Source: a virus
Taxonomy: Duplodnaviria > Caudoviricetes
Reading direction: 5' to 3' (one strand)
IMG/VR virus record: IMGVR_UViG_3300015607_000582
Location: 32,001 to 96,000 of that record
Length of the DNA: 64,000 nt
Shown here: positions 1 to 64,000 of the stretch, piece by piece
Layout of the letters: every line of letters begins with the position of its first letter
How positions within the stretch are numbered: the first letter of the stretch is position 1
Notes under the pieces: generated by a model
Told to the model about the DNA's origin: nothing
The model's input: the letters and a program-made list of their open reading frames with translations, nothing else
Database searches by the model: none
Program-made: the position numbers and the translations under genes

Positions 1-281
1 TTGTTGTTGTTGTCATAGGTTGCTGCGGTCGGGGTGTTCGTCTGGAAGTGCATCAGACCAAGGAGCGTGCATGGACGCGCAATCCAGATCGCGCAGCCGA
101 CAAGCTGCCCATCCGTCCAAGACCTGCTGCCGGACGCCGCAGGCAGTCGCCCCGTGTAGCCCACGAGTGACTGACTGTCGAGGTCGATGCCGTATCGCGT
201 GTACTCGGCTGGGAGCCCACGAGAAGCGATGTACGTCGACCCCGTCGTGAGGATCTTGCCGCTGTTGGTGATGATGGTCAT
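1..281 (-). CDS. Putative tail-associated protein, third tandem paralog (runs off window edge)
   Basis: Hand-translated from ATG at 281: MTIITNSGK...AIWIARPCTLLGLMHFQTNTPTAATYDNNN. Aligns by eye with AIYIPYAMTLTGVVWWQAVQGNYTANNN of 971-1603. Confidence 0.65.
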   Translation of the reverse strand, partial: MTIITNSGKILTTGSTYIASRGLPAEYTRYGIDLDSQSLVGYTGRLPAASGSRSWTDGQLVGCAIWIARPCTLLGLMHFQTNTPTAATYDNNN

Positions 282-971
282 CTAGTACAGTCCCCACCAG
301 TGGTCGTATGGCATGCCCGAGAAGTTCGCGCCGATGCGTACCGGCACGTAGTCTGGGATGTCGGATCGAGCGCCCGTAGAGACTGTCTGGAAGTGCCCCG
401 TCCACGGGAAGGTGGTTCCGAATGCGCGCGGGAGCACCACGCCCATGGTGTACATCCACGCCTGTCCGTTGAAGTAGCCGATGGTGGGCGCAGTGACCTG
501 CGCGGACTGCTGGTAGGTGTATCCGATGACGTAGTGGCCCGCCTCCGCGTTGTAGGTCGCGCTGAGCGCCTCGGTCGCGAATGAGTTCGCGGTCGCCTTC
601 CAGAGACTCGCGTTGTTGGATGATGCCGCGACCAGCTCCGCGTAGCTGACACCGTCTGCGCCCGTCACCTTGTAGAGCCCGATGCGGTTCGTGGCATCGG
701 CGGTGAAGTTGCCCTGCGTACCTTGGTAGTACACGAAGCCGGTGACTGTAATCCGCTCGGGGATGAAAATCGGCGAGAAGTAGACGTACGTGTCGGTCAG
801 CGCAATGACCGAGGTGAGGTCTCGTGGGTCATTGTTGGCGCAGAGCCACGAGGCACCAGCGCCGCGATAGATGCCGATGAAGTCGGCGTGATTGCCAGAT
901 CGAAAGTTCAGGGCACCGGGCGCATCGGAGTGATGGCCAGTCCTTGCATGGATGCCGCCAGTGTTGCGCAT
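282..971 (-). CDS. Putative tail-associated/receptor-binding module protein (paralog)
   Basis: Shares GLY..G..LVA.S....LWKAT.NSFA..A.SATYNA.AG with 971-1603. ATG at 971 overlaps the upstream TGA. Confidence 0.7.
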   Translation of the reverse strand: MRNTGGIHARTGHHSDAPGALNFRSGNHADFIGIYRGAGASWLCANNDPRDLTSVIALTDTYVYFSPIFIPERITVTGFVYYQGTQGNFTADATNRIGLYKVTGADGVSYAELVAASSNNASLWKATANSFATEALSATYNAEAGHYVIGYTYQQSAQVTAPTIGYFNGQAWMYTMGVVLPRAFGTTFPWTGHFQTVSTGARSDIPDYVPVRIGANFSGMPYDHWWGLY

Positions 972-1603
972 CAGTAGACCCCGAACCATGGGCAGGTCGT
1001 GGTGGCGGTCACTGCAGTCCAGAGCGGCGACGCGGGCAGGTCGGTCTGCGTTCCAATGGTGCCCTGAAGCGTGACCGATCCGTTGAGCGGCTTGCCCACG
1101 GCGAGGTTGGTGAGGGCAGTGTGCGCGCCAAGTGAGGGGGCGGTGGTCTGAGCCGAGCGATTCCAGAGCGCGCCGACCCAGAGCGTCGCACCAGCGGCGG
1201 CGTTGTATGTTGCGGAGAATGCCTTCTGAGCAAACGAGTTCGTCGTCGCCTTCCAGAGCGCCGTGTCATCGGCGCACGACGCAACGAGCGAGAGATTCGT
1301 GCCGTCGCTCGTGTAGAGCCCGACCTTCGAGTTGTTGTTGGCGGTGTAGTTCCCCTGAACCGCCTGCCACCACACGACGCCCGTCAGGGTCATCGCGTAC
1401 GGGATGTAGATGGCGGACAGCAAGAGCGTGGAGTTCGCCATTGCCGTGGAGGTCGTCAGGGCAGTGAGGCCGCGCGTGCTCGCGAGCATCGTTGAACCCA
1501 TCGCGCCTGCGATGACCTGATCGAGTTCGAGGCCGATGGGCGAAGCCTCATCAGCCCAGTCAAGCGTCTGACGGACGCCACCCCTGCTGTCGATGATGCC
1601 CAC
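971..1603 (-). CDS. Putative tail-associated/receptor-binding module protein (paralog)
   Basis: 210 aa, Thr/Ala/Gly-rich beta-type composition, clear paralog of 282-971. Confidence 0.7.
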   Translation of the reverse strand: MGIIDSRGGVRQTLDWADEASPIGLELDQVIAGAMGSTMLASTRGLTALTTSTAMANSTLLLSAIYIPYAMTLTGVVWWQAVQGNYTANNNSKVGLYTSDGTNLSLVASCADDTALWKATTNSFAQKAFSATYNAAAGATLWVGALWNRSAQTTAPSLGAHTALTNLAVGKPLNGSVTLQGTIGTQTDLPASPLWTAVTATTTCPWFGVY

Positions 1604-1605
1604 GG

Positions 1606-1770
1606 CTACACCGCAGTCTCATAGACCCCGTCCAGCGCGCTGGGGGTGTCGGGCTGAACCTGTTCGTTCCACACGCGCAGCAGCTCTTCGCCCATCGCCT
1701 GCGCGGCGACCTCGTCAGTCGCGACGAAGGGAATGCGCAGAACTGCCTCGAACTGGCGATCATCTGGCAT
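1606..1770 (-). CDS. Small hypothetical protein (54 aa, MPDDRQFEAVLRIPF...)
   Basis: Hand-translated; fills the gap between two genes, GC3-rich codons. Confidence 0.6.
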   Translation of the reverse strand: MPDDRQFEAVLRIPFVATDEVAAQAMGEELLRVWNEQVQPDTPSALDGVYETAV

Positions 1771-1782
1771 TCGTCACTCCGA

Positions 1783-2250
1783 TCAGGTCGCGCGGAAGAA
1801 GCCGCTTGCGTTGAGCTGCATGATGATGTCGGAGCCGTCCGGCGTGACGGGGAAGTCGAGCTGCACGAGTGGAACGATGTTCGCGTCCGTGCCGCCGGTC
1901 GTGTCGGGGTCGTAGCAGACGATGAGGTCAGTCCAGACGTCGCCTGCGCTGACGGCCGTCCACGTCTGGTCGGCGAAGTCGACCTCGACCTTGTCGGATC
2001 CGTCCGTGACGGTGATCGTCAGCGAGCCGTTCGCGAGCGTCTTGCGCGAGTACCCGACGTTTGTGGCCTCGTTGGCCGCCGTCGCAAGGACGTCCGACAG
2101 CGTGTCGAGATCCTTGAGCGTTGCGTCCGAGACGCCACCGGCCACGAGCGCGACGATGACGAACGCGCTGTTGGTTGGATCGTTGGCCTCGACGCGGGCG
2201 GCGTACTCGACGACGCGACCGAGGGCTACGTTGTAGACGAAGTCTGCCAC
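1783..2250 (-). CDS. Putative minor tail/virion structural protein
   Basis: 155 aa; motifs DFADQTWT and FPVTPDGSDI resemble phage minor tail proteins. Preceded by the class III promoter motif. Confidence 0.7.
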   Translation of the reverse strand: MADFVYNVALGRVVEYAARVEANDPTNSAFVIVALVAGGVSDATLKDLDTLSDVLATAANEATNVGYSRKTLANGSLTITVTDGSDKVEVDFADQTWTAVSAGDVWTDLIVCYDPDTTGGTDANIVPLVQLDFPVTPDGSDIIMQLNASGFFRAT

Positions 2251-2280
2251 GGAAATCCTCTGCTTGATGGGTGAACGGCT

Positions 2281-2292
2281 TCACCACTTAGG
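2281..2292 (-). promoter_or_regulatory. Class III (late-like) promoter motif CCTAA-N4-TGA
   Basis: Minus strand CCTAAGTGGTGA. Identical copy at 7743-7754; same pattern at 9196, 46459, 59310 and 61056. Confidence 0.65.
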
Positions 2293-2303
2293 CTGGAGGA
2301 GGG

Positions 2304-2822
2304 CTACTTGAGGCCGAGGAACTTCGCAACGGTCAGGAGCTTGCTGAGCCGCTCGCCGGTCGAGCCGGACGTTGCGTGGCCGCTCAGCGGCTCATCCCAG
2401 ACGGCGTCGGCGATCTGCCCGACCGAGGGGCCAGCGTAGCCGCCACCGCCGCCGCTGTCGAACAGCAGCAGGTTGGACGAGTTGTTCGTGTTGATGGCCG
2501 TCTCGTACGCGCCCGTGGTCGGCAGCCGCCAGATCGTGTTCGGATCCTCCGGGTAGAGGTTGCCGATCAGGTTGATGACGATGTCCTCTTCGGGCGGCTT
2601 GATGCGCCATCCGTAGTCGTTGCGGATGAAGATGTTCACGCCTGCGTACACGCCGCCGCCGAGGGGGTCGCCGCCCGTCTCGCGGAAGGCGGGCAGGTAC
2701 TTGCTGTTGTCGGACAGCAGCACCCAGTCCTTCCATCGCGAGTAGATTTCGGACACCTCCACCGTCGTGTCGCCGGAGGAGAGGGTGATCGTCGTGTTGG
2801 GGCCGTCGAAGGTGATGGCCAT
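2304..2822 (-). CDS. Putative virion structural protein
   Basis: 172 aa in the structural cluster. N-terminal EIYSRWKDW resembles the LYSFLKEEW motif of 5850-7715; C-terminal IADAVWDE motif. Confidence 0.7.
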   Translation of the reverse strand: MAITFDGPNTTITLSSGDTTVEVSEIYSRWKDWVLLSDNSKYLPAFRETGGDPLGGGVYAGVNIFIRNDYGWRIKPPEEDIVINLIGNLYPEDPNTIWRLPTTGAYETAINTNNSSNLLLFDSGGGGGYAGPSVGQIADAVWDEPLSGHATSGSTGERLSKLLTVAKFLGLK

Positions 2823-2833
2823 GCGTCACCCTC

Positions 2834-5653
2834 CTACGGGTTGAGGTATTGGCGGTCGGTGACCTGCTGGATGGGGAGCGTCAGGCCCGCCGATCCGAGC
2901 ACCTGCCCCTCATACCTTACCGGCAGGTAGTCGAGGTGATGCAGCACGATGTAGACGTTCGTGTCGGAGCCCGTCCACTCGTAGTCGTACGAGAACGACG
3001 TGCCGCTGTTCTCGATGCCAGCGATCTCGACGTCGTCGGCCGTTCGGTACACGCGCACCTCGGTGTCCGCCTGCAGCCCCGTGAGCGTCAGCGCGGCATC
3101 GACCGGATCGAGCGGGTAGCTGACGGCGTTCTGCGCCGCGCTAGTGGTCACGGTGTCGATGCGGATGTACTGGATCGCGTTGGTTGCGGAAGCCTTGTTG
3201 CAGACGGCGCGCACCTTGATCTTGAACCCATCGACCGGATCGGGGTTCGCCTCGAACGGCAGGTGGTTGAAGACCAGCACGCCCGACACGGCTCCGGAGT
3301 TGGCCACGTTGACGGTGACTGCGGTGCCACTGTCGATGCTCGTGACGCGGGCGTTGGTGCCGATGCCGGTGCCGAACACGTAGTCGCCTACCTCGACACC
3401 CGTCGTGGAGGTCATGGTCACGGTCGTTGCTCCGCCCGAGCCGCCCGCGCCTGATCGCTTGTAGGCGAGGTTGTGCCACGACGACTGGAAGCCGTTGCCG
3501 TCGTTGTAGTCGAGCTTGTAGAACAGGTCGTGGTTGTTCGGGTTGGTGCCGGTGAACGTGGGCTGCGTCTGCGTGGCCTGCGAGAACGACGTGTGACCCT
3601 GAATGTAGTAGGGCCACGTCCACTCGATGGCGTCGTTGACCGTGCCCATGTAGAGCGCGCCGGTCGAGGTGAACTTGGGGGTGCCCGCCGCGATCGTGTA
3701 CGCGGAGGCCGACGGCTCAAGAGCGGTCTTCTCGTTCGCCTGAATCACGAGGCGACCGGCGGTGGTGGAGGTGAACGTGTCGAGGAAGTGCGTGCCGTAG
3801 ACGGCCGTCTGGGCAGTCGTGGAGTTCGTCCAGCGACAGCCCTTGCAGATCATGTTCCATGCGGTCAGGGCCTGCGTGTCAGCGCCATCAGTCCAGCACG
3901 ACTCGACGGTCATGCGGTTGTCGGAGTTGACCATCGTGCCGAACGCCGACGTGCGGACGTTGTTGGCATAGACGCGCTGCACCTTGATGTCGGAGTTGAG
4001 GCCGTTTGCCTGCACCAGCACACCACAGGCGTTCGCTGACCCGCAGTCGTACGGGGAGGCTGCCGTGCCGATGTTGCGCACCTTGATGCGCTTGCAGTTG
4101 TTCGACACGTTGACGATGGCGGTGTACGGATGCACGTTCGCCAGACCATCGAAGTTGGCGAAGCCATCCATCGTGATGTCGGTGCAGCCCGTGGTGATGT
4201 CGAAGAAGCTGACGGGGTTGGTAGCTGTGGTGGTCGTCCCCGTCCTGTCCCAGTACGTGGTATTGGTGAACGTCAGGTTCTGGCAGGTCGTGATGAGGGC
4301 GCGGCCATCGCCGACGGCGCAGTTCGTGAATGTGCTGTTCGCCACGCGCGTCAGGCCGAGGCCGACCGGCGTGTTGCCGCTCTTGGGTGATGCGCCTCGG
4401 AACATGCAGTCGACGAAGTCGAATCCGTCCATGTCGGTCATGGACGCGATGATGACGGATGCGGCGACGGTGGGGCGCACGAACTTGCAGCCCGTGATCG
4501 TGCCGCCCGCGAAGCAGGTGGCAATCGTCAATGGCGACCCGACCGCAGCGATGTTCGTAGCTGGCAGGCCGACGTGACAGTTGGTGAGGATGACCTCGGT
4601 CGCGATCTCCGAGAAGCGCAGGTCTTCGAGGAACGCTGAGTTGGTGATGCTCAGGCTGTACGCCTGATTGCAGTTGACGTTGAAGCCCGCGCCACTGACG
4701 CCGTTGATGCTGATCGCGCCCGCATTCGTGGTCGTCAGATCCCAGCGGGTGGCGAGCGTCGCATTGACGATGTTGTTCGTCCATGTCGGCGTGACGGCCG
4801 ACGAGATGATGATGTTGGGGATCCTGATCTTGCAGCCCGAGGAGGGCAAGTAGGCGGCGTCGGTGGGCGTCGTGGTCGATCCGATGCGCAGCAGGCCGGT
4901 GGCACTGATGAAGACCACCTTCGCACGGTCGTCAGTCGTGGTCGCCGGGAAGTTCGTGGTCGTCATCTGCGCGCCGACGTTGGGCCAGAACTCGTACGTG
5001 CCGCTGCCGCTGGATGTCTCGATCCAGACGCCGGGATACTGGTCGCTCACGGGGAGCTGGATCGTCTGGTTGCGCGCACCTGACGTGGTGCTGTCCAGCT
5101 CGAACCAGTCGCCGTTGATGTTGAAGGTGCCGAGGCGGCCGACCGTGATCGTTGAGCCTTCCTCGCCAACGATGTGCAGCCACCCGCGCTTGCCTCCGGT
5201 GGCCGAGTTGACGACGGCCTTGACGACGCCGCCCACCGACAGGTTCTCGTTGTCCTGAAACGTCCCAGTCTTGGAGCGCAGCTTGATGAAGCCGGTGGCG
5301 GGCATCGCGCCGCCTGCGACGCTCGGCGCGACGGCGTAGTCGGTGAAGGTGCCGATGACCTCGCCCGTCGCGCCAGAAGTGTCCCCGGTCAGCGTGGAGC
5401 CGATGGCAGGCACGGTCGAGGTGCCGCCGTCGAAGGGCAGCCACCAGACGGTCGTGCCGTCGATGTTGATCGTGCCGCCGGTCGCCGTCGAGATCGTGAG
5501 GTTGCCGATGACAGCGTTCTGACCGCCCCAGCGCGAATCGCTGTTGATGGTCAGTGTCGCGCCAGAGTCCACGGTGACGTCTTCGCCATCCAACAGGCCG
5601 TTGATGGCGGCGTCATCCATGTTGCGGTTGACGGATACGGTCTGGTTAGCCAT
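2834..5653 (-). CDS. Large virion protein with probable right-handed beta-helix (tail spike/fibre-like)
   Basis: 939 aa, Thr/Gly/Asn-rich with periodic NC/DC/GC beta-helix-like rungs. Confidence 0.7.
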   Translation of the reverse strand: MANQTVSVNRNMDDAAINGLLDGEDVTVDSGATLTINSDSRWGGQNAVIGNLTISTATGGTINIDGTTVWWLPFDGGTSTVPAIGSTLTGDTSGATGEVIGTFTDYAVAPSVAGGAMPATGFIKLRSKTGTFQDNENLSVGGVVKAVVNSATGGKRGWLHIVGEEGSTITVGRLGTFNINGDWFELDSTTSGARNQTIQLPVSDQYPGVWIETSSGSGTYEFWPNVGAQMTTTNFPATTTDDRAKVVFISATGLLRIGSTTTPTDAAYLPSSGCKIRIPNIIISSAVTPTWTNNIVNATLATRWDLTTTNAGAISINGVSGAGFNVNCNQAYSLSITNSAFLEDLRFSEIATEVILTNCHVGLPATNIAAVGSPLTIATCFAGGTITGCKFVRPTVAASVIIASMTDMDGFDFVDCMFRGASPKSGNTPVGLGLTRVANSTFTNCAVGDGRALITTCQNLTFTNTTYWDRTGTTTTATNPVSFFDITTGCTDITMDGFANFDGLANVHPYTAIVNVSNNCKRIKVRNIGTAASPYDCGSANACGVLVQANGLNSDIKVQRVYANNVRTSAFGTMVNSDNRMTVESCWTDGADTQALTAWNMICKGCRWTNSTTAQTAVYGTHFLDTFTSTTAGRLVIQANEKTALEPSASAYTIAAGTPKFTSTGALYMGTVNDAIEWTWPYYIQGHTSFSQATQTQPTFTGTNPNNHDLFYKLDYNDGNGFQSSWHNLAYKRSGAGGSGGATTVTMTSTTGVEVGDYVFGTGIGTNARVTSIDSGTAVTVNVANSGAVSGVLVFNHLPFEANPDPVDGFKIKVRAVCNKASATNAIQYIRIDTVTTSAAQNAVSYPLDPVDAALTLTGLQADTEVRVYRTADDVEIAGIENSGTSFSYDYEWTGSDTNVYIVLHHLDYLPVRYEGQVLGSAGLTLPIQQVTDRQYLNP

Positions 5654-5834
5654 GGGCCTCTACCTCTGGATCACGACTGGGGTCTCGATGCGACCAGCAA
5701 GCGGGTTCACCCTGCTCGTCTGTGTACCGCGCCTCGACGCCGCTGAAGCCGTCGTCGACGGCCCAGTGGCACGAGGGGTGGGAGCAGATCGCAACGCCCG
5801 TGAAGATGTCGGTGTGGACGGACAGGGTGCTCAC
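5646..5834 (-). CDS. Small Cys/His-containing hypothetical protein
   Basis: 62 aa filling the gap between two structural genes; overlaps the next start. Confidence 0.45.
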   Translation of the reverse strand: MSTLSVHTDIFTGVAICSHPSCHWAVDDGFSGVEARYTDEQGEPACWSHRDPSRDPEVEAHG

Positions 5835-5849
5835 CCTTCGGTGGTGCTA

Positions 5850-7715
5850 TCAGGGGTTCGTGTAGTTGCGCTCCAGCGGCGCGACGAGCGAGATGCTGTT
5901 GGAGGTTGATCGCTCGATGGTGCCGGTCGCGCTCACGAACTGACCAGTCGAGAGGCCGATGCCGACGACGGTGATCGGGGCGTTGGTGCCACCCGAGCCG
6001 CCGCCGCGCTGCACGTTGCCGTCGTAGTCGTACGACAGCGTGATGCTCGACTGCCCGGACACGGTGCCAGCCATGTCGACACCATCGGCGTCGTCCACGA
6101 TGATCGCACCCGAGGTGCCGTAGTCGTTGCCCGCGTTCGCGCCCGCGTCGTCGTTCGTGAAGAACACGCGGTAGATGGCGTCTGCGTCGCTCACGAGGTT
6201 CGCGCCGAAGTTGATCGTGAGGGTTGCGACGTAGGGGAACGTGCGCAGCGTGTTCGAGTTGTCGTAGAACTCCAGTCGGTTCGTGTCGCCGGTCTGGAAT
6301 CCTTCGATGATGACGCCCGAGCCGCCGCCGTTCGGGTTGGTCGGCTGCGAACCGGAGGCCGCGCGACCCGAGACGAGCGTGTCGCCGACGAAGTACATGA
6401 GCTGGTCGGCCGTCTTGCCGGTCACCGACTGGTCGGTGCTGTCGATGTCCGAGTTCTGGCGCAGCAGGTACTGGACGGCCGTGTAAATCTGCTCGGCTGT
6501 CGCAGGCACCGGGTTCGGCGGGTAGAGTGTGAACGAGGTGTTGGACGTGGTGGCGATGGTGCCCGTCACGGTGACCGTCGTGGCGGTCGCCGCCGTGATC
6601 GGGTAGGAGCCAGCGGCCGCCCCCTCGTGGATGACGAGCGTGCCGCCCACGAAGGGGTCGTTGGAGGTCTGGATGCCGCCCTCGGAGGTCGTCAGCACAG
6701 ATCCGCCGCCCGGAGCCGAGCCATCGACCCCCGAGTGCGTGCCGACGTCGACGACGATGCCGAAGTTGCGGTCGGTCGTGGTGTCGACATCGCGGCTGAA
6801 CGCCTGATCGAAGTAGCGGATCTTGACCAGCGAGTAGATCGTCTTGACGTCACCGCCGGAGGTGTACGCTCCGGGGTTGCTCGTGATCGGGATCGTGAAC
6901 GTGTCGGTGTCAGTGACCGTCACCGTGCCGCGCACGTTGTAGGTCGCGGGTGTCGCGCCCGTGATCTCGACGTAGTCGCCGGTCGTCAGGCCGTGCGCTG
7001 CGGACGTGTTGATCGTGGCGGTGCCAGTTGCCCACGAGGCGGAGCCGATGGCCTTGGAGGCGGAGACGTAGGCGTCCGCATCGCTCACCTTGAGGTCGGT
7101 GCCCGTCGAGATCGGGAAGCGGTACGCCTGATAGGTCATCGCCGACACGCCGATGTCGCTCAGGCTGGACTTGCCGTAGAGCTGCCCTGCCTCGCGGGCG
7201 AACAGCGAGAAGTAGGAGCGGCGGTCGTAGTCCGAGCCCTCCGCAAAGTTGCCGTCGCCGTCGTCGTCGCGCAGGATCTGCACGGCCTGATTGATCTGAC
7301 CCGTGAGCTGGACGTTGGTGGCAGCGCCGCCGTTCGCCTGCTGGTAGTAGAGCTGGTCGTTGCTCTCGATGGCCCCGAGGCCGATGATCGAGGCCCACAT
7401 CTGCGTGGCGTTGCCCGAGAGGTTGCGCACCGCCCATCCGCCTGTGCGGATCAGGTACCGACTGGCGTTGTCGGCGAAGTCCCAGCCCGAGACGAACTCG
7501 AACTGCTCGTCGGTGATCGGCACCATCGGGAAGGGGAACTTGATGAGGGCGGCGTCGTTCTTCCACTCCTCCTTGAGGAACGAGTAGAGACACTTGAGCG
7601 TCACGCCGTCGCTCGACAGGTCGCCAGCGATGTTGAGCGTGATCGTCTTCGCGCCCGTGTCGATGTCGACCTCGGTGCCCTGCGCGAGGAGGTCGGGATC
7701 AGTAATCAGTGCCAT
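5850..7715 (-). CDS. Virion structural protein with AHGL..GD.V beta-domain
   Basis: 621 aa, Thr/Gly-rich; TSAAHGLTTGDYVEITGA motif is common in phage tail proteins. Class III motif upstream. Confidence 0.7.
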   Translation of the reverse strand: MALITDPDLLAQGTEVDIDTGAKTITLNIAGDLSSDGVTLKCLYSFLKEEWKNDAALIKFPFPMVPITDEQFEFVSGWDFADNASRYLIRTGGWAVRNLSGNATQMWASIIGLGAIESNDQLYYQQANGGAATNVQLTGQINQAVQILRDDDGDGNFAEGSDYDRRSYFSLFAREAGQLYGKSSLSDIGVSAMTYQAYRFPISTGTDLKVSDADAYVSASKAIGSASWATGTATINTSAAHGLTTGDYVEITGATPATYNVRGTVTVTDTDTFTIPITSNPGAYTSGGDVKTIYSLVKIRYFDQAFSRDVDTTTDRNFGIVVDVGTHSGVDGSAPGGGSVLTTSEGGIQTSNDPFVGGTLVIHEGAAAGSYPITAATATTVTVTGTIATTSNTSFTLYPPNPVPATAEQIYTAVQYLLRQNSDIDSTDQSVTGKTADQLMYFVGDTLVSGRAASGSQPTNPNGGGSGVIIEGFQTGDTNRLEFYDNSNTLRTFPYVATLTINFGANLVSDADAIYRVFFTNDDAGANAGNDYGTSGAIIVDDADGVDMAGTVSGQSSITLSYDYDGNVQRGGGSGGTNAPITVVGIGLSTGQFVSATGTIERSTSNSISLVAPLERNYTNP

Positions 7716-7742
7716 GCGCGTGCAGTCCTAGTCGCGGTGGGT

Positions 7743-7754
7743 TCACCACTTAGG
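7743..7754 (-). promoter_or_regulatory. Class III (late-like) promoter motif
   Basis: CCTAAGTGGTGA, intergenic, upstream of 5850-7715. Confidence 0.65.
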
Positions 7755-7766
7755 GCCTAGCTGCGC

Positions 7767-8147
7767 TCAGTACGAGTAGGACGCCCGGTCGTCCCAGACC
7801 TTCGTGTAGGTGTCGACGCCATCTGCATGCGTCACCGACGTGATGGTGCCCGACTCGAAGAGTCGCGTGATGCGCCAGACCGGGGCAGATGTGGCCGAAT
7901 CGGCTGCGGCCTCGCCGATGTACGACAGGGTGGGGCTCACCTCGTCGATCTTGACGTCGTACTTGGCCGTGGCAACAGCGACGTCGACCGGCAGGGCGGT
8001 GACGGCCAAGAGGGCCGCGTCGCGCTTTTCGAGTGGAATCCACTCCAACTCGTGGTCTACGAGCACCACGGACTCCCCATCGGGGATGAGCAGCCGGTTG
8101 GGCAGGATGTAGTCCTTGCCGGTGTTGTTGGTGACCAAGACCGGCAT
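7767..8147 (-). CDS. Putative virion protein (126 aa, ends WDDRASYSY)
   Basis: True start MPVLVTNN at 8147 overlaps the upstream stop. YIGEA...WRI...WDDR..Y motif. Confidence 0.7.
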   Translation of the reverse strand: MPVLVTNNTGKDYILPNRLLIPDGESVVLVDHELEWIPLEKRDAALLAVTALPVDVAVATAKYDVKIDEVSPTLSYIGEAAADSATSAPVWRITRLFESGTITSVTHADGVDTYTKVWDDRASYSY

Positions 8148-9196
8148 CAGTCGCCCTTCACGTCCCAGCCGTCGATGGAAATCTCGACCTTGACGGTGGG
8201 GCCGTCCTGCTTTGTCGGCTCGCCCTTGTCCGACTTGCCGCCCAGCTCCTTGGTGATCGCGGCCTTGGCCTTTGCGACCAGATCCGGCTCCGCGAGACCG
8301 TCGACCTCGACCTCGCCATTGGTGACCGTGCCGCCGACGATCTCGGTGTCGTCGATGTCGTCGGTCAGCTCCTTCCCGTTCTCGGCGAGCAGGTCCTTGA
8401 GGATCTGGCGATGGCGGTTCTGGTGCGACCATTCGACCAGCTTGACCTCGCCCATGTAGTAGACGAACGACCAGTCAGGATCAGTCTCCGCAGCCACCTT
8501 GGCCCAGTGCTCGGGCAGGGTGTCAGGTGCCTCGTCCTGCCCCTTGGGCATGAGCTTGACGTAGTCGCCCTGAGTGTCGGGAATCGTGTGTCCAGAGTCG
8601 AGCTTGATGCGCAGTCGGTACTGATAGGGCTGCGGGATGACGTTGGGGATGACCTTCGGCTCCTTGAGCACCTGCTCGACGGTGCCCATCTGCTCCCGAC
8701 CCGCCGGGCCGTCGTAGATCACGCGGTCGCCTTCGCGAAAGAGCGCCCCGTCGCGGGGAGCGTATCGGCGCACGAAGTAGACGGAGTCGCCAACCCGCGC
8801 CTCGCCGCCGTAGGTGCTTGTGCCGAGGTGAATCCCCCGTGCGCTGGAGAGGTTGTGCTCCCACTCGTCGAACTCGTGGCCGGAGGTCTGATCCTCCAAG
8901 CGGTACACGATACCCAGCGGCGTCTCGACGGGGCCCGCGACGACCTTGGCAGGGCCGGTGCGCCCAGCGACGAGGTCACCGATGCGGTACTTGCCGACGA
9001 CATCGCTCTGGGCGGGAGGCTCCACGGTCTCGACGGACGTAGCCGTAGCCCAGATGTGTCCGCCACCGGGCAGGTGAAGGGCCTGACGGCCAGCCACACG
9101 CTTGCCGAGCGTGCCGAGGCGGCCGTGGTGCGGCGAGCCCGGATCGTTGACGTAGGCGGATGTGCGCTGCATGGATGAGCGGTGGAAGGTAGCCAT
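8147..9196 (-). CDS. Multidomain protein with SH3/KOW-like segments; possible internal head protein
   Basis: Repeated (Y/F)R.GD.V segments; RTSA, KRVAG and KVAA linkers. Class III motif overlaps its ATG. Confidence 0.65.
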   Translation of the reverse strand: MATFHRSSMQRTSAYVNDPGSPHHGRLGTLGKRVAGRQALHLPGGGHIWATATSVETVEPPAQSDVVGKYRIGDLVAGRTGPAKVVAGPVETPLGIVYRLEDQTSGHEFDEWEHNLSSARGIHLGTSTYGGEARVGDSVYFVRRYAPRDGALFREGDRVIYDGPAGREQMGTVEQVLKEPKVIPNVIPQPYQYRLRIKLDSGHTIPDTQGDYVKLMPKGQDEAPDTLPEHWAKVAAETDPDWSFVYYMGEVKLVEWSHQNRHRQILKDLLAENGKELTDDIDDTEIVGGTVTNGEVEVDGLAEPDLVAKAKAAITKELGGKSDKGEPTKQDGPTVKVEISIDGWDVKGD

Positions 9197-9202
9197 CACA
9201 CG

Positions 9203-9460
9203 TTAGGCCATAGGTGGCGAGTGCGTGGGCTGCAGGGTCGCGAGCCCCTCGGCCTCCAGCCGCTCCTGCTCGGCGGCGCGCAGGAGCCCCTCCAGCTCCT
9301 CCACACGCTCCGCAAGCGCATCGGAGTGATCGAAGAGCTGGCGCATGGCCTCGCGCCACTCGTACGAGGTGTAGCGACCCGAGGCACCGCGACAGGCGCG
9401 CTCGAAGCCCCGCCGCAACAGGTCGAGGGTGTAGGGGCCCATGATGCGGATGTCGCTCAT
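9203..9460 (-). CDS. Hypothetical coiled-coil protein
   Basis: 85-aa ORF in the gene chain. Confidence 0.6.
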   Translation of the reverse strand: MSDIRIMGPYTLDLLRRGFERACRGASGRYTSYEWREAMRQLFDHSDALAERVEELEGLLRAAEQERLEAEGLATLQPTHSPPMA

Positions 9461-9813
9461 CGGTCATCACCCGAGCCCTGCAGCACGCCGCGCTCCTTGC
9501 GGTCGGCGAGCTTGTCGAGGTTGCGATCCAGCACGGTCGCCATCTCCACGGCGAGCTGCTCGGCGATCTGCGACACGTACCACTCGACGTCGCCCAGCTC
9601 CTTGACGATGGCGTCGATGTCGAGCACGTCGATCTGAGCGGAGCTGACGTGGGCGCGCAGCCCCTTGTCGCGCATGAGCTTGGCGATCTTCTCGGCCACC
9701 TCGCCTGCCTCGCCCGAGAGCTTCATGGCGAGGTAGAACAGCCCCTCCATGGTGCCCTGTCCGGGGTAGATGGCGGTCTCGGCCGCCTGCTGCTGGTAGT
9801 CGTTGATGTTCAC
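9457..9813 (-). CDS. mazG: MazG-like nucleotide pyrophosphohydrolase
   Basis: From GTG 9813: NINDYQ...LSGEAGEVAEKIAK...KELGDVEWY...NLDKLADRKERGVLQGSGDDR, a typical phage MazG. Confidence 0.9.
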   Translation of the reverse strand: MNINDYQQQAAETAIYPGQGTMEGLFYLAMKLSGEAGEVAEKIAKLMRDKGLRAHVSSAQIDVLDIDAIVKELGDVEWYVSQIAEQLAVEMATVLDRNLDKLADRKERGVLQGSGDDR

Positions 9814-10541
9814 GTCGTCTCCTTGGTGTAGTCGTAGGTCTGAACGCGAGCGCCGCGTACGGTGTAGTTGCGGTCGCACAGCGACACGTTGATGAGGCGG
9901 GTCGGCTTGGTCGTGCAGTTCCACATGGAGGCGCGGTTGCCCCGCTCCTCGTGGATGTGCCCGCACATGACCGCAGCCGGTGCCACCTCGATGATCTTCT
10001 TGGCCAGCATCGCGCAGCCGACGTTCTCCACCTTCCCACTGTCGCGGGGCACTCGGTCGAGGAACCCCATGGGCGGCCCATGGGACAGCAGGATGTCCGT
10101 CTCGGGGTGGACGTGCCACTCCAGCGCCATGTCGACGCGAGCGTCTCCACGGGGCAGCGAGAAGGCCCAGTTGCGTTGCTGGATCGTCGGCGTGTACGGG
10201 TAGCCCGAGAAGCGCACGCCCTCGATGACCACCGACGGGTCATCGTTGTCGAGCACGAGGACGCCATCGACGTCGTTCAGCAGATCGGTCAGGATCCGGC
10301 GCGTGTCGGGTGCCATCGCCGCGATGTCGTGGTTGCCCCACGAGATGAGCTTCCACGTCGCAGGCTGGCGCTTGAGCCACTTGACGTACTTGGCCTCGAC
10401 CCAGCGCAGCTCCTGCCACTGCTTCCAGTTCTCCGCAGACGAGAGCAGGGGCATGATGTCGCCCACGATGGCGAGCACGTCCGCCTCCGGAGTCGAGTGC
10501 GACAGGAAGCCGTGCTGGTCGCTGACGCCCGCGACCCTCAT
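9810..10541 (-). CDS. Calcineurin-like metallophosphoesterase
   Basis: SDQHG, GD, GNHD, SHGPP and CGHIHE motifs. Confidence 0.9.
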   Translation of the reverse strand: MRVAGVSDQHGFLSHSTPEADVLAIVGDIMPLLSSAENWKQWQELRWVEAKYVKWLKRQPATWKLISWGNHDIAAMAPDTRRILTDLLNDVDGVLVLDNDDPSVVIEGVRFSGYPYTPTIQQRNWAFSLPRGDARVDMALEWHVHPETDILLSHGPPMGFLDRVPRDSGKVENVGCAMLAKKIIEVAPAAVMCGHIHEERGNRASMWNCTTKPTRLINVSLCDRNYTVRGARVQTYDYTKETT

Positions 10542-10699
10542 CCGAAGTCCTCGGGCAGGATCAGGTCGAGACTCAGCGCATCGACGAACTCCTCGACGTA
10601 GTCCTCCATCGGCTTCTCCATGGGCTGGAGCTTCTCCAGCGCCTCGCCGAAGTAGATGATCTCGACCGACTTGCCGCTGGGCAAGACGATCTTGCGCAT
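10538..10699 (-). CDS. Small hypothetical protein (MRKIVLPSGKSVEIIYF...LILPEDFG)
   Basis: 53 aa; AGGAAG RBS upstream, ATGA overlap with the next gene. Confidence 0.65.
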   Translation of the reverse strand: MRKIVLPSGKSVEIIYFGEALEKLQPMEKPMEDYVEEFVDALSLDLILPEDFG

Positions 10700-10716
10700 G
10701 ACGAAGTCCTCTTCCC

Positions 10717-11256
10717 TCACGGTGCCCACTCCTTCATGGTGCGCAGCCGCTGGTGCTGCGTGCTGAACGTCACTGACGTGCGGTTGAACCGACCCGTCGG
10801 GTGCGGCTTGTCGAGCCTGACCCAGTAGTGGGGGTCGCTGGACTGCTCCTCGATGCCGTCGATGACGCCGAGGTGCCAAGTCGCCTCGCCGGGGCGACTG
10901 TAGAGGACACGCTGGCCCTTGTAGAACGCTGGCCCCTCGGTCAGCTCCGGATCGTCCAGCGATTCCTCCGGGCCCTCTCCCTCGTCCGCCATCGGCCACG
11001 TATCCGCGAGCGCGATGGCCGCCTTGAGGTCGGCCACGTCGACCTCAAGGCCCCCGATGCCAGCGCAGTCGATATACACGTTCCCGAGCGTGTAGCTGCG
11101 CTTGACCGCGACCACGCCTCCCCTGTCGCCGCGCACGAGCACCGTGGGGCACTCGGCGGTCAGGAAGTTGACCGGCACGAAGACGTTGGAGTGGTCGTAG
11201 CGCCTTGCGGCCCTGCTCTGCTCGTCGAGGATGTCCTCGCGGCTCTTCTCCTGCAT
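10717..11256 (-). CDS. Hypothetical protein with C-terminal SH3-like segment
   Basis: 179 aa; FYKGQRV...GVI...YWVRLD. RBS AAGGAG. Confidence 0.65.
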   Translation of the reverse strand: MQEKSREDILDEQSRAARRYDHSNVFVPVNFLTAECPTVLVRGDRGGVVAVKRSYTLGNVYIDCAGIGGLEVDVADLKAAIALADTWPMADEGEGPEESLDDPELTEGPAFYKGQRVLYSRPGEATWHLGVIDGIEEQSSDPHYWVRLDKPHPTGRFNRTSVTFSTQHQRLRTMKEWAP

Positions 11257-11278
11257 GATGGTCTCCTTGGTTGAGGAA

Positions 11279-11329
11279 GGCCGGAGAGGGAGTTGAACCC
11301 TCCGAGGCGGAACCTGTTCCGCTCCGGCG
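11279..11329 (-). ncRNA. Miniature tRNA-like element (acceptor stem + one hairpin + T-arm)
   Basis: Minus strand: GCCGGA...TCCGGC acceptor, GCGGAAC/GTTCCGC hairpin, T-arm GAGGG-TTCAACT-CCCTC. Intergenic. Confidence 0.55.
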
Positions 11330-11334
11330 CGGTG

Positions 11335-11871
11335 CTACTGAACCAGCTCGGGCACGTTGAACGCGAGCGGCTGGTCGCTCAGGATGTAGTCGAGGTTCGT
11401 CGTCACCATCGTGCCCTCGGTGGTGAAGAAGAAGATCCCGTCCTCGTTCGGGCCATACGAGCCGTCGTCGCCGGGCGCATTGACCACGGCGGGGATGCAG
11501 GACGAGTTGTGGTCGCCCTTGTGGTCCTTGCAGACCTGCAACTGATCCGTGGTCATCTGCGACTGGGTGCTGCTGACCTTGCCCTTGACGGTGTAGAAGC
11601 CCAGCGGTTCGCCGAACGAGAGCACGTACAGGTACGAGATCGCGTTCGGCTTGTTCGTCCGCATGAGGCGCTCGCGGAGGTTGCGACGCTCCAGCGAGTC
11701 CTTGAGCTTGTCGGCCGGGTACGGGACTGCGGTCGACTGCTGCGAGAACACACGCTCGGTGAGCTTCTCGCCGCTGGCCTGCGCGGTCGTCTTGGGCTCC
11801 TCCGTCTGGCAGCCGGTGAGCAGGAGTGCGGCGATGATCGTCGCGATGATGGTGAGTGTCAGGCGCTTCAT
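11335..11871 (-). CDS. Lipoprotein
   Basis: Signal peptide with LLLTGC lipobox; DDGSYGPNEDGIFFFT motif. Confidence 0.85.
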   Translation of the reverse strand: MKRLTLTIIATIIAALLLTGCQTEEPKTTAQASGEKLTERVFSQQSTAVPYPADKLKDSLERRNLRERLMRTNKPNAISYLYVLSFGEPLGFYTVKGKVSSTQSQMTTDQLQVCKDHKGDHNSSCIPAVVNAPGDDGSYGPNEDGIFFFTTEGTMVTTNLDYILSDQPLAFNVPELVQ

Positions 11872-11873
11872 GT

Positions 11874-12278
11874 TCAGTTCCCCTTGCAGGTCTCGACCGC
11901 GTCGAGCGACGCGGGCAGGTCGATGGCGCGGAAGTCCCGTGCCGTGTACTTGCGGGCGTCGGCGTTGTACTGACCGACGAGCGTCTGGCAGTACGTGATC
12001 GCCCCGGTTGCGGCCGTGCTGTTGGCGTACGACGGATCGGCCTTCGCAGCCGTCTCCAGCGTGACGATGCGCTGCTGCGCCGCGTTGACCTCGGCGTAGA
12101 GATCCTCGAACCGCTCCTGCGCGGCGATGCGGTTGGTGCTGCTGTTCTTCGTCTTGATCGCTTCGCCGCTACCACGGATGTCGCTGACCCAGACCCCGAA
12201 GGCCCAGATCCCCCACGACAGGGCGACGATCAGGACGATTGCCCCGACCGCAGCCGCGATTGCTCCCACTACTCGCAC
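11874..12278 (-). CDS. Membrane-anchored protein, likely partner of the adjacent lipoprotein
   Basis: From GTG 12278: N-terminal TM helix, helical domain with YNADARK motif. Confidence 0.75.
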   Translation of the reverse strand: MRVVGAIAAAVGAIVLIVALSWGIWAFGVWVSDIRGSGEAIKTKNSSTNRIAAQERFEDLYAEVNAAQQRIVTLETAAKADPSYANSTAATGAITYCQTLVGQYNADARKYTARDFRAIDLPASLDAVETCKGN

Positions 12279-12316
12279 TTGGTGCTCCTTGTTCGGTGTG
12301 TTGGTGGGTGGAACGC

Positions 12317-12973
12317 TCAGGGGTACAGCAGCATCTGCGCCAGATGCTCTGCCGCGAGCTTGCGTCGCTTGCGGTCGTACAGGCGACGGCTCGGAGCTGC
12401 CCAGATCAGGATCAGCGGGAAGGCGTACCATCGCCGCTTGATTTCGCGTGTCAGGGCGCGATCCAGCTCGTCCGCCTGCAGGAAGATGTTGCGCCTGCGT
12501 CGGAAGCGGCGGATGTTCCAGAGGTGGACTGCGCCGATCTCGGAGATGGGGCGCGGGTGGCCGTCGAAGGGCTGCCAGAACATCGCCATCCGCTTGATGC
12601 GCTCGCCAGTGAACGCGCTCCAGACGACCTTGCAGTCCGGGCACTGGCTCGCCACGCGGCCCCAGTTCGGATCGTTCAGGCTGAGGAGCCGCGAGAAGTG
12701 CGTCGCGCCGTAGTTGTGCTGCGACTTCGCCGGGATCTCATTGCCCTGCATGCTCTCGCCGCAGAAGTGGCAGTGGAAGTCGTTGTCGTCCAGCTCTCGC
12801 AGCTCTGCGGCTGCGGCGGCCAGCGAGAACGTCACGGTCTCGTCGTTGTCGAACTGCACGATGTAGACAGTCGACTCGACGCCCTGCGATGGCATCTCCA
12901 CCAGCGTCACGCGGGCGACGGTGCCGAGGCCATGGAGCGAGTGCGAAACGCGGTTGCCCGGAATGAAGTGCAT
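12317..12973 (-). CDS. Hypothetical protein, SH3-like N-terminus plus Zn-finger
   Basis: PGNRVSHSLHGLGTV, CHFC...CPDC. RBS GGGAGG. Confidence 0.65.
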   Translation of the reverse strand: MHFIPGNRVSHSLHGLGTVARVTLVEMPSQGVESTVYIVQFDNDETVTFSLAAAAAELRELDDNDFHCHFCGESMQGNEIPAKSQHNYGATHFSRLLSLNDPNWGRVASQCPDCKVVWSAFTGERIKRMAMFWQPFDGHPRPISEIGAVHLWNIRRFRRRRNIFLQADELDRALTREIKRRWYAFPLILIWAAPSRRLYDRKRRKLAAEHLAQMLLYP

Positions 12974-13001
12974 GATGGTCTGTCCCTCCCTTGTGGGAGA
13001 C

Positions 13002-13027
13002 ACACTACGTCATGCGTCGGACGAACC
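13002..13027 (-). promoter_or_regulatory. Class II promoter GGTTCGTCCG-N10-TAGTGT
   Basis: One of 13 copies with invariant 10-nt spacing to a TAnnnT hexamer. Confidence 0.8.
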
Positions 13028-13351
13028 TTCCGCCTCGATCATGGCGTTCACGTAGGGGCCGCTGGTGCATGACGCAGAAGGCGTGTGGGCAACCGAGCCG
13101 CCACCGTCGCACATGCAGAGGTAGGCGATGGCCGCAAGCACGTCTGGACGCGCCATGACCGCCTCCCCGAGCTTGCGATGCAGGTCGTCGAGGATCTCGT
13201 ATGTCGGCGAGTCGCAGGTCTCGAACAGCACCGTGCCGTTGGGCTTGACGTACATGTGCTCGCCGCACACTTCGTCATGCAGTTCGAGGAGGCGTCGATC
13301 CATCTGACGGATCTCGCGGATGAGGTTCAGGTAGTGCAGGGCGTCATCCAC
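13010..13351 (-). CDS. Hypothetical protein
   Basis: 113-aa ORF in the gene chain. Confidence 0.6.
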   Translation of the reverse strand: MDDALHYLNLIREIRQMDRRLLELHDEVCGEHMYVKPNGTVLFETCDSPTYEILDDLHRKLGEAVMARPDVLAAIAYLCMCDGGGSVAHTPSASCTSGPYVNAMIEAEGSSDA

Positions 13352-13502
13352 GTTCCAGCTTCTCCATCTCCACCGCGACCAGCAGTGCTGCGGCGATGCC
13401 GAGCAGCACGTCCCACCAGCTCCTCGTCATTGCGTCCGACATGGCCTGCACGCAGAGCATGACGCTCACGCCCACTGCCATGGAAATCACGAACTTCACC
13501 AT
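13344..13502 (-). CDS. Small two-TM membrane protein
   Basis: Hand-translated MVKFVISMAVGVSVMLCVQ...WWDVLLGIAAALLVAV. RBS AACGGAGGGG. Confidence 0.6.
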   Translation of the reverse strand: MVKFVISMAVGVSVMLCVQAMSDAMTRSWWDVLLGIAAALLVAVEMEKLERG

Positions 13503-13549
13503 CTTGGTCTCCCCTCCGTTTCCCTCTTGCTACCCCTCAGCAGGTGGGC

Positions 13550-14149
13550 TCAATCCACCCACGCCTGCTGTCGGATCTTGTCGAGCTTGAGCATGCGCTC
13601 GATCTTGGGTCGCAGCCGCTGCGTCAGGATCTGCGAGATGCGTCCCTCGGTGACGCCCATCTCCTCGGCGATCTCGCGCAGCTTGTAGCCCTCGATGACG
13701 CGACGCAGGATGGTGGCGTCACGCCCGTCGAACATGAGCGGCAGCCAGTCGCCGAGGATCGACGCCAAGACCTCGTCCTCGACGCTCTCGTTGCTGGGCG
13801 TGAGGTCGGCGAGCGTGATCTCCTGCATGTCGCTGCCCGACGAAGTGACCACCTCGTCGAGCGAGAGTGTGCTGTTGCGCATCTGCCCCTTTGCATGCGG
13901 ATCCTCGGCGGTGCCTCGCCCGAGCCGCTTGCGGTGCCAGTCGGCCGTCGATGACCGAGCGCGGGCCCAGAGGCCGCCGACGTTGTCGACCGGCCAGCGA
14001 ACCATGTCGAGGAGGATGTAGCCCTCCAAGTCGTCGGCGTCCCACCACTCGTTGTTGCGACAGACGCCGCGAGCCCACCTGCGCGCGACGGTGATCCAGT
14101 CGGCGGGGTCGCTAGGATCCAGCTCCACCTCAGCGTGCGCGAAAGCCAC
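13550..14149 (-). CDS. RNA polymerase sigma factor, sigma70 family (FliA/WhiG-like architecture)
   Basis: Region 2-like DADDLEG...ADWHRK, LSLDE linker, region 4 EGYKLREIAEEMGVTEGRISQI. Confidence 0.8.
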   Translation of the reverse strand: MAFAHAEVELDPSDPADWITVARRWARGVCRNNEWWDADDLEGYILLDMVRWPVDNVGGLWARARSSTADWHRKRLGRGTAEDPHAKGQMRNSTLSLDEVVTSSGSDMQEITLADLTPSNESVEDEVLASILGDWLPLMFDGRDATILRRVIEGYKLREIAEEMGVTEGRISQILTQRLRPKIERMLKLDKIRQQAWVD

Positions 14150-14531
14150 GTCGCCCCTCCTGTCGTCGGCGCTGCTCGTCCATCAGCACCCTGTACATCT
14201 TCATGCTGCGGAGGAAGTCCGAGCGGTGGTAGACAGGCTCGCTGTCGAAGTCTGCGGCCCACATCTGGCTCTCGAAGAGGTCTTGTGCCATCTCCCCCTG
14301 TGGCCACCAGTCCATGCAGGGGTCATCGCCCGGCTCCATGCCTACGATGTACATGAAGCCGCGTTCTGCGCGCTCCGCCATGCGGTCGGCGGTACGCTCC
14401 ATGTGCCTGATCGCGTTGTCGATGTGGCTGTCCGTCATGTCCTCGATGGGGATGACGGTGCCATCGCGTGTCGTCCACTTGTGGCCCGAGTAGTTCTTGG
14501 GGCGGCGCAGGTCCTTGAAGACGCCCATCAT
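14130..14531 (-). CDS. Hypothetical protein (WTTRDG..IPIEDMTDSHIDN motif)
   Basis: Start at 14531 inside a longer ORF; common phage motif. Confidence 0.7.
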   Translation of the reverse strand: MMGVFKDLRRPKNYSGHKWTTRDGTVIPIEDMTDSHIDNAIRHMERTADRMAERAERGFMYIVGMEPGDDPCMDWWPQGEMAQDLFESQMWAADFDSEPVYHRSDFLRSMKMYRVLMDEQRRRQEGRRGFRAR

Positions 14532-14743
14532 GCAGCTCCCGTGCCCGCGCAGTGCGGACATGGCGCGTCGCCGACCGGACGGATGATGATGCACCCGTTC
14601 ACGACGTCGACGGTGAACTGGTCGTTGGGCTGGAGCTGCAGCTCTCGCCGCACCCTGTGCGGGAGGGTGATCCGCCCAGTGCCACCCATGTGCCGAATCG
14701 GCAGGGCTGGCATCTTGCCGAGTCGCGTTCGTGTGGTCGCCAT
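14528..14743 (-). CDS. AbrB/MazE/SpoVT-family DNA-binding protein
   Basis: GRITLPHRVRRELQLQPNDQF...IIIRP with C-terminal CPHC. Confidence 0.85.
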   Translation of the reverse strand: MATTRTRLGKMPALPIRHMGGTGRITLPHRVRRELQLQPNDQFTVDVVNGCIIIRPVGDAPCPHCAGTGAA

Positions 14744-14766
14744 CCGTTTCCCCTTCGTAGAGCGAG

Positions 14767-14853
14767 AGGCGAGGTGACGACTCGAACGTCACTCCAGCGC
14801 AGGGCGCCGTGTCCAGATGCGGGTGGTGCTTACGGGACCAGAGCCGCCTCGCC
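14767..14853 (-). ncRNA. tRNA-like RNA with long variable arm and degenerate anticodon arm
   Basis: Acceptor GGCGAGG/CCTCGCC, T-arm TGACG-TTCGAGT-CGTCA, variable arm CGGCGC-CCT-GCGCTG. Immediately downstream of a class II promoter. Confidence 0.65.
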
Positions 14854-14864
14854 TTGTGACTGAC

Positions 14865-14890
14865 ATCGTAGGTGCCGCGTCGGACGAACC
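14865..14890 (-). promoter_or_regulatory. Class II promoter GGTTCGTCCG-N10-TACGAT
   Basis: Motif copy upstream of the tRNA-like RNA and abrB. Confidence 0.8.
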
Positions 14891-15957
14891 TAGCGCCAGC
14901 AGCGGATGGTCGCCCACGCGATTGCGAAGCCCGCGCTGGGCTGGTACTCGCCGCTGACGAACATGGCAATGGACATGCCCGCCATCACGCCGCTCGCGAT
15001 GTGCTGCAGCCATGTGCGCTCGACATCTAGCATGTGACCTGAGCCCTCCTCGGGCACGCGACGTTCATGCAGACCCAGTGCGTGGCATCCGGGCTCGGCT
15101 TGCACGAGGCGCAGGGGTCCACCTCCACCGGGGGCGACGTCACCTGCGTGTACGAGGGCGGCCACCCCGCCTGCACGAACTCCATGGCGGCCTTCCAGCC
15201 TGCCGAGAAGCCCCGGCCGTAGTCATCCTCGCGTTGCGTCATGATCGCCTCCAGTGCAGTCGCACTGGACTGCATCTTCGTACTTGGTCGAGTTGTGGGA
15301 CACCATCGTCGCGCAGCGTCCGCTGTGGTGCGCGTGGCCGCACGCGAGACAGCCGCAGGGCTCGTCTGGGTGGGGTGGCATCGGCTTGTCCCAGAAGTGC
15401 TTGGAGTGGAACGGACAGAGCCGCACGGCGGCCGACAGCCCTCCTCCGAACATCACCGGGAAGACGTAGGTGCAGGAGCACCCCTTGACGATGCACTCGT
15501 CTGCGCGCCGTGCGCGCGAAAGGGATTTTTCACTCGCGCTTGGCAGGTCTTGTCGGCCACCGAGCGGCTGGATCATGCGCCCAGCACCTGCAGTGCCCAG
15601 CCGAGGAGCTGGAGGAAGCCAGCGATGGCCGCGAAGAAGGCCACGAGGACGGCGGCGAGGATGGCCGGGCCGAAGACGTACTCCCACCACTTGCCGCCGT
15701 CACTGGCCGCGATCAGATAGAGGGGGTACACGATGGCCGAGGTGACGACCCAGAGGGCGAAGCCCTGCTGCAGGAGTTCAGGCATCGGGGGCCGCCTTGG
15801 GGCCGTCGCCGAGGAGGATCTCCGTGGCGAGCTGGGACGCCTTGCTGAGCCGCCCCACCATCTCGGCGGGGGTCAGCCAGAGAGCGCCATGCCACTCGAC
15901 GGTCAGCTCCTCCAGCAGGTCGTACGCCTGCTCCGTGAACGATTCGCGGATGCTCAT
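14890..15957 (-). other. Run of five small ORFs (14890-15033, 15027-15242, 15223-15576, 15573-15785, 15778-15957)
   Basis: Overlapping ATGA-type chain; two are hydrophobic and two Cys-rich. Confidence 0.55.
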
Positions 15958-16265
15958 GCCTCGCGCTCCGGTGTGTTGTCGTTGAGCCACTCGGTGAGCC
16001 GCGCGCCTGTCGCGAGCCCCGTCAGCCGAGCGACCTCGTCGCCGTCGACGAGCAGGATGGTGGTGGGCAGGGACATGACGTGGTGGAACTTGGCCGTCAT
16101 CTCCATCTGCTCCGTGTCCACGACGTAGGCCGCTTCGGGGCGCTCCGCCATGACCTTGTCGAAGACGGGGGCGTAGACGCGGCACGGGCCGCACCACGAG
16201 GCCGTGAAGCGCAGCACCGCCGTGCCGGTGTCGAGCTTCTGTCCGGTGTAGGGAACGGGCTTCAT
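15954..16265 (-). CDS. trxA: Thioredoxin
   Basis: FTASWCGPC active site and VMSLPT cis-Pro motif. Confidence 0.9.
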   Translation of the reverse strand: MKPVPYTGQKLDTGTAVLRFTASWCGPCRVYAPVFDKVMAERPEAAYVVDTEQMEMTAKFHHVMSLPTTILLVDGDEVARLTGLATGARLTEWLNDNTPEREA

Positions 16266-16528
16266 GCGTCGACCGCCTCGTACGTCGCCTCGAAGATGTC
16301 GGGCTTGCACGGGTAGAACTCGCCCTGCACACCCTTGATGATGTAGTCGCCGGGCGCTGCGTTCATGTCGCCTTCGAGCGTCTCCACCGACATCAGGTCG
16401 GGAAAGTCCTCGCCGCGACTGACGACGTGGCCCGACCACTTCTCGATGGCCATCGCCGACTCGTTGCCGTCCCAGCGCATGGCCTCGATGACGACCGGCT
16501 TCTTGCGGTACTGCTTCGGCGCGCTCAT
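16262..16528 (-). CDS. PGDYG-like small phage protein (candidate nucleotide sponge)
   Basis: MSAPKQYRKKPVVIEA...PGDYIIKGVQGEFYPCKPDIFEATYE. Confidence 0.8.
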   Translation of the reverse strand: MSAPKQYRKKPVVIEAMRWDGNESAMAIEKWSGHVVSRGEDFPDLMSVETLEGDMNAAPGDYIIKGVQGEFYPCKPDIFEATYEAVDA

Positions 16529-16812
16529 CACGCCCCCTCTCGATTCGGAACGACTGACAGGGAGCCGCTGAACGGGCGGTAGCCCGAGCGCAGCGTCTGG
16601 AACGACACCCACCGGGGCTTGCGGCTCGTGCGAGCCGTGACGATCCGGCCGCCGAGGACGCGGATCTCGACCCGGTCGGCGAGCACGTCGGTGTCGGTGA
16701 TCTCGACCACGCGGGCGAGGTGACGTGGCCCGTCGCCGTAGTCGTAGTTGTCGTAGAACAGGTCGCCGATCTCGGGCCAGTCGCCCGAGCCGATGGGTGG
16801 GGTCGTACTCAT
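16528..16812 (-). CDS. Hypothetical protein (94 aa)
   Basis: Start MSTTPP at 16812 with ATGA overlap. Confidence 0.6.
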   Translation of the reverse strand: MSTTPPIGSGDWPEIGDLFYDNYDYGDGPRHLARVVEITDTDVLADRVEIRVLGGRIVTARTSRKPRWVSFQTLRSGYRPFSGSLSVVPNREGA

Positions 16813-17399
16813 CGCCGCTTCCTCCGCGAGCCCTCGCTCGTGATGTCGTTGCTGTAGTGCCAGACGACCTTGTCGAGCACCTTCTCCAGCCGCACCGGGG
16901 CGAAGTGCGTGGTCTCGACCGAGACGTTGATGTGGGCCGAGCTGCCCTCGTGCGGGTTGTTGTGGACGTGGCCGTGGATGTTGACCGTCTTGGGCAGCAG
17001 GTGCCGCTTGGGGTAGTGCGAGAAGACCACGTCGACGAGCGCGAGCGGGTGGTTGTAGCGGACGTGGATCTCCTCGTCCTTGAGCACCTCGAAGCCGTGG
17101 TCCTCGTACCACTCGTCCTTGTAGTTGTCGTGGTTGCCGCGCAGCAGGATCTTGCGACCGGGCAGCTCGGCCATCTCGGGGATCGGCTCGCCCTGATCCC
17201 AGAAGCACAGGTCGCCGAGGTGCAGGATCGTGTCGCGCTTGCCGACGAGCGAGCGCCAGTTCGAGTACATGAGCTGGTCGACCGCCTCCGGCGTGGGGTA
17301 CGCGGGGGTCGTGCGCCAGCAGTAGCGGTTGATGTTCTTGTGCTGGAAGTGGGTATCCGAGATAACCCACCAGTCGGGCTGGGGTGCGATGGAAGGCAT
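16809..17399 (-). CDS. Calcineurin-like metallophosphoesterase
   Basis: SDTHF, HLGD, GNHD, SHYP and IHGHVH motifs. Confidence 0.9.
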   Translation of the reverse strand: MPSIAPQPDWWVISDTHFQHKNINRYCWRTTPAYPTPEAVDQLMYSNWRSLVGKRDTILHLGDLCFWDQGEPIPEMAELPGRKILLRGNHDNYKDEWYEDHGFEVLKDEEIHVRYNHPLALVDVVFSHYPKRHLLPKTVNIHGHVHNNPHEGSSAHINVSVETTHFAPVRLEKVLDKVVWHYSNDITSEGSRRKRR

Positions 17400-17408
17400 G
17401 CAGTTCTC

Positions 17409-18977
17409 CTAGAGCATGATGAGGCCGATGCCAATCGCGAGCGCGGCGAACGACCACACGTAGCCCATCGCGATGATCGCTCGGGCGTTCTCGATGTTCA
17501 GGCGCTGCAGCGACTGCTGGAGGCCGGTCAGGTTGTCGATCTGCCGGTCGAGGCGCACCTGTCCGTAGAACGTCAGCTGCAGCTTGACGCCGCCGTAGAG
17601 CAGCAGCAGGGCTGCGACGTAGTCGATCACTTCCATGCCCAGTCCCCGATCCACTTGAGCTTGTGGCTCCAAACGCAGAGGTTGCAGCGCCACGAGTAGC
17701 ACGGGCAGCACTCGCAGTACGTGCAGCAGTAGTCGGCGTCTTCGTGGTCGTAGCCGGGGCAGTCCTTGTGGAGATGCTCGCCGCGCGGGAAGCGCAGGAT
17801 GACCCAGCGGACGATGCGCTTGACGACGCCAACTCTCGGCCTGACGGGCATCGGGAACTCCATCGTGGCGTCCTTGCGCGCGGTCACGAGCTTGCTCCGC
17901 GCAGCGGGGCGGCCATGCTGGGCTCGACGCGGAACGCAGCCTTGAGCGCCTGCCGGTGCTTGAGCCAGCTCACGACGCCCAGCTTGAGGTAGGCAGTGTC
18001 CATGGCCTGATCGACGCGCTCGGAGGTCACGGCCGCTCCGTAGTCGCTCTCGCGCACGTCCATCGCCTCGGCGAACGCCCCGAGGACGCCCATGGCGGAG
18101 TCGACCTCGTCGAGCCACTCGTGCAGCACGCCGACGGTCTCGTCGAGGTTGTCGGGGTGCAGGTCCCCGAGTTCCACCTGCTCTTCGCTCATCGCTTCTT
18201 CTCCTCGTTGGTGATGTAGTCGCCTCGGTCGATGCCGTCGGCGACGATCTGCAGGATGCGCTCTGGCGTGTGCGTCGGCGCGATGGGGCCGAGCTGCCTG
18301 ATCCACGAGGCGATGGCGCGCTGCGTGCTGTCGATGCCATCGGCTCGACCAGCGTCGATTCCGATCCCGTACGCCTCGTGCGTGAGCTGCCAGACCTTCT
18401 GGCGCATCACGAGCGCGATGCCGCCGAGGATCGTGTTGGCGTCGATGCGGTGCGAGAGCTTCTGGATCGCGATCTTGCCGTCCACGAGGGCCTGCATGCC
18501 ATCGCTCAGGGGCTCATGCTCCTGATCGCATCCGAGGTCGTCGCAGTCGCAGTAGGTGGGCTCGTCCGGCGTGTCCATGCCAACCATGGTACAGACGCCG
18601 CCGGACGAACCCTCACTGCATCATGCGCGGCCGTGGATGACGGCGAACGCATCATCGAACGCGGCGCAGGCCCGTTCGAGCTGGGCGATGCAGGTGCCCA
18701 TGTGCCACGCGGTGGTGAAGTCGCTGTACGCGCCTCCCACGGCGTCGAGCGTGCCGACGAGGTAGTCGTCGATGTAGGTCTCGCGAGCATGGCCGTGCTG
18801 GCGCATGCCCTCGAACTGGACGCGCATGGCCCGCTCGATGGCGGCCTCGCGGTCGTAGCTGCCGGAGCGGAGCTGGTCGGCGATGGCGAACATGCCCCAG
18901 AGCAGCTCTGCTCCGTCTTCGATTGCCTGCTGGTTGGCGGGAGGCGTCCCGTGCGGCCCTGAGTTGGTCATCGCCAC
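17409..18977 (-). other. Run of five small hypothetical ORFs (17409-17636, 17627-17863, 17884-18192, 18189-18578, 18621-18977)
   Basis: GC3-biased chain; 18578 appears to be a leaderless start. Confidence 0.55.
18586..18611 (-). promoter_or_regulatory. Class II promoter GGTTCGTCCG-N10-TACCAT
   Basis: ATG 7 nt after the -10 hexamer (leaderless). Confidence 0.8.
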
Positions 18978-19017
18978 CTACATCCGGAGCAGGTGGCGAA
19001 AGCGTTCAGAATCAGTT

Positions 19018-19043
19018 GAGGGCCCCGCCGAAGCAGGGCCCTC
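19018..19043 (-). terminator. GC-rich hairpin with UUCG loop (putative terminator)
   Basis: GAGGGCCCTGC-TTCG-GCGGGGCCCTC after the stop of 19075-19473; no U-tract. Confidence 0.55.
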
Positions 19044-19074
19044 GCTGGCATACGGTTGTCGCTCGTACAGCCTA

Positions 19075-19473
19075 TCAGGCCGCCCGGCTGCCCGAGTGAT
19101 AGCTGCGCAGCAGCTCTTCGAGGAAGGCGATCTCGCGCTTCTCCTCGGCGATGCGGCGCTCGATGAACTGCTCCATCGTCTCACCCGGCTCCTGCTGCTT
19201 GTTCTGGCGGGGCGGCTGCATCTGCGCTGCTTCCCGCTGGCGACGATTCCACTCGTTCACCGGGAGACCGGCGGCGCGTACGGCGGCGTTCCATGAGCCG
19301 AACTCGCGGAGGTAGAACCACTTGCCGTAGAGGCCGTATCGCTTCTTGTCCGCGTCGATGCTGATGGGCGTCTCGCCCTTCTGCTTCGCCGCCTTGAGCA
19401 GGCTCTCGATCAGAGCCTCCTTCGACACTTCGACGCGAACGGGACGCGCCGTCTTGCGCTGGCGTGCTGCCAT
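19075..19473 (-). CDS. Homing-endonuclease-associated repeat DNA-binding protein
   Basis: LIESL...GETP...FGSWNAAVRAAGL motif; no nuclease domain seen. Confidence 0.75.
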   Translation of the reverse strand: MAARQRKTARPVRVEVSKEALIESLLKAAKQKGETPISIDADKKRYGLYGKWFYLREFGSWNAAVRAAGLPVNEWNRRQREAAQMQPPRQNKQQEPGETMEQFIERRIAEEKREIAFLEELLRSYHSGSRAA

Positions 19474-22196
19474 GTTGCTCGTGCTCCTTGTCTTCGACGC
19501 GGGGGTCCATTCCCACATCGCTTGGGTGTCAGTTCACATCGTAGGGTGTTCCCCAGCGCGCGAAAAGACAACATGCAGACTCGTGCAGGCGAATAGCTTC
19601 GATAGTCGAAGGCTATGGCAGGTTCGGAGACGATTAGGGGCCGCCCCGCAGGACGGCCCCTCGTCACTTCGATTGGGGAGGGCTCCTGCCCCTTCACCCT
19701 CCCCATCGCGGCCCAATGTCGGTCTAGCCTTTCGGCAGCAAGCCCGCTCGTGCGGACAATATCAGGGGCACCGCGAATCGCCTCAGATGACTGGCACAGC
19801 GCCAGCGGCGCGAGCCCGCACATCGGCGAACGTCGTCTCGTTCTTCAACTCGCCGTTCTCGAACACGACCTGCAGAACGTCACGCGCCTCGGCCGCCCGC
19901 ACGAAGTTGTCGCGCGAGTTGTCGCCGGACTTGTAGAGGTCAAGCACCTTCATGATGTACTTGAGGTCGACGTAGAGCTGATCGAGCGCCTCACCCTTGG
20001 CCGTGTACGCCTCCATGTCCGCGCGAAAGCGGAGCACGGCCTTGGCCACGTCCTCGTACCCCTCGCCTTCGAGGTCGACGGCGATGTTGCGCAGCTCGAC
20101 CACTCCACATGCACGCCCCGCATAGTCTGCGGCATCGTGGTGATGCTGGTACCCGTAGTGGCCACCGCTCATCGGTTCCACCACATCTTTCGCTGCTTGC
20201 GCTCGGGCGTCTTGCGAGCCGGGCGATCTCGCGGGTCGATGACCTCGCCCGTGCCCTCACACCGGGCACACACGACGTAGTCGTAGCCGTGCTGTCCAAA
20301 CTCTCCGTACAACTCCTTGTAGATGCCCTTGCCGTGGCAGTTGGCGCACGGCAGTGTGCGCTGCAGGGGCTTGAAGACATCGCAGTAGATCGGATGATTG
20401 CCGTCGGTGCTACCGCAGGTGCAGGGGTTGTGCTGCTTGTTGTCAGTCATCGCTGCGTCTCCTCGCAGTATCGTCGGTGCGCCTTGTCACACGACAGATG
20501 GATCTCACGCGCGATGCGAGAGCACTCGTTCACCTCACCGTTGGTCGGGTATCGCTCACCAGCCATGCGCTCCAGCCTGCTTGCCAGTTTGTGCATGAGG
20601 TGGAGGTTAGACGCCACCTCTTCGTAGAAGGCTTCGCCCGCCTCGGCCATGACGGCTACCTCCATGCGGAGGTCTGGGTCAGTCATCGTAGTATCCTTCC
20701 TGTCAGCGCATCGCGGACCTGTCCGCAGAACATGCAGATGATGTAGGGGTCGTCACCATCGAACTTCCACGAGTGCTTGGGTCCATCGACGCGCTTCGAC
20801 TTGGGGCAGGTGTCGGCGTGCTTCGGGACATAGCCCTTGCATGAACAACCCCGCGTATAGCACCACGTTCGCTTGCCGCGCTCATCGTAATCCTTGGGAT
20901 CGAGGGGTGGATCTTCAGCGTGTTCATGCGCAGCGCATCCACAGACACAATACGGCTCGCCCATCACACGTCCCCCGGATCGGTGAAGGTGTACTCGACG
21001 TTCTTCCCGCACTGGTTGCACACGAAGGTACCGGGGTCAACATCATCGTGAGCGCAGGTGATTGCTTGCCACTTCTTCACGACACGCCTGCGGATCGTCT
21101 TGCCCACGCCTGCGTCGGCGGGCGGATCTGGCTCGGGCGGGATGGTGTTGGGGCTCATGTCAGCCACGCAGTCAGGGATACAGTGAATGGCTCTCCGTCA
21201 GCGTCCTCTGCGGCTGCCTCGATCAACTTCTCCATCATCTCGACGGCCTCCCGTCGGCCCATTCGCGAACGCACGGGGAAGAATGCAGCCTTCCCGTCAT
21301 AGCGAGAGATACGGTAGTTGTCGCCCTCCATCGTGGCGTAGTAGATACGGTCGCTCATGCGTCGCCTTCCATGTCGAATGGCTGCTTGCCCGACCCGCGA
21401 CAGTGTTCGCACTTGGGCCAGTTGATCCATTCCATCTCGCACTCGTAGCAGAGCTTCAACTGCACTGGACCCAGTAGGCCCAAGTGAGTCCTAGCGGGGC
21501 GCTGCTCACATCGAGAGCAAGGGGTGATACCCGCCTCGCGCATCTTGTCGGCCACGCTCATGCGTCCCCCTGCTTGAGCATCTTGAGGCCCGCCTCGAAG
21601 AACTCGATGGCGTCCTGTCGGTTGAAGTGGCGAGCGTGCTGGCCGTCGATGGTCAGCGTCACGTCTCGATGCCAGCCCTCGCGGTTGGTGAGAGAGATCC
21701 AGTGCTGGCGAGCGCCTCGTTCGATACGCTCCATCATCGTCACACGCCTAATCGGACGTACAGCCTCCTCGATGATGACGAAGCTGTCGATGTTCGACAC
21801 CCTCCGCTGCGCACGCTCTCGGGCGGCCTCATCCTCTGCGTTCTCGAAGTAGGTCATTCTCGTGGTCCTCATGATCTTGTGATTGACGATGCGGTCGGCC
21901 TCGCGGAAGTCGAGGAGATCGCACCGATAGCTATGGAACTGACCGTCGCACCACTTGCACAAGTGATCCATCACTCGTCCGCGCTCCATGCTCCGGTGGC
22001 TACACCCATCTGGTCGAACAGGTCGGTCGCCATGACCTCGCTCATGCGGAACTCGTAGCGGGCTGATGCCCCGACCCTGCCGAGGGGAGCTGCCCGCTCG
22101 ACCTCGACGATGAGCACGACGCTATCGTTGTCTCGCACAGGGTCGATGCGACTGGGACTGATGGCGTGGGGGAACTGGGGGTCAGTCATGGCTGTG

Positions 22197-22222
22197 ATCC
22201 TACCTCGGGTGTCGGACGAAGC
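22197..22222 (-). promoter_or_regulatory. Class II promoter variant GCTTCGTCCG-N10-TAGGAT
   Basis: ATG 7 nt downstream (22189), leaderless. Confidence 0.7.
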
Positions 22223-25200
22223 CGAACCTGCTCGTGCATCTTGTGCAGGATCGCCTCTGCGATGTGGGGCGGGTATCGGTCGAAGGCTCGGCCCATCTCC
22301 TCGGCCACGGCATCAACAAGCAGTCTGACTGCCGGATTCTCCACGAGGTCGTGGGCGTTGAGGAGACGCTGACCCTTCTCGGTGATCTCGATGTCCATGC
22401 GGCAGCCGCACATGCAGCCGGTGATGAGGCCGCGCCGCTCCAACTTGTCGAGCTTGGCGACCACGACCTTCCACGGCAGGTGGCTCCATGGGCCGTCCTC
22501 GAAGTCCCACGAGAACACCCAGCGAGGGAGCGAGTGGGCGACCCAGCCTCCGGGCGTCTTCTCCTCCATGCTCCTCTCCTTGATGAAGCGCATGATGTCG
22601 ATGTCGGGGATGTCGGCCGCCTTGACCTTGCGGCGCTCGCTGACGAGCCACAGCTCGTTGACGTTTCCGTTGACCCAGCGGCTCATGCCGATCACCAGTC
22701 CCAGAGGTGGGGCTCGGGCTCGATGCCAAACTCTCGCATCGCTCGCTTGCGTACGGCGTTGTCGCGTCCGCTCATCCACCGCTTGACCATGATCGTCATA
22801 GGTTCACCATCTACGATCCACTCCGGTTCGACCGGCCTGCTCTTGTAGAGCGGCTCGCCGATCTCGTTCATCACGCGCTGCATACCGGGGTACTCGCCCC
22901 GCTCGTGGATCGCCTTGACGGCCGCCCTGATCTTGAGGGCCTTGGGCGACTCGTGGTTGACCTTGGAGCGCCAGTGACTCGGAGTGTCGAACAGGCTCAT
23001 GCCTCGATCCCCTTCTGGTCGCGCAGGCAGCGGATGACTTCGGTGCGAGCCGTCCAGCCCGCCTTGTCGGCAGGGCGGCGCGTCAGGGCATCGACGACGG
23101 ATCGGCACTCGTCGGGCGTCAGGGCGATCAGGACGTGGTCGCCCCGCTCCTTGTCGGTGAGATCCCAGACGTCAGTCATGGACTGCTGCCTCCACTGCAT
23201 CGGGGTAGACCAACTTGACCCCGGCAGGCAGGGCGAACGGCATGGGCACGACGACGAGGCATCCGTCCATCTTGCGCACCATCGCGGGCGGCGCGATGTA
23301 GCCCACGGTGCCATCGCTCTTGCGAATGCCAAGCAGTGGCATAGGCACTTGCTCGTAGCCGTCGCTCGGGAGTACGTCGGGCTTGCGGTGACTCAGTTCG
23401 CGCGTGACGTGAAATGGGATGTCAGTCACTTGCCCTCCTCCGGCAGCGCGATGAACTCGGGAGCCTCGCCGACTGGCCCGCCGATGATGGCGTTGCCCGA
23501 GAGCGACGCGAGCCACTCGCCGAACATGATGGACACCTCGGTGGTGTCGCCCTCGGCCTGTCGCCTGTCGACGTAGTCGTCGAAGTCAGCGAAACTGGTC
23601 ACAGCTCCACCGCCTTGTAGTCCCAGTCGCGCGACATCGCAGGCTGTTTTGCGGCTGCGGAACTCGTCGGGGTCGATGCCGTGTGGGATTGGTACGTGGC
23701 GTTGTTGTGATGCTGACCATTGGGTGTGGTGACCGTTACAGTGGTCGTTATCGGGGTTAGTGATGCGTGTGCTAGTCATTGTTCTTCTCCCGCCACGCAA
23801 TGGCAGCTTCAATGCGATCGGCAAGCGGCCCACAGTCACCACCCCGCTCAATGAACGAATGGGTTTCCCGCAGCAACTCCCACGGGTCGGGCGCAAGCGC
23901 AGCGTCGAGGGCGTCGATCGCGTTGACCAGATCATCGGTCTCGTCGTAGTCGTCTTCGGATTGTCGCCATGCTCGTGCTGCGTCGATGACACGCTGCCGC
24001 AACTCATCAATGTCAGTCATGCCTCCGCTACCTCCAACTCGCGTTGCCACTGACGCGTCACCACGCCACCTTCATCCTCGGACGCCTCACGCCCAGCCTC
24101 GGCGAACAGAAACGTGTCCTGCTCGTCCTCGCCCGTGATGATGACGGAGACGGACAGCGCCGAGTGACCCCATGTGTCGGGGTCGCGCAGCATGTTTCGC
24201 AGCTCGGGTGGCATGTAGTTGAACGCCGCTGCCCACACGTCGACGACAAAGTGCTGCGTGCCGCCAGCGCCATTCATGTCGATGGGCAGGAGCTGCGCCT
24301 TGCGCGTGTCGTTCTCCATCAGCCAGTGATTGAGCTTGGCGATGGCCGGGCGATGCGCGCCCATGACGACGACTTCGGTGGTGTAGCTCACTGGTTCAGC
24401 CCCATGATCTCGCGCCGCAGTTCGCGGTACGTGTACAGCACGCTATCGGGGTGAAGATCCTCGACGTGATGCGTGAGCGCCTTGTTCGCGACCCAGATGC
24501 GCTCCTGCCCGTGGGGCATCATCCGCGCCGTGATCTCGATGACATCGTGGTAGCGACGCTCGACGTAGGTGATGGGCATGAGGCGATCCTGTCGCACTAC
24601 GATGGTGCGCGAGCCGCGCTGGTGGTCATGGTCCTCCCTGACGTCGTCGAGGCGCAGGACGACGTGAGCCATGTCGGTGAGCTGCTTCATGCGTCACCCC
24701 CTACAAGGATGTATGGGCGCATCTGCTCTGCGCTCACCCAGCGGCCTGCCCGACCATGCGCCGCCGAGTCGATAGCGTAGACGCAGTAGTGCCTGCCTCC
24801 CATGCGCTGCCTCGCGTCTTCGCTTGGGTTGTGGACGTCGACGCGACAGGGCACGTCCTTCCACTGCGGCCAGTTCTTGGGGATCGGCTGGTTGGACGCA
24901 TCGTCGTCGACGAGGACGTGCTGCCCCGTGACGAAGACGGGGTCGCCCTTGGAGAGCGCGACGTCCTGCTTGACCTCGACCGTCGTCGTGTCGCCCTCGT
25001 GGCTGACGCTGATCGTGGGCTCCATGACCTGCAGTCGCATCTCGGCGAAGAAGCGCAAGTTGTCGGCCGTCAGCTTGCCGTGACGCTGCAGTTCGTCGGC
25101 GAGGCGCAGGATGCGATGGCGCTCTGCGAGAACGAGCTGGTCGCCCAGTGGGGTGGTGTCGGTGTGCCCAGTCCCATGCACCGGGCATCCATCGTTGTGC

Positions 25201-25724
25201 CCCATCATCCCGTTGCGAGCTGGCCAGCGGCAGTCGGGTCGCGTGGTATCAGCATGCTCACTCATCGGTGCCTCCATTCAGGGCGCGGAAAGCAACCGCG
25301 TACTGCCATGTATGCGTATCGGTTTCATCGTCAGCGATTCGGCGCAGCGCGGCTCGATACCTGTCACGCTCGGCGTGCAGTTGTTCGACCGTCTCTCGCG
25401 ACAAGTGAAGCACGCCTGCCCCGAGTGACGTGCATACCTCGTACTCGGTGAGCCTTTCAACCTCGGCCCGCAACTCGTCACGCTCGGCACGCATTGGCTG
25501 TTCATCAGGGCTATGCCAATCCCCGCAGCACGTACACCACGGATGATCGTTCACGCTGTCACCGCTCATCGTGATTCCCCTTCGCGTTCTCTCGCTCTGC
25601 TGCCCGGTCAAGGCATCGGTTGAGTTCGTGCATGTAGGTCGGTTCGTAGGGCTGGCCACTGGCATCGGCCTGCTGATGGTGCTCGTCTTGCATCCTTGAG
25701 CTTGTCGATGTCAGTCATGCCCCT

Positions 25725-25750
25725 ACCCTACCGATGGGCTCGGACGAACC
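25725..25750 (-). promoter_or_regulatory. Class II promoter GGTTCGTCCG-N10-TAGGGT
   Basis: ATG 6 nt downstream (25718). Confidence 0.8.
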
Positions 25751-25920
25751 TGCCAGCTCGAACGCCATCTCGTTGAACTGGGCGGCGAGCGTCTCCATGT
25801 TCGCCCGGCGACCCTCGGTCGTGGTCGTGGCGATCCATCGGCCGTCCGCATCGACGAGGACGAAGATGCCGTTCTGCCACTTGCCGTTGCGCTGGACGAC
25901 CGAGAGGGGTGCGCGGTAGC

Positions 25921-26757
25921 TCACGACGCCTCCAGTGCTTCGAGGACGTTGTGCCATGTGCCGAAGCGCAGGCGGATAGTGGCGGGGACGGGCTCGCCCT
26001 CGGCGCGGTGCAGCTCGTACTGGTCGATGGAGGGCAGGCGGCCCTCGCAGTGCTCGACCTGCACGCGGCGGACGGCGGCGAGGATGTCCTCGTCGCTGTA
26101 CTTGGGGACGCCGAAGCCCTCGGGCGAGTCCTTGGTCGTCAGGCCCGCGAGCGACAGCGCCCGGTTCCACGAGCCGAACCGCTTGGTGATGGTCAACTCG
26201 CCGGGGCCACCGTGCTGCTTGCGCCACTGGACGTACCGCTTGACCGACAGGTGCTTGCCGTCGAGGTCCGCGTGTGCGGTGAGCAGGGTGGAGAGCAGGT
26301 CGTCGTCGGTGTGCCGCTGCGCCTTGCCCGCCCGGCGCATCGACTTGTGCCGACAGGCTTCGAGCCGGGAGATGTCGTCACGCAGTGCGTCGACCAAGGC
26401 CGGGTAGCTGATGCCCACGCGCTTGGCGATGGAGCGCATGTCTTCGCCCGCCCGGTACGCCTCCAGTGCGCCCTCGCGGATGCTCTCGATGTACTCCTGC
26501 CTGCGGGCGTTGCGGATGGACTGACCATGGCGCGCGGTCACGCCCTCCATGTTGAGGATCTGGCGCACGCGCTCACGGGTGACGCTGAACGCCGCCCCGG
26601 TCTCTTCGAGCGTGTGGCCGTCGAGGTAGTAGGCAACGACCTTCTGGCGGTGCTCGGCCGCCTGCTGCTGCCGTGCCGTGCGTGCCCGCTCGCGGGCTGC
26701 GTCGGTGCGCTCCTTCATGGCCTGCCGCTCCTGCATGCGCCTCTCTGCCTGCTTCAT
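25921..26757 (-). CDS. DNA-binding protein: sigma70 region 4-like HTH plus two HNH-associated repeats
   Basis: GHTLEETGAAFSVTRERVRQI; RFGSWNRALSLAGL; RFGTWHNVLEAL. Confidence 0.8.
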   Translation of the reverse strand: MKQAERRMQERQAMKERTDAARERARTARQQQAAEHRQKVVAYYLDGHTLEETGAAFSVTRERVRQILNMEGVTARHGQSIRNARRQEYIESIREGALEAYRAGEDMRSIAKRVGISYPALVDALRDDISRLEACRHKSMRRAGKAQRHTDDDLLSTLLTAHADLDGKHLSVKRYVQWRKQHGGPGELTITKRFGSWNRALSLAGLTTKDSPEGFGVPKYSDEDILAAVRRVQVEHCEGRLPSIDQYELHRAEGEPVPATIRLRFGTWHNVLEALEAS

Positions 26758-28119
26758 GATGGACTCTCCTCGATCTCCACTTCGACGCTCAGGGCGTCGC
26801 GTGCTGCGACCAGCCTGTCGAGCAGGTCGCGCTGCTCACTGTACATTGACCAATCGGGACGGTCAACGTCGGTGGGCACACCATGGACGACATCAAGCGC
26901 CCACGCCTCGTCGACGCGCACGCGCTGGGCGGCGATGAGGTTGTTCAGGTCCACGGCCGTCAGTCGCACCACGCACCCCCGTGGATGTGGTCGTACGCCT
27001 CGGTGGCCGTCACCTCGCCGCAGTCGTCGCAGTAGACGACGTCGTCGCGGCCGAGGCCGGGGAAGTAGCAGCCGTCGACGTCCGCCTCGGGCTCGGGTGC
27101 CATGCCGACGACGCCCTCGGCCTTGAGCGGGCGCTGCTTGCAGTGGGGGCAGGTGACGTCAGGCATCGGACGCCTCCTCGCCCCTCCAGAGGCCGTCGCG
27201 CCACACGTAGCCCCACTCGGCCATCTCGACATGGTCTGGGTCATCGCAGCGGCAGGAGCCGTCCTCGCGGTAGTGGTCGGGCATGAAGATGACGTGGGGG
27301 CAGGCCGCGATGCTGGAGCGCGAGATGCTGCGCTCGTTGGCCACGGTGCCGTCCTCGTTGATCGTGCCGAACTTGATGTCGTCCATGGTGTGCCGTCTCC
27401 CTCGGGTCAGTGGTTGGCCAGCAGCTCGCGGAGCCGCTCGATGGTCAGGTCGTCGGTGTGGTCGTTGAGCCGGGCGGCCATGCGCTCGGCCTTGCGCATG
27501 GCGCTCTGGGCGGCGAAGGGCGGCTGCGTGCTCCACTGGTACGAGGAGGCGAGGCCGCCCGTGTCGTAGTCCTTGTCGGACGGGATGTCCTTGGCGACGG
27601 TGTGGATGAAGATCGGGCCGTTGCCCCACGAGTCGACCTTGGGGCGCTCGGCGTCGACCTTCTCGATGTAGACGGCCCAGTCGCCGCCCTCGCGGTGCGG
27701 TGCCGCCATGCGAGCGTGGTAGCTGATGGGCGAGTAGGGCACGTCGGTCAGCTCCCAGTCGAGCCGCATGCCCGCCTCGCTCCAGTAGCGCATGATGGAC
27801 TTGAGCAGGCGACTCGGGCGGTCGAGCTTGACGCTCCAGCGGAAGTCGCCGTCGCCGAGGTACGTGCCCGCGTCGATGACGGTGCCGTACTCGCCCGTGT
27901 TGACGTTCCTGACGCGCGATCCAGTGACAACGGTCATGCCTGCACCTCCGTGGGCACGTCGAGGGTCTCCAGCGCGAGCGCGAGGCGGTCGCGGAGCTGC
28001 TTGCAGGGGTACCAGCGGGAGTCGATCTCCCCGCCCGCGTTGATGGCCCACAGCTTGTCGCCGTGCGTGTCGAGGGCGTCGATGATGGTGGCGAGGTCTG
28101 CTGCGTTGAGCTTGAGCAT
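26754..28119 (-). other. Five small ORFs (26754-26972, 26960-27166, 27159-27386, 27407-27937, 27934-28119)
   Basis: Gene chain below the class I promoter at 28162. Confidence 0.55.
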
Positions 28120-28161
28120 TGGTCTGGTCTCCGTTCGAGCTGGACTGGCCTTGCACCAATC

Positions 28162-28194
28162 ACTCTACCGGATCATCGTACCCCATGCAACCCC
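28162..28194 (-). promoter_or_regulatory. Class I (early-like, sigma70-type) promoter TTGCAT-N17-TAGAGT
   Basis: Repeat-family member, followed by AACGGAG leader. Confidence 0.7.
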
Positions 28195-28224
28195 TGTTGC
28201 AAACATCGTTGATGCACCGCCGCA

Positions 28225-29771
28225 TCACTGGGGGCGATGAAGCCCCTTCGACCACCGCTGGTCGAGCTTGAGGGCCAGACCCGCCAGCGTCTTGCCGACG
28301 GCGTCGTCCCCCGCCTTGCTCGCAATGCGGGCGAGGTCTTCGAGGATGGCCTTGCGCTCCTGCGCCTGCCCGTTGGCGTAGGCGAGGTCGTGCCCCGAGG
28401 GCATGGGCTTGGCGCTGTCCATCTCACGTACGCGCAGGAGGGCGGCCGTCACCTCGTCGGTCACGTCCTCGTACTCCTCGACGCCGGGCGTGTCGCGCCA
28501 GTAGCGAACCTCAGACATGGGTGGCCTTCCTCAGCTCAGCCACGAGCTTGGCCAGTGCGCCGCCGTCGTTGACCGCCATGGCGTAGCCCTCCAGCTTGGC
28601 GAACAGGATGCCCTTGGTGCTGGAGTCGAGCTTGGCCGCCTCGCGGTTGGCTGCAGCGACGCGATCCGCTTCGGCCTTCGCCTTGCGCTTATTCTGGTAG
28701 TAGGGCGACTTGAGCCGCTTGACTGCGCCTGCCTTGCGCTTGGCTGCCATGCACGAGTCGCAGACGGACATCGGCGTCTTCCAGCGCGGGTGCAGCTCGA
28801 AGCGGTCGAGCATCTTGGTCTTCCCGCATGCGCTGCATGTGCGGCTGCCCGTCGCTACCTGCGCGAGCTTGGTCGTTGCTGCGTTCACTTGCCTGCTCCG
28901 TTGTGATGGTGGTTCATGTAGCTCGCCATGATGATGGCACGACGGCGAGCCTTGATGCGTCGGCGCTCCATCTCCTCGTCGGAGAGGGGCTGGGTGGATG
29001 AGCCGTGGGGGTTGGCCGCCTGCCATGGCTGCACTGGCGTGCTGGTGGTGTGACCGTGTGGACTGGCGTGCGTGGTCGGGGGCTTGGGCCTGCGCGTGAC
29101 GGCGAAGCCGATCAGGTAGAGCGGCGCGTACAGCAGCGAGCCGTAGAAGGCCGTCGCCAGCACGGTGACCAGCAGCGTGGGCAGTGCGCCCATGGCGCTG
29201 CCGTACTCGCCCCATGCCCAGAGGAAGAACAGGCCGACCACCGAGTAGGGCGGCACGGCCAGCACGTATGGCCAGACGGGCTTGTCCATGGTCAGCCGTC
29301 CCATTCGTCGTCGTAGGTGAACGGGGCCATCGTCTCGACATTGCCACGCTGGTCGAGCACGACGGTCGTGCCGTCATCGCTCAGGCTGATGACTGCCTGC
29401 CGCTGGTAGCTCGGGTGGAGCTTGAGCTGCTTCATGCCATGGACGAGCATCTTGGTGGACAGGGGAGCCGGTGCGGGGTTGGCCAGTGAGCCGCCGGGCT
29501 TGAGCATGGCGAGCTGCTGTGCGTTCCAGTAGTACCAGACGGCGAGGTTGCGCTCGTCGTCGGTGTGGGCCGCCTGTCGCATCGCTGCTTCGAGTGCTGC
29601 TGCCGCCACGTCGCCGTCGGTCTCGAACTCGTCGAAGATGAGCAGGACGCCGGGCTGTGGCTGGTGCAGGTCGTCGAGCGTGAGCCCCGCCTTGAGCTGA
29701 TCCTCCAGCATCACGATGGTCGCCGACTCCAACTCGGGCGAGTACGCCGTCGTCCTCAGTGCCTTCGTCAT
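28225..29771 (-). other. Four ORFs (28225-28518, 28511-28888 Zn-finger, 28885-29290 two-TM, 29292-29771)
   Basis: CSAC...CDSC in 28511-28888; AACGGAG RBS before 28888 and 29771. Confidence 0.6.
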
Positions 29772-29856
29772 GTCGTGCGCTCCGTTTCGGTGTCGCGTTG
29801 CTGATGACTTGCGTGTGCAGTCTGACCGATCATGCTCTCCTTACACGCGCGAAGGG

Positions 29857-30708
29857 TCAAGTGCTCTCGGGGCTGGCCTCGATCAACGGCATGTTGGCCG
29901 CTTCGAGCTGGATGCCGGACTGCTGCGCCATGAGCACCATGCCCTCGACGTCTGCCCGTGCCTTGGTGACCACGTTCTCGACGTGCTTGGTCAGGGACTT
30001 GGCCGCGTGCTCCGTGTTGGCCGGGGCGTTGCCCATGCGGTTCTGGAGCTTGCGGAGCTTCTCGCCCATCACCTTGCGTCCCGCCTTGTCGTCGAACGCC
30101 TGCTGCAGCTCATCGTATGCCTGCTGGATCTCGTCCAGTGCGTGGGTGGCCGCCTGCTTGACCTCGGCGTGGGATTCGCTGAGCCGACCGGCGAACGGAG
30201 ACTGGGGCGTCTGGCCGTCAGGCAGGTCGCAGGAGCGGAACCACGAGAGCGTGGCCGGAACCCCCGTGCCGTTGCCGAAGCTGGAGACGAACGCGCCCCA
30301 CTGGGCCTCGCTCATGTCGAACTCCATGAGCTGCCGAACGGCGTGGTGCCAGTCGTGGTTCAGGTCGCGCTTGCGACTGCCCTGCGAGATCGTGACGCGG
30401 ATGAAGTGCTGGTGACGGATCTCGCTGTCGAACAGGGCACGACCGGGCGGGCCGCTGCGCACGCGGTTGGCCCGAACGAGCAGCCAGCTCTCGTGCTCCT
30501 CCTCGCCGTGCTCGTTGATGCGGATCTCGGTGATGGGGTTGAGCCGCGCACGGAAGTCTCCCTGCCACTCCTCGCCATCCATGGAGCGATGGGTCGTGTG
30601 GGTCGCGCCATGCAGCACGCAGGTGGACTGGGCACGGATCGGGCTGGGCGGCACTGCGCCGCAACGTGAACTGGTCATCGTGATCTCCTTCTTGGCGCTC
30701 AGCGCCAC
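29857..30708 (-). CDS. Conserved phage hypothetical protein (MSEAQWGAFVSSFGNGTGVPATL)
   Basis: Recognisable widespread phage motif; LFDSEIRHQH. Confidence 0.75.
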   Translation of the reverse strand: MALSAKKEITMTSSRCGAVPPSPIRAQSTCVLHGATHTTHRSMDGEEWQGDFRARLNPITEIRINEHGEEEHESWLLVRANRVRSGPPGRALFDSEIRHQHFIRVTISQGSRKRDLNHDWHHAVRQLMEFDMSEAQWGAFVSSFGNGTGVPATLSWFRSCDLPDGQTPQSPFAGRLSESHAEVKQAATHALDEIQQAYDELQQAFDDKAGRKVMGEKLRKLQNRMGNAPANTEHAAKSLTKHVENVVTKARADVEGMVLMAQQSGIQLEAANMPLIEASPEST

Positions 30709-31256
30709 GCCATGCGGTTGTAGTCGAAGTCGGGAAGCTGCCAGTCGCCGAGCAGCACCGCGCTGGTGCGCAGGCGTTCGGCGCGCTTCTCGGCCCTGAA
30801 CTCGTCAGGCAGCCACACGACGTTGAAGCCCGCGTAGTTCTTGATCTGGACGCCCCAGCCGCCGCGTGCTTCGACCCCGACGAGCACGCGGTCGCCATCC
30901 TCGTCCTCCGGCGCGAGCGAGACCATCGTCGGCCCCGAGAGGTAGCCGCTGCGATCATGGATCGTCCAGCCGTAGCGGGTCGGGGCCGCGAGCTGGAGGA
31001 TGGAGCGGATGCCGCCTGCCTGCAGCGCGAAGGCCATGCCGGGCTCCTTGCGCGGAGCGTGCAGCCATGGGCACGAGAGGGTGTCGAGCACTGCGCGCGA
31101 CTCACGCTCGCGAATCGCCTTCTGGATCTGGCCGATCTGCTGCTGGCGATCCTTGGACGCTGCGTCCAGTGCGGCGCGCTCCTCCTTGAGCGTGGCGATG
31201 CGCTGCTCGTCGCTCTGCATCGAGGCGAGCACGTCGTTGATGAGGGTGTCTGACAT
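30699..31256 (-). CDS. Hypothetical protein with N-terminal coiled coil
   Basis: 185-aa GC3-biased ORF. Confidence 0.65.
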   Translation of the reverse strand: MSDTLINDVLASMQSDEQRIATLKEERAALDAASKDRQQQIGQIQKAIRERESRAVLDTLSCPWLHAPRKEPGMAFALQAGGIRSILQLAAPTRYGWTIHDRSGYLSGPTMVSLAPEDEDGDRVLVGVEARGGWGVQIKNYAGFNVVWLPDEFRAEKRAERLRTSAVLLGDWQLPDFDYNRMAWR

Positions 31257-31483
31257 GTCCGTTCAGTCCTTGTCGTATGCGGGGTCGTCGTCGTAGGTGG
31301 TCTGCCAAGTGTCGTCGTCCGGGCCGTACTTCTCGTGGACGACGCCGTCGCCGTGGATGTGCCGGTAGGCGCTGCCCGCCGTGCCGAACAGGATCACCTT
31401 GCCGGTCTTGCCAGTGGCGAGGCTGTCGAGCTTGCCGTCGTAGCGACGGGGCTGGGCGACGTAGCCGAGGAAGGTCTTGGTGG

Positions 31484-32581
31484 TCATGCGGTCACCTCGA
31501 CCTTCTTGGCGGCGAGCTGCTCGCGGATGACCTGCTCGATGATCGGGGCGACCGCGACCGGGCCGTCGGCCTTCTTGGCCTGCTCCTTGGCGATCTCGGC
31601 CACGAGCGGGGCGAGGGCGGTGTAGCCACCGTAGCTCCAGCGGCTGCGGCTGACGGCCCACTGCATGCTGTAGCAGCCGAAGTAGGTGCCCTTCTCGCCC
31701 GTGACCTTGCGCAGGATGCCAGCAGCAATCTGGCTCGGCATCTCTGCCTTGGGGTCAGCGACGTTGTAGAGATCAGCCCAGTCCACGATCAGGTGGCGAC
31801 CGCAGACGTGAGCGCCATGGCCGAGGTCGAACTTGCCGGGGTTGGTGCAGGAGCGAGCCGAGCACATGGGGTACTCGACCTTGGCCTTCACCTCGCCAGC
31901 GCGCACCTTGGTGGCCACGCCGTTCTTGACGAACGTGCCGCCGCCGTTGGTCTTGAGGTGGTTCTTGGCGTCGGTGATCGTGCGAGCGTGGCCGTCCCAG
32001 ACGAGGCGGTGATCCTTGGTCACGCGGCGCAGGTCGATGCTCGTGTAGCCGTCCTCAGTCTCGACGATGGCGAGGCGGCCCTCCAGCGTCAGCTCCGGGT
32101 ACTTGAGGCGCAGCTCGATGAGCGCGTCCTTCTCGCCCTGCTTGCGCTCGGCGTCGTTCCACTGCTTCTCGCGCTGGGCGTACAGCTCCTCGTTCATGGC
32201 GAACTCGTTGAGCAGGCGAGCGTTGAGGTCGGCGACGTAGTCGGCGAGGAACGTGAGGGCCTCGACCATCTCGCGAGCCTCGGAGGGGCTCATCTCGCGG
32301 ACGTTGATCTTCAGACCGAACTGGACAGCCTGCGTCGTGTCGTCCTTGCGCCAGTCGCGGCGGCGCTGCACCTTCTCGATCTGGAGGAACGAGTGCCAGC
32401 CTGCAGTGACCTCGTTCGGGCTGTCGGTGAACTGGCCGCCAGCGAAGGCGACGCGGAAGTCCGGGTCGCGCGGGTCGCTGTCGTCGGTCAGGACGAGGAT
32501 CTGCGCGCCGGTCGAGAGCGTGTGGACGGGCTCGTAGCCGTACTCGCCGATTGCCTGCTTGAGAGTGTAGGTGCTTGCCAT
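31484..32581 (-). CDS. Hypothetical early protein (365 aa)
   Basis: Strong codon bias; double AACGGAG leader. Confidence 0.75.
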   Translation of the reverse strand: MASTYTLKQAIGEYGYEPVHTLSTGAQILVLTDDSDPRDPDFRVAFAGGQFTDSPNEVTAGWHSFLQIEKVQRRRDWRKDDTTQAVQFGLKINVREMSPSEAREMVEALTFLADYVADLNARLLNEFAMNEELYAQREKQWNDAERKQGEKDALIELRLKYPELTLEGRLAIVETEDGYTSIDLRRVTKDHRLVWDGHARTITDAKNHLKTNGGGTFVKNGVATKVRAGEVKAKVEYPMCSARSCTNPGKFDLGHGAHVCGRHLIVDWADLYNVADPKAEMPSQIAAGILRKVTGEKGTYFGCYSMQWAVSRSRWSYGGYTALAPLVAEIAKEQAKKADGPVAVAPIIEQVIREQLAAKKVEVTA

Positions 32582-32637
32582 GGTGGTCATCTCCGTTGGT
32601 CGGTCTCCGTTGGGGCCGAAGCGCCCCTGCAGAGATC

Positions 32638-32669
32638 ACTATACCCGATGTATCGGAATAGTCAACCCC
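32638..32669 (-). promoter_or_regulatory. Class I promoter TTGACT-N16-TATAGT with CCGAT-NN-ATCGG palindrome
   Basis: Perfect dyad at 32645-32656 in the spacer. Confidence 0.75.
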
Positions 32670-33034
32670 TATGTTGCATGAATCGTCGAATGCCCCTCTG
32701 GGAGCGGGATTCGCCGGGTGACGATGCCGAAGTCCTTGACACGGCTGCGGATGTTGGCAGCGCCCACCGGGTTCATTGAATGGACGAACGCCCGCTCGAT
32801 GCGCCGACGCCAGACACCGGGCGCGACGTCGTGGACGTTGGCCATGAACACCAGCACGCGCATGGCGTCGTCGCCGGGGCCGAGGTCGTGGTCGAACCAG
32901 ACCTCGCGCCAGACGGTGTCGCTGGCGAGCAGGGCGATGGCGTCCGCGCTCGTGCGAGCGTAGGTGACATGGAACACGCGCTCCAGCGAGGGGAAGACGC
33001 GCTCGTCGTCGATGATGAGGATGTCGCCCTTCAC
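32669..33034 (-). CDS. Cyclic-phosphate-processing receiver-like domain protein
   Basis: ILIIDDER...WFDHDLG...VHSMNPVGA motifs. Confidence 0.8.
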   Translation of the reverse strand: MKGDILIIDDERVFPSLERVFHVTYARTSADAIALLASDTVWREVWFDHDLGPGDDAMRVLVFMANVHDVAPGVWRRRIERAFVHSMNPVGAANIRSRVKDFGIVTRRIPLPEGHSTIHAT

Positions 33035-33603
33035 GCGAAGTCCCCGTGCTCGACGGCCCAGTGGTTGATGAACGGAGCCGGGACGTCAGCCAGCTCCAGC
33101 GCGGCGACGCGAGCCTCGGCCAGCGTGCGGTGGGGCGAGCCCATCTCGACGCCGTCCTCGGTGAGCCGGTAGACGACCCAGAAGTCGATGCCGCCCCTGA
33201 CCTTGCGGATCGTGTGCGAGGTGCCGTCGATGGAGTAGACGCCCGCCTCGACCTTGGTGACCGACGCGCCCTTGGCGTTCGCGCGGGCCTGCGCCTTCTC
33301 CATGGCGACCTCGCCCAGACGGACGGCGTAGGCGAACGTCATGTAGCCGCTCGTCATGTCCTTGAGGATCCGCTCGGTGGTCGGCAGCACGCGGCCGTTG
33401 GAGCGCAGGTCGCCCATCTGCTGCGTCGTGGTGACGCTGTAGCGGTCGATGGTCTTGAGCGTGACGCGGCCGTCGGTCGCCGCCACCGGGGTGCGGTAGC
33501 TGATGGCGAAGGTGACGCCGTTGATGTTCTCGGTGCGCAGCGAGTGGCCCTTGGCCTCGCGGCCGTTAGCGAATGCTGCTCCTACCTGTGCGTTCGTTGC
33601 CAT
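33031..33603 (-). CDS. Hypothetical early protein (SY.T..A...YSVTT motif)
   Basis: Start MATNAQV after AACGGAG leader. Confidence 0.7.
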   Translation of the reverse strand: MATNAQVGAAFANGREAKGHSLRTENINGVTFAISYRTPVAATDGRVTLKTIDRYSVTTTQQMGDLRSNGRVLPTTERILKDMTSGYMTFAYAVRLGEVAMEKAQARANAKGASVTKVEAGVYSIDGTSHTIRKVRGGIDFWVVYRLTEDGVEMGSPHRTLAEARVAALELADVPAPFINHWAVEHGDFA

Positions 33604-33644
33604 GGTGGTCGATCTCCGTTGGTCTTGGGTGGTCTCTGGTTGCA

Positions 33645-33711
33645 ACTCTACCCGATGTATCGAGAGATGCAACCCCCGTGTTGCGCAAAAGTTCGCTATT
33701 TGCGAGATTTT
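33645..33711 (-). promoter_or_regulatory. Class I promoter with upstream 25-bp element
   Basis: TTGCAT-N16-TAGAGT; plus-strand CAAAAGTTCGCTATTTGCGAGATTT repeated at 35576 and near-identical at 39808. Confidence 0.75.
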
Positions 33712-35496
33712 ATCGCTCTGGAGCGACCAGCTTGAGGTTGTAGTCCAGCACCCGCGCGGGCGTTTCCGTGCCGTCGAACAGAACGAGAACCTCGGGCCAA
33801 ACGCGGTCGTCGTCCCAGTCCAGAGCATGTCCGACGACGGTGCCGACGCGCCCGTTGTAGTAGGCATCACCAGCCTGCAGGACCTCACAGGCACCGACGA
33901 CCCGGTCATCGACGTGATGTCGGTAGTCGTAGTGCATGTCAGTCGCTCTCCTTGCGCTGCCAGATGCGCTCGAACTTGTCAGCAAGCCGGTCGACGGCCG
34001 ACAGGTCCGAGCCCGGAGCCGGGTCGTCGAGGATGGTGCGAAGGGTCGCCACGTCGGTGCGGTCGAGCCGCACTGTGACATCCCAGTCCGCCTGCTTCTT
34101 GGGCTGCGTGCTCATGTCGTCAGCTCCTTGGTCTTGTCGATGGTGTTGTGGATCTCGATCAGGGCTTCGACCCACCGGACGTCGTCGACGTAGCTGTCGC
34201 ATGCGGCGTCGAGAGCGAGCAGCCGAGTCGCCTTGGCCACAGCGCGGACGATAGCCGCGAGGTGCTCGCGCTTGTCGGGGTGATCGCCCGTCGAGCCGGA
34301 CATCACATCCGTCTCGATGGTGCGGGCCACCAGCTCCAGCGCGTTCTCCGCGTAGAGGTAGCACGAAGCCCAAGCTCCACTGCGGTCTCCGTCGTAAAGC
34401 ACGTCCACCCAGCGGGGCGTACCAGTGCCGCTCTCTGCGTACTCGACGTCGCGCCCGTTCGGTGCCGTTCGCATGTCGGCAGTCAGGAAGGTCTCGAAGT
34501 GCTCTGCGCTCATCGCGGTACCTCCAGCAGGTCGACGAGGTCGGCCAGCGAGATGACCACCATGGGGTCGCGCTGGAGGAGCGCCCACTTCTCGGCGTCG
34601 GCGTCGAAGTTCGCGCTCCTGCTCGCGTAGATCCTCCCGGCCTGCGCGCCGACATGCAGATCCATGTCGTACGCGACTGCCTTGAGCTTCGCGAGCAGCG
34701 CGCCGTTGCGCTCCACCCTTCCGCTCTCGCCAGCAGAGGCCGCCATCATGCGTTCACCTCCGTGATGCCCATCTTCTCGGCGAGGGCGACCGACCGCTCG
34801 CTGATGTCCATCATCTCGTTGACGTCGGCGTTCTCCTCGCCCCCGGCGTAGATCGCGGCCGACTGGGTGAAGAGCTGCACCAGCTCGTCGAGGTTGGCGA
34901 GCGTGTCGCTGGCCAGCCCGCTGATGAGGTGCTGGAGGTTGACGGCGTGCTCGCTGCGCTCCGCGATCTCCTCGGGCAGCTCGTCGAGCAGGGCGTCGGC
35001 TGCGCGGACGATGTCGTTGAGGCGGCGGATGGCGATGTCGTTGAGGTTGTTGGTGTCCATGGTGATCGTGCTCCGTTTCGGTGTGTCAGTGGATGGTGTT
35101 GGTGAAGTGTCAGTCGGCAGCGGGCACGACGTGCCAGCGGTTCTTGATCTTCGTCAGCGTGCCGACCAGCTCGCCGGGGAAGTCGTAGCCGTCGTTCCAG
35201 ACGCCCCGCTTGGCGCGGTAGACGTTCACGCCCTCGGAGGGCTTGTCGCCGACGAACACGAGCGGCAGCACATCCTCGAACTGGCCGGTCTCCTCGCACT
35301 TGACGACCTCGCCGGACTCCTCGTAAGCGTCCCACGCCATCGCGATCTGGCGATCCTGAGTCGCCTCGACGCGCGGGTCAATGTTCCAGTGGTTGCTCGG
35401 CTTGTGCGCGAAGGCGAAGGCATGCGCCTTCTGAACCTCACCGTCGAGGATGACGTTGTGGGTGCGCTTGCGGAACGTGTAGATGTAGATGCCCAT
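33710..35496 (-). other. Six small ORFs (33710-33937, 33939-34115, 34112-34513, 34510-34749, 34746-35060, 35110-35496)
   Basis: Gene chain below the class I promoter at 35535. Confidence 0.6.
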
Positions 35497-35534
35497 GGTC
35501 GGTGGTCTCCGTTCAGTGTGGCCTTCTGGTGTCC

Positions 35535-35600
35535 ACTCTACCCGATCCATCGGACAAAGCAACCCACCCGTTCCACAAAAGTTCGCTATTTGCGAGATTT
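35535..35600 (-). promoter_or_regulatory. Class I promoter with palindrome and upstream element
   Basis: TTGCTT-N16-TAGAGT; dyad CCGAT-CC-ATCGG. Confidence 0.75.
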
Positions 35601-36087
35601 ATGCGCGAACAGCCATGGGGAAATCCCATCCATGGATGGCCACAGGACGCCCCACAGCCCGCGCCACCAGCGGGTCGCGACACGAGTAGCCGGGCATGAG
35701 GTTGGTGACCTGCCTGCCGAGCATGAGGCGGCGGTTGACGATGATCGGAGCGAACAGGTTGATGGTCGCTCGCTTCGGCTCACGCGGCACGTTCACCACC
35801 GCAAGCACCTCGACGTCCTCTGCCCTGTCCAGCTCGATCTGCGCCAGCTCCTCGTCGGAGACCTTGACCTCGAAGCTCCAGTGGAACGCCCACGGGATGG
35901 TGACCGGCAACGCGACGCTCGGGGTGTCAGTCGACTGCAGCCACGCGAGCGGACTGTCAGTCCCACCGACGACCACCCAGCTCGTCTCCTCGACGAAGCC
36001 GGGGATCCCGTCGGGGAACTCGATGAAGGAGTCGTCCGGGGCCACGATGGCCCCGTGACGACCCTCCATGCGATGCCGGTCACCCAT
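35599..36087 (-). CDS. fliW: Flagellar assembly factor FliW (CsrA antagonist)
   Basis: IEFPDGIPGF, AWLQS, ALPVTIPWAF, TINLFAPIIVN...GRQV...Y..RDPL all match the FliW family pattern. Confidence 0.85.
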   Translation of the reverse strand: MGDRHRMEGRHGAIVAPDDSFIEFPDGIPGFVEETSWVVVGGTDSPLAWLQSTDTPSVALPVTIPWAFHWSFEVKVSDEELAQIELDRAEDVEVLAVVNVPREPKRATINLFAPIIVNRRLMLGRQVTNLMPGYSCRDPLVARAVGRPVAIHGWDFPMAVRA

Positions 36088-36091
36088 CGTG

Positions 36092-37978
36092 TCAGTCGTC
36101 CATGTCAGTCGGCGGGAACAGCTCGTGGTCAGTCGAGTCGCGGATCACGAACGAGGTGTCACACGCGCCGCCCGCGCAGTCGTCGACCAGCGAGCCGTCC
36201 TCGTACTCGATGTCGCGCCCGGCCACCGTCCACTCGGCGAGCACGTCAGCCATCTCGTCGACCGGGACGTGCTTCATGGGCTCGAAGCTGTCAGCCGTCT
36301 CGCGCGAGCCCTCGCGGTAGAACGTCGTGCCCTTGAGGTGCGGCAGGTACTCCAGCCAGAGGCCGCCCAGCTCCTCCACCGGGAAGTCCTTGGGGAGGTT
36401 GATCGTCTTCGACACGGCGCTGTCGACGTGCTTCTGGACGACGCGCTGCATCTCCATGTGGGCACGCGGCGTGACGTCGTACGCGCCCTCGACCAGCTCG
36501 GGGTGATCCGTGTACTCCTGCGACACCACGAGCGTCTCCGCGATGGTCTCGCGCTGCTTGGCGTCGACCGTACGACGACGGCGGATGTAGACCGGGCTGA
36601 ACACGGGCTCGACGCCGCCAGTGACGCCATGCACCATGGAGGTCGTGCCGGTCGGGGCGACCGTGAGCAGGCAGCAGTTGCGGATGCCGTGCTCCTTGAT
36701 CTTGTTCTTGATGCCACGCTTGAGCGTCTTGGCGAATCCCGACTGCAGGAAGCGCGGGTCGTAGAGGGGGAACGGCCCCTTCTCGATGGCGAGGCTCACC
36801 GAAGCGTCGTAGGCGGTGTTCTTGATGACCGACATGAGCTTGTCGACGAACTCCAGCGCCTCGTCGGACGAGTAGCGCATGCCGAGGTCGAGCAGCATCG
36901 AGTGCAGCCCCATGACGCCCAGACCGATGCGACGCTCCTCGTGCGCCACCTTCTCGTTCTCGGGCAGCGGGTAGTTGGCCACGTCGATGGTGTCGTCGAG
37001 GTAGCGCACGGCCAACCTGACGCTCTCGTCGAGCTTGTCCCAGTCCATCTTGCCGTCGACCACGAAGCGCGGCAGCACGAGCGCACCGAGGCAGCAGTTG
37101 GCGTACGGCGACAGGGGCTGCTCGCCGCACGGGTTCGTGGCCACGAGGTCGCGCACGTAGGCGATGTTGTTCATGCGCTGGACGAGGTGCCAGTTGAGCA
37201 GGCCGGGCTCGCCGTTCCGCCATGCGTTGCCGACGAGCCACTCCCAGAGGCGGGTGGCGTTGATCGTGCGCCCCTCGCGGTCGGGCAGGCCGCCGAAGCG
37301 CAGCGGGATCTCCTCGCCGTTGCGCACCATCTCGACGAACTTCTCCGTCGGCATGTCAGCCGGGATCATCACCGAGATGTTCGCGTTCGCGATCTCGCCC
37401 GTCTTGAGCTTCGCGTCGAGGAACTCCTCGACGTCCGGGTGGTCGATGTTCAGGCAGAACATGAGCGCGGCGCGGCGACCGCCGCCGTCCTTGATCTCCT
37501 CGCCGATGCCGTTGATGACGCGCATCAGCGACACCGCCCCGGTGGCCGTGCCGCCCATGCCGCCGATGGGGTAGCCGCGCGGGCGGACGGGGGAGAAGTT
37601 GAGCCCGACACCGCCGCCGCGAGCCGAGATGGTGGCGACGTCGCCCATCGCCTTGCCCCAGCCCTCGATGGTGTCCTCGGTCGGCGCGACGTAGCAGTTG
37701 CTCGTCTGCTGGATCTTGCGGCCAGCGCCGTACCAGTGGCGACCGCCGGGCATGAAGTAGCTGTCGGCCAGCTCGCGATGGAATCGGTGGAGGTAGACCT
37801 CGGCCTTGCCGTTGTGCTCGGCACGACTGGCGGAGTAGGCGAGGCGGTACGCGCCCTCGCTCCACGTCTCGACCGGGACGCCATCCTCGTCACGCTTGGC
37901 GTACCGCTCTCCGAAGATGGTCTGGCCCAGTCCCTTGGGCTCGAAGGCGGGTGCTGCAGGGGCTACTTCGGTCGTCAC
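36092..37978 (-). CDS. nrdJ: Adenosylcobalamin-dependent (class II) ribonucleotide reductase
   Basis: PGGR, SNCY, GGGVG, RRAALM, TNPCGEQPL, RRIGLGVMG, VAPTGT, SKTIN, C-terminal CAGGAC. No nrdB nearby. GTG start at 37978 with GAGGAG RBS. Confidence 0.9.
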   Translation of the reverse strand: MTTEVAPAAPAFEPKGLGQTIFGERYAKRDEDGVPVETWSEGAYRLAYSASRAEHNGKAEVYLHRFHRELADSYFMPGGRHWYGAGRKIQQTSNCYVAPTEDTIEGWGKAMGDVATISARGGGVGLNFSPVRPRGYPIGGMGGTATGAVSLMRVINGIGEEIKDGGGRRAALMFCLNIDHPDVEEFLDAKLKTGEIANANISVMIPADMPTEKFVEMVRNGEEIPLRFGGLPDREGRTINATRLWEWLVGNAWRNGEPGLLNWHLVQRMNNIAYVRDLVATNPCGEQPLSPYANCCLGALVLPRFVVDGKMDWDKLDESVRLAVRYLDDTIDVANYPLPENEKVAHEERRIGLGVMGLHSMLLDLGMRYSSDEALEFVDKLMSVIKNTAYDASVSLAIEKGPFPLYDPRFLQSGFAKTLKRGIKNKIKEHGIRNCCLLTVAPTGTTSMVHGVTGGVEPVFSPVYIRRRRTVDAKQRETIAETLVVSQEYTDHPELVEGAYDVTPRAHMEMQRVVQKHVDSAVSKTINLPKDFPVEELGGLWLEYLPHLKGTTFYREGSRETADSFEPMKHVPVDEMADVLAEWTVAGRDIEYEDGSLVDDCAGGACDTSFVIRDSTDHELFPPTDMDD

Positions 37979-38143
37979 TTGACTCTCTCCTCGTTGGTCA
38001 TTCGGGGGCATGTAAAGGGGCGAGCAGCCCACTGGCGAACCAGCGGGCGGCACCATTTAGGGGGCCGTGCTGCGAGGCAAAATCGGACACCTCGCGAAAG
38101 TCCCTGCTAGTGAGTTTCGCTGACGCCGACGGCCACGGAAGAG

Positions 38144-38169
38144 ATGCTACTGACCGCGTCGGACGAACC
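38144..38169 (-). promoter_or_regulatory. Class II promoter GGTTCGTCCG-N10-TAGCAT (nrdJ-fliW operon)
   Basis: Motif copy directly after a terminator. Confidence 0.8.
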
Positions 38170-38185
38170 TCTCGACTGACATGCA

Positions 38186-38217
38186 AAAGGGGCTGGCCGC
38201 GAGTGCGACCAGCCCCT
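38186..38217 (-). terminator. Rho-independent terminator
   Basis: AGGGGCTGGTCGC-ACTC-GCGGCCAGCCCCT followed by TTT. Confidence 0.75.
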
Positions 38218-38351
38218 GCCCCGGACGACCAACGTCGGGATGCAGTAGCCCGGCAGGCCATACGGCGAACGGAGGAACACCGACCTGCCGGGCGACGAGG
38301 GGAGACGCCGACCAAAGCATCTCTCACCCTCGCCCCGCGCTCTAGGCGCGG
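38186..38351 (-). ncRNA. Putative multi-hairpin small RNA with anti-RBS loops
   Basis: Four hairpins plus terminator; G-U pairs favour the minus strand; loops TTTGGTCG, TTCCTCCGTT and TTGGT. Confidence 0.6.
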
Positions 38352-38355
38352 AAAC

Positions 38356-39268
38356 TCACTTGGCGATGTACTGGAGCACGGCGAACATCGTCGCGCCGGT
38401 CAGCACGCCGATGCCGAAGAGGTTGACGCCAGCGGCAGCCAGCATCGACCAGCTCGGGCGCGTGACCTGCGTGACGACCAGCTCTCCGGGGAGGAGCGGG
38501 TTGTCGAGCCAGTCGCGCTTGTGCGCCTCGAACTCCTCCGGGGTCATCAGCCGCTTGGCCGTCTCGTCGACGTAGTCGAGCGGCGACTTGCCGGGCTCGG
38601 TCTCGCCGAGCGAGGCAGCGCCCACGCTCGTCTCCTCCGCGCCGTTGTCGTGCTGCGTCACGATGCGCGACGTCGGGTCGGGGCGACGGTGTGCGGGCTC
38701 GGTGGCGTTGACGCGCTCGACGTTCGCTGGCGCAGTCCACGCCCCGTTGTCGGCCGGTGCGATGACCGGCTCGGTGTCCTTGGTGGTGTCGTTGACGCTC
38801 TGGCTCATGAGACGCCTCCCTGCCGCACTCCCTGCGGCATCGCGATGTTCGTACCGGGCAGTGCGATGCCCGAGTTCTGGGCCCTCACCTGCGCGATCTG
38901 CTCGTACTCGTTCTGCATGGCGGGGCGGAACAGGGTGACCTCGTCGATCCTGACGCCCCACTGCTTCCCGGTGACCGCATCCGTGACCTGCACGAAGCGG
39001 ACGTCGCGATCCGACATGCGGTGCGCGAGGTCGTCGAACGAATCGCTGACCGCCATCAGCGACTGGCCGAGCTGGATCATGGAGATGTCGTTCATGCAGC
39101 GACCCCCATGACCTTGCCGGTGGCCACGTCGAGCGCCGTCCGGCGCATCCCGAGAGCGGCCACGGCCTGCAGGAATGCAGTGCGGTCGTCGTCGATGATG
39201 GCCTTGAGCAGCACGTCCACCGATTCGGTGTACGAGCCCACTGCTTCGATCAGTTCGTTCAGGTCCAT
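38356..39268 (-). other. Three ORFs (38356-38808 with C-terminal TM, 38805-39095, 39092-39268)
   Basis: Operon below the class II promoter at 39297, ending in the putative sRNA. Confidence 0.65.
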
Positions 39269-39296
39269 TCGGCCCCTCCGTTAGTTGACTCCCGAC

Positions 39297-39322
39297 AGCG
39301 TACCGGACGCGCCGGACGAACC
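39297..39322 (-). promoter_or_regulatory. Class II promoter GGTTCGTCCG-N10-TACGCT within a 15-bp inverted repeat
   Basis: Inverted-repeat arms at 39296-39310 and 39335-39349. Confidence 0.8.
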
Positions 39323-39359
39323 TCAAGGGGCGAGGCGTCCGGTACGCTGCGCCATGGCG

Positions 39360-39725
39360 TCAGGCGTACGGGATGTACCAGCCGTCCTTGGTGACGCTCT
39401 CGAACCAGTCCGCGATGCGCGGGCTGATGCCGACGAGCTGCTGGTAGTCGGCGGCCTTGACTTCGAGGATGCACGCGCCCGTGTCCGCGATGCCGAAGCC
39501 GAGCGCGTCGTAGAGCAGCTCGGTGTCGCCTCCCTCGACATCCTCGGTGATCGCCTCGGCCGTGTAGCGCCCGCCGAAGTGGACCTCGCCGTCCTCGTCG
39601 CGGAGACGGAAGCGGTAGGTCGTTGCGCCCGTGGGGATCTCGCCTTCGCCGTATCCGACGCGGTTGTACTCGTCGCCGGGCTCGTTGAGGTAGTCGCGGT
39701 CGATGATCCAAGCTGCTGCGTTCAT
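39360..39725 (-). CDS. Hypothetical early protein (FRL.D.DGE..F.G motif)
   Basis: Single-gene cassette: class I promoter, AACGGAGACCGACC leader, then hairpin. Confidence 0.75.
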   Translation of the reverse strand: MNAAAWIIDRDYLNEPGDEYNRVGYGEGEIPTGATTYRFRLRDEDGEVHFGGRYTAEAITEDVEGGDTELLYDALGFGIADTGACILEVKAADYQQLVGISPRIADWFESVTKDGWYIPYA

Positions 39726-39765
39726 GGTCGGTCTCCGTTTCGATTCAGGGTGGCTACTTGAGCAT

Positions 39766-39833
39766 CACTCTACCCGATACATCGAGAAAAGCAACCCCAT
39801 TGTTCCGCAAAAGTGCGCTCTTTGCGAGATTTT
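39766..39833 (-). promoter_or_regulatory. Class I promoter with palindrome and upstream element
   Basis: TTGCTT-N16-TAGAGT; dyad CGAT-AC-ATCG. Confidence 0.75.
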
Positions 39834-40034
39834 CGCCGCTACAGGGGCTGCGGGTCGTTCTTGCCGGACACGTCATCGCCGTCGATGGCCGCGAGCACGA
39901 GCGGGCTCTCACCCTGCCTGTCCTTGCGCTTCGACTCCGGGCAGTAGGCGTGCGGCTCGGCCAAGATCAGCGAGTGCGAGCTGACCTCGCGTCGGCAGCC
40001 GGGACAGCGATAGGTGTACTCGAAGCTCGCCATG

Positions 40035-40325
40035 TCACTCGACCACGGCGAGGATGTCGTTCTCGCCGAGGACGATCCACTTCTCGCCCCCGACCTCGAC
40101 CTCGGTGCCCGCGTAGCGAGGCACGAGCACGATGTCACCCGAGGCGACTGACATCGGCACCCGCTCGCCCTTGACCCATGCGCCTGAGCCGACGGCGATG
40201 ACCTCGGCACGGATCGACGCATCCCCCGTCGCGGCACTATCGACCAGCACGATGCCCGAGGCTCGGGTCGTCTCCTGCTCGATGTGGCGGACGGCCACGC
40301 GACTGCCCAGTGGCTTGATCCCCAT
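40035..40325 (-). CDS. groES: Co-chaperonin GroES
   Basis: IKPLGSRV, TRASGIVL, VIAVGSG, GDIVL..YAGTEV, ENDILAVVE. Confidence 0.95.
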   Translation of the reverse strand: MGIKPLGSRVAVRHIEQETTRASGIVLVDSAATGDASIRAEVIAVGSGAWVKGERVPMSVASGDIVLVPRYAGTEVEVGGEKWIVLGENDILAVVE

Positions 40326-40328
40326 GAC

Positions 40329-41373
40329 TTACCTCCTGCGTTCCTTCTTGCCTTGTCGAAGGTCGAACTCCAGCTCAGGTCGCCCGGAGAACGCCTTCAC
40401 CTTGCGCGTGAAGAAGTCCTCGGCGTCCTCGTGGTAGACGAACTTCGCGATCACTCGCTCCGTCTGTCGCCGGATCTCGACGACCTCCCAGAGCAGGTTG
40501 GTCTCGTAGTGCCTCACTTGCGGTTCCGCTTGCGAGCTGCACGCTGGGCGCGTCGCTTCGCCTTGCGCTGCTTGAGCGTCTTCTCGGTGAGCGTCAGCGC
40601 GTCCGTGAGGAGCATGCCCGACTTGCTCTTGCCCGCAATCGCGTGGACGGTGGTGAGCATCTTGGCGCGCACCTCCATCTTCTGCTGCTTGCCCTTCCCG
40701 CTCATCTTGCTCTGGCTCTCCATCATGTGCTCCCTACTGTAGGCCGAAGCCGTGTTCCCTGTACCACTCGAAGCAGAGGTTGACCGCTTCCGCGTGGCGC
40801 TCGATCTTGCCTGTCTTGACCCGGTGACCGTAGGCATGGAACACCTTGCTCCGCAGGTTCGCGGGCAGCTCGTACCAGTGCTCTCGACACGCGAAGTGCT
40901 CGTACGGAATGCGCTCCTTGCACCCGAGCACCGGGCACGCCTTGGTCAGCTCCTCACTCACATCAACATACGCCCGTGTGCCTCGATGATGGTGACCCCG
41001 TCGTCGAGCAGGGTGATGTGCTCCGACACCTCCATGACGACGTAGGTGTCGAACCCGATCTGGCGCTGCAGCTTCACCATCATATTCTCCGAGACCATGA
41101 TGAGCTGGCGCTCGTCGAGGCGCACGAGGCGACTGTCCTCGTCGCCCCGCCCCTCGTGGACGACCTTGAGCAGGCGCTGGATCTCTTCATCGGTCATGCC
41201 GCGTTCGCCTCCTCGCTGACGGCGTCCAGTGTCTCTCGCGCGCTGCGGTTGACGAAGCCACTGACGAGGCAGGCCACGGCGGCCACCGCGCAGGCCCCCT
41301 CGTCAGTCAGCGGGCCGGGCTGCGTCGTCACCTCGCACCACGTCGTGGGCGGCTCTCCCTCGAAGACGTCCAT
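40329..41373 (-). other. Five small ORFs (40329-40517, 40514-40726 basic tail, 40734-40961 Cys/His, 40958-41197, 41194-41373)
   Basis: Overlapping gene chain. Confidence 0.55.
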
Positions 41374-41870
41374 CAGTCGACCAGCTTGAGGTAGATGATG
41401 TTCTCGCTGCCGAGCCGCGTCTCGTTGTACGAGCCCGAGGCGCGGAACCCATAGTGCTCGACGAACCGGCGCGCACGCTCGTTGCCCGCGTGAACGTGGC
41501 ACTTGATGTAGTCCACGTTGAACGCCTCGACGACACCGAGGCGGTACTCCATCAGCCGAGACCCGTACGAGTGCCCAGACGAGTTGACGTACAGGTTCCC
41601 GAAGTAGGCGATGCTGTCGTCGCCGTCGTCCTTGAGCGTCAGCCCCGCCATGCCCCGCACCTCTCCGCCGTCCTCGACAACGTACAGGGCGTGGGGTGAG
41701 CGCAGGTGCTGCTTGATGTACTCGGGCGTCGCGAAGCGATCCTGCCACGCGGCGACCTGATCGAGCGTGTGACCCAGTCGCGTCAGCAGGATGGTCGACA
41801 CCTCTCGCTTGAGCTGCAGCAGCAGCTCGGCGTCAGCCGACTTCGCCTTGCGGATGCGGATGTCACTCAT
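41373..41870 (-). CDS. GNAT-family acetyltransferase
   Basis: IRKAKSADA, GEVRG, NLYV....SYGSRLM, NERARRFVEHYGF. Confidence 0.85.
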   Translation of the reverse strand: MSDIRIRKAKSADAELLLQLKREVSTILLTRLGHTLDQVAAWQDRFATPEYIKQHLRSPHALYVVEDGGEVRGMAGLTLKDDGDDSIAYFGNLYVNSSGHSYGSRLMEYRLGVVEAFNVDYIKCHVHAGNERARRFVEHYGFRASGSYNETRLGSENIIYLKLVD

Positions 41871-43391
41871 CTTCGACCACCCACTGGGGGCTCAGCTCGC
41901 CGATGAGCTGATTCACGCCTTCGACCACCTTGGCGATGTACTCGTCGGCCATGGCGATGACGTCGCGCGAGACGGTGTTCGGCTTCGAGACCATGCCGCC
42001 GGTGACGTGATCGTAGACGTGCGAGACGTTGTCACTCAGCGAGGCGATGTCAGCCCACTCGGCGCGGATCTGATCGACCAGCACCTTCACGAGGCGGCCG
42101 GAGAACACGCTGCCGGGCTTGGCAGCCTCCCGCTCGACCGCGTTCAGGAACTCGTCCGTCATCTGGGTTGGATCACTCGGCAACTGCATCTCGCATCTCC
42201 CCTCGATGTGTCAGTGACACGCTACCCGCCGCGCCGGACGAACCTCAGACCTCGTAGATGGCCGCGATCTCGTCGATGCCGAACAGCATTGGACGAGGGC
42301 GAGCGTTGCCCCAGTCGACCGACACGAGTCGCCCGCCCTCCTTGGTCAGCTCGAACTTGTCGGTCTTGAGCTGGACGCGAGCCCCGCTCTTGTAGATGAC
42401 GACGACCTTGTGGCGGCGCATGTCAGCCCTTCCTCTGCGGCTCGACGGGGAGCACGATGATCGGCTCCACCGGCAACTCGACCGTGTCACGGAGCCACGG
42501 CGGCACGATGCCCCCGTTGCCGTTGCCGGGCACGAACGGAATCGGGATCTGCGGGCCGGGCAGCGGCACGAGCGTCACGGGTGCGATTCGCATCAGGACT
42601 GCCCCACCTTCACGTCCTCGCCGCCGGGGACGATGATGGACTTCTCCTCGGCCATGCCCTGCATCTCGGCCTGCCGGGCCGCCATGCGGGCCTCCAGCAG
42701 ACCGGCCTGACCGAGCATGTTGAAAATGAGGATCGTCTGCTGCTCGGCGATGTGACGAGCGAACGCCAGCGGCTGCTCCTGCTGCGTCATGATCGCGTGC
42801 GAGGTGGCTGCAGCTCGCAGCTCCAGCATGGAGTTCAGGATCCGCTGCCGTGCAGTGGCGAAGGTGTCCTGATGCTGCTCCGGATTGGTGCCGACGCTCG
42901 CCGGGTAGACGACCGCCCCTGCGCCATGGTCGAAGATGGCCTGAACCGTCTCCTCGTGCAGCTCGGCGGTGGCGACGCGACCGTCGGCCGTCGTCAGCGT
43001 GATGGCCACGGGAGCCGGGGGCTCCGGGTTCGGCGCTTCGTGCTCAGACATTCGTGAACAGCTCCTTGCCTGCGCCCAGCGCCTTGCACTGGGCCATGTA
43101 GTTTGCGGTGTGCTCGTCTGCCTTCGCCTCGGGGTCGAAGCCCGCGCTGCGAAGTTCCTTGTCGAGGGCCTGATCCAGCTTCGTGCGAGCGAGGTTGTAC
43201 GCCGCCACGAACGGCCCGCAGATGTCGCAGGACTTGTCCGTGCGGTAGTCGTCCCGACGCTCTCCGCCCTTGCCGGGCTTGGTCGCGCAGGAGCAGCCGT
43301 TGCTGTGCGTGCGCCTCACATGCAGCATCTGCCGCTCGAACTGGCGACGAGCTGCTGCAAGCTGGAAGATGGAATCCGAATCCCCGTTCAT
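41863..43391 (-). other. Hypothetical ORFs (41863-42189, 42245-42422, 42593-43051, 43044-43391)
   Basis: GC3-biased ORFs; 43391 is a leaderless start. Confidence 0.6.
42219..42244 (-). promoter_or_regulatory. Class II promoter GGTTCGTCCG-N10-TAGCGT
   Basis: Motif copy directly after a TGA stop. Confidence 0.8.
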
Positions 43392-43398
43392 GGAGGCC

Positions 43399-43424
43399 AT
43401 GCTACAGGGGGCGTCGGACGAACC
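43399..43424 (-). promoter_or_regulatory. Class II promoter GGTTCGTCCG-N10-TAGCAT
   Basis: Follows the ligase stop; ATG 7 nt downstream. Confidence 0.8.
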
Positions 43425-45317
43425 TCAGAGGCCAGCGAGGGCGGCCGCCTGCTCGGGCGTCAGGATGTCCACCCCAAGCTCGCGAGCACGCTTCGCCTTG
43501 CTCGAAGTGGACGTCGGATCCTCCAAGATGAGGAGATCCGTCTTCTTGCCGACGCTGGACTGCGAGACCCAACCGACGCCCTCCAGCAGCTCGATGAACT
43601 CGGCTCGGCTCTTGTAGCCGGGCACGCTGCCAGTCACGACGAAGTGCTTGGCATCCGCGCCCTGCTTCGGGCGTGGCGCGGTCAGGTCGACCCCGAGCGA
43701 CACGAGCGCATTGACGACGTTCGCATTGTCGCTGCCCCACTCCCAGATGGAGCGTGCAGTCTCGGGGCCGATGTCGTCGATGGCTTCGAGGTCGCTGGCC
43801 GACGCCATGATGAGGTCGTCGATGTTCGCGTACGTCGCGGCAAGGCGCTTGGCCGTGCCGTCGCCGACGTTCGGAATCGCGAAGCCGACCAGAGCCCTGC
43901 GCAACCCGACCGACTTCGACTTCTCGATGGCGGCCACGGTGTTCTCGGCGGTCTTCTTGCCCACGCCGGGGAGCGTCAGCAGGTCGTCGACGGTGAGCCG
44001 GTACAGGTCGGGCAGCTTGGCCACCAGACCCGCGTCCACGAGCTTGCCGATGAGCGAGCTGGACATGCCCTTGATGTTCGCGGCAGGCTTGCTCGCCCAG
44101 CGCACGAATCGCTCCAGACGCTGCGCGGGACACCCGGCGACGTTGACGCACTCCACCTGCCCGGACTGGCCGCGCTGCTCCAGCGGCTGCGAGCACTCGG
44201 GGCAGTCAGTCGGGACGACGATCTCGGTCGGCGACGTCGACGGCTCCAGCACCCCGTTCACGTACGGGATGACATCCCCGGCGTAGGTGACCTCCAGCAC
44301 GTCGCCGATCTGCAGGTTGCGCTCGCGGATCCACGCGATGTTGTGGAGCGACGCGCGGGACATGATGCCCTTCTCGGTCTCCGTCGGCTCCAGCTCGGCC
44401 ACGGGTGTCACTCCGCCGCCCGTCCCGACCTGCCACGTCACGTCGAGCAGCTTCGCCTCGTACGTCGTGCCCGCGACCTTGTAGGCGACCGCCCAGTTCG
44501 GATGGCGATCCTTCGAGCCCAGCTTCTCGCGCACGTCCATGTTGCCGGTCTTGATGACGACACCGTCGATCTCGTAGTCGAGTTCGTCGCGCATTGCGAG
44601 GACGCCCTCGACCGCGTCGGCGACCAAGTCGATGGGCGCGTCGATGGTGTCATGAAGCGTCACCCAGCAGGTGCCGCTGACCGTGACGAAGTCGTACGGG
44701 ATGAAGGTCAGCCGACGCCGTCGCGCCTCCTGCGGATCCGAGTGACGCATCGCCCCGGCCGCAGCGTTGCGCGCGTTGGCGAACTGCCCGTCGGCGTTGA
44801 TCTCGGCGAACGCCGAGCGAGTGATGACGACCTCGCCGCGCACCACTCCCGTGAACGCCCGACCGGGGTGAACCTCCACGCCACGGATGCAGCGAGCGTT
44901 CGCCGTGATGTCGTCGCCGACGAGACCGTCGCCGCGCGTCAGGGCCGAGACCAGCACGCCGTCCTCGTACTGGAGCGAGAGCGACGCTCCGTCGTACTTG
45001 GGCTGCACCATGAGGTGGTCTCCGGGCTCGAAGCGCGAGAGGAACTTCTCCAGCCCCTCGCCCGTCGTGACCTTGTCCAGCGACAGCATCGGGAAGGCGT
45101 GCTCGGTCGGCTTGAGGGTGGCCCGGCCGCCGGGGCGCTTCGTCGGCGAGTTGGGCGCGACGTGCTCGCCGGTCGCCTCGAACTCGACGAGCTGGTCGAA
45201 GAGGCGGTCGTACTCCGCATCGGTGACGACGCAGTTGTCCGGATCGGTGTAGTAGGTCTCGTCGAGGATGTTCACTCGCTCGACGAGGTCAAGGTACTCG
45301 CGCAGGCCGATGGTCAC
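43425..45317 (-). CDS. ligA: NAD-dependent DNA ligase
   Basis: YY...D.EYD, PMLSL, KYDG, TRGDG, ARNAAAG, DGVVIK, Zn finger, HhH repeats, BRCT. Confidence 0.95.
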   Translation of the reverse strand: MTIGLREYLDLVERVNILDETYYTDPDNCVVTDAEYDRLFDQLVEFEATGEHVAPNSPTKRPGGRATLKPTEHAFPMLSLDKVTTGEGLEKFLSRFEPGDHLMVQPKYDGASLSLQYEDGVLVSALTRGDGLVGDDITANARCIRGVEVHPGRAFTGVVRGEVVITRSAFAEINADGQFANARNAAAGAMRHSDPQEARRRRLTFIPYDFVTVSGTCWVTLHDTIDAPIDLVADAVEGVLAMRDELDYEIDGVVIKTGNMDVREKLGSKDRHPNWAVAYKVAGTTYEAKLLDVTWQVGTGGGVTPVAELEPTETEKGIMSRASLHNIAWIRERNLQIGDVLEVTYAGDVIPYVNGVLEPSTSPTEIVVPTDCPECSQPLEQRGQSGQVECVNVAGCPAQRLERFVRWASKPAANIKGMSSSLIGKLVDAGLVAKLPDLYRLTVDDLLTLPGVGKKTAENTVAAIEKSKSVGLRRALVGFAIPNVGDGTAKRLAATYANIDDLIMASASDLEAIDDIGPETARSIWEWGSDNANVVNALVSLGVDLTAPRPKQGADAKHFVVTGSVPGYKSRAEFIELLEGVGWVSQSSVGKKTDLLILEDPTSTSSKAKRARELGVDILTPEQAAALAGL

Positions 45318-45512
45318 TTGTTCCTCCAGTTGATCTTGCTGAACGCACGAGCCAGCCTCGCACGCAGCCCCTTGCTGTTCGCCTCGACCCGCAGGATCTC
45401 AAGGTCGCGCTCCAGACGCTGCACCTCGAACTCCAGAGCCTCGGCCCTTGCCTTCTCGCGCTGGAAGGCGTCGTGAGCGAGCTGCAGCACCTCGCGCAGC
45501 TCGACCAGCTCG

Positions 45513-46082
45513 TCAGAATCGGGCGACATGATCCACCTCGCTCTGGAAGCATGAAAGACACACGGGCGCGTACACCTCGGAGCCGCCGACCTGCACGACG
45601 TCACCCGACGTGACCACCTTGCCGTTGCCGTCGAAGCGACGAGTGCGCTGCGCCGGGGCACCGCATCCGTTGCACTGCGACGTCAGCGGCTTCACGTACG
45701 ACATGAGCTGCAGCTCGCGAGTCGTGGGGAACCACTCCCCGAAGCAGTCCCGATCCAGACCGGCCGCGACGATCATCAGGTCGCGCTGCAGCGGCTTGAG
45801 CATGTCGGCGAGCGCCTCGGGGAAGAACTGGACTTCGTCGAGCGCGATGGCGTCAGCGAAGCCAGCGGCGAAGTTCAGGGCCTCGGCGAGGTGCTGCTCG
45901 TCGCGGATCAGCGTGGCCGAGATGGTGCGCCCAGTGTGGGCCACGATGCGACGCGCGTCGTAGCGGTCGTCGATGCTCGGCTTGAGCACCATGGTGGTCT
46001 TCCCGCGCTGGCGCAGGGAAGTCACCTCGTCGATGAGGTGGGTGGTCTTGCCAGCCCACATTGGGCCGAGGTACAGGATCAA
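45513..46082 (-). CDS. tdk: Thymidine kinase
   Basis: GPMWAGKTT, DEVQFF, AGLD, C..C...Y...C..C. Confidence 0.95.
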   Translation of the reverse strand: MILYLGPMWAGKTTHLIDEVTSLRQRGKTTMVLKPSIDDRYDARRIVAHTGRTISATLIRDEQHLAEALNFAAGFADAIALDEVQFFPEALADMLKPLQRDLMIVAAGLDRDCFGEWFPTTRELQLMSYVKPLTSQCNGCGAPAQRTRRFDGNGKVVTSGDVVQVGGSEVYAPVCLSCFQSEVDHVARF

Positions 46083-46114
46083 GGTGAGCCTCCGTTGGGG
46101 CGTGTACCTGATCC

Positions 46115-46140
46115 ATCCTAGAGCACGGGTCGGACGAACT
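46115..46140 (-). promoter_or_regulatory. Class II promoter variant AGTTCGTCCG-N10-TAGGAT
   Basis: Upstream of tdk-ligA. Confidence 0.7.
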
Positions 46141-46459
46141 CCCGAGCGCGCAGTGCATCAACGACAGTCGACATCACGAGGTTGCGGTCGATGGCGGACA
46201 TCCATATCTGGGGCCGCCCGTCTCGCATGGTGCCGAGGGCGACAGGGTGCCCCTCCGGGAGCTGCTGGCGTGCGACCATGTTCGACACGTAGGTGGCGGC
46301 CGTGTCGTCGAGGCCAGCCTCCTCAGCAGCATGGCGGGCCAAGTCCGAGAACATGTCCCCGAACTTGACCACGCCATGCACGTACGCCCAGTTGTCGCTG
46401 CTGGCGGCGAGGTAGGCCGTCATCCACTGTGCGCCCGCGTGCTGCTGAGGAGTATCCAT
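46118..46459 (-). CDS. Hypothetical protein under a class III motif
   Basis: CCTAACCAGTG-ATG overlaps the start. Confidence 0.6.
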   Translation of the reverse strand: MDTPQQHAGAQWMTAYLAASSDNWAYVHGVVKFGDMFSDLARHAAEEAGLDDTAATYVSNMVARQQLPEGHPVALGTMRDGRPQIWMSAIDRNLVMSTVVDALRAREFVRPVL

Positions 46460-46472
46460 CACTGGTTAGGCG

Positions 46473-47084
46473 TCAGAACACGTAGTTCTTGAGCACGCGC
46501 GGAGCGCGATTCCACGCCTTGGCGTTGGCTGCAGAGCCGGGCTTGCACGACCATGGCCCGAAGCCCCCGCCGCCGGTCACGTCGCGGTCGTACTCGTAGT
46601 AGCCCGACGCCGCGATGGCCTGAGCCTCGATGGTGGGGCCATGCCCCCAGCGAGCCCGCTCGCCGTCACCCATCTGGAACGTGCCACGGTACTCCCCGTT
46701 CCTCGCGCGGGGGTTGAACGTCCCCTCGCACCACGCGACGGTGACGGCCTCCTGATCGGAGGAGTTGAACGGCCACGCGACCATGATCTTGCAGGCGCTG
46801 CGCACCGTCCAGCGCGTGTGGGCGTTGCCGAGTCGGATCTTCGAGCACTGGTGGAGCTGGTGCGACACCTTGTGCTGAGCCGCGTACTTGAGGCAGCGAA
46901 GGAAGGTCAGACGCCGCTGCTGCGTCGTGTGAGGTGGGTTGGCGACCATGTCCGCGTGTGCAGCACGAGCGCATGCGCTCCGCGTGACGGTGTGAGCCGA
47001 CGCCTTGGACGGTGCCGCTGCCAGCGCAATGAGCGCGACTGCAGCGATGGCGATGGCTGTAGTGACGAGCTTGGATCCCTTCAT
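46473..47084 (-). CDS. Secreted lytic transglycosylase-like (SLT/Rpf-like) protein
   Basis: Signal peptide; VAWCEG...NGEYRGTFQMG...PWSCKP. Confidence 0.75.
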   Translation of the reverse strand: MKGSKLVTTAIAIAAVALIALAAAPSKASAHTVTRSACARAAHADMVANPPHTTQQRRLTFLRCLKYAAQHKVSHQLHQCSKIRLGNAHTRWTVRSACKIMVAWPFNSSDQEAVTVAWCEGTFNPRARNGEYRGTFQMGDGERARWGHGPTIEAQAIAASGYYEYDRDVTGGGGFGPWSCKPGSAANAKAWNRAPRVLKNYVF

Positions 47085-47170
47085 GGGGTCCTCCAGTTTA
47101 GCCTACAGGGACGGCGCTCCGATCCGAAGATGCAGAACGCAAACGACCCTCCGGAGAGGGTCGCTGGTGC

Positions 47171-47196
47171 ATCATAGACTACCCGTCGGACGAACC
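47171..47196 (-). promoter_or_regulatory. Class II promoter GGTTCGTCCG-N10-TATGAT
   Basis: Upstream of the transglycosylase. Confidence 0.8.
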
Positions 47197-47912
47197 TACT
47201 CCGCAGCCGCCTCGCATGCCTGACGGCCGAGGTCGTCGGCGAGGGCGTTCTGGGCACGGGGGATCCACTTGAACGTGACCCGCTCGAACTCGCGCACGAG
47301 GCGGCGCAGCTCGCCATGGAACTCGATCAGGTTCTCGGCACGCACCGCGTACTGGCCAGACGCCTGACGCATCACGAGCTGCGAATCGCCATGGGCGCGC
47401 ACGACACGCGCCCCCAGCTCGCGGCAGCGGTACAGGCCCGCAATGAGCCCGCACCACTCGGCTTCGTTGCTGGTGACGTCGTCGGGCAGGACACGGCCGC
47501 TCTGGTCGAGGATCATGCCGTCGACGTCACGGATGACGAACCCGTAGCACGGGGCGGGTGACATGCCGCCGTCGCTGTAGAGGTGGACTTCCACGGCCTG
47601 CTCCTCGCTCTCGAATGAGCCACGAAGTGCCGCAATCGTTGCGTCGATGCCGCGCTTCCTGATCTCGATGTGGTGGATGGTCTCGTCCAGCTCGGCACGG
47701 CTCGTGATGAGGTAGTAGCCGCCGCCGTGGACCGAGCCGATAAGGTGCCCGGCCTTGCGCAGGCGGCTGACCATGAAGCCGATAGCGCGCTGGTTCACCT
47801 CCAGCTTCTGCGCCAAGTCGAAGCTCGACCGGGCGGCGTCCTTGCCCTCGCCCAAGAGTTCCAGCAGCGAGGCGTCAATGCCTCGATCTGCTGCGTGGAC
47901 GATCTCAGTCAC
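47196..47912 (-). CDS. rnhA: Winged-HTH / RNase HI fusion
   Basis: C-terminal YSDGG, TSNEAEW, GDSQLV, WIPRAQNALADDL; N-terminal HTH with IGS..GGYYL. Confidence 0.85.
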   Translation of the reverse strand: MTEIVHAADRGIDASLLELLGEGKDAARSSFDLAQKLEVNQRAIGFMVSRLRKAGHLIGSVHGGGYYLITSRAELDETIHHIEIRKRGIDATIAALRGSFESEEQAVEVHLYSDGGMSPAPCYGFVIRDVDGMILDQSGRVLPDDVTSNEAEWCGLIAGLYRCRELGARVVRAHGDSQLVMRQASGQYAVRAENLIEFHGELRRLVREFERVTFKWIPRAQNALADDLGRQACEAAAE

Positions 47913-48586
47913 GGAGCCTGCCTCCCATGCTCCACGAAGGCCGCCATGGCGACCGGCGCGATCTCGAACGCCATCTCCTCGATGGCCTCGGCGTAGACCT
48001 TGATCTCGTACTGGGCCCGGTCGTCGTTGCGCAGCGAGAGGAAGTTCATCAGCGAGCGGAGGTTGCAGCTCCAGACCATCTTGCTGTACGTGTTGACGGG
48101 CAGCACGAGGCGGGCGATCTCCTTCGCGACGCCATCGCGGAGCATGGCCTCGTACGTGTCGAATGCCCTATTGCACGAGGCCGTGATGCCGTCTCGGACT
48201 GCGCGGGCCTTGCCGTCATCCTCGATGCGCTCGTAGGTGTACGCGCCCGCCTTGCCCTTCTGCTCGCGCACGTTGTCGCGTGCGGGGACGTAGAACAGGC
48301 GAGGCAGCTCGACGTAGCGCCCGCTCATCTCGTTGATCGACGCGATGCGATGGCGGTGCCACTCGCGGAACACGAAGATCGGGGCCTGCACCTCGAACAT
48401 GAGGTTGACCATCTCGAACGGCGTGCCGTGACGCTCGCGAGCGAGGAAGTTGATAAGCCCGCGATCCGCGTCGCTCAGCTCCTCGCGCTTCGTGTTGTAC
48501 GACGTGCGAGCAGCGTTGACGATGTTGAGGTCGCCGCCCATGCTGTCGACGAGGTTGACGTAGCCGTGGTCGAGGACGTCGGTCAT
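47909..48586 (-). CDS. thyX: FAD-dependent thymidylate synthase
   Basis: AARTSY, HGTPFE, RHRIASINEMSGRY, EIARLVLP, AQYEI. Confidence 0.95.
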   Translation of the reverse strand: MTDVLDHGYVNLVDSMGGDLNIVNAARTSYNTKREELSDADRGLINFLARERHGTPFEMVNLMFEVQAPIFVFREWHRHRIASINEMSGRYVELPRLFYVPARDNVREQKGKAGAYTYERIEDDGKARAVRDGITASCNRAFDTYEAMLRDGVAKEIARLVLPVNTYSKMVWSCNLRSLMNFLSLRNDDRAQYEIKVYAEAIEEMAFEIAPVAMAAFVEHGRQAP

Positions 48587-49566
48587 CCCTGACCCTCCGT
48601 CTCCATCGCCAGCTTCTTGCGGAGCTTGGCCGCGCGCTTGAGCGCCTTGCCGCGATTGAGCCGCCCGACGCGACGCCACCACGGCAACTCCAGCATCGAC
48701 CAGATGAGGTTCACCTCGTCGACGATGTCGTTGATGACACGCTCGTTGAGCTGCAGAACCTCCTCGATGAACCCCGCCTGCTTGTTGACGACGTCACCAA
48801 GCGAGATGACGTCATCCTGCAGCGCGTCGAAGGCTTCCTGCCCGAGTTCCATGTGTTCGATCCTCCAGTTGCTCATGATGCGGCGAATGCTCCGATGATC
48901 TCGCCGTTGTCGCCGTAGTAGACCTTCACCTGCTCTCCGAGGCGGACGCCGAAGCGCCGAGCCATGTCGCTGTCCGCGTACATGAACTCGGGCTTCGCGC
49001 CGTTGGCCGCCGCCATCAGTCCGGCCCGGAAGCCGAGCTGGAAGCCGCGCTCGAAGTTGCACTCGCTGGTCATGTGTCGAAGCGTACCGACCGCGTCGGA
49101 CGAACCGTCAGCGACCCAGCACCACGCTGGCCTGCGCCAGCACCCGCTCGCGCAGCTCACGCAGCTCGGCCGAGCGTGCTTCGAGGAAGTCGGCCGGAGG
49201 CTCCTCGTCGTGCTCGGCCATGTACTCCTCGTAGGCCATCTCCTTGGCGTACTTGGCGTACGTGCCCGGCACGAACGTGAACGTGTGGATGAGGTACGGC
49301 TCGCCCATGGCGGTGCAGATGAGGTCGACGACACGCAGGCCGACCATCGGCTCCTCGTGGTTGAGGATCCTCGTCACCTGCCGAGGCGAGAGCCCCTCAA
49401 TCGGCGCAGTCCAGCGCGACAGGTCGAACTCGTAGTCGTGCTCCTCGGCCGCCTCCTTGAGCCGCTCGATGAACGGCCTGAGCACCGCCGACACCTCCCA
49501 TACCGGCACCTGACTGCAGTCGTTGCGGCTGATCTTGGGCACGCTGACGCCAGAGGTGGATCCCAT
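48583..49566 (-). other. Three ORFs (48583-48876, 48873-49073, 49108-49566 possible HTH)
   Basis: Gene chain; 49073 is a leaderless start. Confidence 0.6.
49081..49106 (-). promoter_or_regulatory. Class II promoter GGTTCGTCCG-N10-TACGCT
   Basis: ATG 7 nt downstream. Confidence 0.8.
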
Positions 49567-49726
49567 GATTTTCTCCCCGTTGTAGTCCCACTGCGACCGG
49601 CGTCCCGAGCCGGTTGCATGATGTGCGCCGGGAGGCTACCCCAAGTGCATGATGGACTACACGAAGAGGCCACGAGATGGCCGCATAAGTGTGCTCCGAG
49701 CGGCGTTTATCGCCCTCAAGGTGGGT

Positions 49727-52700
49727 CTACTGCTTGGGCCTGAAGGGGTCACCCGCCGCGCTCAGCGCAGCGATGTCGTCGTAGTTGACCCACCCGGTGG
49801 CGTAGTGCGGATGGAGCTTGCCGACATCGTTGAGCGGGATGTGGACGAGCACCATCTTCATGAACGGCTCGATGTCGACCACCTCGCCCCGGCGTCCGGG
49901 CTGCAGATCCGCATACTGGTCGCGCCACTCGGGTGCGCCATTCGGGCCGCTGTCGGCGTTGACGCGCTGCTGCAGCTCCGGGTGCCACCCAAGGTCGAGC
50001 GTCCGGTAGATGGGCAGACCGTCCTGCGACTCGCCGATGGGCTGCGCGCCCGGAATCGGGATCTTGCCCCCGCGCACCTCCAGCGTCACGGGCTTGCGGA
50101 GCTGGAAGATGGCCTTCTGGTTGCTCTTGCGCGACATGGCGTACCACGCCTCGACATCCTGCTCCGCCCCGAAGTGGAACTCGGAGCGACGCAGGGCCGT
50201 GACCGAGGCGAGCACCGCCACCTTGATGCGCTCGTAGCGGTACGGGTCGCCCGCCATCTTCCTGACCTGCGCCTCGTAGTGCTCATGCGCGAAGCAGACC
50301 GGCACCTCGTCCCCTCCGCCGAACCGCATGATCGTCTTGGCGGGCTCGCCGCAGTGACGACACACGGGGGCCGCGACCTTCGAGTACAGGTGCGCCGGGT
50401 GGGTCGGAGACCAAGCGATGGCGTTGGCTGGAGCGCCCGGCTCGTCCACCCGCCGAGCACTGGGCTCGATGAGCGGCTGCTGGGGGCGCGGCCCCTCGGG
50501 GTGCTCAGACAGGTTGTGCTCGGGCACCCACCGCTGGCCCTTGGACGTGTCGTCGTAGCGAACCTCGTACTGCCAGTACGAGCCGACCGCGTGGGCCGAG
50601 CCATTGTTCGTCGGATCGAGCCACCTGCGCTCGACGACCACTCCGGGCTCGCGCAGGTAGCCCACGTAGGTGTGCGCGCCGACCTCGAACTTGGGCGGCG
50701 TGGTCAGGTGCGACAGCGGCACCTGCATGTGCTTCACGCCCGGCAGGGTGGCCGCCGCAGGGGCGACTGCATTCCCGAGCGGATAGTCGGAGGCGGGTCG
50801 GCCATTGACGGCAGGGAAGTTGACCAAGAACGGGTTGTGCGGATCCTGCTCGACGCCCTCCAGCGGCTCCTCGCCCCACCTGCGATGTCGGACGTCAGTC
50901 AGGTTCGACTTGAGCAGCTCGAAGCCGTGCAGGATGCTGTTGTAGAATCGTTCGAGGTGCGTGCCGGTGTCGAACTGCTGGTTGTTCTGCTCGCGGGCAT
51001 GGGCACTGACACTCCGCACCGCACCGGCAGCGACGTTCAGCTCGCCGACGATGCGCGTGGCGATCCGGATCAGCTCCGGTCGAAGCGGATCGCCGCGCTC
51101 GTCGGTCGGGGACGTCAGGAAGCGACGCTGCAGATTGCGGGCCATCTCCTCAAGCGAGCCCGCCGTACCGTCGGGATTGCTGAAGCCCCAGTTGCGACCG
51201 CCGTGAGCCTCCATGTTGCAGCCCGCCGTGGCGAGAGCCGCGATGGCCTGAGACAGCTCGTCCTCGTCGTAGTTGACGCCCCAACTCGACTCCTCGGTGC
51301 CACTCAGTTCAAGGATGTGCTCGACCAGCTCCTCCTCGACCTTCTCCCAGTCGATCTCATCGACGTAGTGCGCTTCTTGGTAGTCGCGCGTCTCGCCGTC
51401 GTCGTCGTACTCGTACTCGCTGCTGGCGGTGAAGCGGTCGAAGTCGTCCTTGAAGTCGATGGCGTCGTCGAGGTCGGTGATGCTGAACGACTCGCCGTCG
51501 TGCCAGTAGTCGCCGTAGTGCTCGCGCCGCTCCTCCAGCCGCCGCTCCTCGTCGTAGCCGAACTCGTGATGGTCGTAGGCGGCGCTGTCGTTCTCCTCTG
51601 ATCGGTCGACGGTGATGTCGTACTTGGCGGCGACGTCGTTGTAGAAGCGCACCATGATGTCGGAGACAGGGTTCTTGCCGGAGCGTTCGACGCTGCGCTC
51701 GTCGAGCGGCTGGTTGTCGTTGGCGCGCACCTCCAGCGGCACCCACTCGTTCGCGTAGGGAAAGCCGCCACGCCTCCCGCGCAGACCGATGAACAGCGAC
51801 GCGAGCGGTCGACCCGACTGACTCCGCAGGCCGACGGCGATCTGGTTGCCGTCGTAGATCGGCGCACGGTACTGCTCGCCGTATGAGCTGTCAGAATCGG
51901 CGTAGCAGTGGCTGAGCATCTCACCATGGCGCTCCATGGAGTCGCTGTCGTTCGGGTCGAGGACGACCGCGTAGTTGCCCTTCTTGTCCTCCCAGACCTT
52001 CTTGTCCTCGTCGTCCCAGTAGATCGAGTTCGTCTCGGGGTCGAGGCCGATGCTCTCCAGCTCCCCCACCCACGAGCGCAAGCTGGAGAAGTCATCGCCC
52101 TTGGGGTCGAAGCCGCCTCCGCCAACCTCGCGGTCGCCGTACATCCGCTGCCACTCGATGAAGGGGATCGCGTTGTCGAGCGTCGAGAGGTCGTAGCTGT
52201 TGACGGGGTTGAGGCGCTTGGCCTTCACCTCCTCGGCGATCCACGGGTAGATGGTCGCTGCCTCGGGATCCAGACCCTCGATGAGCTGGGAGATGACCTG
52301 CAAGTTCGTCAGCCCGGCACCCTCGCCGTCGTACTCGCTGCCGCGCTTGACCATCTTCGGCGGCTTCGACCACCCCTCGACACGGAGCTGCGCGATCCAG
52401 TAGGCGTCGCCGATGATCTCCCTGATCTCCTCGGTCAGGGGAACCTTGCGCTCCTGTCCGTCGCCGAGATCGAGGAACAGCTCATCCGAGAGCGGGATCG
52501 CGCGCAGGCTGTGGCGGACTTTGCTGACACGCCAGAGGTTGCCGGGGGAGATGGTGAAGTGGGCGTCGTTGTCCCAGCCCTCATCGGAGTCTGGCTGGAC
52601 GCCCGCCTCGCGCATGATCGCATCGAAGAGCTTGACGTACTCGCCGCCCCATCGACGCCAGATGAACTCGGGCGACGTGTTGCGCACGACGTCGCCCTCC

Positions 52701-52951
52701 ATGATCCGACGCGGGTCGAACGGCTCCTTGGCCCACTTCTGGGGCTCAAGCTGCTTGAGCAGCGACTCGCGCTTGCGCTCCGCGTACTCGGGGTCGACCG
52801 CCGCCGTGCGACGAAGACCAGACGCCAGCGAGCGCATGACGTAGTCGTGAACCGGGTTGGTTCGATGCACCTCGCCGCAGTGGGGGCACGGGCGCTCGTC
52901 GTCGCCACCGATCCAGTTGGCGAGCGTGCCTTCGCTCCATCCGTCGATCAT
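49727..52951 (-). CDS. Large multidomain (polyvalent-like) protein with PcfJ-like domain
   Basis: 1074 aa; HGEMLSHCY...LRSQSGRP...EVRANDNQ, acidic tract, SH3-like and Zn-binding segments. Confidence 0.75.
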   Translation of the reverse strand: MIDGWSEGTLANWIGGDDERPCPHCGEVHRTNPVHDYVMRSLASGLRRTAAVDPEYAERKRESLLKQLEPQKWAKEPFDPRRIMEGDVVRNTSPEFIWRRWGGEYVKLFDAIMREAGVQPDSDEGWDNDAHFTISPGNLWRVSKVRHSLRAIPLSDELFLDLGDGQERKVPLTEEIREIIGDAYWIAQLRVEGWSKPPKMVKRGSEYDGEGAGLTNLQVISQLIEGLDPEAATIYPWIAEEVKAKRLNPVNSYDLSTLDNAIPFIEWQRMYGDREVGGGGFDPKGDDFSSLRSWVGELESIGLDPETNSIYWDDEDKKVWEDKKGNYAVVLDPNDSDSMERHGEMLSHCYADSDSSYGEQYRAPIYDGNQIAVGLRSQSGRPLASLFIGLRGRRGGFPYANEWVPLEVRANDNQPLDERSVERSGKNPVSDIMVRFYNDVAAKYDITVDRSEENDSAAYDHHEFGYDEERRLEERREHYGDYWHDGESFSITDLDDAIDFKDDFDRFTASSEYEYDDDGETRDYQEAHYVDEIDWEKVEEELVEHILELSGTEESSWGVNYDEDELSQAIAALATAGCNMEAHGGRNWGFSNPDGTAGSLEEMARNLQRRFLTSPTDERGDPLRPELIRIATRIVGELNVAAGAVRSVSAHAREQNNQQFDTGTHLERFYNSILHGFELLKSNLTDVRHRRWGEEPLEGVEQDPHNPFLVNFPAVNGRPASDYPLGNAVAPAAATLPGVKHMQVPLSHLTTPPKFEVGAHTYVGYLREPGVVVERRWLDPTNNGSAHAVGSYWQYEVRYDDTSKGQRWVPEHNLSEHPEGPRPQQPLIEPSARRVDEPGAPANAIAWSPTHPAHLYSKVAAPVCRHCGEPAKTIMRFGGGDEVPVCFAHEHYEAQVRKMAGDPYRYERIKVAVLASVTALRRSEFHFGAEQDVEAWYAMSRKSNQKAIFQLRKPVTLEVRGGKIPIPGAQPIGESQDGLPIYRTLDLGWHPELQQRVNADSGPNGAPEWRDQYADLQPGRRGEVVDIEPFMKMVLVHIPLNDVGKLHPHYATGWVNYDDIAALSAAGDPFRPKQ

Positions 52952-55900
52952 CGCCAGTTCTCCTCGAAGTTGCTCATGTCAGTCGACCGCTCAGCGATCA
53001 GGTTGTCAGGGCCGACCCATCCCTCGTGACCGTCATCAAACTGGACGTGGTAGACGGTGCCACCCTCGAAGAGGCCGTCGGGCTCATGCTTGACCTCGAT
53101 CACCCGGCCCGGCTTGTCGATGACCTCCGGCCAGTCGGGGATCTTGGCACGGGCATCTGGATGCGTGACGAGGCGGTAGATGACGCGATCTCCGCCCTTG
53201 AAGCGGTAGTCCGTCGCGCGCAGCTCCTCGGGCACCTCGTGGATGCGGCGGTTGTACTCGGCTCGATGAAGTTCGGTCCACGCCTGCCGCTCGTCCTCGT
53301 CCATCTCGCCATCAAGGTAGCGGCGGTTCTGCTCGGCCATGAAATCATCGACTCTGCCGTCGGCACGCCAGTAGTCTTCGTACTCGTCGCCCACAGACGA
53401 GTACGTGCCGGGGAACTGGGTCGGGTTGCCGGGGTTCTCCCAGCCGGGCGGGTTCGCGCCGGGGATCGACGTCGGGTTGGTCGGCGGCACCGGCTGACCG
53501 CCGGGCGGCGCGGTGATGTCGAACAGCTTGAACTGGCCGGGGCCGGGGCCCTTCTTGCGCTGCGGCGGGGTGAACGGGTTCGCCGGGCGCGGCGCGATGG
53601 GGCCGGGCGGCGGGCCCGCAGGCTGCGCTGGCATCTGCTGCTCGATCTGCTCGCGCATGTCCGGCAGCGAGATGATCGGCGGCTTGTCGTCGGGGCTGAA
53701 CGAGCGCGGGAGCTTGTCGAGATCGAGGCCGAGGTCGGCCCGCTGCTCGTCCATGCCGGGAATCTGGCCCTTGTTGCGCTCGAACAGCTCGTCCTCCGAG
53801 AACGGGGTGACGCGCTGGCCCGGCGCGGGCTTGAAGGCGGGGTCGAGCGCCTTCAGCTCCTCGATGCCTTCGAGCGGATGCGACTTGCTCGCCCAGTACA
53901 GCGCCCGGACGTGAGAGCACGGGCGGCCCTCCAGCCGCTTCCACTTGCGAGTGCGCCCCCACGCATACTGCGACCACTTGCAACCGCAGTGCCACATGTC
54001 GATGCTGGACGACCTCGGGTCAGTCGACTCGATCTCGACCTCGTAGTCGCCATGGTCGCCGATGACATGGCCCTGCGTGAGGATGCCGGGCTTGGTGGGG
54101 TGAATGCCGTGGTAGTTGACGGTGACCTTGCCATCGCGAATCAGGCGCATGGACTTCTGCATGGTGTTCTCGGCCACCACGAGGCGCATCCCGAGCCCGA
54201 GCCCCGCGACCTTCGCGATGTGCTCCCCGGTCAGCTTCTCGATTGCGGGATGGAGCCCCGCGTTGGCGATGGCCTTGTACGCCACGTTGGCGTCGCTGAA
54301 GTCTCCGAGCCCGGCGCGCTGTGCCTCCTGCCGCGACTTGTGGAGCTGGTGCCAGAACTCGCGTGCCGCATCGGGCGCGTACATGAGCAGCAGCTTCATC
54401 TTGTCGACGACCATCTCGGCGTAGGCGCGCAGCGAGGGGCGCACCTCCTTCGCCATCGACTTGTCCGGCGGCACGATCCACTCGCGCTTGTCGAGGTCGT
54501 AGCCCGAGCGCAGGCCGGGCTTGTACAGGTCCTCGCGGCGGATGTCAGCCGGAACCACGTACGCCTGCAGCGGGATGTCAGTTCCCGGCAGCTTGGTGCC
54601 GTCGACGCTGCCGACCATCACCTTGACGAGGTCGGCCCGAACCCAGTCGGGCATCCGGGCGGCGTCGACGAAGAGGCTGACGTCGAAGTCGGACGGGCCG
54701 GTGTCATCGTACTGGTACGTCGTCAGCGAGCCGGTCAGGACGAGCGACAGGTACTGGTCGGGGTCAGGCCATCCGGCGGCGACCATGGCGTCGGTGATGG
54801 TCTTGCGGACGAAGTCGATGATCTCGGGCTTGACGTCAGGGGTCGCCGACGACGGGTTGTCGAAGACGTGCGAGCTGAGCTGGTCGCGCACCGGGTCGAG
54901 GATGTTCGCAGTGCGCCGCTGGCGCAGGTGCGGGTAGTCGTCAAGGATCGCCTCGTCAATCGCATCGAGGTCAATACCTCGCTGAAGCGCATCCTTGACG
55001 AAATCCTCGTGCGTCCAGAGCCACGACTTGTCTGGCACGACGCCCGATACGCTGCCGACATCCTCGGCTTCGTTCTGGTACCAATACCCAGTGTCGTCCC
55101 ACCCCTCGTTGATGGCGTGGTTCGCGTATGCGTCGCCCGAACCTCCGTGCCAGTCCCCCATGTCCCCGCCGTTGAACGGATACCCCATCTCGTGAGCGTC
55201 CGCCATATCGTCTTCTCGATGGGGAGAGACACGAACGGGGATGAAGGTCGGCTTGGTGTGCCAGTCCTTGGGCCCCTTGTGCCATGTGTCCGCAGTCTCT
55301 GCGCGCAGCGCATCGAGCGGCTCGTGCGGCTGCCACTTGAGGCTGCTGGCATTGCCGCCAGCGAGATTCGCAGTCATCGCTTCGTACGCCGCCTTCTGCG
55401 TGCCGAAGTGGATGACGCCGTCCCCCATCTCCCCGGCCGGGGTCGCGTGCCAAAGCGTGTCGGGGTGACGCTCGAACTCCCACTTGGTCATCTCATGGGG
55501 CTCGCGCTCATCATGGCGAAGGCTGCCCGAGCCGGGCTCTACACGATGCTCCCAGTCCTCCCAGAGCGCGTGCGCCTCGGCGATCATGCGCTCGGTCTCG
55601 TGGTACGGGTCGATCAGGTCGCCCGTGGCGAGTGACACGAGTACGCGGTCGCGGTCGACCGACGCGAGATGGCGCTCGGCGGTCTCGAAGCCGATCATCG
55701 CCACGCGCACGAGCGCGCCCGGCCCGCAGTGACGGGTGACGACCTCGCGCACGGTGTCGGGCTCGACGCCTTCGACGGCGATGTGGAGGTCGCCGGGCTG
55801 CATGGGCCGTCGCTGGACGACGTCGCGGACGGTCTCGCCTGCGACGTAGACGGTGCCGTACTCCAGCAGCTCCTGCGCGGGCTCCCAGAGCGGATCGCAG

Positions 55901-56226
55901 GCGAGGAGCTTGATGCACTTGGCCGCGATGTTCGACGACGCGAGGCGGTACCGCTCCTCGCCGACCAGCCGGTAGATGTGCTTGATCTCCAGCTCCGGGT
56001 GCATGGTGTACCAGAGCCGCGTCAGGTGGAACACCGTCCACGGCATGTCCGTGTCCGTGCGGATCTGCAGATTGCCCTTCGGGTCGTAGACGCCTTCGAC
56101 GATGCCGCCGGGGTTGAACTTACCGGAGATGTCTGCGTGCCGCTCGCCGGGCTGGCCGACGTAGACGCGGTCGCCCTCGATGTCGTAGATCATCGGGATG
56201 GGGCCATGCAGCTCGACGTCAGGCAT
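52948..56226 (-). CDS. Large multidomain protein: degenerate CCA/PAP-like head, ART-like domain, Pol-beta nucleotidyltransferase, SWIM finger, SH3-like domain
   Basis: VAGETVRD..DLHIAV; LWHAT..IHFGT..Y.NEAED; LTGSL...SDFDV; CGCKW...PCSH. Confidence 0.75.
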   Translation of the reverse strand: MPDVELHGPIPMIYDIEGDRVYVGQPGERHADISGKFNPGGIVEGVYDPKGNLQIRTDTDMPWTVFHLTRLWYTMHPELEIKHIYRLVGEERYRLASSNIAAKCIKLLACDPLWEPAQELLEYGTVYVAGETVRDVVQRRPMQPGDLHIAVEGVEPDTVREVVTRHCGPGALVRVAMIGFETAERHLASVDRDRVLVSLATGDLIDPYHETERMIAEAHALWEDWEHRVEPGSGSLRHDEREPHEMTKWEFERHPDTLWHATPAGEMGDGVIHFGTQKAAYEAMTANLAGGNASSLKWQPHEPLDALRAETADTWHKGPKDWHTKPTFIPVRVSPHREDDMADAHEMGYPFNGGDMGDWHGGSGDAYANHAINEGWDDTGYWYQNEAEDVGSVSGVVPDKSWLWTHEDFVKDALQRGIDLDAIDEAILDDYPHLRQRRTANILDPVRDQLSSHVFDNPSSATPDVKPEIIDFVRKTITDAMVAAGWPDPDQYLSLVLTGSLTTYQYDDTGPSDFDVSLFVDAARMPDWVRADLVKVMVGSVDGTKLPGTDIPLQAYVVPADIRREDLYKPGLRSGYDLDKREWIVPPDKSMAKEVRPSLRAYAEMVVDKMKLLLMYAPDAAREFWHQLHKSRQEAQRAGLGDFSDANVAYKAIANAGLHPAIEKLTGEHIAKVAGLGLGMRLVVAENTMQKSMRLIRDGKVTVNYHGIHPTKPGILTQGHVIGDHGDYEVEIESTDPRSSSIDMWHCGCKWSQYAWGRTRKWKRLEGRPCSHVRALYWASKSHPLEGIEELKALDPAFKPAPGQRVTPFSEDELFERNKGQIPGMDEQRADLGLDLDKLPRSFSPDDKPPIISLPDMREQIEQQMPAQPAGPPPGPIAPRPANPFTPPQRKKGPGPGQFKLFDITAPPGGQPVPPTNPTSIPGANPPGWENPGNPTQFPGTYSSVGDEYEDYWRADGRVDDFMAEQNRRYLDGEMDEDERQAWTELHRAEYNRRIHEVPEELRATDYRFKGGDRVIYRLVTHPDARAKIPDWPEVIDKPGRVIEVKHEPDGLFEGGTVYHVQFDDGHEGWVGPDNLIAERSTDMSNFEENWR

Positions 56227-59158
56227 GGGGCTCTCCGTTCAGTCCGATGTGCGATGGCGGGAACAGCTCGGGCGGGCGCGGGTCGCCCCACACGTCGCGC
56301 TCAGGGCCGACGTAGTCGCCAACGTGGACTGCCGGTCGGCCGATCTTGTCGCGGAACTCCGCCATCGGCCCCATCCTGCGCACGACGGTGACGGGAACGT
56401 GCGTGTGGCCGAGGCTCTCTGCCATCTCAAGGCGGTGGTGGCCCTCGCCGAGGTAGGCATGGCCGTCGGCAGCACTCCACTCCAGCATGAGCGGCTGGTT
56501 GATGCCGTGCTCGGCGATGTGGTCGCGGAGGCGCGCGAAGCTGACATCGTCGTTGATCCTGTCGCCTCCCGTCCGGTCGAACTCCGCGAACCGCCTGACT
56601 TCGGAGATCGGCATCATCTCGGCGAACTGCATCTGCCATCCCGGCTTCTCGCTGTACTGCTGCCACTTCGGGGTCTCGCCACGGTCGATGGACGACCAGT
56701 CGGGCTCCTGCGCCCATGGCGCGGCCGTCTTCGGCCGTCGGATGCGCTCCGGAAGCTGGCTCCCGTACTGCTCGCGCCAGTCGCCATGATCCCAGTCGGT
56801 GACGTAGCTCGGGTGGATGGGGCCACGGTGCGTCATGCCCGCATCGTGGGGCACACGCGGCTCGTCGTGCCAATCCTCCTCGGGAGGGTAGGGGTCGGCG
56901 TAGTTGCGCAGGCTCTCGTGGAGATCCTCGGGCAGGTGCGGCCAGAGCCGAATCGCCTCGGGGATGCGAACCCGATCCTTGCTCGATCCGGGCAGCTCCT
57001 CCGGCGGCACCTCGCCGTGCTGTGTGACCGCGTCCCAGATGTCATGCGTGGGGTCGTACCACTCATCCCATCCGTGCGTGCCGCGCTCCAGCTCGTGAGG
57101 CTCGTAGTCGTCCTCCTCCTGCGCGACCTGCTTCCACTCGTCGCGCTCGTCCTCTGGGCGGCGCGTGTGGTGGAGGATGTCCGCGAAGTGCTCGGGGTCG
57201 CCCTGAATGCGGCTGGGGTCGAGGCCCTGCATCTTGACGATGACGGGGTCGTTGAGCTTGTTGTTGATCGCCATGGTGCCCGCCCACTGCGCCGCCGTCT
57301 CGTAGTGCGGGAACACGTAGACGTGATCGGTCAGGCGCGGCACCCACTCGACCGTGTGCGAGGGATCCTGCTGGAACCTCGCGGGCAGGATGCCGCTCTG
57401 CTGGATGACCGGCAGGTTGGAGCGATCCGTGACGTGGTACCACTCGTCGTTGAACCGACCCATGCCGACTGCAGTCCAGCCCGCGACGACGCCGAGCTGA
57501 TCCTGCTTGCGCTGGTAGTCGACGAAGTTGTTGGGGAAGGTGGCGTCCATGTTGACGTAGGGGTCGACCTCGCTCGGCAGCGGGTCGGCTCGCGTGTGCT
57601 CGGCGACAGTGTGCTCGCGCCATGCCCCGTAGTCGGGGAAGTGCTCGCCGCACTCGGAGCACTCGTACGCACCGCCGTTGGGCTCGCCCTCGTCGGGGCC
57701 GTCGATGCTCCATCCGGGCGGCGGCATCTGGTCGAACTGGTCGGTGCCCGCCCACTCCTTGTTGCGCCAGTCCTTGACGCCGGGGTTGTTGGGGCCGACG
57801 CCGAAGCCTGCGGCAGTCGTCTGCGACCACGCGACGGCGTCCGGGGACATGTGGCCCCAGTCGTGCTCGACGGCCCCGAAGACGCGACGTGCCTCTTCGA
57901 GCAGGGCGGAGGCGACGCCCGTCCGACGGTACTCGGGCTCAACCTGCACTCCGCCGATGACCCACTGCCCCTGATCGCCCTTCGCGACCGACAGGATGCC
58001 CACGGCCGTCTGCCCCGAGTAGGCGATGAAGTGGTTGAGGGTCTGCTTGATGGCGAAGGACGGCGGCAGCGGCATGGCCGTACGAACGCGACCCTCGACC
58101 TGTCGCATGCGGAAGTTGTAGAGCACCTCGTTGAACGAGCTGTCGATCAGCCACGCGAGCGGGTCTTCGACCTCGGTGACCGTGTAGTCGACCCCGTTGA
58201 GGCGGTAGACGCGGCCGACCTGCGGCACGCCCTCGCTGTCTGGCGTCACCTGCGCGGCGGGGGCGGCCGGGTTGATCGGCTGCACGCCCTCGCCACGGCA
58301 GTTGCAGTCGCCGCGCTCGCACTTGCGGAGCTGCGCCTTGGCGTTCCGGTCGCTACGGTAGTCGCTCGGCGTCGCGGCGACGTTGACCTTGTGCCCATTC
58401 TGCACGAAGCGGAAGTGGCCGCCCGGCAGCGGTACCAGCTCCCACCCGGCCTTCGTGGCCTCGGGGAATCGCTGGAGGATCTTGCGGTTGGCTACGCGCT
58501 CTCGCGGAAGGCGGCGCTCTTGACCTGAGCCTCGCGCAGGCTCTCCGGCGTCGGCTGCCAGCCATCCGTCACGCCGCACGACGGGCAGGGGAAGGTCTCG
58601 CCCTCCCGGTGCGCCACCCGATGCCCGCAGCTCTGGCACGGACGCCTCCAATGACCGCTCGCCGTCTGCACGACGGTCGGGTCGCCCTTCTCGAACTTCT
58701 GCATGGATGGCTTCATGGTCACTCCTCAGTGTGCCCGTTTTCTCCAGATGAGGCAACCCCTGCTCGTCGATCAGCCCCTTGTAGTTCCATCCGTAGGTCT
58801 TGGCGGCCTTCTTGAGCGCCTTCTCGACGATGTCCAGCTTCATGTTGCTCGACAGCAGCTCGAACTCGGCGTCCCAGCGGTCGAACAGGTGCAGGATCCC
58901 CTTGGCGTGGGGCCGTGAGAAGTGCGAATGGCTCGCCATCTCCAGCATGAGCTGGTGATCTGCGGTCGGGTGGATCAACACCTGATCCTTGCCCACGACG
59001 ACCCAGTTGTAGGGCGTCGGCTCGTGGCTGGGCTCGACCCGCGTGTAGTCAGGGCGAGGAGCGAGCGGCTGAACCTTGGGGCGGGCGTCGTTGGCCGCCT
59101 GCGGCTCCTCGGCGGGGTAGGCATCGCTACCGGAGGTGTCAGAGGTTCGGTGCGTCAT
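56219..59158 (-). CDS. Large multidomain protein: HicA-like, GNAT, C2H2 finger, ART-like, ParB-like
   Basis: GGHFRF...TPSD.R; VQVEPEYRRTGVASAL; CSEC...H....H; YHVT...LPVIQQSGI.P; GINQPL...EGHHRL. Continuity across 58490-58730 is uncertain. Confidence 0.7.
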   Translation of the reverse strand: MTHRTSDTSGSDAYPAEEPQAANDARPKVQPLAPRPDYTRVEPSHEPTPYNWVVVGKDQVLIHPTADHQLMLEMASHSHFSRPHAKGILHLFDRWDAEFELLSSNMKLDIVEKALKKAAKTYGWNYKGLIDEQGLPHLEKTGTLRSDHEAIHAEVREGRPDRRADGERSLEASVPELRASGGAPGGRDLPLPVVRRDGWLAADAGEPARGSGQERRLPRERVANRKILQRFPEATKAGWELVPLPGGHFRFVQNGHKVNVAATPSDYRSDRNAKAQLRKCERGDCNCRGEGVQPINPAAPAAQVTPDSEGVPQVGRVYRLNGVDYTVTEVEDPLAWLIDSSFNEVLYNFRMRQVEGRVRTAMPLPPSFAIKQTLNHFIAYSGQTAVGILSVAKGDQGQWVIGGVQVEPEYRRTGVASALLEEARRVFGAVEHDWGHMSPDAVAWSQTTAAGFGVGPNNPGVKDWRNKEWAGTDQFDQMPPPGWSIDGPDEGEPNGGAYECSECGEHFPDYGAWREHTVAEHTRADPLPSEVDPYVNMDATFPNNFVDYQRKQDQLGVVAGWTAVGMGRFNDEWYHVTDRSNLPVIQQSGILPARFQQDPSHTVEWVPRLTDHVYVFPHYETAAQWAGTMAINNKLNDPVIVKMQGLDPSRIQGDPEHFADILHHTRRPEDERDEWKQVAQEEDDYEPHELERGTHGWDEWYDPTHDIWDAVTQHGEVPPEELPGSSKDRVRIPEAIRLWPHLPEDLHESLRNYADPYPPEEDWHDEPRVPHDAGMTHRGPIHPSYVTDWDHGDWREQYGSQLPERIRRPKTAAPWAQEPDWSSIDRGETPKWQQYSEKPGWQMQFAEMMPISEVRRFAEFDRTGGDRINDDVSFARLRDHIAEHGINQPLMLEWSAADGHAYLGEGHHRLEMAESLGHTHVPVTVVRRMGPMAEFRDKIGRPAVHVGDYVGPERDVWGDPRPPELFPPSHIGLNGEPHA
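58492..58716 (-). CDS. Nested alternative-frame Zn-ribbon protein (74 aa)
   Basis: GAGGAG RBS, strong GC3 bias, CQSC...CPSC. Confidence 0.65.
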   Translation of the reverse strand: MKPSMQKFEKGDPTVVQTASGHWRRPCQSCGHRVAHREGETFPCPSCGVTDGWQPTPESLREAQVKSAAFRESA

Positions 59159-59329
59159 GAGGCTTCGACGATTAGGTGTGAGCCCACGACAGGCACTGCG
59201 CGGTCCCCTGCGCCCGAGGCGGCCACGCTGGCCGAAGAGGTCGCGCCCCGGACACAGGGAACCCGCAGTACGAGACCTCGATCACCTCCGCCATCGGACG
59301 ACAACCTCTTCATGGATTAGGCAGAGCAG

Positions 59330-59497
59330 TCAGTCGCTCGCGGGGGCGTCGTCGACCGTCTGGCCCACGCCTCGCCTCGCGCGCTTGGGATGCACATCGC
59401 ACCGAAGGCACACGTATGCAGGCAGCTTCTGCCGCGAGGTACTCTCGGCAGCGAGTTGCCGGACGGAGCCGCACAGACGACAGGTGGCCTCATCCAC
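59330..59497 (-). CDS. Small Zn-finger protein
   Basis: GTG start; CRLC...CLRC. Confidence 0.45.
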   Translation of the reverse strand: MDEATCRLCGSVRQLAAESTSRQKLPAYVCLRCDVHPKRARRGVGQTVDDAPASD

Positions 59498-59723
59498 GCT
59501 TGGATGAACCGAAGCGACCCGGCGAGCCACCCGCGCCCTGAACAGTGCCAAGGCCGAACCCGGATCGGTAGTCGCGCTTGTGCGGCGTGTCCAGCCCCAC
59601 ACCAGCATCATCAACGCCAGCGCAGCTACAGGGAAGCATGAGCGATTCGGAAACCTCATCGAGCCTCAGCTCCCTCTCCGTGACGAACCCACAGCTCTCG
59701 CATCGGTAGTCGTAGACCGGCAT
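59490..59723 (-). CDS. FmdB-family zinc ribbon protein
   Basis: MPVYDYRCESCG. Confidence 0.75.
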   Translation of the reverse strand: MPVYDYRCESCGFVTERELRLDEVSESLMLPCSCAGVDDAGVGLDTPHKRDYRSGFGLGTVQGAGGSPGRFGSSKRG

Positions 59724-60999
59724 CACCACGCCCTCCCCTCGTTGCCATGCTTGGCGAGCCACTGGCGGATGAGCTTGTACGCGCCCTCGGCTCGCTCCAA
59801 GGCGCGTTCGATGTCGTGTTCGTCGGGCGACCCGCGCAGGCAGTTGATCGTGCGGACGAGCGCCCGCTGCGTGGCGAACAGGTCGTCGACCTCCGGCACG
59901 GCGCGCTTCATCGGCTGGCGCTGGTAGGGGTGCTCGAACGACCGTGGCAGCGGCTGGGCGATCTGGAAGTGATCCCCGCCCAGCGGGTTGGCTGGATCGT
60001 AGGGGCTCACTCGTCCTCCTCGTCCTCGGGCTCGTCGTCATCGGTGAACTCCAGCGCGGGAGCGCGGTGGTCGCCGGTCAGTGCGCCGAGGGGCGTGGCG
60101 TGCAGCTCGGGCTCGTCAGCCACCTCGGTGTCGTCGGCGGCCGCCAGCTCCTCCTGCGCCTGCGCCCTGCCGCGCTCCGCCCAGTAGTCCTTGACGTGGC
60201 CCTCGAAGCGGTCGCGCACTGCCTCCAGCTCCTTGGTGAGCGGGCTGTAGCGCACATCCACGAGGTTGTTGTGGCACTTGGCGATGTCCTCCGCCTGCTG
60301 CTTGCCCAGCGCGAGGCCGATGACCTCGACGAGGTTCATCAGGTCGGGGACGCGAACCTCGACGAAGTCCATCTTGTAGCTGTCGGCGTCAGACGCCATT
60401 GAGTGCCTCCTCGATCAGGGTCTCGATACGGTCGAAGTCTGGGGCGTGCAGGCTCACGGCCTGAATCGCGCGCTCCCAGAACACCTGCCTCATGCCCCCA
60501 GAGGAGCGCATGATGATGAACGGCGACGACTTCTGGTTGGCCTCGGCCATGAAGTCCTCCAAGCAGTGCTCCATGAAGCCTGCGACGCCGATCTCCTTGA
60601 TGTAGAGCGCGGGTGCCTCGATCTCCATGAGCGCCAGCACCGGATCCTCCCGGTTCTCCAGATAGAACTCCATGTGGAGGTCGAAGGCGATCTCTGGGCC
60701 CTCGTCGCCGATCACTGGTCAGCCACTGCCTTCCCATGCGCGTCGACCAGCCAGATGAGCGACTTGCACACGCCGCACTGCCACAGGTTCACCGGGAGAT
60801 CGGGCTCGCCGGGGCGGTCGTCGATGAACTGCTGGACGGCGTTGAGCGGATGCGGGCACTCGGTGGCCGGGCGATCCTTGGCGGCCAGCACCTCGGTCTT
60901 GCGCATGAGCTGCGCGTCCGGGTTGATCTGCTTGATCGGCGCGACGCCGTCGCGGATCATCTCCTCGAACGTCGACATCTTCTTGGGCTGGTCAGCCAA
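59723..60999 (-). other. Four ORFs (59723-60010, 60007-60399, 60389-60715, 60712-60999)
   Basis: Overlapping chain below the class III motif at 61056-61067. Confidence 0.6.
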
Positions 61000-61570
61000 G
61001 GCCGTCCTCCAACACATCGCGAATGGACTGCAGGTCTTCGATCCACGCCTGCCCTTCACTGCTTAGGAGGCCGCCACGGCGGGCCAGATAGGCGGGATCG
61101 TGGACTGGCATGACGGACATGTACATGCCGAAGCGATCTACCTTCATGACGAGGCCGTGTACCAGCGCGAGGCTGGGCAGCTTCTGGCCAACGATGAAGG
61201 CGGCAGGGCTTGCGCCGACGGCCACAATCAGGTCGGGCTTCGCACTCTGGATGGTCTGAACCAGATGGCCCGAGCAGTAGTCCAGCTCGTGCGCCGTGGG
61301 CTTCCGGTTCACACCTCCGGGGCCGACGGGGCGGCGCGGGATCAAGTTGGTGTAGAGCACCTGCTCGGCCAACCCGAGCCCCTGCATGATCTCGCGCACG
61401 ACCTCACTCGTCTTGCCCGTGAAGGGCTCACCCGTGCGCTCCTCGGTCTCGCTTGGCGCAGTCCCGACCACCATGACCGAGCAGGGCGACGCCCCGCTCG
61501 CCGGGACGAACTGCTGCGCAATCAGCGGGCAGTTGACGCACCGCAGCGGATGAGGGTCAGACGACGCCAT
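60992..61570 (-). CDS. Uracil-DNA glycosylase family 4-like protein
   Basis: C..C.L, VVGTAP..E...GEPF.G, TNL..RP..NRKP, HDPAYLAR. Confidence 0.85.
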   Translation of the reverse strand: MASSDPHPLRCVNCPLIAQQFVPASGASPCSVMVVGTAPSETEERTGEPFTGKTSEVVREIMQGLGLAEQVLYTNLIPRRPVGPGGVNRKPTAHELDYCSGHLVQTIQSAKPDLIVAVGASPAAFIVGQKLPSLALVHGLVMKVDRFGMYMSVMPVHDPAYLARRGGLLSSEGQAWIEDLQSIRDVLEDGLG

Positions 61571-61573
61571 CAG

Positions 61574-62194
61574 CTACGCCAACCCCGCTCGCTCCAGATC
61601 GACGCCCTCCAGTCCCGCTTCGATGGACTTGCGCACGTAGCTCTTGAAGGCGTCCTCGTAGATGGGCCCAGTGATCTTGGGGTGGAAGAACGAGGGCAGC
61701 GGGTGACCGGCGACCGGCGTCATCGCCAGCTCGTGGTGGTACTGCACGACGTCGATGACCCGCTCATCGGGCGCGACGCCCTTGAACTGCAGCGACGTCG
61801 GCTCCGCGTGTCGCAGATACACGCCCTCGTTGACGAGGCAGATGTGGTCGACCGCATCGACGGCCGCCTGCCCCTCCGGCGGAATCGGCCACGGCAGGCC
61901 GTATGCGACACACATGCGCTCGTAGAGCTGGTGCTCCAGCTCCTTCTGCTCGTCGGACTTCCACGGTGTCGGCACGTCGTTGGTGACGGCCTCCGGCGCA
62001 TCGTGGAAGAGCGCGTAGATCGACCACTTCGGCTCGCAGAGCACAGCCGCCGTCAGCGCATGCGCCAGCACGGGGTAGTGCTCCTCAGTGTGGCCAGCGA
62101 AGCGAACGAGGCGGCCGAGGCTCGCCCCGATCTCGCGCAGGGTGAGGACGCCATCGTCGTGCTGCCAGCAGTGCGAGCCGTCGAGCGCAATCAC
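61574..62194 (-). CDS. HD-domain phosphohydrolase (YfbR-like)
   Basis: RFAGHT..HY.V..H, ALFHDAPEA..D.PTP.K. Confidence 0.85.
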   Translation of the reverse strand: MIALDGSHCWQHDDGVLTLREIGASLGRLVRFAGHTEEHYPVLAHALTAAVLCEPKWSIYALFHDAPEAVTNDVPTPWKSDEQKELEHQLYERMCVAYGLPWPIPPEGQAAVDAVDHICLVNEGVYLRHAEPTSLQFKGVAPDERVIDVVQYHHELAMTPVAGHPLPSFFHPKITGPIYEDAFKSYVRKSIEAGLEGVDLERAGLA

Positions 62195-62197
62195 GAG

Positions 62198-62788
62198 CTA
62201 CCTCCCGAGGAGCGTGCGGATCTGCGTGTCGAGGAACGAGAACCCGTCGTCACGCACCGTGTTGTCGATGGTCGCGGTGATGAAGTGATCGGGGAGCGGC
62301 ACCTCGGAGGGGTGGTCGCCCGTGTCCTCGTCGGGGCCAACGACACGCCAGACCTGACCGCCCCGCTCGATGATCGTCTTCGCCTCGTTCTCGAAGCGCA
62401 CGTCCGTGCAGACGAAGGTTCGGTCGAGGCCGCTCCCGAGGTCGCCGCTCAGGGCCATGTCGACCCAGAAGTCGTCACCGAACACGTCGCGGCCACCCTC
62501 GGTGCCCTTGAACTGCAGGTACTGACGCCCGGTGATCGTGAAGTGCTGGACGCCGTCGACCGAGACGGCAATCGTGCCGTGCTCCTTGAGGATGTTGGCG
62601 AGGTCGATCAGCTCCTGATCGGTGCGCCTGTTGCCGAAGGCGTCGCTGCGCATGCCGAGGCTCGCCATGGCGCTGATCTTGAGCTTGTCGGCGAAGCCGA
62701 AGCGGACGGGCTCGATGCCCAGCGCCGCCATGCGCTCGCAGACCGTGTCCTTGCCGCTCCCGAGGCGGCCGTGGATCCCGATCAGCAT
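62198..62788 (-). CDS. Deoxynucleoside monophosphate kinase
   Basis: GRLGSGKDT, FADKLK, R..LQ..GTE, TDVRFENE, H.SE. Confidence 0.9.
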   Translation of the reverse strand: MLIGIHGRLGSGKDTVCERMAALGIEPVRFGFADKLKISAMASLGMRSDAFGNRRTDQELIDLANILKEHGTIAVSVDGVQHFTITGRQYLQFKGTEGGRDVFGDDFWVDMALSGDLGSGLDRTFVCTDVRFENEAKTIIERGGQVWRVVGPDEDTGDHPSEVPLPDHFITATIDNTVRDDGFSFLDTQIRTLLGR

Positions 62789-63039
62789 CAGCAGTTCTCC
62801 GAGTTCTCGGTGTAGAACTCCGTGACCTTCTCGTCGACGCGCTCCTTGAGCACCTCGTAGCGGTCGGCGACGAACGCCTCGACCAGCTCCTCGGACAGGC
62901 CCTCGACGTTCCACCGCTCGGTCTGCGAGACGTGCAGGTCAGCACTCTCGTACTTCGCGATGCTGGCCTTCACTCCAGCGGAGTAGCTGACGACAGCCTC
63001 GATCTGCTTGGGCTGCGGCAGTTCCTTCTTCGGCGGCAT
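62788..63039 (-). CDS. Hypothetical protein (83 aa)
   Basis: ORF below a class II promoter. Confidence 0.65.
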   Translation of the reverse strand: MPPKKELPQPKQIEAVVSYSAGVKASIAKYESADLHVSQTERWNVEGLSEELVEAFVADRYEVLKERVDEKVTEFYTENSENC

Positions 63040-63068
63040 GCTTCCCCCATGGGTTGGACTTGCGCCCC

Positions 63069-63094
63069 ATCATAGAGACGGCGTCGGACGAACC
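63069..63094 (-). promoter_or_regulatory. Class II promoter GGTTCGTCCG-N10-TATGAT
   Basis: Directly after a TGA stop. Confidence 0.8.
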
Positions 63095-64000
63095 TCAGCC
63101 GCGATAGCGCCACGAGCGCCAAGTGACGTCGCCGCGCTGGGGATCGAACAGCACCAGCTCCGGGTGCCAGCGCCCATCCGGATGGAGCACGATGACCCCG
63201 AAGGACTGACCCACGTCGTGCGCGTGGTTGTAGCCGAGGTCGCGGCGAGCCATCGTGCCGACGCTCCACGCGATCCGCTGCACGTACCCGTTGGCGGTGC
63301 GCTTGGGGACGACGTTGATCGCGGTCTTGTGGTCGTGGCCCTGAAAGACGTCGACGCCCTCCCAGTTCTGCAGCTCCCGCACCGCGCCGCCACCCTTGCC
63401 CGTGTACACGCCGTGCAGGCCAAGCAGCTCGTCGGTCAGGTGCAGGATGTTGTCGTGGTACTCGCCGCCACTGTCGACGAGGTTGATGCGCAGCGAGTCG
63501 AGGTTGAGGACGCTGCGGAGACCGAGCAGTGGGTGATCCTCGCCGGGCCGCGTCAGCTCCGCCAGCTCGGGGAACTTCTCAAGGATGCGGTACCAGAGCC
63601 AGTGGTCGTGGTTGCCGACGATGAGGTCGAAGTCTGCGTCAGGTGCTGCGTTGCGCCAGCGGGCGAGGAGCGCGTAGGTACCCATCTGGGACTCCTCGAC
63701 GCTGATGTCGAGGTCGACCCGCTTGTTCTTGCGATGGCGGCTGAACGGCGAGGCGTCCCATGCGTCACCCAAGCAGATGACACGCTCGGGCTGGAACTCC
63801 TCCAGCCACGCGACTGACGCCTCCTCCATGATCTCCTCGTTGAGGGGCGCGTGGGGGTCGGGGAAGATGGGGATGAGCTTCGGCTCGTTCGACTTGCCAC
63901 GCGACGGGCGAGCGGGCGGCGGCACCCAGCCGGGCTTGAGGTCGAGCTGGAGGCTGGAGAAGTCGGGCTTGCGCTCCAGCCAGAGCTTGAGCTGGTAGCT
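63095..64000 (-). CDS. Metallophosphoesterase (5' end outside window)
   Basis: PDPH, LGD..D, GNHD, HG, GHDH motifs. Confidence 0.85.
   Translation of the reverse strand, partial: SYQLKLWLERKPDFSSLQLDLKPGWVPPPARPSRGKSNEPKLIPIFPDPHAPLNEEIMEEASVAWLEEFQPERVICLGDAWDASPFSRHRKNKRVDLDISVEESQMGTYALLARWRNAAPDADFDLIVGNHDHWLWYRILEKFPELAELTRPGEDHPLLGLRSVLNLDSLRINLVDSGGEYHDNILHLTDELLGLHGVYTGKGGGAVRELQNWEGVDVFQGHDHKTAINVVPKRTANGYVQRIAWSVGTMARRDLGYNHAHDVGQSFGVIVLHPDGRWHPELVLFDPQRGDVTWRSWRYRG

Follow-up and report, generated by a model that had tools for sequence, protein, structure and literature searches.

To our knowledge, few bacterial regulators of translation are both global and transcript-specific; CsrA is one of them, and we know of no widespread protein antagonist of CsrA other than FliW. 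Flagellin is the certain CsrA-repressed target in the known systems, and in Bacillus subtilis translational coupling sets a 1:1 ratio of FliW to CsrA. The closest described system is the Hag-FliW-CsrA switch of B. subtilis and Geobacillus (5DMB). In B. subtilis FliW, eight substitutions that abolish function have been reported, distributed over seven positions (Oshiro & Kearns, bioRxiv 10.1101/2020.07.02.184341). Of these positions, P26, F58, N108, A111 and Q124 surround CsrA N55, whereas A122 and K123 are close to the core of CsrA. The K123E and A122V proteins bind CsrA without antagonising it, so that binding is separable from antagonism in B. subtilis (10.1101/2020.07.02.184341). The CsrA- and flagellin-binding surfaces of FliW overlap (HDX regions 3-11, 22-28 and 95-115; PMC6070490), and the FliW-flagellin contact is described by HDX and SAXS rather than by a solved interface (PMC6070490). 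Among mobile elements, phage-borne CsrA/Rsm homologues occur in 30 of 2517 phage genomes (PMC7366521), and the TldR-fliC_P prophages of Enterobacter control host flagellin transcription (10.1101/2025.07.22.666180).

Here we describe a fliW gene carried by a large phage. Its product shares Pfam family, fold and antagonism positions with the FliW of the B. subtilis/Geobacillus switch. Unlike B. subtilis fliW, the phage gene lies outside a flagellar operon, lacks csrA, hag and fliS as companions and is coupled to nrdJ. With a probable phage-specific promoter and no csrA, it would therefore lie outside the translational coupling that fixes FliW:CsrA stoichiometry in B. subtilis. The phages and plasmids that carry CsrA/Rsm are likewise mobile elements with a Csr component that presumably reprograms host translation, but they bring the repressor itself, whereas the present phage brings the antagonist and no csrA (PMC7366521). 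The TldR-fliC_P prophages also represent phage-encoded interference with host flagellin expression. Theirs is transcriptional and RNA-guided, and they are temperate and carry their own flagellin, whereas here we find a putative post-transcriptional protein antagonist, no flagellin and no integrase. The portion of the full-text literature on FliW and phages that was available to us contains no report of a phage-borne fliW, and a phage-encoded FliW seems not to have been described before. We favour, at a probability of roughly 55%, the reading that this is a functional FliW that antagonises host CsrA, which myoviruses obtained from flagellated Actinomycetota of the Thermoleophilia/Gaiellales type and have kept since.

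The phage genome and its fliW gene

The window that we analysed comprises 64,000 nucleotides, bases 32001-96000 of a 142,928-bp IMG/VR virus record with a CheckV completeness of 96%. The record encodes a tail sheath, portal, large terminase, head protease, DNA polymerase and helicase, as well as an NAD-dependent ligase and a class II ribonucleotide reductase (RNR). Nearly all genes lie on one strand, and GC3 is uniform. The portal shares ~40% identity with the portals of actinophage myoviruses of the cluster-C type (Mycobacterium phages Myrna and Alice, Rhodococcus phage E3 and Gordonia phages). The record is a large soil-type myovirus, presumably of high-GC Gram-positive bacteria. A megablast of 12 kb around fliW against phage records returned no match. 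As neither a tyrosine integrase nor a serine recombinase was found in the record, the phage is probably virulent. No tRNAs were found, and Rfam gave no match within the window. Three consecutive ORFs of ~1000 aa (49727-59158, minus strand) have hardly any family match, and only one of them (56219-59158, minus strand) shows pieces of recognizable families (GNAT, C2H2 and ParB-like).

The fliW coding sequence occupies positions 35599-36069 on the minus strand and encodes 156 aa plus a stop codon. An upstream in-frame ATG at 36087 extends the ORF to 162 aa (35599-36087, minus strand), but this is the longest reading only. Homologues support the ATG at 36069: a related fliW on metagenome contig L009 begins with identical codons, and the gene as called publicly also encodes 156 aa. 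The protein matches the FliW family of Pfam (PF02623) over the entire profile (positions 1-122 of 122) with 104.4 bits against a cut-off of 25 (E 4.4e-30; 105 bits in the genome-wide search). Eight FliW equivalog models of NCBIfam (NF009793 and others) also match and none reaches its cut-off, the best scoring 107.6 against 130. No PHROG family matches. By these scores, the phage protein is a divergent member of FliW and an equivalog of none of the modelled NCBIfam subgroups.

Structure prediction agreed with the family assignment. An AlphaFold2 model built on 25 homologues reached a mean pLDDT of 92.8 and a pTM of 0.87. The six best Foldseek matches of this model in the PDB are FliW chains (5DMB_A, 2AJ7_A/B, 5DMD_A/B and 5JAK; TM 0.79-0.89, E ~1e-12), and the first match that is not a FliW has an E value of 0.26. 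Judged by profile and predicted fold together, the ORF encodes a genuine, intact, full-length FliW, and the preliminary description, which had recognized a full-length FliW pattern by eye, was right on this point.

The record contains exactly one FliW. The typical genomic setting of FliW, with csrA and late flagellar genes, was not encountered in the 142.9 kb; the gene is flanked by nrdJ and by genes that belong to no family. The preliminary description had seen no csrA or flagellar genes within the window, and the same holds for the whole 142,928-bp record as regards csrA, flagellin and fliS. GC content across fliW ranges from 0.61 to 0.68 without a break, and its GC3 of 0.85 resembles that of neighbouring genes. 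We rejected an assembly chimera or contamination with host DNA on the basis of this uniform composition, phage promoter motifs on both sides of the gene and equal synteny in two independent assemblies, described below.

The nrdJ-fliW transcription unit

The placement of fliW directly after nrdJ, reported earlier, holds. The upstream gene of the operon, nrdJ (36092-38056, minus strand), encodes a class II, B12-dependent ribonucleotide reductase. Its stop codon occupies 36092-36094, and 22 nt separate it from the start of fliW on the same strand. The product matches the Pfam family Ribonuc_red_lgC with 343.8 bits, and the RNR-II insertion domain scores below threshold (21 bits against 27). The true start of nrdJ may lie downstream of 38056.

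We read promoters in this region from conserved phage-specific motifs rather than from a strict sigma-70 consensus scan, which called none between 34500 and 39000. The motif GGTTCGTCCG-N10-TANNNT occurs 13 times in the window, always on the coding strand, against an expectation of 0.03 (further examples lie at 43399-43424 and 63069-63094), and probably represents a phage-specific promoter class. The copy nearest upstream of nrdJ-fliW (38144-38169, minus strand, with TAGCAT as its TANNNT element) is the likely promoter of the operon. We infer both its function and the timing of nrdJ-fliW expression from the sequence. The window also encodes a 278-aa protein (25921-26757, minus strand) with a sigma-70 region-4/HTH domain and homing-endonuclease-associated repeats, possibly a transcription factor for one phage-specific promoter class.

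Between the upstream gene (38356-38961) and this promoter motif lies a structured intergenic RNA of 176 nt (38180-38355, minus strand). It folds into several long hairpins and ends in a GC hairpin followed by a U-run, which resembles a terminator. Its minimum free energy is -109.5 kcal/mol (z -6.84), and none of 200 shuffled sequences folded as well. It belongs to no Rfam family. The preliminary description had suggested that a putative sRNA and FliW could form one circuit; adjacency is all that joins this RNA to fliW.

A second set of signals follows fliW. A conserved AT-rich upstream element (35575-35594, minus strand) begins 5 nt past the fliW stop codon and has three copies in the window (at most 3 mismatches) where none is expected; similar elements lie at 33685-33704 and 39807-39826. 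Next comes the sigma-70-like promoter of the following transcription unit (35535-35562, minus strand), composed of TTGCTT, a 16-nt spacer with a CCGAT..ATCGG dyad, and TAGAGT, after which comes the AACGGAG leader of the next gene. Because this element and promoter serve the next gene, fliW would be the last gene of the nrdJ-fliW unit. The longest reading of the ORF downstream (35110-35562, minus strand), which matches no Pfam or PHROG family, starts inside the promoter. Translation probably begins at the ATG at 35494, 12 nt past the AACGGAG at 35507-35513.

Phage relatives and bacterial kin

We searched 1.84 billion representative proteins with HMMER and obtained 2620 FliWs, of which only two had E < 1e-30; a word-based protein search returned one FliW with 65% identity. 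Two short metagenome contigs carry related genes. The FliW of L009 (63% GC) is 65% identical to that of the window, and the FliW of L007 (53% GC) is 45-47% identical. In both contigs the C-terminus of NrdJ directly precedes fliW (79% identity to the NrdJ of the window in L009, 41% in L007). Past the fliW stop codon both keep the upstream element, the -35 box, the CCGAT..ATCGG dyad and the -10 box (positions 790-870 of L009 and 690-770 of L007). From this shared NrdJ and promoter cassette we conclude that L009 and L007 are fragments of related phages and that the arrangement predates their divergence. Compared with the fliW of the window, dN/dS is 0.49 for L009 and 0.12 for L007, the latter with saturated dS. 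By these ratios, phage fliW is kept under purifying selection.

Other searches for phage relatives gave none. In a tblastn search of 50,697 phage records we found no genuine phage FliW. The only two matches, L126 (MT836588.1) and L127 (MT836129.1), are human faecal virome entries labelled "UNVERIFIED: Bacteriophage sp." that carry flgK-flgL-fliW-csrA and are thus bacterial loci. Two scans of IMG/VR, whose reach was limited by the search pattern, also found no relative. The FliW P0004 (L008) was rejected as a phage relative: a flagellin-like gene lies upstream and glyoxalase and AbiEi-like genes lie downstream, as in Gaiellales MAGs.

The nearest bacterial FliWs are 35-45% identical and come from Thermoleophilia, Gaiellales, Solirubrobacteraceae and unclassified Actinomycetota MAGs. 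Because the scan of genome contigs used a six-sequence pattern that favours the Actinomycetota clade, we re-tested the placement with an unbiased sample from the HMMER search. A careful maximum-likelihood (ML) tree was built from one-third of the single-domain HMMER representatives with lengths of 125-200 aa. Eight other proteins, 260-326 aa long, contain two tandem FliW stretches (P0005, P0007, P0008, P0014, P0015, P0033, P0085 and P0135). In the careful tree the three phage FliWs form one clade (support 100/98), which is sister to a clade of Thermoleophilia/Gaiellales-type Actinomycetota MAGs (98/90). A larger quick tree agrees and gives the phage clade a long stem of 1.45 changes per site. 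The phage clade is not nested within the sampled bacteria. The preliminary description had proposed a phylogeny against host fliW as a check. By these trees, the gene either derives from the FliW of the Thermoleophilia/Gaiellales-type group or has a recent ancestor in common with it. Its long stem indicates that the phage clade is fast-evolving since its split from bacterial kin.

The phage protein and the chromosomal Thermoleophilia/Gaiellales-type FliWs (for example those of L010, L012, L011 and L014) have a PW(A/V)F motif in common and share part of a C-terminal extension past the Pfam domain (P-V, 142-143). The phage clade differs from them in its long stem, in a C-terminal GW(D/K)FP motif of its own and in 20 positions where the bacterial sister clade shows at least 85% conservation and all three phage FliWs are changed. 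Non-conservative changes among these 20 include F5H/R, K35G/A, V40P, D49T and R99K/S/Y, and the specificity of phage FliW is possibly shifted.

Genomic settings differ as well. Unlike phage fliW, the genes of the Thermoleophilia/Gaiellales type either end flgN-flgK-flgL-fliW operons or precede csrA. In five members of one Gaiellales/Thermoleophilia sub-clade (L012, L046, L050, L010 and L008), fliW ends the flgN-flgK-flgL series without csrA after it. In the Gaiellales MAG G003, fliW and csrA are located on separate contigs, and fliW and csrA are adjacent in three other Actinomycetota MAGs (L011, L014 and L017). The CsrAs of the candidate host lineages are of the canonical FliW-type: their C-terminus is long, and E55-N56 hardly varies. 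Where B. subtilis CsrA has D41, they carry no acidic residue. From this kinship, the host would be a flagellated, Thermoleophilia/Gaiellales-like actinobacterium with CsrA.

Proposed CsrA antagonism and its alternatives

We compared the phage protein with the FliW of Geobacillus thermodenitrificans in 5DMB by a gap-free HMMER alignment (~30% identity over 133 residues). It places P26, F58, N108, A111, A122, K123 and Q124 on P23, L54, N104, A107, G118, R119 and Q120 of the phage protein. Five of the seven antagonism positions are identical, Geobacillus itself having G at 122, and the other two carry the conservative changes F to L and K to R. The F to L change is also seen in the bacterial sister clade, and K to R keeps the charge. 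Of the CsrA-binding surface, whose loss would have counted against the earlier reading, the residues needed for antagonism are retained. G21, P59, P108, N112 and Q120 are invariant in the 25 FliW homologues. The equivalent of K123 is R, R and M in the three phage FliWs (M in L007) and is variable in bacterial FliWs too. In B. subtilis, K123 forms a salt bridge with CsrA D41, which has no acidic counterpart in the candidate-host CsrAs. The kept residues include every one genetically tied to CsrA antagonism. They are also the most conserved of the family, and the surfaces for CsrA and for flagellin overlap, so that their retention does not tell one kind of binding from the other.

We also co-folded the phage FliW with two chains of a Gaiellales-type CsrA as a stand-in for the CsrA of the presumed host, one of the checks that had been suggested. 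The complex scored 0.55 and the best control 0.00, with at least 69% contact agreement among runs and a partner pLDDT of at least 79. Of 80 solved complexes, 58 attained the mark that counts as a pass, as did 2 of 110 mismatched pairs; passes at or below 0.60 comprise only 7 of the 80 solved complexes but both of the passing mismatches. Since the like complex 5DMB has already been solved, the pass may be memory, and it speaks for likeness to that complex rather than for binding. The result lies above its controls and lends weak support to a binding of host CsrA by phage FliW.

The preliminary description had further proposed that the phage may neutralise CsrA to free its own mRNAs, on the grounds that its recurrent ribosome-binding sequence AACGGAG contains a CsrA-like site. 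The observations behind this idea are accurate. The window has 16 copies of AACGGAG where 7.0 are expected, a number equalled in 1 of 100 shuffles. Thirteen of them lie on the coding strand, and genome-wide 12 of the 15 copies on that strand precede a called start by 6-11 nt. One leader carries two copies 14 nt apart (32591-32611, minus strand; copies at 32591-32597 and 32605-32611), the second of which is the Shine-Dalgarno sequence of the ATG at 32581. The conclusion drawn from them fared less well. In the 20 nt before the start of 143 called genes, GGA is present in 103 (72%) and GGAG in 73 (51%), whereas AACGGAG precedes no more than 12 genes, almost all of which belong to a single block of duplicated early promoter-leader cassettes. 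AACGGAG is an ordinary, recurrent Shine-Dalgarno variant and, because GGA is part of any such sequence, its presence in a leader is uninformative on CsrA. The predicted fold of the two-copy leader has its 5' end paired with the first copy and places neither GGA in a hairpin loop; with a z of -1.76, it is no better than shuffled sequences. The leader of fliW has no AACGGAG motif, and the Rfam search gave no RNA resembling a CsrA sponge. A circuit in which AACGGAG-leader phage mRNAs are CsrA targets freed by FliW, perhaps with the structured RNA, is accordingly improbable in our view. What stands of the earlier CsrA-antagonist reading is an intact FliW, the kept antagonism residues and bacterial kin with fliW-csrA; the argument from the phage's own leaders does not stand.

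The remaining alternatives accept the protein as FliW and differ in its target or its use. It may hold or titrate flagellin monomers and so alter flagellar assembly, motility or receptor supply, with the effect on CsrA secondary or lost. The regions through which cellular FliW contacts the N-terminal part of flagellin are kept in the phage protein (PMC6070490), the TldR-fliC_P prophages illustrate that phages remodel host flagellin expression (10.1101/2025.07.22.666180), and the nearest bacterial FliWs directly follow flgK-flgL, with fliW and csrA on different contigs in G003. Weighing on the other side are the retained antagonism residues and the FliS-flagellin-FliW trimer of B. subtilis, which can still engage the export-gate protein FlhA, so that assembly would not obviously be blocked (PMC6070490); moreover, we see no sign that this phage uses flagella. 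We regard a flagellin-directed role as rather unlikely, and equally so its possible service in superinfection exclusion or in cutting the loss of progeny on debris. The separability of binding from antagonism in B. subtilis (K123E, A122V), the fast evolution of the phage clade and the varying K123 equivalent would also suit a competitive FliW that occupies CsrA or flagellin without releasing RNA, blocks host FliW, leaves CsrA active and shuts down flagellin synthesis, which would spare resources. Yet the protein of the window keeps G118-R119-Q120, like functional FliWs, the varying position varies in bacteria too and nothing speaks positively for such a protein, which makes it very improbable. 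Least credible of all is a passenger gene, recently captured without a role in infection, or an assembly chimera. Phages do capture host genes at random, and the gene matches no PHROG family and occurs in no other of the phage records searched. Against this, the same neighbours flank fliW in three phages whose FliWs are 45-65% identical, whose contigs span 53-66% GC and whose dN/dS is below 1. The protein shares no more than 35-45% identity with any bacterial FliW, and the gene lies without a compositional break between phage promoter motifs.

We thus return to a functional phage FliW that antagonises host CsrA, and envisage the following course. The gene would be an old acquisition from a flagellated host among Actinomycetota of the Thermoleophilia/Gaiellales type, and a lineage of large, probably virulent myoviruses would have kept it as the second gene of nrdJ-fliW under a phage-specific promoter. 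Phage FliW would be made in excess during infection, outside the 1:1 stoichiometry of host FliW and CsrA. It would bind the extended C-terminus of the host CsrA dimer, allosterically releasing CsrA from mRNAs and thereby locking the flagellin-FliW-CsrA partner switch in a "CsrA off" state. Phage FliW would probably bind flagellin too, thereby releasing host FliW and driving the switch in the same direction. The net outcome, whose advantage to a lytic phage is not obvious, would be de-repression of host CsrA targets, namely flagellin and possibly other mRNAs. More tentatively, actinobacterial myoviruses might use the captured FliW as a dedicated anti-CsrA protein, independent of flagellar assembly, perhaps unmasking their own GGA-containing ribosome-binding sites. 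It would then represent a phage protein inhibitor of a global translational repressor, co-expressed with nucleotide-metabolism genes, and would give the phage command of post-transcriptional control in its host.

If the proposed role is true, phages target the Csr network by way of its inhibitor, and the protein would provide a natural "uncoupled" FliW for the study of the partner switch. The gene itself would be a clue to host range, pointing to a flagellated host with CsrA. It would also give a first functional handle on the phage-host biology of the almost uncultured Thermoleophilia/Gaiellales bacteria of soil.

Follow-up and report, generated by a model that had tools for sequence, protein, structure and literature searches.

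Several phage and bacterial systems place a complementary sequence, or a protein, at the ribosome-binding sites of selected mRNAs. In Cluster K mycobacteriophages, a 13-nt start-associated sequence (SAS), GGGATAGGAGCCC, extends the Shine-Dalgarno core 3-9 nt before the start codon of 13-19 non-structural genes, often behind an ESAS that contains a SigA-like promoter and an inverted repeat, and one copy per genome lies in the opposite orientation (Pope et al. 2011, PMC3203893). The role of the SAS was left open in 2011 and was still called ill-defined in 2024-2025, and the papers give no function for it, do not mention an RNA and leave the lone reversed copy unexplained. The c4 antisense RNA of phages P1 and P7 is phage-encoded, is made from a longer transcript, and blocks translation by pairing through loop sequences around a ribosome-binding site (PMC12197685). 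Its complementary sequences are two, a' and b'. It lies upstream of its single target (icd-ant) in the same operon and governs immunity of a temperate phage. In bacteria, Staphylococcus aureus RNAIII and other C-rich-loop sRNAs (RsaE, actinobacterial 6C) use C/U-rich hairpin loops as anti-Shine-Dalgarno seeds on several mRNAs without need for long duplexes. These are host-encoded, have their own promoters and a UCCC seed, and their targets are verified experimentally. sRNAs of the CpxQ, SroC and DapZ type are derived from 3' UTRs, share the terminator of an mRNA and need no promoter of their own, whereas OxyS contacts two nearby sites on fhlA through two separate loops; these RNAs are Hfq-dependent and enterobacterial. 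Finally, phage T4 shuts off early mRNAs post-transcriptionally through their ribosome sites with proteins, the translational repressor RegA and the endoribonuclease RegB, which cuts GGAG in early Shine-Dalgarno sequences (PMC3014915).

Here, we analysed a locus in an uncultured phage that can be compared with each of these systems. The window (a stretch of 64,000 nucleotides, bases 32001-96000 of a single 142,928-bp virus contig with 65% G+C) carries almost every gene on the minus strand according to a GC3-based gene scan. A first-pass annotation made from the sequence alone had proposed that a stretch of about 165 nt is a later-phase sRNA whose loops are complementary to the translation-initiation region shared by the early genes, and that it could shut off translation of the whole early regulon.

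A conserved structured element at the end of a middle operon

The observation itself is confirmed, as all sequences, coordinates and AACGGAG leaders given by the first-pass annotation were recovered. The element lies in a 377-nt gap between a gene for a 150-aa protein of no known family and a ribonucleotide reductase (RNR) gene, which is followed by a FliW-like gene (Table 1). The minus strand of 38170-38360 folds into four hairpins (H1-H4) and a terminator hairpin followed by UUUU, with a minimum free energy of -111.5 kcal/mol (z -5.9; none of 200 dinucleotide shuffles folds as well), whereas the plus strand reaches only -92.9 kcal/mol (z -4.9), and at least five G-U pairs exist only on the minus strand. 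No Rfam family, cobalamin and other riboswitches included, matched the window or its relatives L009 and L046 (see below) at gathering score, with only noise at E up to 10. ARAGORN found no tRNA or tmRNA gene in the window, and no second copy of the element was found in the genome.

Table 1. Coordinates of the element and of associated features in the window.
Feature	Position	Strand	Description
Upstream gene	38356..38808	-	150-aa protein with a C-terminal hydrophobic tail; last gene of the class II operon (58 aa, 96 aa, 150 aa)
Whole element	38185..38351	-	Four hairpins plus terminator
H1	38335..38351	-	CCGCGC-CUAGA-GCGCGG; identical in L009, replaced by a different 7-bp hairpin in L047, absent in L046
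H2	38294..38334	-	8+8 bp hairpin; apical loop UUGGUC (38315-38310); apical GCUUUGGUCGGCG invariant in 4 lineages
H3	38248..38293	-	12+4 bp hairpin; 10-nt loop UUCCUCCGUU (38277-38268), complement of AACGGAGGAA; CCUCCGUUCGCC invariant in 3 lineages
H4	38219..38239	-	Small hairpin; loop UUGGU (38232-38228); deleted in L009; in L046 a second CUUUGGUCGG copy lies inside a stem
Terminator	38185..38217	-	Intrinsic-terminator-like hairpin of 12-13 bp (38217-38189) followed by UUUU
RNR promoter	38144..38169	-	Class II (middle) promoter GGTTCGTCCGACG..TAGCAT, directly after the terminator; conserved in L009 and L046
RNR gene	36092..37978	-	GTG start at 37978 with GAGGAGAG ribosome site preferred over the ATG at 38056, which has none; 155-nt leader
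Operon promoter	39297..39321	-	Class II promoter of the operon that ends in the element; first-cistron leader AACGGAGGGG (39282-39273)
Leader	39733..39739	-	AACGGAG of the 121-aa gene, after class I promoter -10 GGTAGAGT at 39774-39767; followed by ACC-GACCATG
Leader	35507..35513	-	AACGGAG after the class I promoter at 35542; followed by ACCACC-GACCATG
Leader	33614..33620	-	AACGGAG after the class I promoter at 33652; preceded by GACCA, followed by ATC-GACCACCATG
Double leader	32591..32611	-	AACGGAG-ACCGACC-AACGGAG after the class I promoter at 32645
Leader	28129..28135	-	AACGGAG after the class I promoter at 28169; followed by ACCA-GACCAATG

The genome has seven copies of a 75-nt class I cassette, AGCGAACTTTTGTGCAAC..GGGGTTGC..CGAT..ATCGGGTAGAGT, a SigA/sigma-70-like promoter with GCAAC..GTTGC and CGAT..ATCG dyads. 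Each copy is followed about 25-30 nt later by AACGGAG, an A/C-rich spacer and ATG. A second promoter family, GGTTCGTCCGRCG-N7-TANNNT (class II), has about 16 sense-strand copies, one heading the three-gene operon that ends in the element and another serving the RNR gene. The element therefore belongs to the upstream middle transcript and is not part of the RNR leader, which is not significantly structured (z -1.4 and +1.7). No conserved promoter precedes H1.

Relatives were not found among GenBank phages, either by DNA or by neighbouring proteins, and IMG/VR scans, including further ones with the upstream protein family, returned nothing similar. RNR homologues at 60-82% identity lie in unrelated phages without the element, and pattern scans of IMG/VR, JGI metagenomes and GTDB genomes with the loop motifs gave only chance hits in coding DNA. 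In contrast, searches with the upstream protein recovered a group of Logan contigs (L009 to L012) with 57% protein identity and the same gene order, including RNR and FliW, and a full HMMER search then added L046 (53%), L047 (41%) and L048 (43%). Only three full and two partial lineages are known. Against L009, H1-H3 are 84-90% identical at the nucleotide level, while the neighbouring genes run at about 55-80%. Of 11 varying stem pairs, 8 are one-sided wobble changes that keep pairing only on the minus strand, 1 is compensatory and 2 are broken. L046 is far more diverged (55% G+C) but keeps H2, H3, a small hairpin and the terminator, followed by the class II promoter, whereas L047 has H2 after its different H1 and the contig ends inside H3. 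H1 and H4 are thus not conserved, in contrast to the first-pass annotation's use of the UUGGU loop of H4 as a third contact.

Stems covary whereas apical loops stay fixed. The H3 outer stem has 3 compensatory pairs (97% paired), the H2 inner stem has 2, and the terminator has 4 and is 100% paired in three lineages (9 in total). The terminator has the G+C-rich hairpin and U-tract of an intrinsic (Rho-independent) terminator at the end of a transcription unit, although the U-tract is weaker in L009 and L046 and a simple scanner did not list it. Only U/C changes or one extra C occur at the 5' side of the H3 loop; CCUCCGUU is kept in three lineages, and UUGGUC of H2 is kept in four. Both loops are unpaired with probability 0.9-1.0 in all three full lineages. 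A small ORF within the element was rejected, since its ATG in H2 is absent in the relatives and there is a 1-nt indel. As judged from sequence alone, this is a real, previously undescribed structured RNA whose loop sequences, and not just its fold, are under selection.

Complementarity to the leader motif

Among 84 predicted starts with a GGAG ribosome site (from our own crude gene-start caller), AAC is the commonest preceding triplet (12 cases), against 1.5% of all GGAG in the genome. L009 has six AACGGAG sites in 12.5 kb, all at gene starts, and CTCCGTT occurs there once, in the H3 loop; in L046 the first cistron of the homologous operon has AACGGAGG after the class II promoter. AACGGAG is not exclusive to early genes, as two class II first cistrons, including that of the element's own operon, and a late polyprotein gene carry it. 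GACCA(A), the complement of the H2 loop, lies beside AACGGAG in all seven class I leaders and in about 9 of the 14 AACGGAG leaders overall, and occurs in 18% of all start regions, but accompanies only 2 of 6 leaders in L009. TTTGGTC occurs once on the whole minus strand, in H2.

Two kinds of test of this complementarity disagree. The H3 loop segment has a perfect Watson-Crick complement of 7 nt or more in 18 of 157 start regions (p 0.008 against 20,000 composition-matched shuffles) and of 8 nt or more in 9 (p 0.005). The H2 loop is not significant alone (p 0.07-0.15), but both loops match the same start region 11 times (p 0.0016); these statistics are post hoc, as was the recognition of the complementarity. 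In contrast, with an IntaRNA-like score (duplex energy plus opening costs), AACGGAG leaders are 8 of the 13 best-ranked start regions for the element, yet at only -7 to -9.4 kcal/mol. Of 21 random 177-nt sense segments, which had 7-49 start regions at -7 or below against 14 for the element, all but two had more, and one matched the element's mean energy on the AACGGAG set. Composition-matched shuffled loops gave equal or better duplex energies in 65% of trials. Predicted pairing to these leaders no better than to other GGAG ribosome sites had been named by the first-pass annotation as a refuting condition, and this result fulfils it in its energy form. In this G+C-rich genome, C/U-rich loops and purine-rich ribosome sites pair well whatever their order, and the case accordingly rests on contiguous seeds and conservation, not on thermodynamics. 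Across the relatives CCUCCGUU and AACGGAG both stay constant, no seed-target covariation was observed, and the single loop difference (U to C in L009) is not mirrored in the leaders.

An independent parallel exists in Cluster K. AACGGAG, with about 13-14 start-associated copies in one orientation, resembles the SAS in being an extended ribosome-site motif on a subset of genes, and its only intergenic sense-strand complement not explained by opposite-strand leaders is in H3; the class I cassette is the counterpart of the ESAS. The two are analogous, not homologous, the motif here being 7-8 nt (AACGGAG(G)) and the Cluster K phages being temperate siphoviruses of Mycobacterium. In Anaya we found 16 forward SAS copies and a single reversed one, in the 385-nt gap between gp96 and gp97, which on the gene-sense strand forms the 10-nt apical loop CCUCCUAUCC of a long hairpin, in a region with z -4.7. 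This region is conserved and mostly unannotated in 145 Cluster K records, and in an alignment of six phages RNAalifold keeps both hairpins with 7 compensatory pairs. The loop is invariant in four of the six, altered in Amohnition (CCUCCUUCCCC) and replaced in the K3 phage Keshu, although K3 phages have start-associated sequences, which shows that the loop is not indispensable for such motifs. The Cluster K hairpin lies in its own large intergenic gap after a terminator, not in an operon's 3' UTR. Published Adephagia RNA-seq places the start of late transcription between genes 92 and 93, running through cos, which would include this region, although that step is an inference across phages. The recurrence of this design with an unrelated motif in an unrelated phage group raises our confidence that the complementarity is functional.

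Interpretation and significance

We consider antisense riboregulation of translation the most likely function (probability about 0.5). In this view, the H3 loop would pair with the AACGGAG(G) Shine-Dalgarno context carried by all seven class I (early) promoter cassettes and a few other genes, including the first cistron of the element's own operon, while the H2 loop, and H4 where present, could add a second contact with the neighbouring GACCA(A). Pairing would occlude the 30S binding site, so that translation of the early leader regulon would be turned down once middle transcription starts. The analysis establishes the structure and its strand, its conservation with covarying stems and fixed loops, the accessibility of those loops, the enrichment and conservation of the leader motif, and the seed complementarity. 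That the RNA accumulates, whole or processed, that it pairs in trans or in cis, and that pairing represses are inferred. The interpretation of the first-pass annotation is thus partly supported: the placement of the element at the 3' end of the operon driven by the class II promoter holds, whereas the regulon-wide early shut-off remains tentative. Its statement that no such arrangement is described in a phage is too strong because of c4, to which the element has no sequence or Rfam relation. However, a dispersed set of 7-14 putative target leaders addressed from an mRNA 3' end would be new, and its seed differs from the UCCC of RNAIII, to which the first-pass annotation had likened it.

The main rival, less likely but possible, is a protein-recognised 3'-end module that ends the middle operon and protects or processes its mRNA (for example through RNase III-type or other processing, or 3' exonuclease protection), or that binds a phage or host RNA-binding protein such as an antitermination or translational regulator. 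The invariant loops would then be protein contacts, which are equally expected to be fixed, and their complementarity to the leaders coincidental. The position immediately after a stop codon and before the next promoter in all lineages, the covarying terminator, the long bipartite stems (16 bp with bulges) resembling T7 RNase III sites, the unremarkable hybridisation energies and the lack of an own promoter all fit this reading. Nevertheless, it predicts neither that the H3 loop is the exact complement of the single most enriched ribosome-site context nor the Cluster K recurrence, and plain terminators and stabilisers rarely keep loop sequence across lineages at 40-57% protein identity. No candidate binding protein was identified, the neighbouring 150-aa protein looking membrane-anchored.

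Other readings are unlikely. The H3 loop could pair in cis with the first ribosome site of its own transcript, autoregulating that cistron or circularising the mRNA rather than acting on the early regulon, as in all three full lineages this transcript begins with an AACGGAG(G) site: in the window, AACGGAGGGG forms 8 Watson-Crick plus 2 G-U pairs with the loop, L046 has AACGGAGG, and in L009 a class I promoter with an AACGGAG leader at 4551 heads the gene run that ends in the element. However, AACGGAG makes up 14% of GGAG sites, so this can be coincidence, the window and L046 operons are homologous and not independent, the window's own leader did not rank among the 40 best start regions once target structure was counted, and GACCA(A) is absent from these own-operon leaders. 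A DNA-level element (a replication origin or priming signal, a packaging or protein-binding site built of inverted repeats, or decoy class II boxes) is still less likely. The large intergenic gap holds a dense cluster of G+C-rich inverted repeats, both strands fold well (z about -6 for both in L009), and the H3 loop (GTTCCTCCG) and H4 (GGTCGTCCG) are one-mismatch copies of the class II box GTTCGTCCG next to a true box. Against this stand the eight strand-specific wobble changes, the decay of the box resemblance in L009 (2 mismatches) and L046 (an insertion), the 33 one-mismatch hits expected in the window and the wrong spacing to a -10 element. Finally, a riboswitch or attenuator controlling read-through into RNR is essentially excluded, although nrd genes are often under RNA or NrdR control and H4 is 16/19 complementary to the RNR leader at -30..-13. 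A class II promoter separates the terminator from RNR in all lineages, so that RNR has its own transcript, its leader is unstructured, no Rfam family matched, and H4 and its partner sequence are both absent in L009. Loop-to-loop kissing, a tRNA-like D/T-loop resemblance and a CsrA-site (ANGGA) reading of the leaders were considered by eye only.

Even if the pairing model fails, the element is a new conserved structured RNA family with fixed loops that needs an explanation. A broader and tentative possibility is that some phages run a temporal switch made of RNA, in which a later-class transcript carries a conserved hairpin whose apical loop is the antisense of a phage-specific extended Shine-Dalgarno motif tagging the early, non-structural genes (AACGGAG here, the 13-nt SAS in Cluster K), and shuts off translation of that whole gene set. 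This would be the RNA counterpart of T4 RegA/RegB and would explain what start-associated sequences are for. Cluster K phages are culturable, have BRED genetics and published RNA-seq, and include phages used therapeutically, which makes the idea directly testable there. If the model holds, a lytic-type phage times its gene expression with a regulon-wide antisense RNA built into an mRNA 3' end, a layer of phage development so far known mainly from proteins (T4 RegA/RegB) or from single-target immunity RNAs (c4, sar, OOP).

Predicted pairing and a possible alternative fold of the element

Coordinates of the features considered here are collected in the table.

Positions of the features in the window, in the phage genome, in related contigs and in phage Anaya
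Feature	Sequence or pattern	Position
Hairpin H4, complementary to the RNR leader	CCCGACGUUGGUCGUCCGGGG	window 38219-38239
RNR leader site at -30..-13	CCCCGAAUGACCAACGAGG	window 37991-38009
H3 loop, as a copy of the class II box	GTTCCTCCG	window 38270-38278
H4, as a copy of the class II box	GGTCGTCCG	window 38222-38230
True class II box	GTTCGTCCG	window 38160-38168
Class II promoters	GGTTCGTCCGRCG-N7-TANNNT	window 38169-38144, 39321-39297 and about 14 more; L009 about 6893-6920; L046 356 and 1416; L048 583
Class I cassettes		window 28169, 32645, 33652, 35542, 39774 (minus); genome 8762 and 9999 (plus)
Conserved block in the RNR upstream region	TAGCAGGGACTTTCGC	window 38094-38109
Conserved block in the RNR upstream region	CCCTAAATGGTG	window 38033-38045
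FliW homologue		window 35599-36087
Second copy in L046	CUUUGGUCGG	L046 1330-1360
Apical loop with the reversed start-associated sequence of Anaya (JF704106)	CCUCCUAUCC	JF704106 34790-34930 (hairpin region)

The best single interaction of the element with any start region was that between H4 and the RNR leader, where 16 of 19 positions are complementary (duplex -26.7, total -11). However, both sequences are absent in the related contig L009, and the predicted pairing could matter only in transcripts that read through the terminator. The H3 loop and H4 are also one-mismatch copies of the class II promoter box and lie next to the true box, but this resemblance fades in the relatives and is therefore probably due to chance. 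In the related contig L046, a second copy of CUUUGGUCGG forms a small hairpin with GGCCAAGG and is followed by a perfect AAGGAGG. When other boundaries were used, the fold paired the H3 loop with that G-rich stretch, which gives a possible alternative structure.

The reversed start-associated sequence of Cluster K1 phages

In the Cluster K1 phages, represented here by Mycobacterium phage Anaya, the single reversed start-associated sequence is the apical loop of a conserved, covarying and unannotated intergenic hairpin on the gene-sense strand. The hairpin is conserved in 145 records, although the loop differs in Amohnition and is absent in Keshu (K3). No mention of this arrangement was found in the papers that we read.

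Promoter families and the surroundings of the RNR gene

The class II promoter family is conserved in all related lineages (contigs L009, L046 and L048 in the table), often directly after a stop codon. Two further conserved blocks lie in the RNR upstream region in three lineages, and the second of these matches the proposed late motif CTAA-N4-YG. In contrast to many of the closest RNR homologues in metagenomes (proteins P0004, P0005, P0007, P0011 and others), which carry inteins with Intein_splicing and LAGLIDADG domains, the RNR of the window has none.

Each of the seven class I promoter cassettes has an inverted repeat, GCAAC-N6/7-GTTGC, over the -35 region and a CGAT-NN-ATCG dyad in the spacer. 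In layout they resemble the ESAS of Cluster K phages, and they look like operators for a repressor, a role inferred from sequence alone. Finally, a full-length FliW homologue (Pfam E 4e-30) lies directly after the RNR gene and is conserved in L009. As AACGGAG also fits the ANGGA core of CsrA sites, a link between phage FliW, host CsrA and these leaders is conceivable, although at present it remains purely hypothetical.

What the first reader, a model, noticed from the sequence alone, without database searches (positions are those of the whole stretch)
49727..59158. Three ~1000-aa effector polyproteins with a recurring (R/K)-(T/V)-A linker at domain borders
Seen: concatenated domains resembling HicA RNase (~58315-58490), GNAT (~57820-58075), C2H2 finger (~57600-57670), ADP-ribosyltransferase (~56815-57445 and ~55035-55460), ParB (~56390-56580), Pol-beta nucleotidyltransferase (~54250-54900), SWIM (~53900-53995) and PcfJ (~51715-51960). 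A short motif precedes most domains: ERVA-N (HicA), VRTA-M (GNAT), QTTA-A (finger), GVVA-G (ART), PKTA-A (ParB), RRTA-N (NTase), AKVA-G (SWIM), RRTA-A and SKVA-A (1074-aa protein). It also occurs in 8147-9196 (KRVA-G, AKVA-A). A class III-like motif lies upstream (59165-59176). Established: polyvalent proteins of phages and conjugative elements combine such domains, and large-phage prohead proteases cut internal head proteins at short motifs. Inference: these are late-made, virion-packaged polyproteins cut into separate host-takeover enzymes that are injected with the DNA.
Basis: partly seen in the sequence, partly recalled or inferred. Interest (0 to 1): 0.8.

Follow-up and report, generated by a model that had tools for sequence, protein, structure and literature searches.

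The report
Phage enzyme polyproteins with cut-site-like joints
A 143-kb phage related to the Bxz1/I3 mycobacteriophages has three neighbouring giant genes that string many small enzymes together, joined by a short Lys/Arg-x-Ala peptide that also marks its head proteins. This peptide is probably a cutting signal for releasing packaged enzymes, but no cutting has been measured.

Summary
Three translationally coupled minus-strand ORFs (979, 1092 and 1074 aa) are modular "polyvalent" proteins. GNAT, C2H2, ParB/sulfiredoxin, a Pol-beta-type nucleotidyltransferase and SWIM are confirmed. The HicA, PcfJ and two ART calls are not confirmed.

Strict [KR][TV]A occurs 9 times against 2.8 expected. It is at expectation in the non-structural proteome and enriched in the structural block. 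At least six of the nine copies lie at module borders defined independently by homology or by the fold model. Across about 60 metagenomic relatives the same joints carry K/R-x-(A/S/G), whichever modules flank them. A co-occurring strain swaps a module exactly at one joint.

The portal gene lies 5 kb upstream. In I3 and two distant relatives, homologous modules sit beside the prohead protease and the capsid gene.

My best reading (about 0.5) is capsid-packaged cargo cut at these joints by the prohead protease. The main rival (about 0.3) is uncleaved intracellular multi-enzymes.

An earlier follow-up in this scan reported the same motif in this genome's head proteins. One claimed joint (ERVA-N) lies at the end of an off-frame stretch that is overprinted by a nested zinc-ribbon ORF.

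The parts
56219..59158 (-). Polyprotein 1 (979 aa, P0001). Order: N-domain, overprinted linker, HicA-like, small beta domain, GNAT, C2H2 module, ART-like 'WYHVT' module, ParB/sulfiredoxin.
58733..59158 (-). N-domain (res 1-142), the conserved first module of this protein family. It ends in K140-T-G142.
   Evidence: AF2 is confident over 43-139. All 15 aligned homologues end in a basic residue followed within four residues by a small C-terminal residue. No known fold was identified.
58499..58732 (-). Stop-free stretch of the long ORF (res 143-220) whose codon bias fits the +1 frame. It is predicted disordered.
   Evidence: GC3 is 0.56-0.66 in frame 0 against 0.82-0.92 in frame +1; pLDDT is 30-36. 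The same text occurs in an independent assembly, P0004.
58492..58716 (-). Nested +1-frame ORF with GAGGAG-N5-ATG, encoding a 74-aa CxxC...CxxC zinc-ribbon protein. Its stop codon overlaps the R221-V-A223 codons.
   Evidence: The single SNP in this stretch, in a related strain, is synonymous in this frame and changes E to K in frame 0.
58490..58498 (-). Joint R221-V-A223|N, before the HicA-like module.
   Evidence: Only P0004 shares this module.
58076..58084 (-). Joint R359-T-A361|M, before the GNAT module.
   Evidence: In P0006 the GNAT module follows QKTA|T.
57812..57823 (-). Joint Q446-T-T-A449|A, before the C2H2 module. It is also the breakpoint of a natural module swap.
   Evidence: In 18 of 20 relatives K/R-x-A/S/G stands at this place. 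A contig of run X4 is near-identical down to nt 57814 and then diverges. P0004 reads TTGRVA|GMTR here.
57482..57493 (-). Joint G556-V-V-A559|G, after the C2H2 module.
   Evidence: The same GVVA stands in P0005, P0006 and P0007, followed by different modules.
56735..57481 (-). 'WYHVT' module (res 560-808), possibly of the ADP-ribosyltransferase superfamily (Tpt1/DarT-like).
   Evidence: Invariant H, Y and E columns. Profile hits to Tpt1 at E 0.04-0.46 and to DarT at 0.096. Low pLDDT. No Pfam hit.
56723..56734 (-). Joint P809-K-T-A812|A, before the ParB/sulfiredoxin module.
   Evidence: HSP borders at 813-821. P0010 has RRPKRTA|A at the same place, followed instead by the N-terminus of a P0002-like protein.
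52948..56226 (-). Polyprotein 2 (1092 aa, P0002). Order: N-domain 2 with a degenerate CCA-enzyme head, an unknown module, NTase, SWIM, a Pro-rich linker, a C-terminal beta domain.
55543..56226 (-). Res 1-228: a conserved beta domain plus a truncated CCA-adding-enzyme head. GGxVRD reads GETVRD and DxD reads DLH.
   Evidence: pLDDT 66-96. Foldseek hit to 3h37 at prob 0.99. 15 homologues keep the full PolyA_pol+HD. Sequences.
54907..54918 (-). Joint R437-R-T-A440|N, in a disordered linker.
   Evidence: pLDDT is below 50 over 428-440, and the fold starts at 441. Thirteen HSP borders fall at 438. K/R at P3 with a small P1 occurs in 47 of 59 distinct homologues.
54214..54906 (-). Nucleotidyltransferase module (res 441-671) with an intact GS...DxD motif.
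54205..54213 (-). Joint K672-V-A674|G.
   Evidence: The fold ends at about 673 and the chain is disordered from 674. In 13 homologous ORFs the protein ends exactly at GEHIA. 12 of the 21 that continue do so with K/R-x-A/S/G.
53797..54204 (-). SWIM-containing module (res 675-810), homologous to I3 gp102 residues 362-479.
49727..52951 (-). Polyprotein 3 (1074 aa, P0003). Order: short leader, large unknown module, middle region, zinc ribbon, widespread C-terminal module.
52802..52810 (-). Joint R48-T-A50|A.
   Evidence: Homologues align from residues 37-55. P0069 and P0074 start their ORFs at this point.
50372..50380 (-). Joint K858-V-A860|A, before a CxxC zinc ribbon.
   Evidence: P0034 begins M-PECRHC, aligned to residue 862.
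50216..50224 (-). Joint K910-V-A912|V, before the C-terminal module.
   Evidence: The best-matched stretch of most of the 48 hits starts between residues 912 and about 985 and runs to the C-terminus.
59159..59176 (-). CCTAATCGTCGAAGCCTC directly before the ATG. It is a variant of the repeated CCTAA-NN-GGTGAAC motif found before many structural genes.
   Evidence: A chance match is not excluded.

Best explanation
Shown. The three genes form one translationally coupled operon of polyvalent proteins in a Bxz1/I3-related phage found in wastewater metagenomes. Each protein is a string of autonomous modules:
- an N-terminal family domain;
- GNAT;
- a C2H2 finger;
- an ART-like module;
- ParB/sulfiredoxin;
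- a degenerate CCA-enzyme head;
- an active-looking Pol-beta nucleotidyltransferase;
- SWIM;
- zinc ribbons;
- a widespread C-terminal module.
The modules are joined by short linkers that carry K/R-(T/V/x)-(A/S/G) followed by a small residue.

Inferred. This tripeptide is the recognition site of the phage's prohead protease. That protease is itself the N-terminal domain of an 819-aa fusion protein that carries seven copies of the motif.

Inferred. The polyproteins are loaded into the procapsid, cut into separate enzymes during head maturation, and ejected with the DNA.

Inferred. The enzyme repertoire of the family is CCA-adding enzyme with HD, LigT/2H phosphoesterase, a Tpt1-like module, the NTase, GNAT, ParB, Fic and a methyltransferase. 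This points to early RNA/tRNA repair and to modification of host proteins or nucleic acids, that is, counter-defence and takeover.

Shown for the swapping, inferred for the reason. Because every module carries its own cut site, modules can be swapped, fused or split at the joints without loss of function. This explains the shuffling seen.
For: 1. The motif is in excess here and in the structural block but not elsewhere: 9 observed against 2.8 expected; 29 against 16.6; 36 against 35.0. The pattern is the same in relatives: 1.5x in effector-like ORFs, 2.25x in structural-like, 0.6x in non-structural-like.

2. Six of the nine copies lie at borders with strong independent support (P0001 810; P0002 438 and 672; P0003 48, 858 and 910). 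These borders come from HSP ends, ORF ends and ORF starts of homologues, and AF2 domain limits. The chance of six of nine copies falling within about 5% of the length is 2e-6.

3. The joints persist whatever the neighbouring modules. This holds before the C2H2 module in 18 of 20 relatives and before the NTase in 47 of 59. After the NTase, the motif appears in 12 of the 21 ORFs that continue, while 13 ORFs simply end there.

4. Gene borders and joints are interchangeable. P0010 fuses a P0001 module to the P0002 N-terminus through KRTA|A.

5. A co-occurring strain replaces the module exactly at the QTTA codons, with 5 differences in 1487 nt upstream of that point.

6. The motif persists in a low-GC relative (L056). 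This argues for selection at the protein level.

7. Head link.
- The protease fusion has 7 copies, the 266-aa protein has 3 and the 1133-aa protein has 4.
- I3 gp94, gp102 and gp103 carry 4, 5 and 5 copies against 1.0, 1.3 and 2.4 expected.
- The portal gene is 5 kb upstream, and this arrangement is syntenic in at least six relatives.
- In I3, L047 and L056 the SWIM module (with the NTase module in L047 and L056) lies just upstream of the protease fusion and the capsid gene.
- Modules are shared with the 1899-aa protein of the structural region.

8. A variant of the structural-gene motif precedes the operon.
Against: - There are no proteomic, N-terminal or expression data, and the literature searches found none for Bxz1/I3 virions.
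- The immediate neighbours here and in relatives are nucleotide-metabolism genes: dNMP kinase, phosphatase, ThyA and RNase H.
- The basic-x-small tripeptide is kept in 9 of 14 loci where the NTase module starts its own ORF. It may therefore belong partly to the module, or mark a very short leader.
- P2 is variable, and some joints lack the basic residue (QTTA, GVVA, QMTA, VHEA).
- In phage G001 the head proteins use K-T/V-A, but the effector joints read KQA, KHA and MTA, so no co-variation is seen.
- Pfam does not place the protease domain in a family. Only a PHROG names it.
Confidence: 0.5

Rival explanations
1. The proteins are uncleaved, intracellular multi-enzyme proteins. They are made with the nucleotide-metabolism genes and act inside the infected cell, for example in RNA repair or anti-defence. 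On this reading K/R-x-A is a conserved module cap, or a trace of how cassettes recombine, and not a protease site.
For: - The neighbours are dNMP kinase, phosphatase, an exonuclease-like gene, ThyA and RNase H, here and in relatives.
- The tripeptide is retained on stand-alone NTase ORFs.
- Iyer et al. cite polyvalent proteins that are delivered uncleaved, such as N4 vRNAP, ArdC and TraC1.
Against: - A module cap would not be shared by unrelated folds, nor by head proteins including the protease fusion.
- The motif after the NTase occurs only when another module follows.
- It lies in predicted disordered linkers.
- It is kept across phages of differing GC content, which argues against a DNA-level scar.
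Confidence: 0.3
2. The proteins are cut at these joints, but by something other than the prohead protease inside the capsid. Candidates are a host protease, another phage protease, or cleavage after ejection. Packaging would then be optional.
For: - The operon lies outside the protease/capsid cluster.
- The motif in the effectors (KQA, KHA, MTA in G001) is looser than in the head proteins.
- Iyer et al. discuss processing after delivery for polyvalent proteins.
Against: - No peptidase domain was found in the three proteins.
- The excess of the same tripeptide in the head-region proteins of this phage and of I3 points to the head protease.
Confidence: 0.12
3. The motif is a chance or compositional artefact of a 65% GC genome rich in Ala, Arg, Thr and Val.
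For: - The raw density is only about 2x the composition expectation.
- One copy lies inside a fold.
Against: - Per-protein shuffles and the non-structural control remove composition as an explanation.
- The copies lie at module borders.
- The motif is conserved at the joints of about 60 homologues.
Confidence: 0.03

Closest known systems
Polyvalent proteins of phages and conjugative elements (Iyer, Burroughs, Anand, de Souza, Aravind 2017, PMC5512222)
   Same: They are large polypeptides combining ParB, GNAT, ART, SWIM, PcfJ, Fic, methyltransferase and similar modules. Their architectures vary strongly between relatives, and they are predicted to be delivered with the DNA.
   Different: That paper proposes processing by built-in MPTase (zincin-like) peptidase domains. 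A term search of its text found no mention of 'linker' or of CCA enzymes. No such peptidase domain is present here. This family is also centred on RNA-end enzymes (CCA enzyme, LigT, NTase).
T4 gp21 prohead protease with internal proteins IPI-III, Alt and other head proteins
   Same: A head protease cuts many head and cargo proteins at a three-residue motif, including short N-terminal leaders. The cargo includes a host-modifying enzyme that is injected.
   Different: The T4 motif is (L/I)-x-E, and usually one leader is removed. T4 cargo proteins are single enzymes, not strings of modules. This comparison rests on my own knowledge and on PMC9026906, which I listed but did not read.
phiKZ gp175 and SPN3US gp245 prohead proteases with their ejection proteins (PMC5694885, PMC7411985, PMC10052503)
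   Same: Many head and ejection proteins are processed at a short consensus. In those phages this was shown by semi-tryptic peptides in virion mass spectrometry.
   Different: Their motif is (S/A/G)-x-E. The phage lineages are unrelated. Here cleavage is only inferred, and the joints separate independent enzyme modules.
Bixzunavirus I3/Bxz1 gp102 and gp103 (NC_067270)
   Same: gp103 carries the same prohead-protease domain at its N-terminus. gp102 shares the SWIM module with P0002. Both carry R/K-T/V-A|G/A in excess, and they lie between the portal and capsid genes.
   Different: They are annotated only as hypothetical proteins. The N-domain, NTase, GNAT and ParB modules of the present proteins gave no match in I3 at these thresholds.
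Phage P1 DarA/DdrB packaged anti-restriction proteins
   Same: They are large head-packaged proteins that are proteolytically processed before packaging, and DdrB has a ParB-like domain (as summarised in PMC5512222).
   Different: The operon is different and no shared motif is known. Processing there is ascribed to an MPTase domain.

Membership tests
Polyvalent proteins (Iyer et al. 2017) | Several unrelated enzymatic or binding domains in one polypeptide of a phage or conjugative element | tested here: met
   GNAT, C2H2, ParB/Srx, NTase and SWIM were confirmed. The genome is a phage.
Polyvalent proteins (Iyer et al. 2017) | Domain order and content vary strongly among close relatives | tested here: met
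Polyvalent proteins (Iyer et al. 2017) | Packaged in the capsid and delivered with the DNA | not testable with these tools
   Only context is available: the portal gene 5 kb upstream, and head-operon homologues in I3, L047 and L056.
Substrates of a prohead maturation protease (T4 gp21 / phiKZ gp175 type) | A short consensus recurs in the head proteins, including the protease's own polypeptide | tested here: met
   7 copies in the 819-aa protease fusion. Structural block: 29 against 16.6. Effectors: 9 against 2.8. Non-structural: 36 against 35.0.
Substrates of a prohead maturation protease (T4 gp21 / phiKZ gp175 type) | Sites are accessible, in linkers or leaders rather than inside folds | tested here: met
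   P0002 437-440 and 672-674 lie at the edges of confident domains. P0001 sites lie in segments with pLDDT below 50. One copy (P0002 174) is inside a fold.
Substrates of a prohead maturation protease (T4 gp21 / phiKZ gp175 type) | Cleaved polypeptides are observed in virions | not testable with these tools
   No virion proteomics for this phage group were found.
Substrates of a prohead maturation protease (T4 gp21 / phiKZ gp175 type) | Expressed with the late/structural genes | tested here: inconclusive
   A variant CCTAAT...CGAA copy of the structural-gene motif stands 18 nt before the ATG. No RNA data are available.
HicA toxin (PF07927) | Profile match to the family | tested here: not met
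   No Pfam hit at E up to 5 on the isolated segment. Only phrog_2089, of unknown function.
HicA toxin (PF07927) | dsRBD-like alpha-beta-beta-beta-alpha fold with a catalytic His | tested here: inconclusive
   Predicted helices at 219-236, strands at 240-261 and a helix at 266-281, at pLDDT 45-52. A GGH is present.
ADP-ribosyltransferase superfamily | H-Y-E (or R-S-E) catalytic pattern on the ART fold | tested here: inconclusive
   Invariant H13, Y52 and E94 in five homologues. Tpt1 at E 0.04-0.46 and DarT at 0.096. No confident model. For the second claimed ART (P0002 255-397) nothing was found.
PcfJ (PF14284) | Profile match to the family | tested here: not met
   No hit for P0003 or its homologues. 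The only leads are an Atlas cluster at 0.87 and a weak BLAST to P0028.
Pol-beta-type nucleotidyltransferases (ANT/AadA, CD-NTase, MNT, TENT5) | G-S ... D-x-D catalytic motif, and the NTase fold with a helical domain | tested here: met
   Invariant G59, S60, D73 and D75 in A4. pLDDT 72-97. Foldseek hits to 7uy4, 6e0k, 6xz0 and 6w36 at E 3e-3 to 0.1.
CCA-adding enzyme (PF01743 + HD) | GGxVRD ... DxD head plus body and HD domains | tested here: not met
   P0002 keeps only a head that reads GETVRD ... DLH, and Pfam finds nothing. 15 homologues have the full enzyme. The head fold is still recognised (3h37).
GNAT acetyltransferases | Pfam score above the gathering cutoff, and the GNAT fold | tested here: met
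   28.1 bits against 20.7; Z 8-10.
ParB N-terminal / sulfiredoxin fold | Profile and fold match | tested here: met
   phrog_26387 at 7.5e-6. PF02195 in three homologues. 6ky4 at Z 10.2 and 6sdk at prob 1.0.

The most novel reading that the evidence does not exclude
The head protease's three-residue code may work as a plug-and-play cargo system. On this reading, any enzyme module flanked by K/R-x-Ala can be added to a polyprotein, loaded into the capsid, released as a separate enzyme and injected. Counter-defence and RNA-repair modules could then be swapped between co-occurring strains exactly at the cut-site codons, as seen in run X4. A junk linker that hosts a nested gene would simply be excised.
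Probability: 0.35. Interest if true: 0.75.

Novelty: new variant of a known kind. Interest (0 to 1): 0.6.

Why it matters
If the joints are cut sites, this phage group delivers a changeable set of enzymes as capsid cargo encoded by a simple, readable code.

- That would give a rule for predicting injected proteins in Bxz1-type mycobacteriophages. These phages are cultured and can be studied genetically.
- It would explain how polyvalent proteins can shuffle so freely.
- It would point to tRNA/RNA-end repair as an early counter-defence.
- It would add a new specificity (basic-x-Ala) to the few known prohead-protease codes.

Tried and rejected
- Megablast of the 9.4 kb against phage records: no match.
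- tblastn of P0003 against phages: no match.
- Single-protein scans of IMG/VR: none for P0001 and P0003, one locus for P0002. An N-domain profile scan gave one locus.
- The whole-family alignment A2 was too gappy for a metagenome scan, so the NTase module alignment was used instead.
The contigs of P0004-P0007 could therefore not be fetched, and the nested-ORF region could be compared at DNA level only through laid contigs.
- PDB sequence searches with P0001, P0003 and the NTase profile: nothing useful.
- Pfam on eight isolated segments: no HicA, ART or PcfJ.
- hhalign of the N-domain against the P0002 N-terminal domain: no relation (prob 0.4).
- The N-domain fold was not identified, because the lists were filled by GNAT and ParB.
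- The Atlas searches gave only sub-0.9 leads.
- Co-variation of P2 between head proteins and effector joints in G001: inconclusive.
- Pfam did not classify the protease domain.
- Sigma-70 and terminator scan of the operon: nothing on the coding strand.
- Sequencing runs: no RNA holder listed.
- Literature searches for virion proteomics or N-terminal data on Bxz1/I3: none found.
- I considered a sequencing frameshift as the cause of the off-frame stretch. I rejected it because an independent assembly (P0004, run X4) has the same frame structure.
Full report
**What is there**

The window is bases 32001-96000 of a 142,928-bp, 65% GC virus record in which nearly every gene lies on the minus strand. 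Three ORFs fill 49727-59158:
- P0001, 979 aa, 56219-59158;
- P0002, 1092 aa, 52948-56226;
- P0003, 1074 aa, 49727-52951.

Their stop and start codons overlap by 8 nt and by 4 nt, and GC3 is 0.87-0.89, so they are real genes in one operon. No sigma-70-like promoter and no minus-strand terminator lies inside the operon.

The phage is related to the Bixzunavirus (Bxz1/I3) mycobacteriophages:
- The capsid protein is 51% identical to I3 gp105.
- The portal is 41% identical to gp96.
- The N-terminal prohead-protease domain of an 819-aa protein is 41% identical to the start of gp103.

Near-identical DNA occurs only in wastewater metagenomes from two studies.

**Domains**

Confirmed:
- GNAT (28.1 bits against a cutoff of 20.7; Z about 10).
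- A C2H2 finger whose Cys and His residues are nearly invariant in relatives.
- ParB/sulfiredoxin.
- A nucleotidyltransferase at P0002 441-671. It has invariant GS...DxD, pLDDT 72-97, and Foldseek hits to ANT/AadA, CD-NTases, TENT5 and MNT.
- SWIM (CxC...CxH; above threshold in seven homologues).

Further points on P0002 and P0001:
- The N-terminus of P0002 is a truncated CCA-adding-enzyme head with a degenerate active site (GETVRD...DLH). Fifteen homologues keep the whole enzyme with its HD domain.
- The first claimed ART (P0001 560-808) has conserved H, Y and E columns and sub-threshold profile hits to Tpt1 and DarT, so it is plausible but unproven.

HicA, the second ART and PcfJ were not confirmed.

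Across relatives the family also carries LigT/2H phosphoesterase, Fic, methyltransferase, PcfJ and YunG modules. This is the repertoire of polyvalent proteins (PMC5512222), here with an RNA-end-repair flavour.

**The motif**

Strict [KR][TV]A occurs three times in each protein.

| Protein class | Observed | Expected (per-protein shuffles) | P | With small next residue: observed / expected |
|---|---|---|---|---|
| Three effectors | 9 | 2.8 | 0.002 | 8 / 0.9 |
| Structural block | 29 | 16.6 | 0.004 | 18 / 6.2 |
| Other proteins (26,312 aa) | 36 | 35.0 | 0.45 | 14 / 12.6 |

The set of "small" residues was chosen after seeing the data, so that P value is generous. The contrast between classes is the real result.

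In relatives, effector-like ORFs show 1.5x, structural-like ORFs 2.25x and non-structural-like ORFs 0.6x.

**Position of the motif copies**

Borders were defined without reference to the motif.

- In P0002, homologues' alignments start at 437-440 and end at 671. Thirteen homologous ORFs terminate exactly at GEHIA (residue 671), and three begin with this module.
- The model is confident for 441-673, below pLDDT 50 for 428-440, and disordered again from 674.
- In P0001, K810-T-A812 separates the ART-like module from ParB. In P0010 the same KRTA|A is followed instead by the N-terminus of a P0002-like protein, while P0002 itself starts MPDVELHGPIP without the motif.
- In P0003, R48-T-A50, K858-V-A860 and K910-V-A912 coincide with the points where homologues begin. 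P0034 starts M-PECRHC at residue 862, and the best-matched stretch of most of the 48 hits starts between residues 912 and about 985 and runs to the C-terminus.

Six of nine copies falling at well-supported borders that occupy about 5% of the length has a binomial probability of 2e-6. One copy (P0002 R174-V-A176) lies inside a confident fold and is probably chance.

**The joints in relatives**

- Before the NTase module, 59 distinct homologues have K/R at P3 in 47 cases and A/S/G/T at P1 in 58.
- Before the C2H2 module, 18 of 20 have K/R-x-A/S/G three residues ahead of the conserved GIGEINPG. This holds whether the upstream module is the N-domain, a ParB-like module, the WYHVT module or GNAT.
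- All 15 aligned N-domains end with a basic residue followed within four residues by a small C-terminal residue.
- Homology breakpoints over 288 ORFs carry the strict motif in 13.7% of module-start windows against 3.0% of random windows.

The true consensus is therefore K/R-x-(A/S/G) followed by a small residue. P1 is the most constant position.

**A swap caught in nature**

A 9988-nt contig of run X4 matches 57814-59300 with five differences and then diverges. Position 57814 is the first base of the Ala449 codon of Q-T-T-A|A. Its product, P0004, reads TTGRVA|GMTR, followed by a module that in P0007 sits after GVVA|G. A second contig of the same run matches 56219-57448 without a difference. 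Two haplotypes that differ by one module, with the upstream break exactly at a joint and the downstream one about 11 residues past the GVVA joint, therefore coexist.

**Link to the head**

- The 819-aa protein carrying the prohead-protease domain (phrog_18299, E 1e-19) has seven copies. The 266-aa protein next to it has three, and the 1133-aa protein has four.
- I3 gp94, gp102 and gp103 have 4, 5 and 5 copies against 1.0, 1.3 and 2.4 expected, nearly all followed by G or A.
- The gene at 64391-66670, just beyond the window, is the portal (phrog_2833, E 2e-155).
- The order portal, phosphoesterase, dNMP kinase, phosphatase, exonuclease-like gene, polyproteins is conserved in at least six relatives.
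- In I3 the order is portal, ThyX, RNA ligase, gp102 (SWIM module of P0002), gp103 (protease fusion), gp104, capsid protein.
- In L047 and L056 an NTase-SWIM protein lies 4-5 kb upstream of the protease fusion and the capsid gene.
- Relatives' effector blocks contain segments up to 67% identical to this phage's 1899-aa structural-region protein.
- CCTAA-NN-GGTGAAC precedes many structural genes. A variant, CCTAATCGTCGAAGCCTC, abuts the ATG of P0001, although a chance match is not excluded.

**Interpretation**

The simplest account of a three-residue signal with the following properties is a protease site read by the head protease:
- it is shared by unrelated modules and by head proteins;
- it is placed in linkers;
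- it is kept across phages of differing GC content (the low-GC relative L056);
- it is absent as an excess from non-structural proteins.

This is the logic of T4 gp21 and of phiKZ gp175 / SPN3US gp245. I give this reading about 0.5. The steps of packaging, cutting and ejection are inferred, not shown.

Against it:
- The immediate neighbours are nucleotide-metabolism genes.
- Nine of 14 stand-alone NTase ORFs still start M-x(0-3)-K/R-x-S/A-NILDP. This fits either a module-intrinsic cap or a very short cleaved leader.
- In G001 the head proteins use K-T/V-A while the effector joints read KQA, KHA and MTA.

**An oddity in P0001**

Codons 143-220 have the codon bias of the +1 frame. In that frame a GAGGAG-N5-ATG opens a 74-aa CxxC...CxxC ORF (58492-58716) whose TAG overlaps the R221-V-A223 codons. 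Frame 0 has no stop there, and the HicA-like module has no start codon of its own. The long ORF must therefore be read through about 80 residues of predicted disordered text.

An independent assembly has the same structure. The one SNP in the stretch is synonymous in the +1 frame and changes E to K in frame 0. If K140-T-G142 and R221-V-A223 are cut sites, this filler would simply be excised. That is speculation.

**Relation to earlier notes**

An earlier follow-up in this scan (e1-5745437) reported the same motif in this genome's head proteins and read it as the cutting code of the protease. I re-derived the head-protein counts independently and extended the motif to the three effector genes. 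Note e1-5745472 flagged the nested ORF, and I confirmed it.

Noticed in passing
window 58492-58716 (minus), inside P0001 codons 143-223: A complete +1-frame ORF with its own GAGGAG-N5-ATG encodes a 74-aa double-CxxC zinc ribbon. The enclosing frame stays open but has off-frame codon bias. The HicA-like module that follows has no start codon of its own.
   Followed up: partly
just beyond the window end: window coordinates 64391-66670 (genome 96391-98670), minus strand: This is the portal gene (phrog_2833, E 2e-155; 41% identical to I3 gp96). It lies about 66 kb from the protease/capsid cluster, so the head genes are split by a large non-structural block.
   Followed up: yes
window 59176, 7754, 2292, and genome-wide (16 copies, 15 on the minus strand): The motif CCTAA-NN-GGTGAAC stands 30-40 nt before many structural genes. 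A CCTAAT-NNN-CGAA subclass places an ATG exactly 18 nt downstream at two sites (59176, and window coordinate -2732, 2732 bases before the window start).
   Followed up: partly
window 55543-56226 (P0002 res 1-228): The CCA-adding-enzyme part is truncated after the head domain and has lost its catalytic DxD (it reads DLH). Fifteen homologues keep the full PolyA_pol + HD enzyme.
   Followed up: partly
window 57448-57814; run X4: Two haplotypes in one wastewater sample differ by replacement of the C2H2 module. The upstream breakpoint falls on the Ala449 codon of the QTTA joint.
   Followed up: partly
P0002 around res 930-945 (window about 53390-53440), and many homologues of the P0003 C-terminal module: A second recurring linker, ...P-G-(T/A)-(Y/F)-S-S..., precedes the C-terminal module in many relatives (for example P0035, P0040, P0052). 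In P0002 it occurs as FPGTYSSVGDEY.
   Followed up: no
window 59330-59659 (minus), in the 564-nt gap upstream of P0001: A possible small ORF with a CxxC...CxxC pattern that my GC3-based gene call did not pick up.
   Followed up: no
genome 11427-12503 (capsid gene); L056 17894-18856; L001 16593-17594: The capsid proteins begin ...RKAVA|SADY, ...RKATA|SSDY and ...RFAKA|SDDY. This is a conserved Ala|Ser-x-Asp-Tyr after an 8-17 residue leader, and it could be a maturation cut.
   Followed up: no
genome 23217-28916 (1899-aa protein): Segments of this structural-region giant protein (res 350-608, 841-1172, 1590-1692) recur inside the effector blocks of relatives (L006, L027, L040, L045, L055).
   Followed up: no
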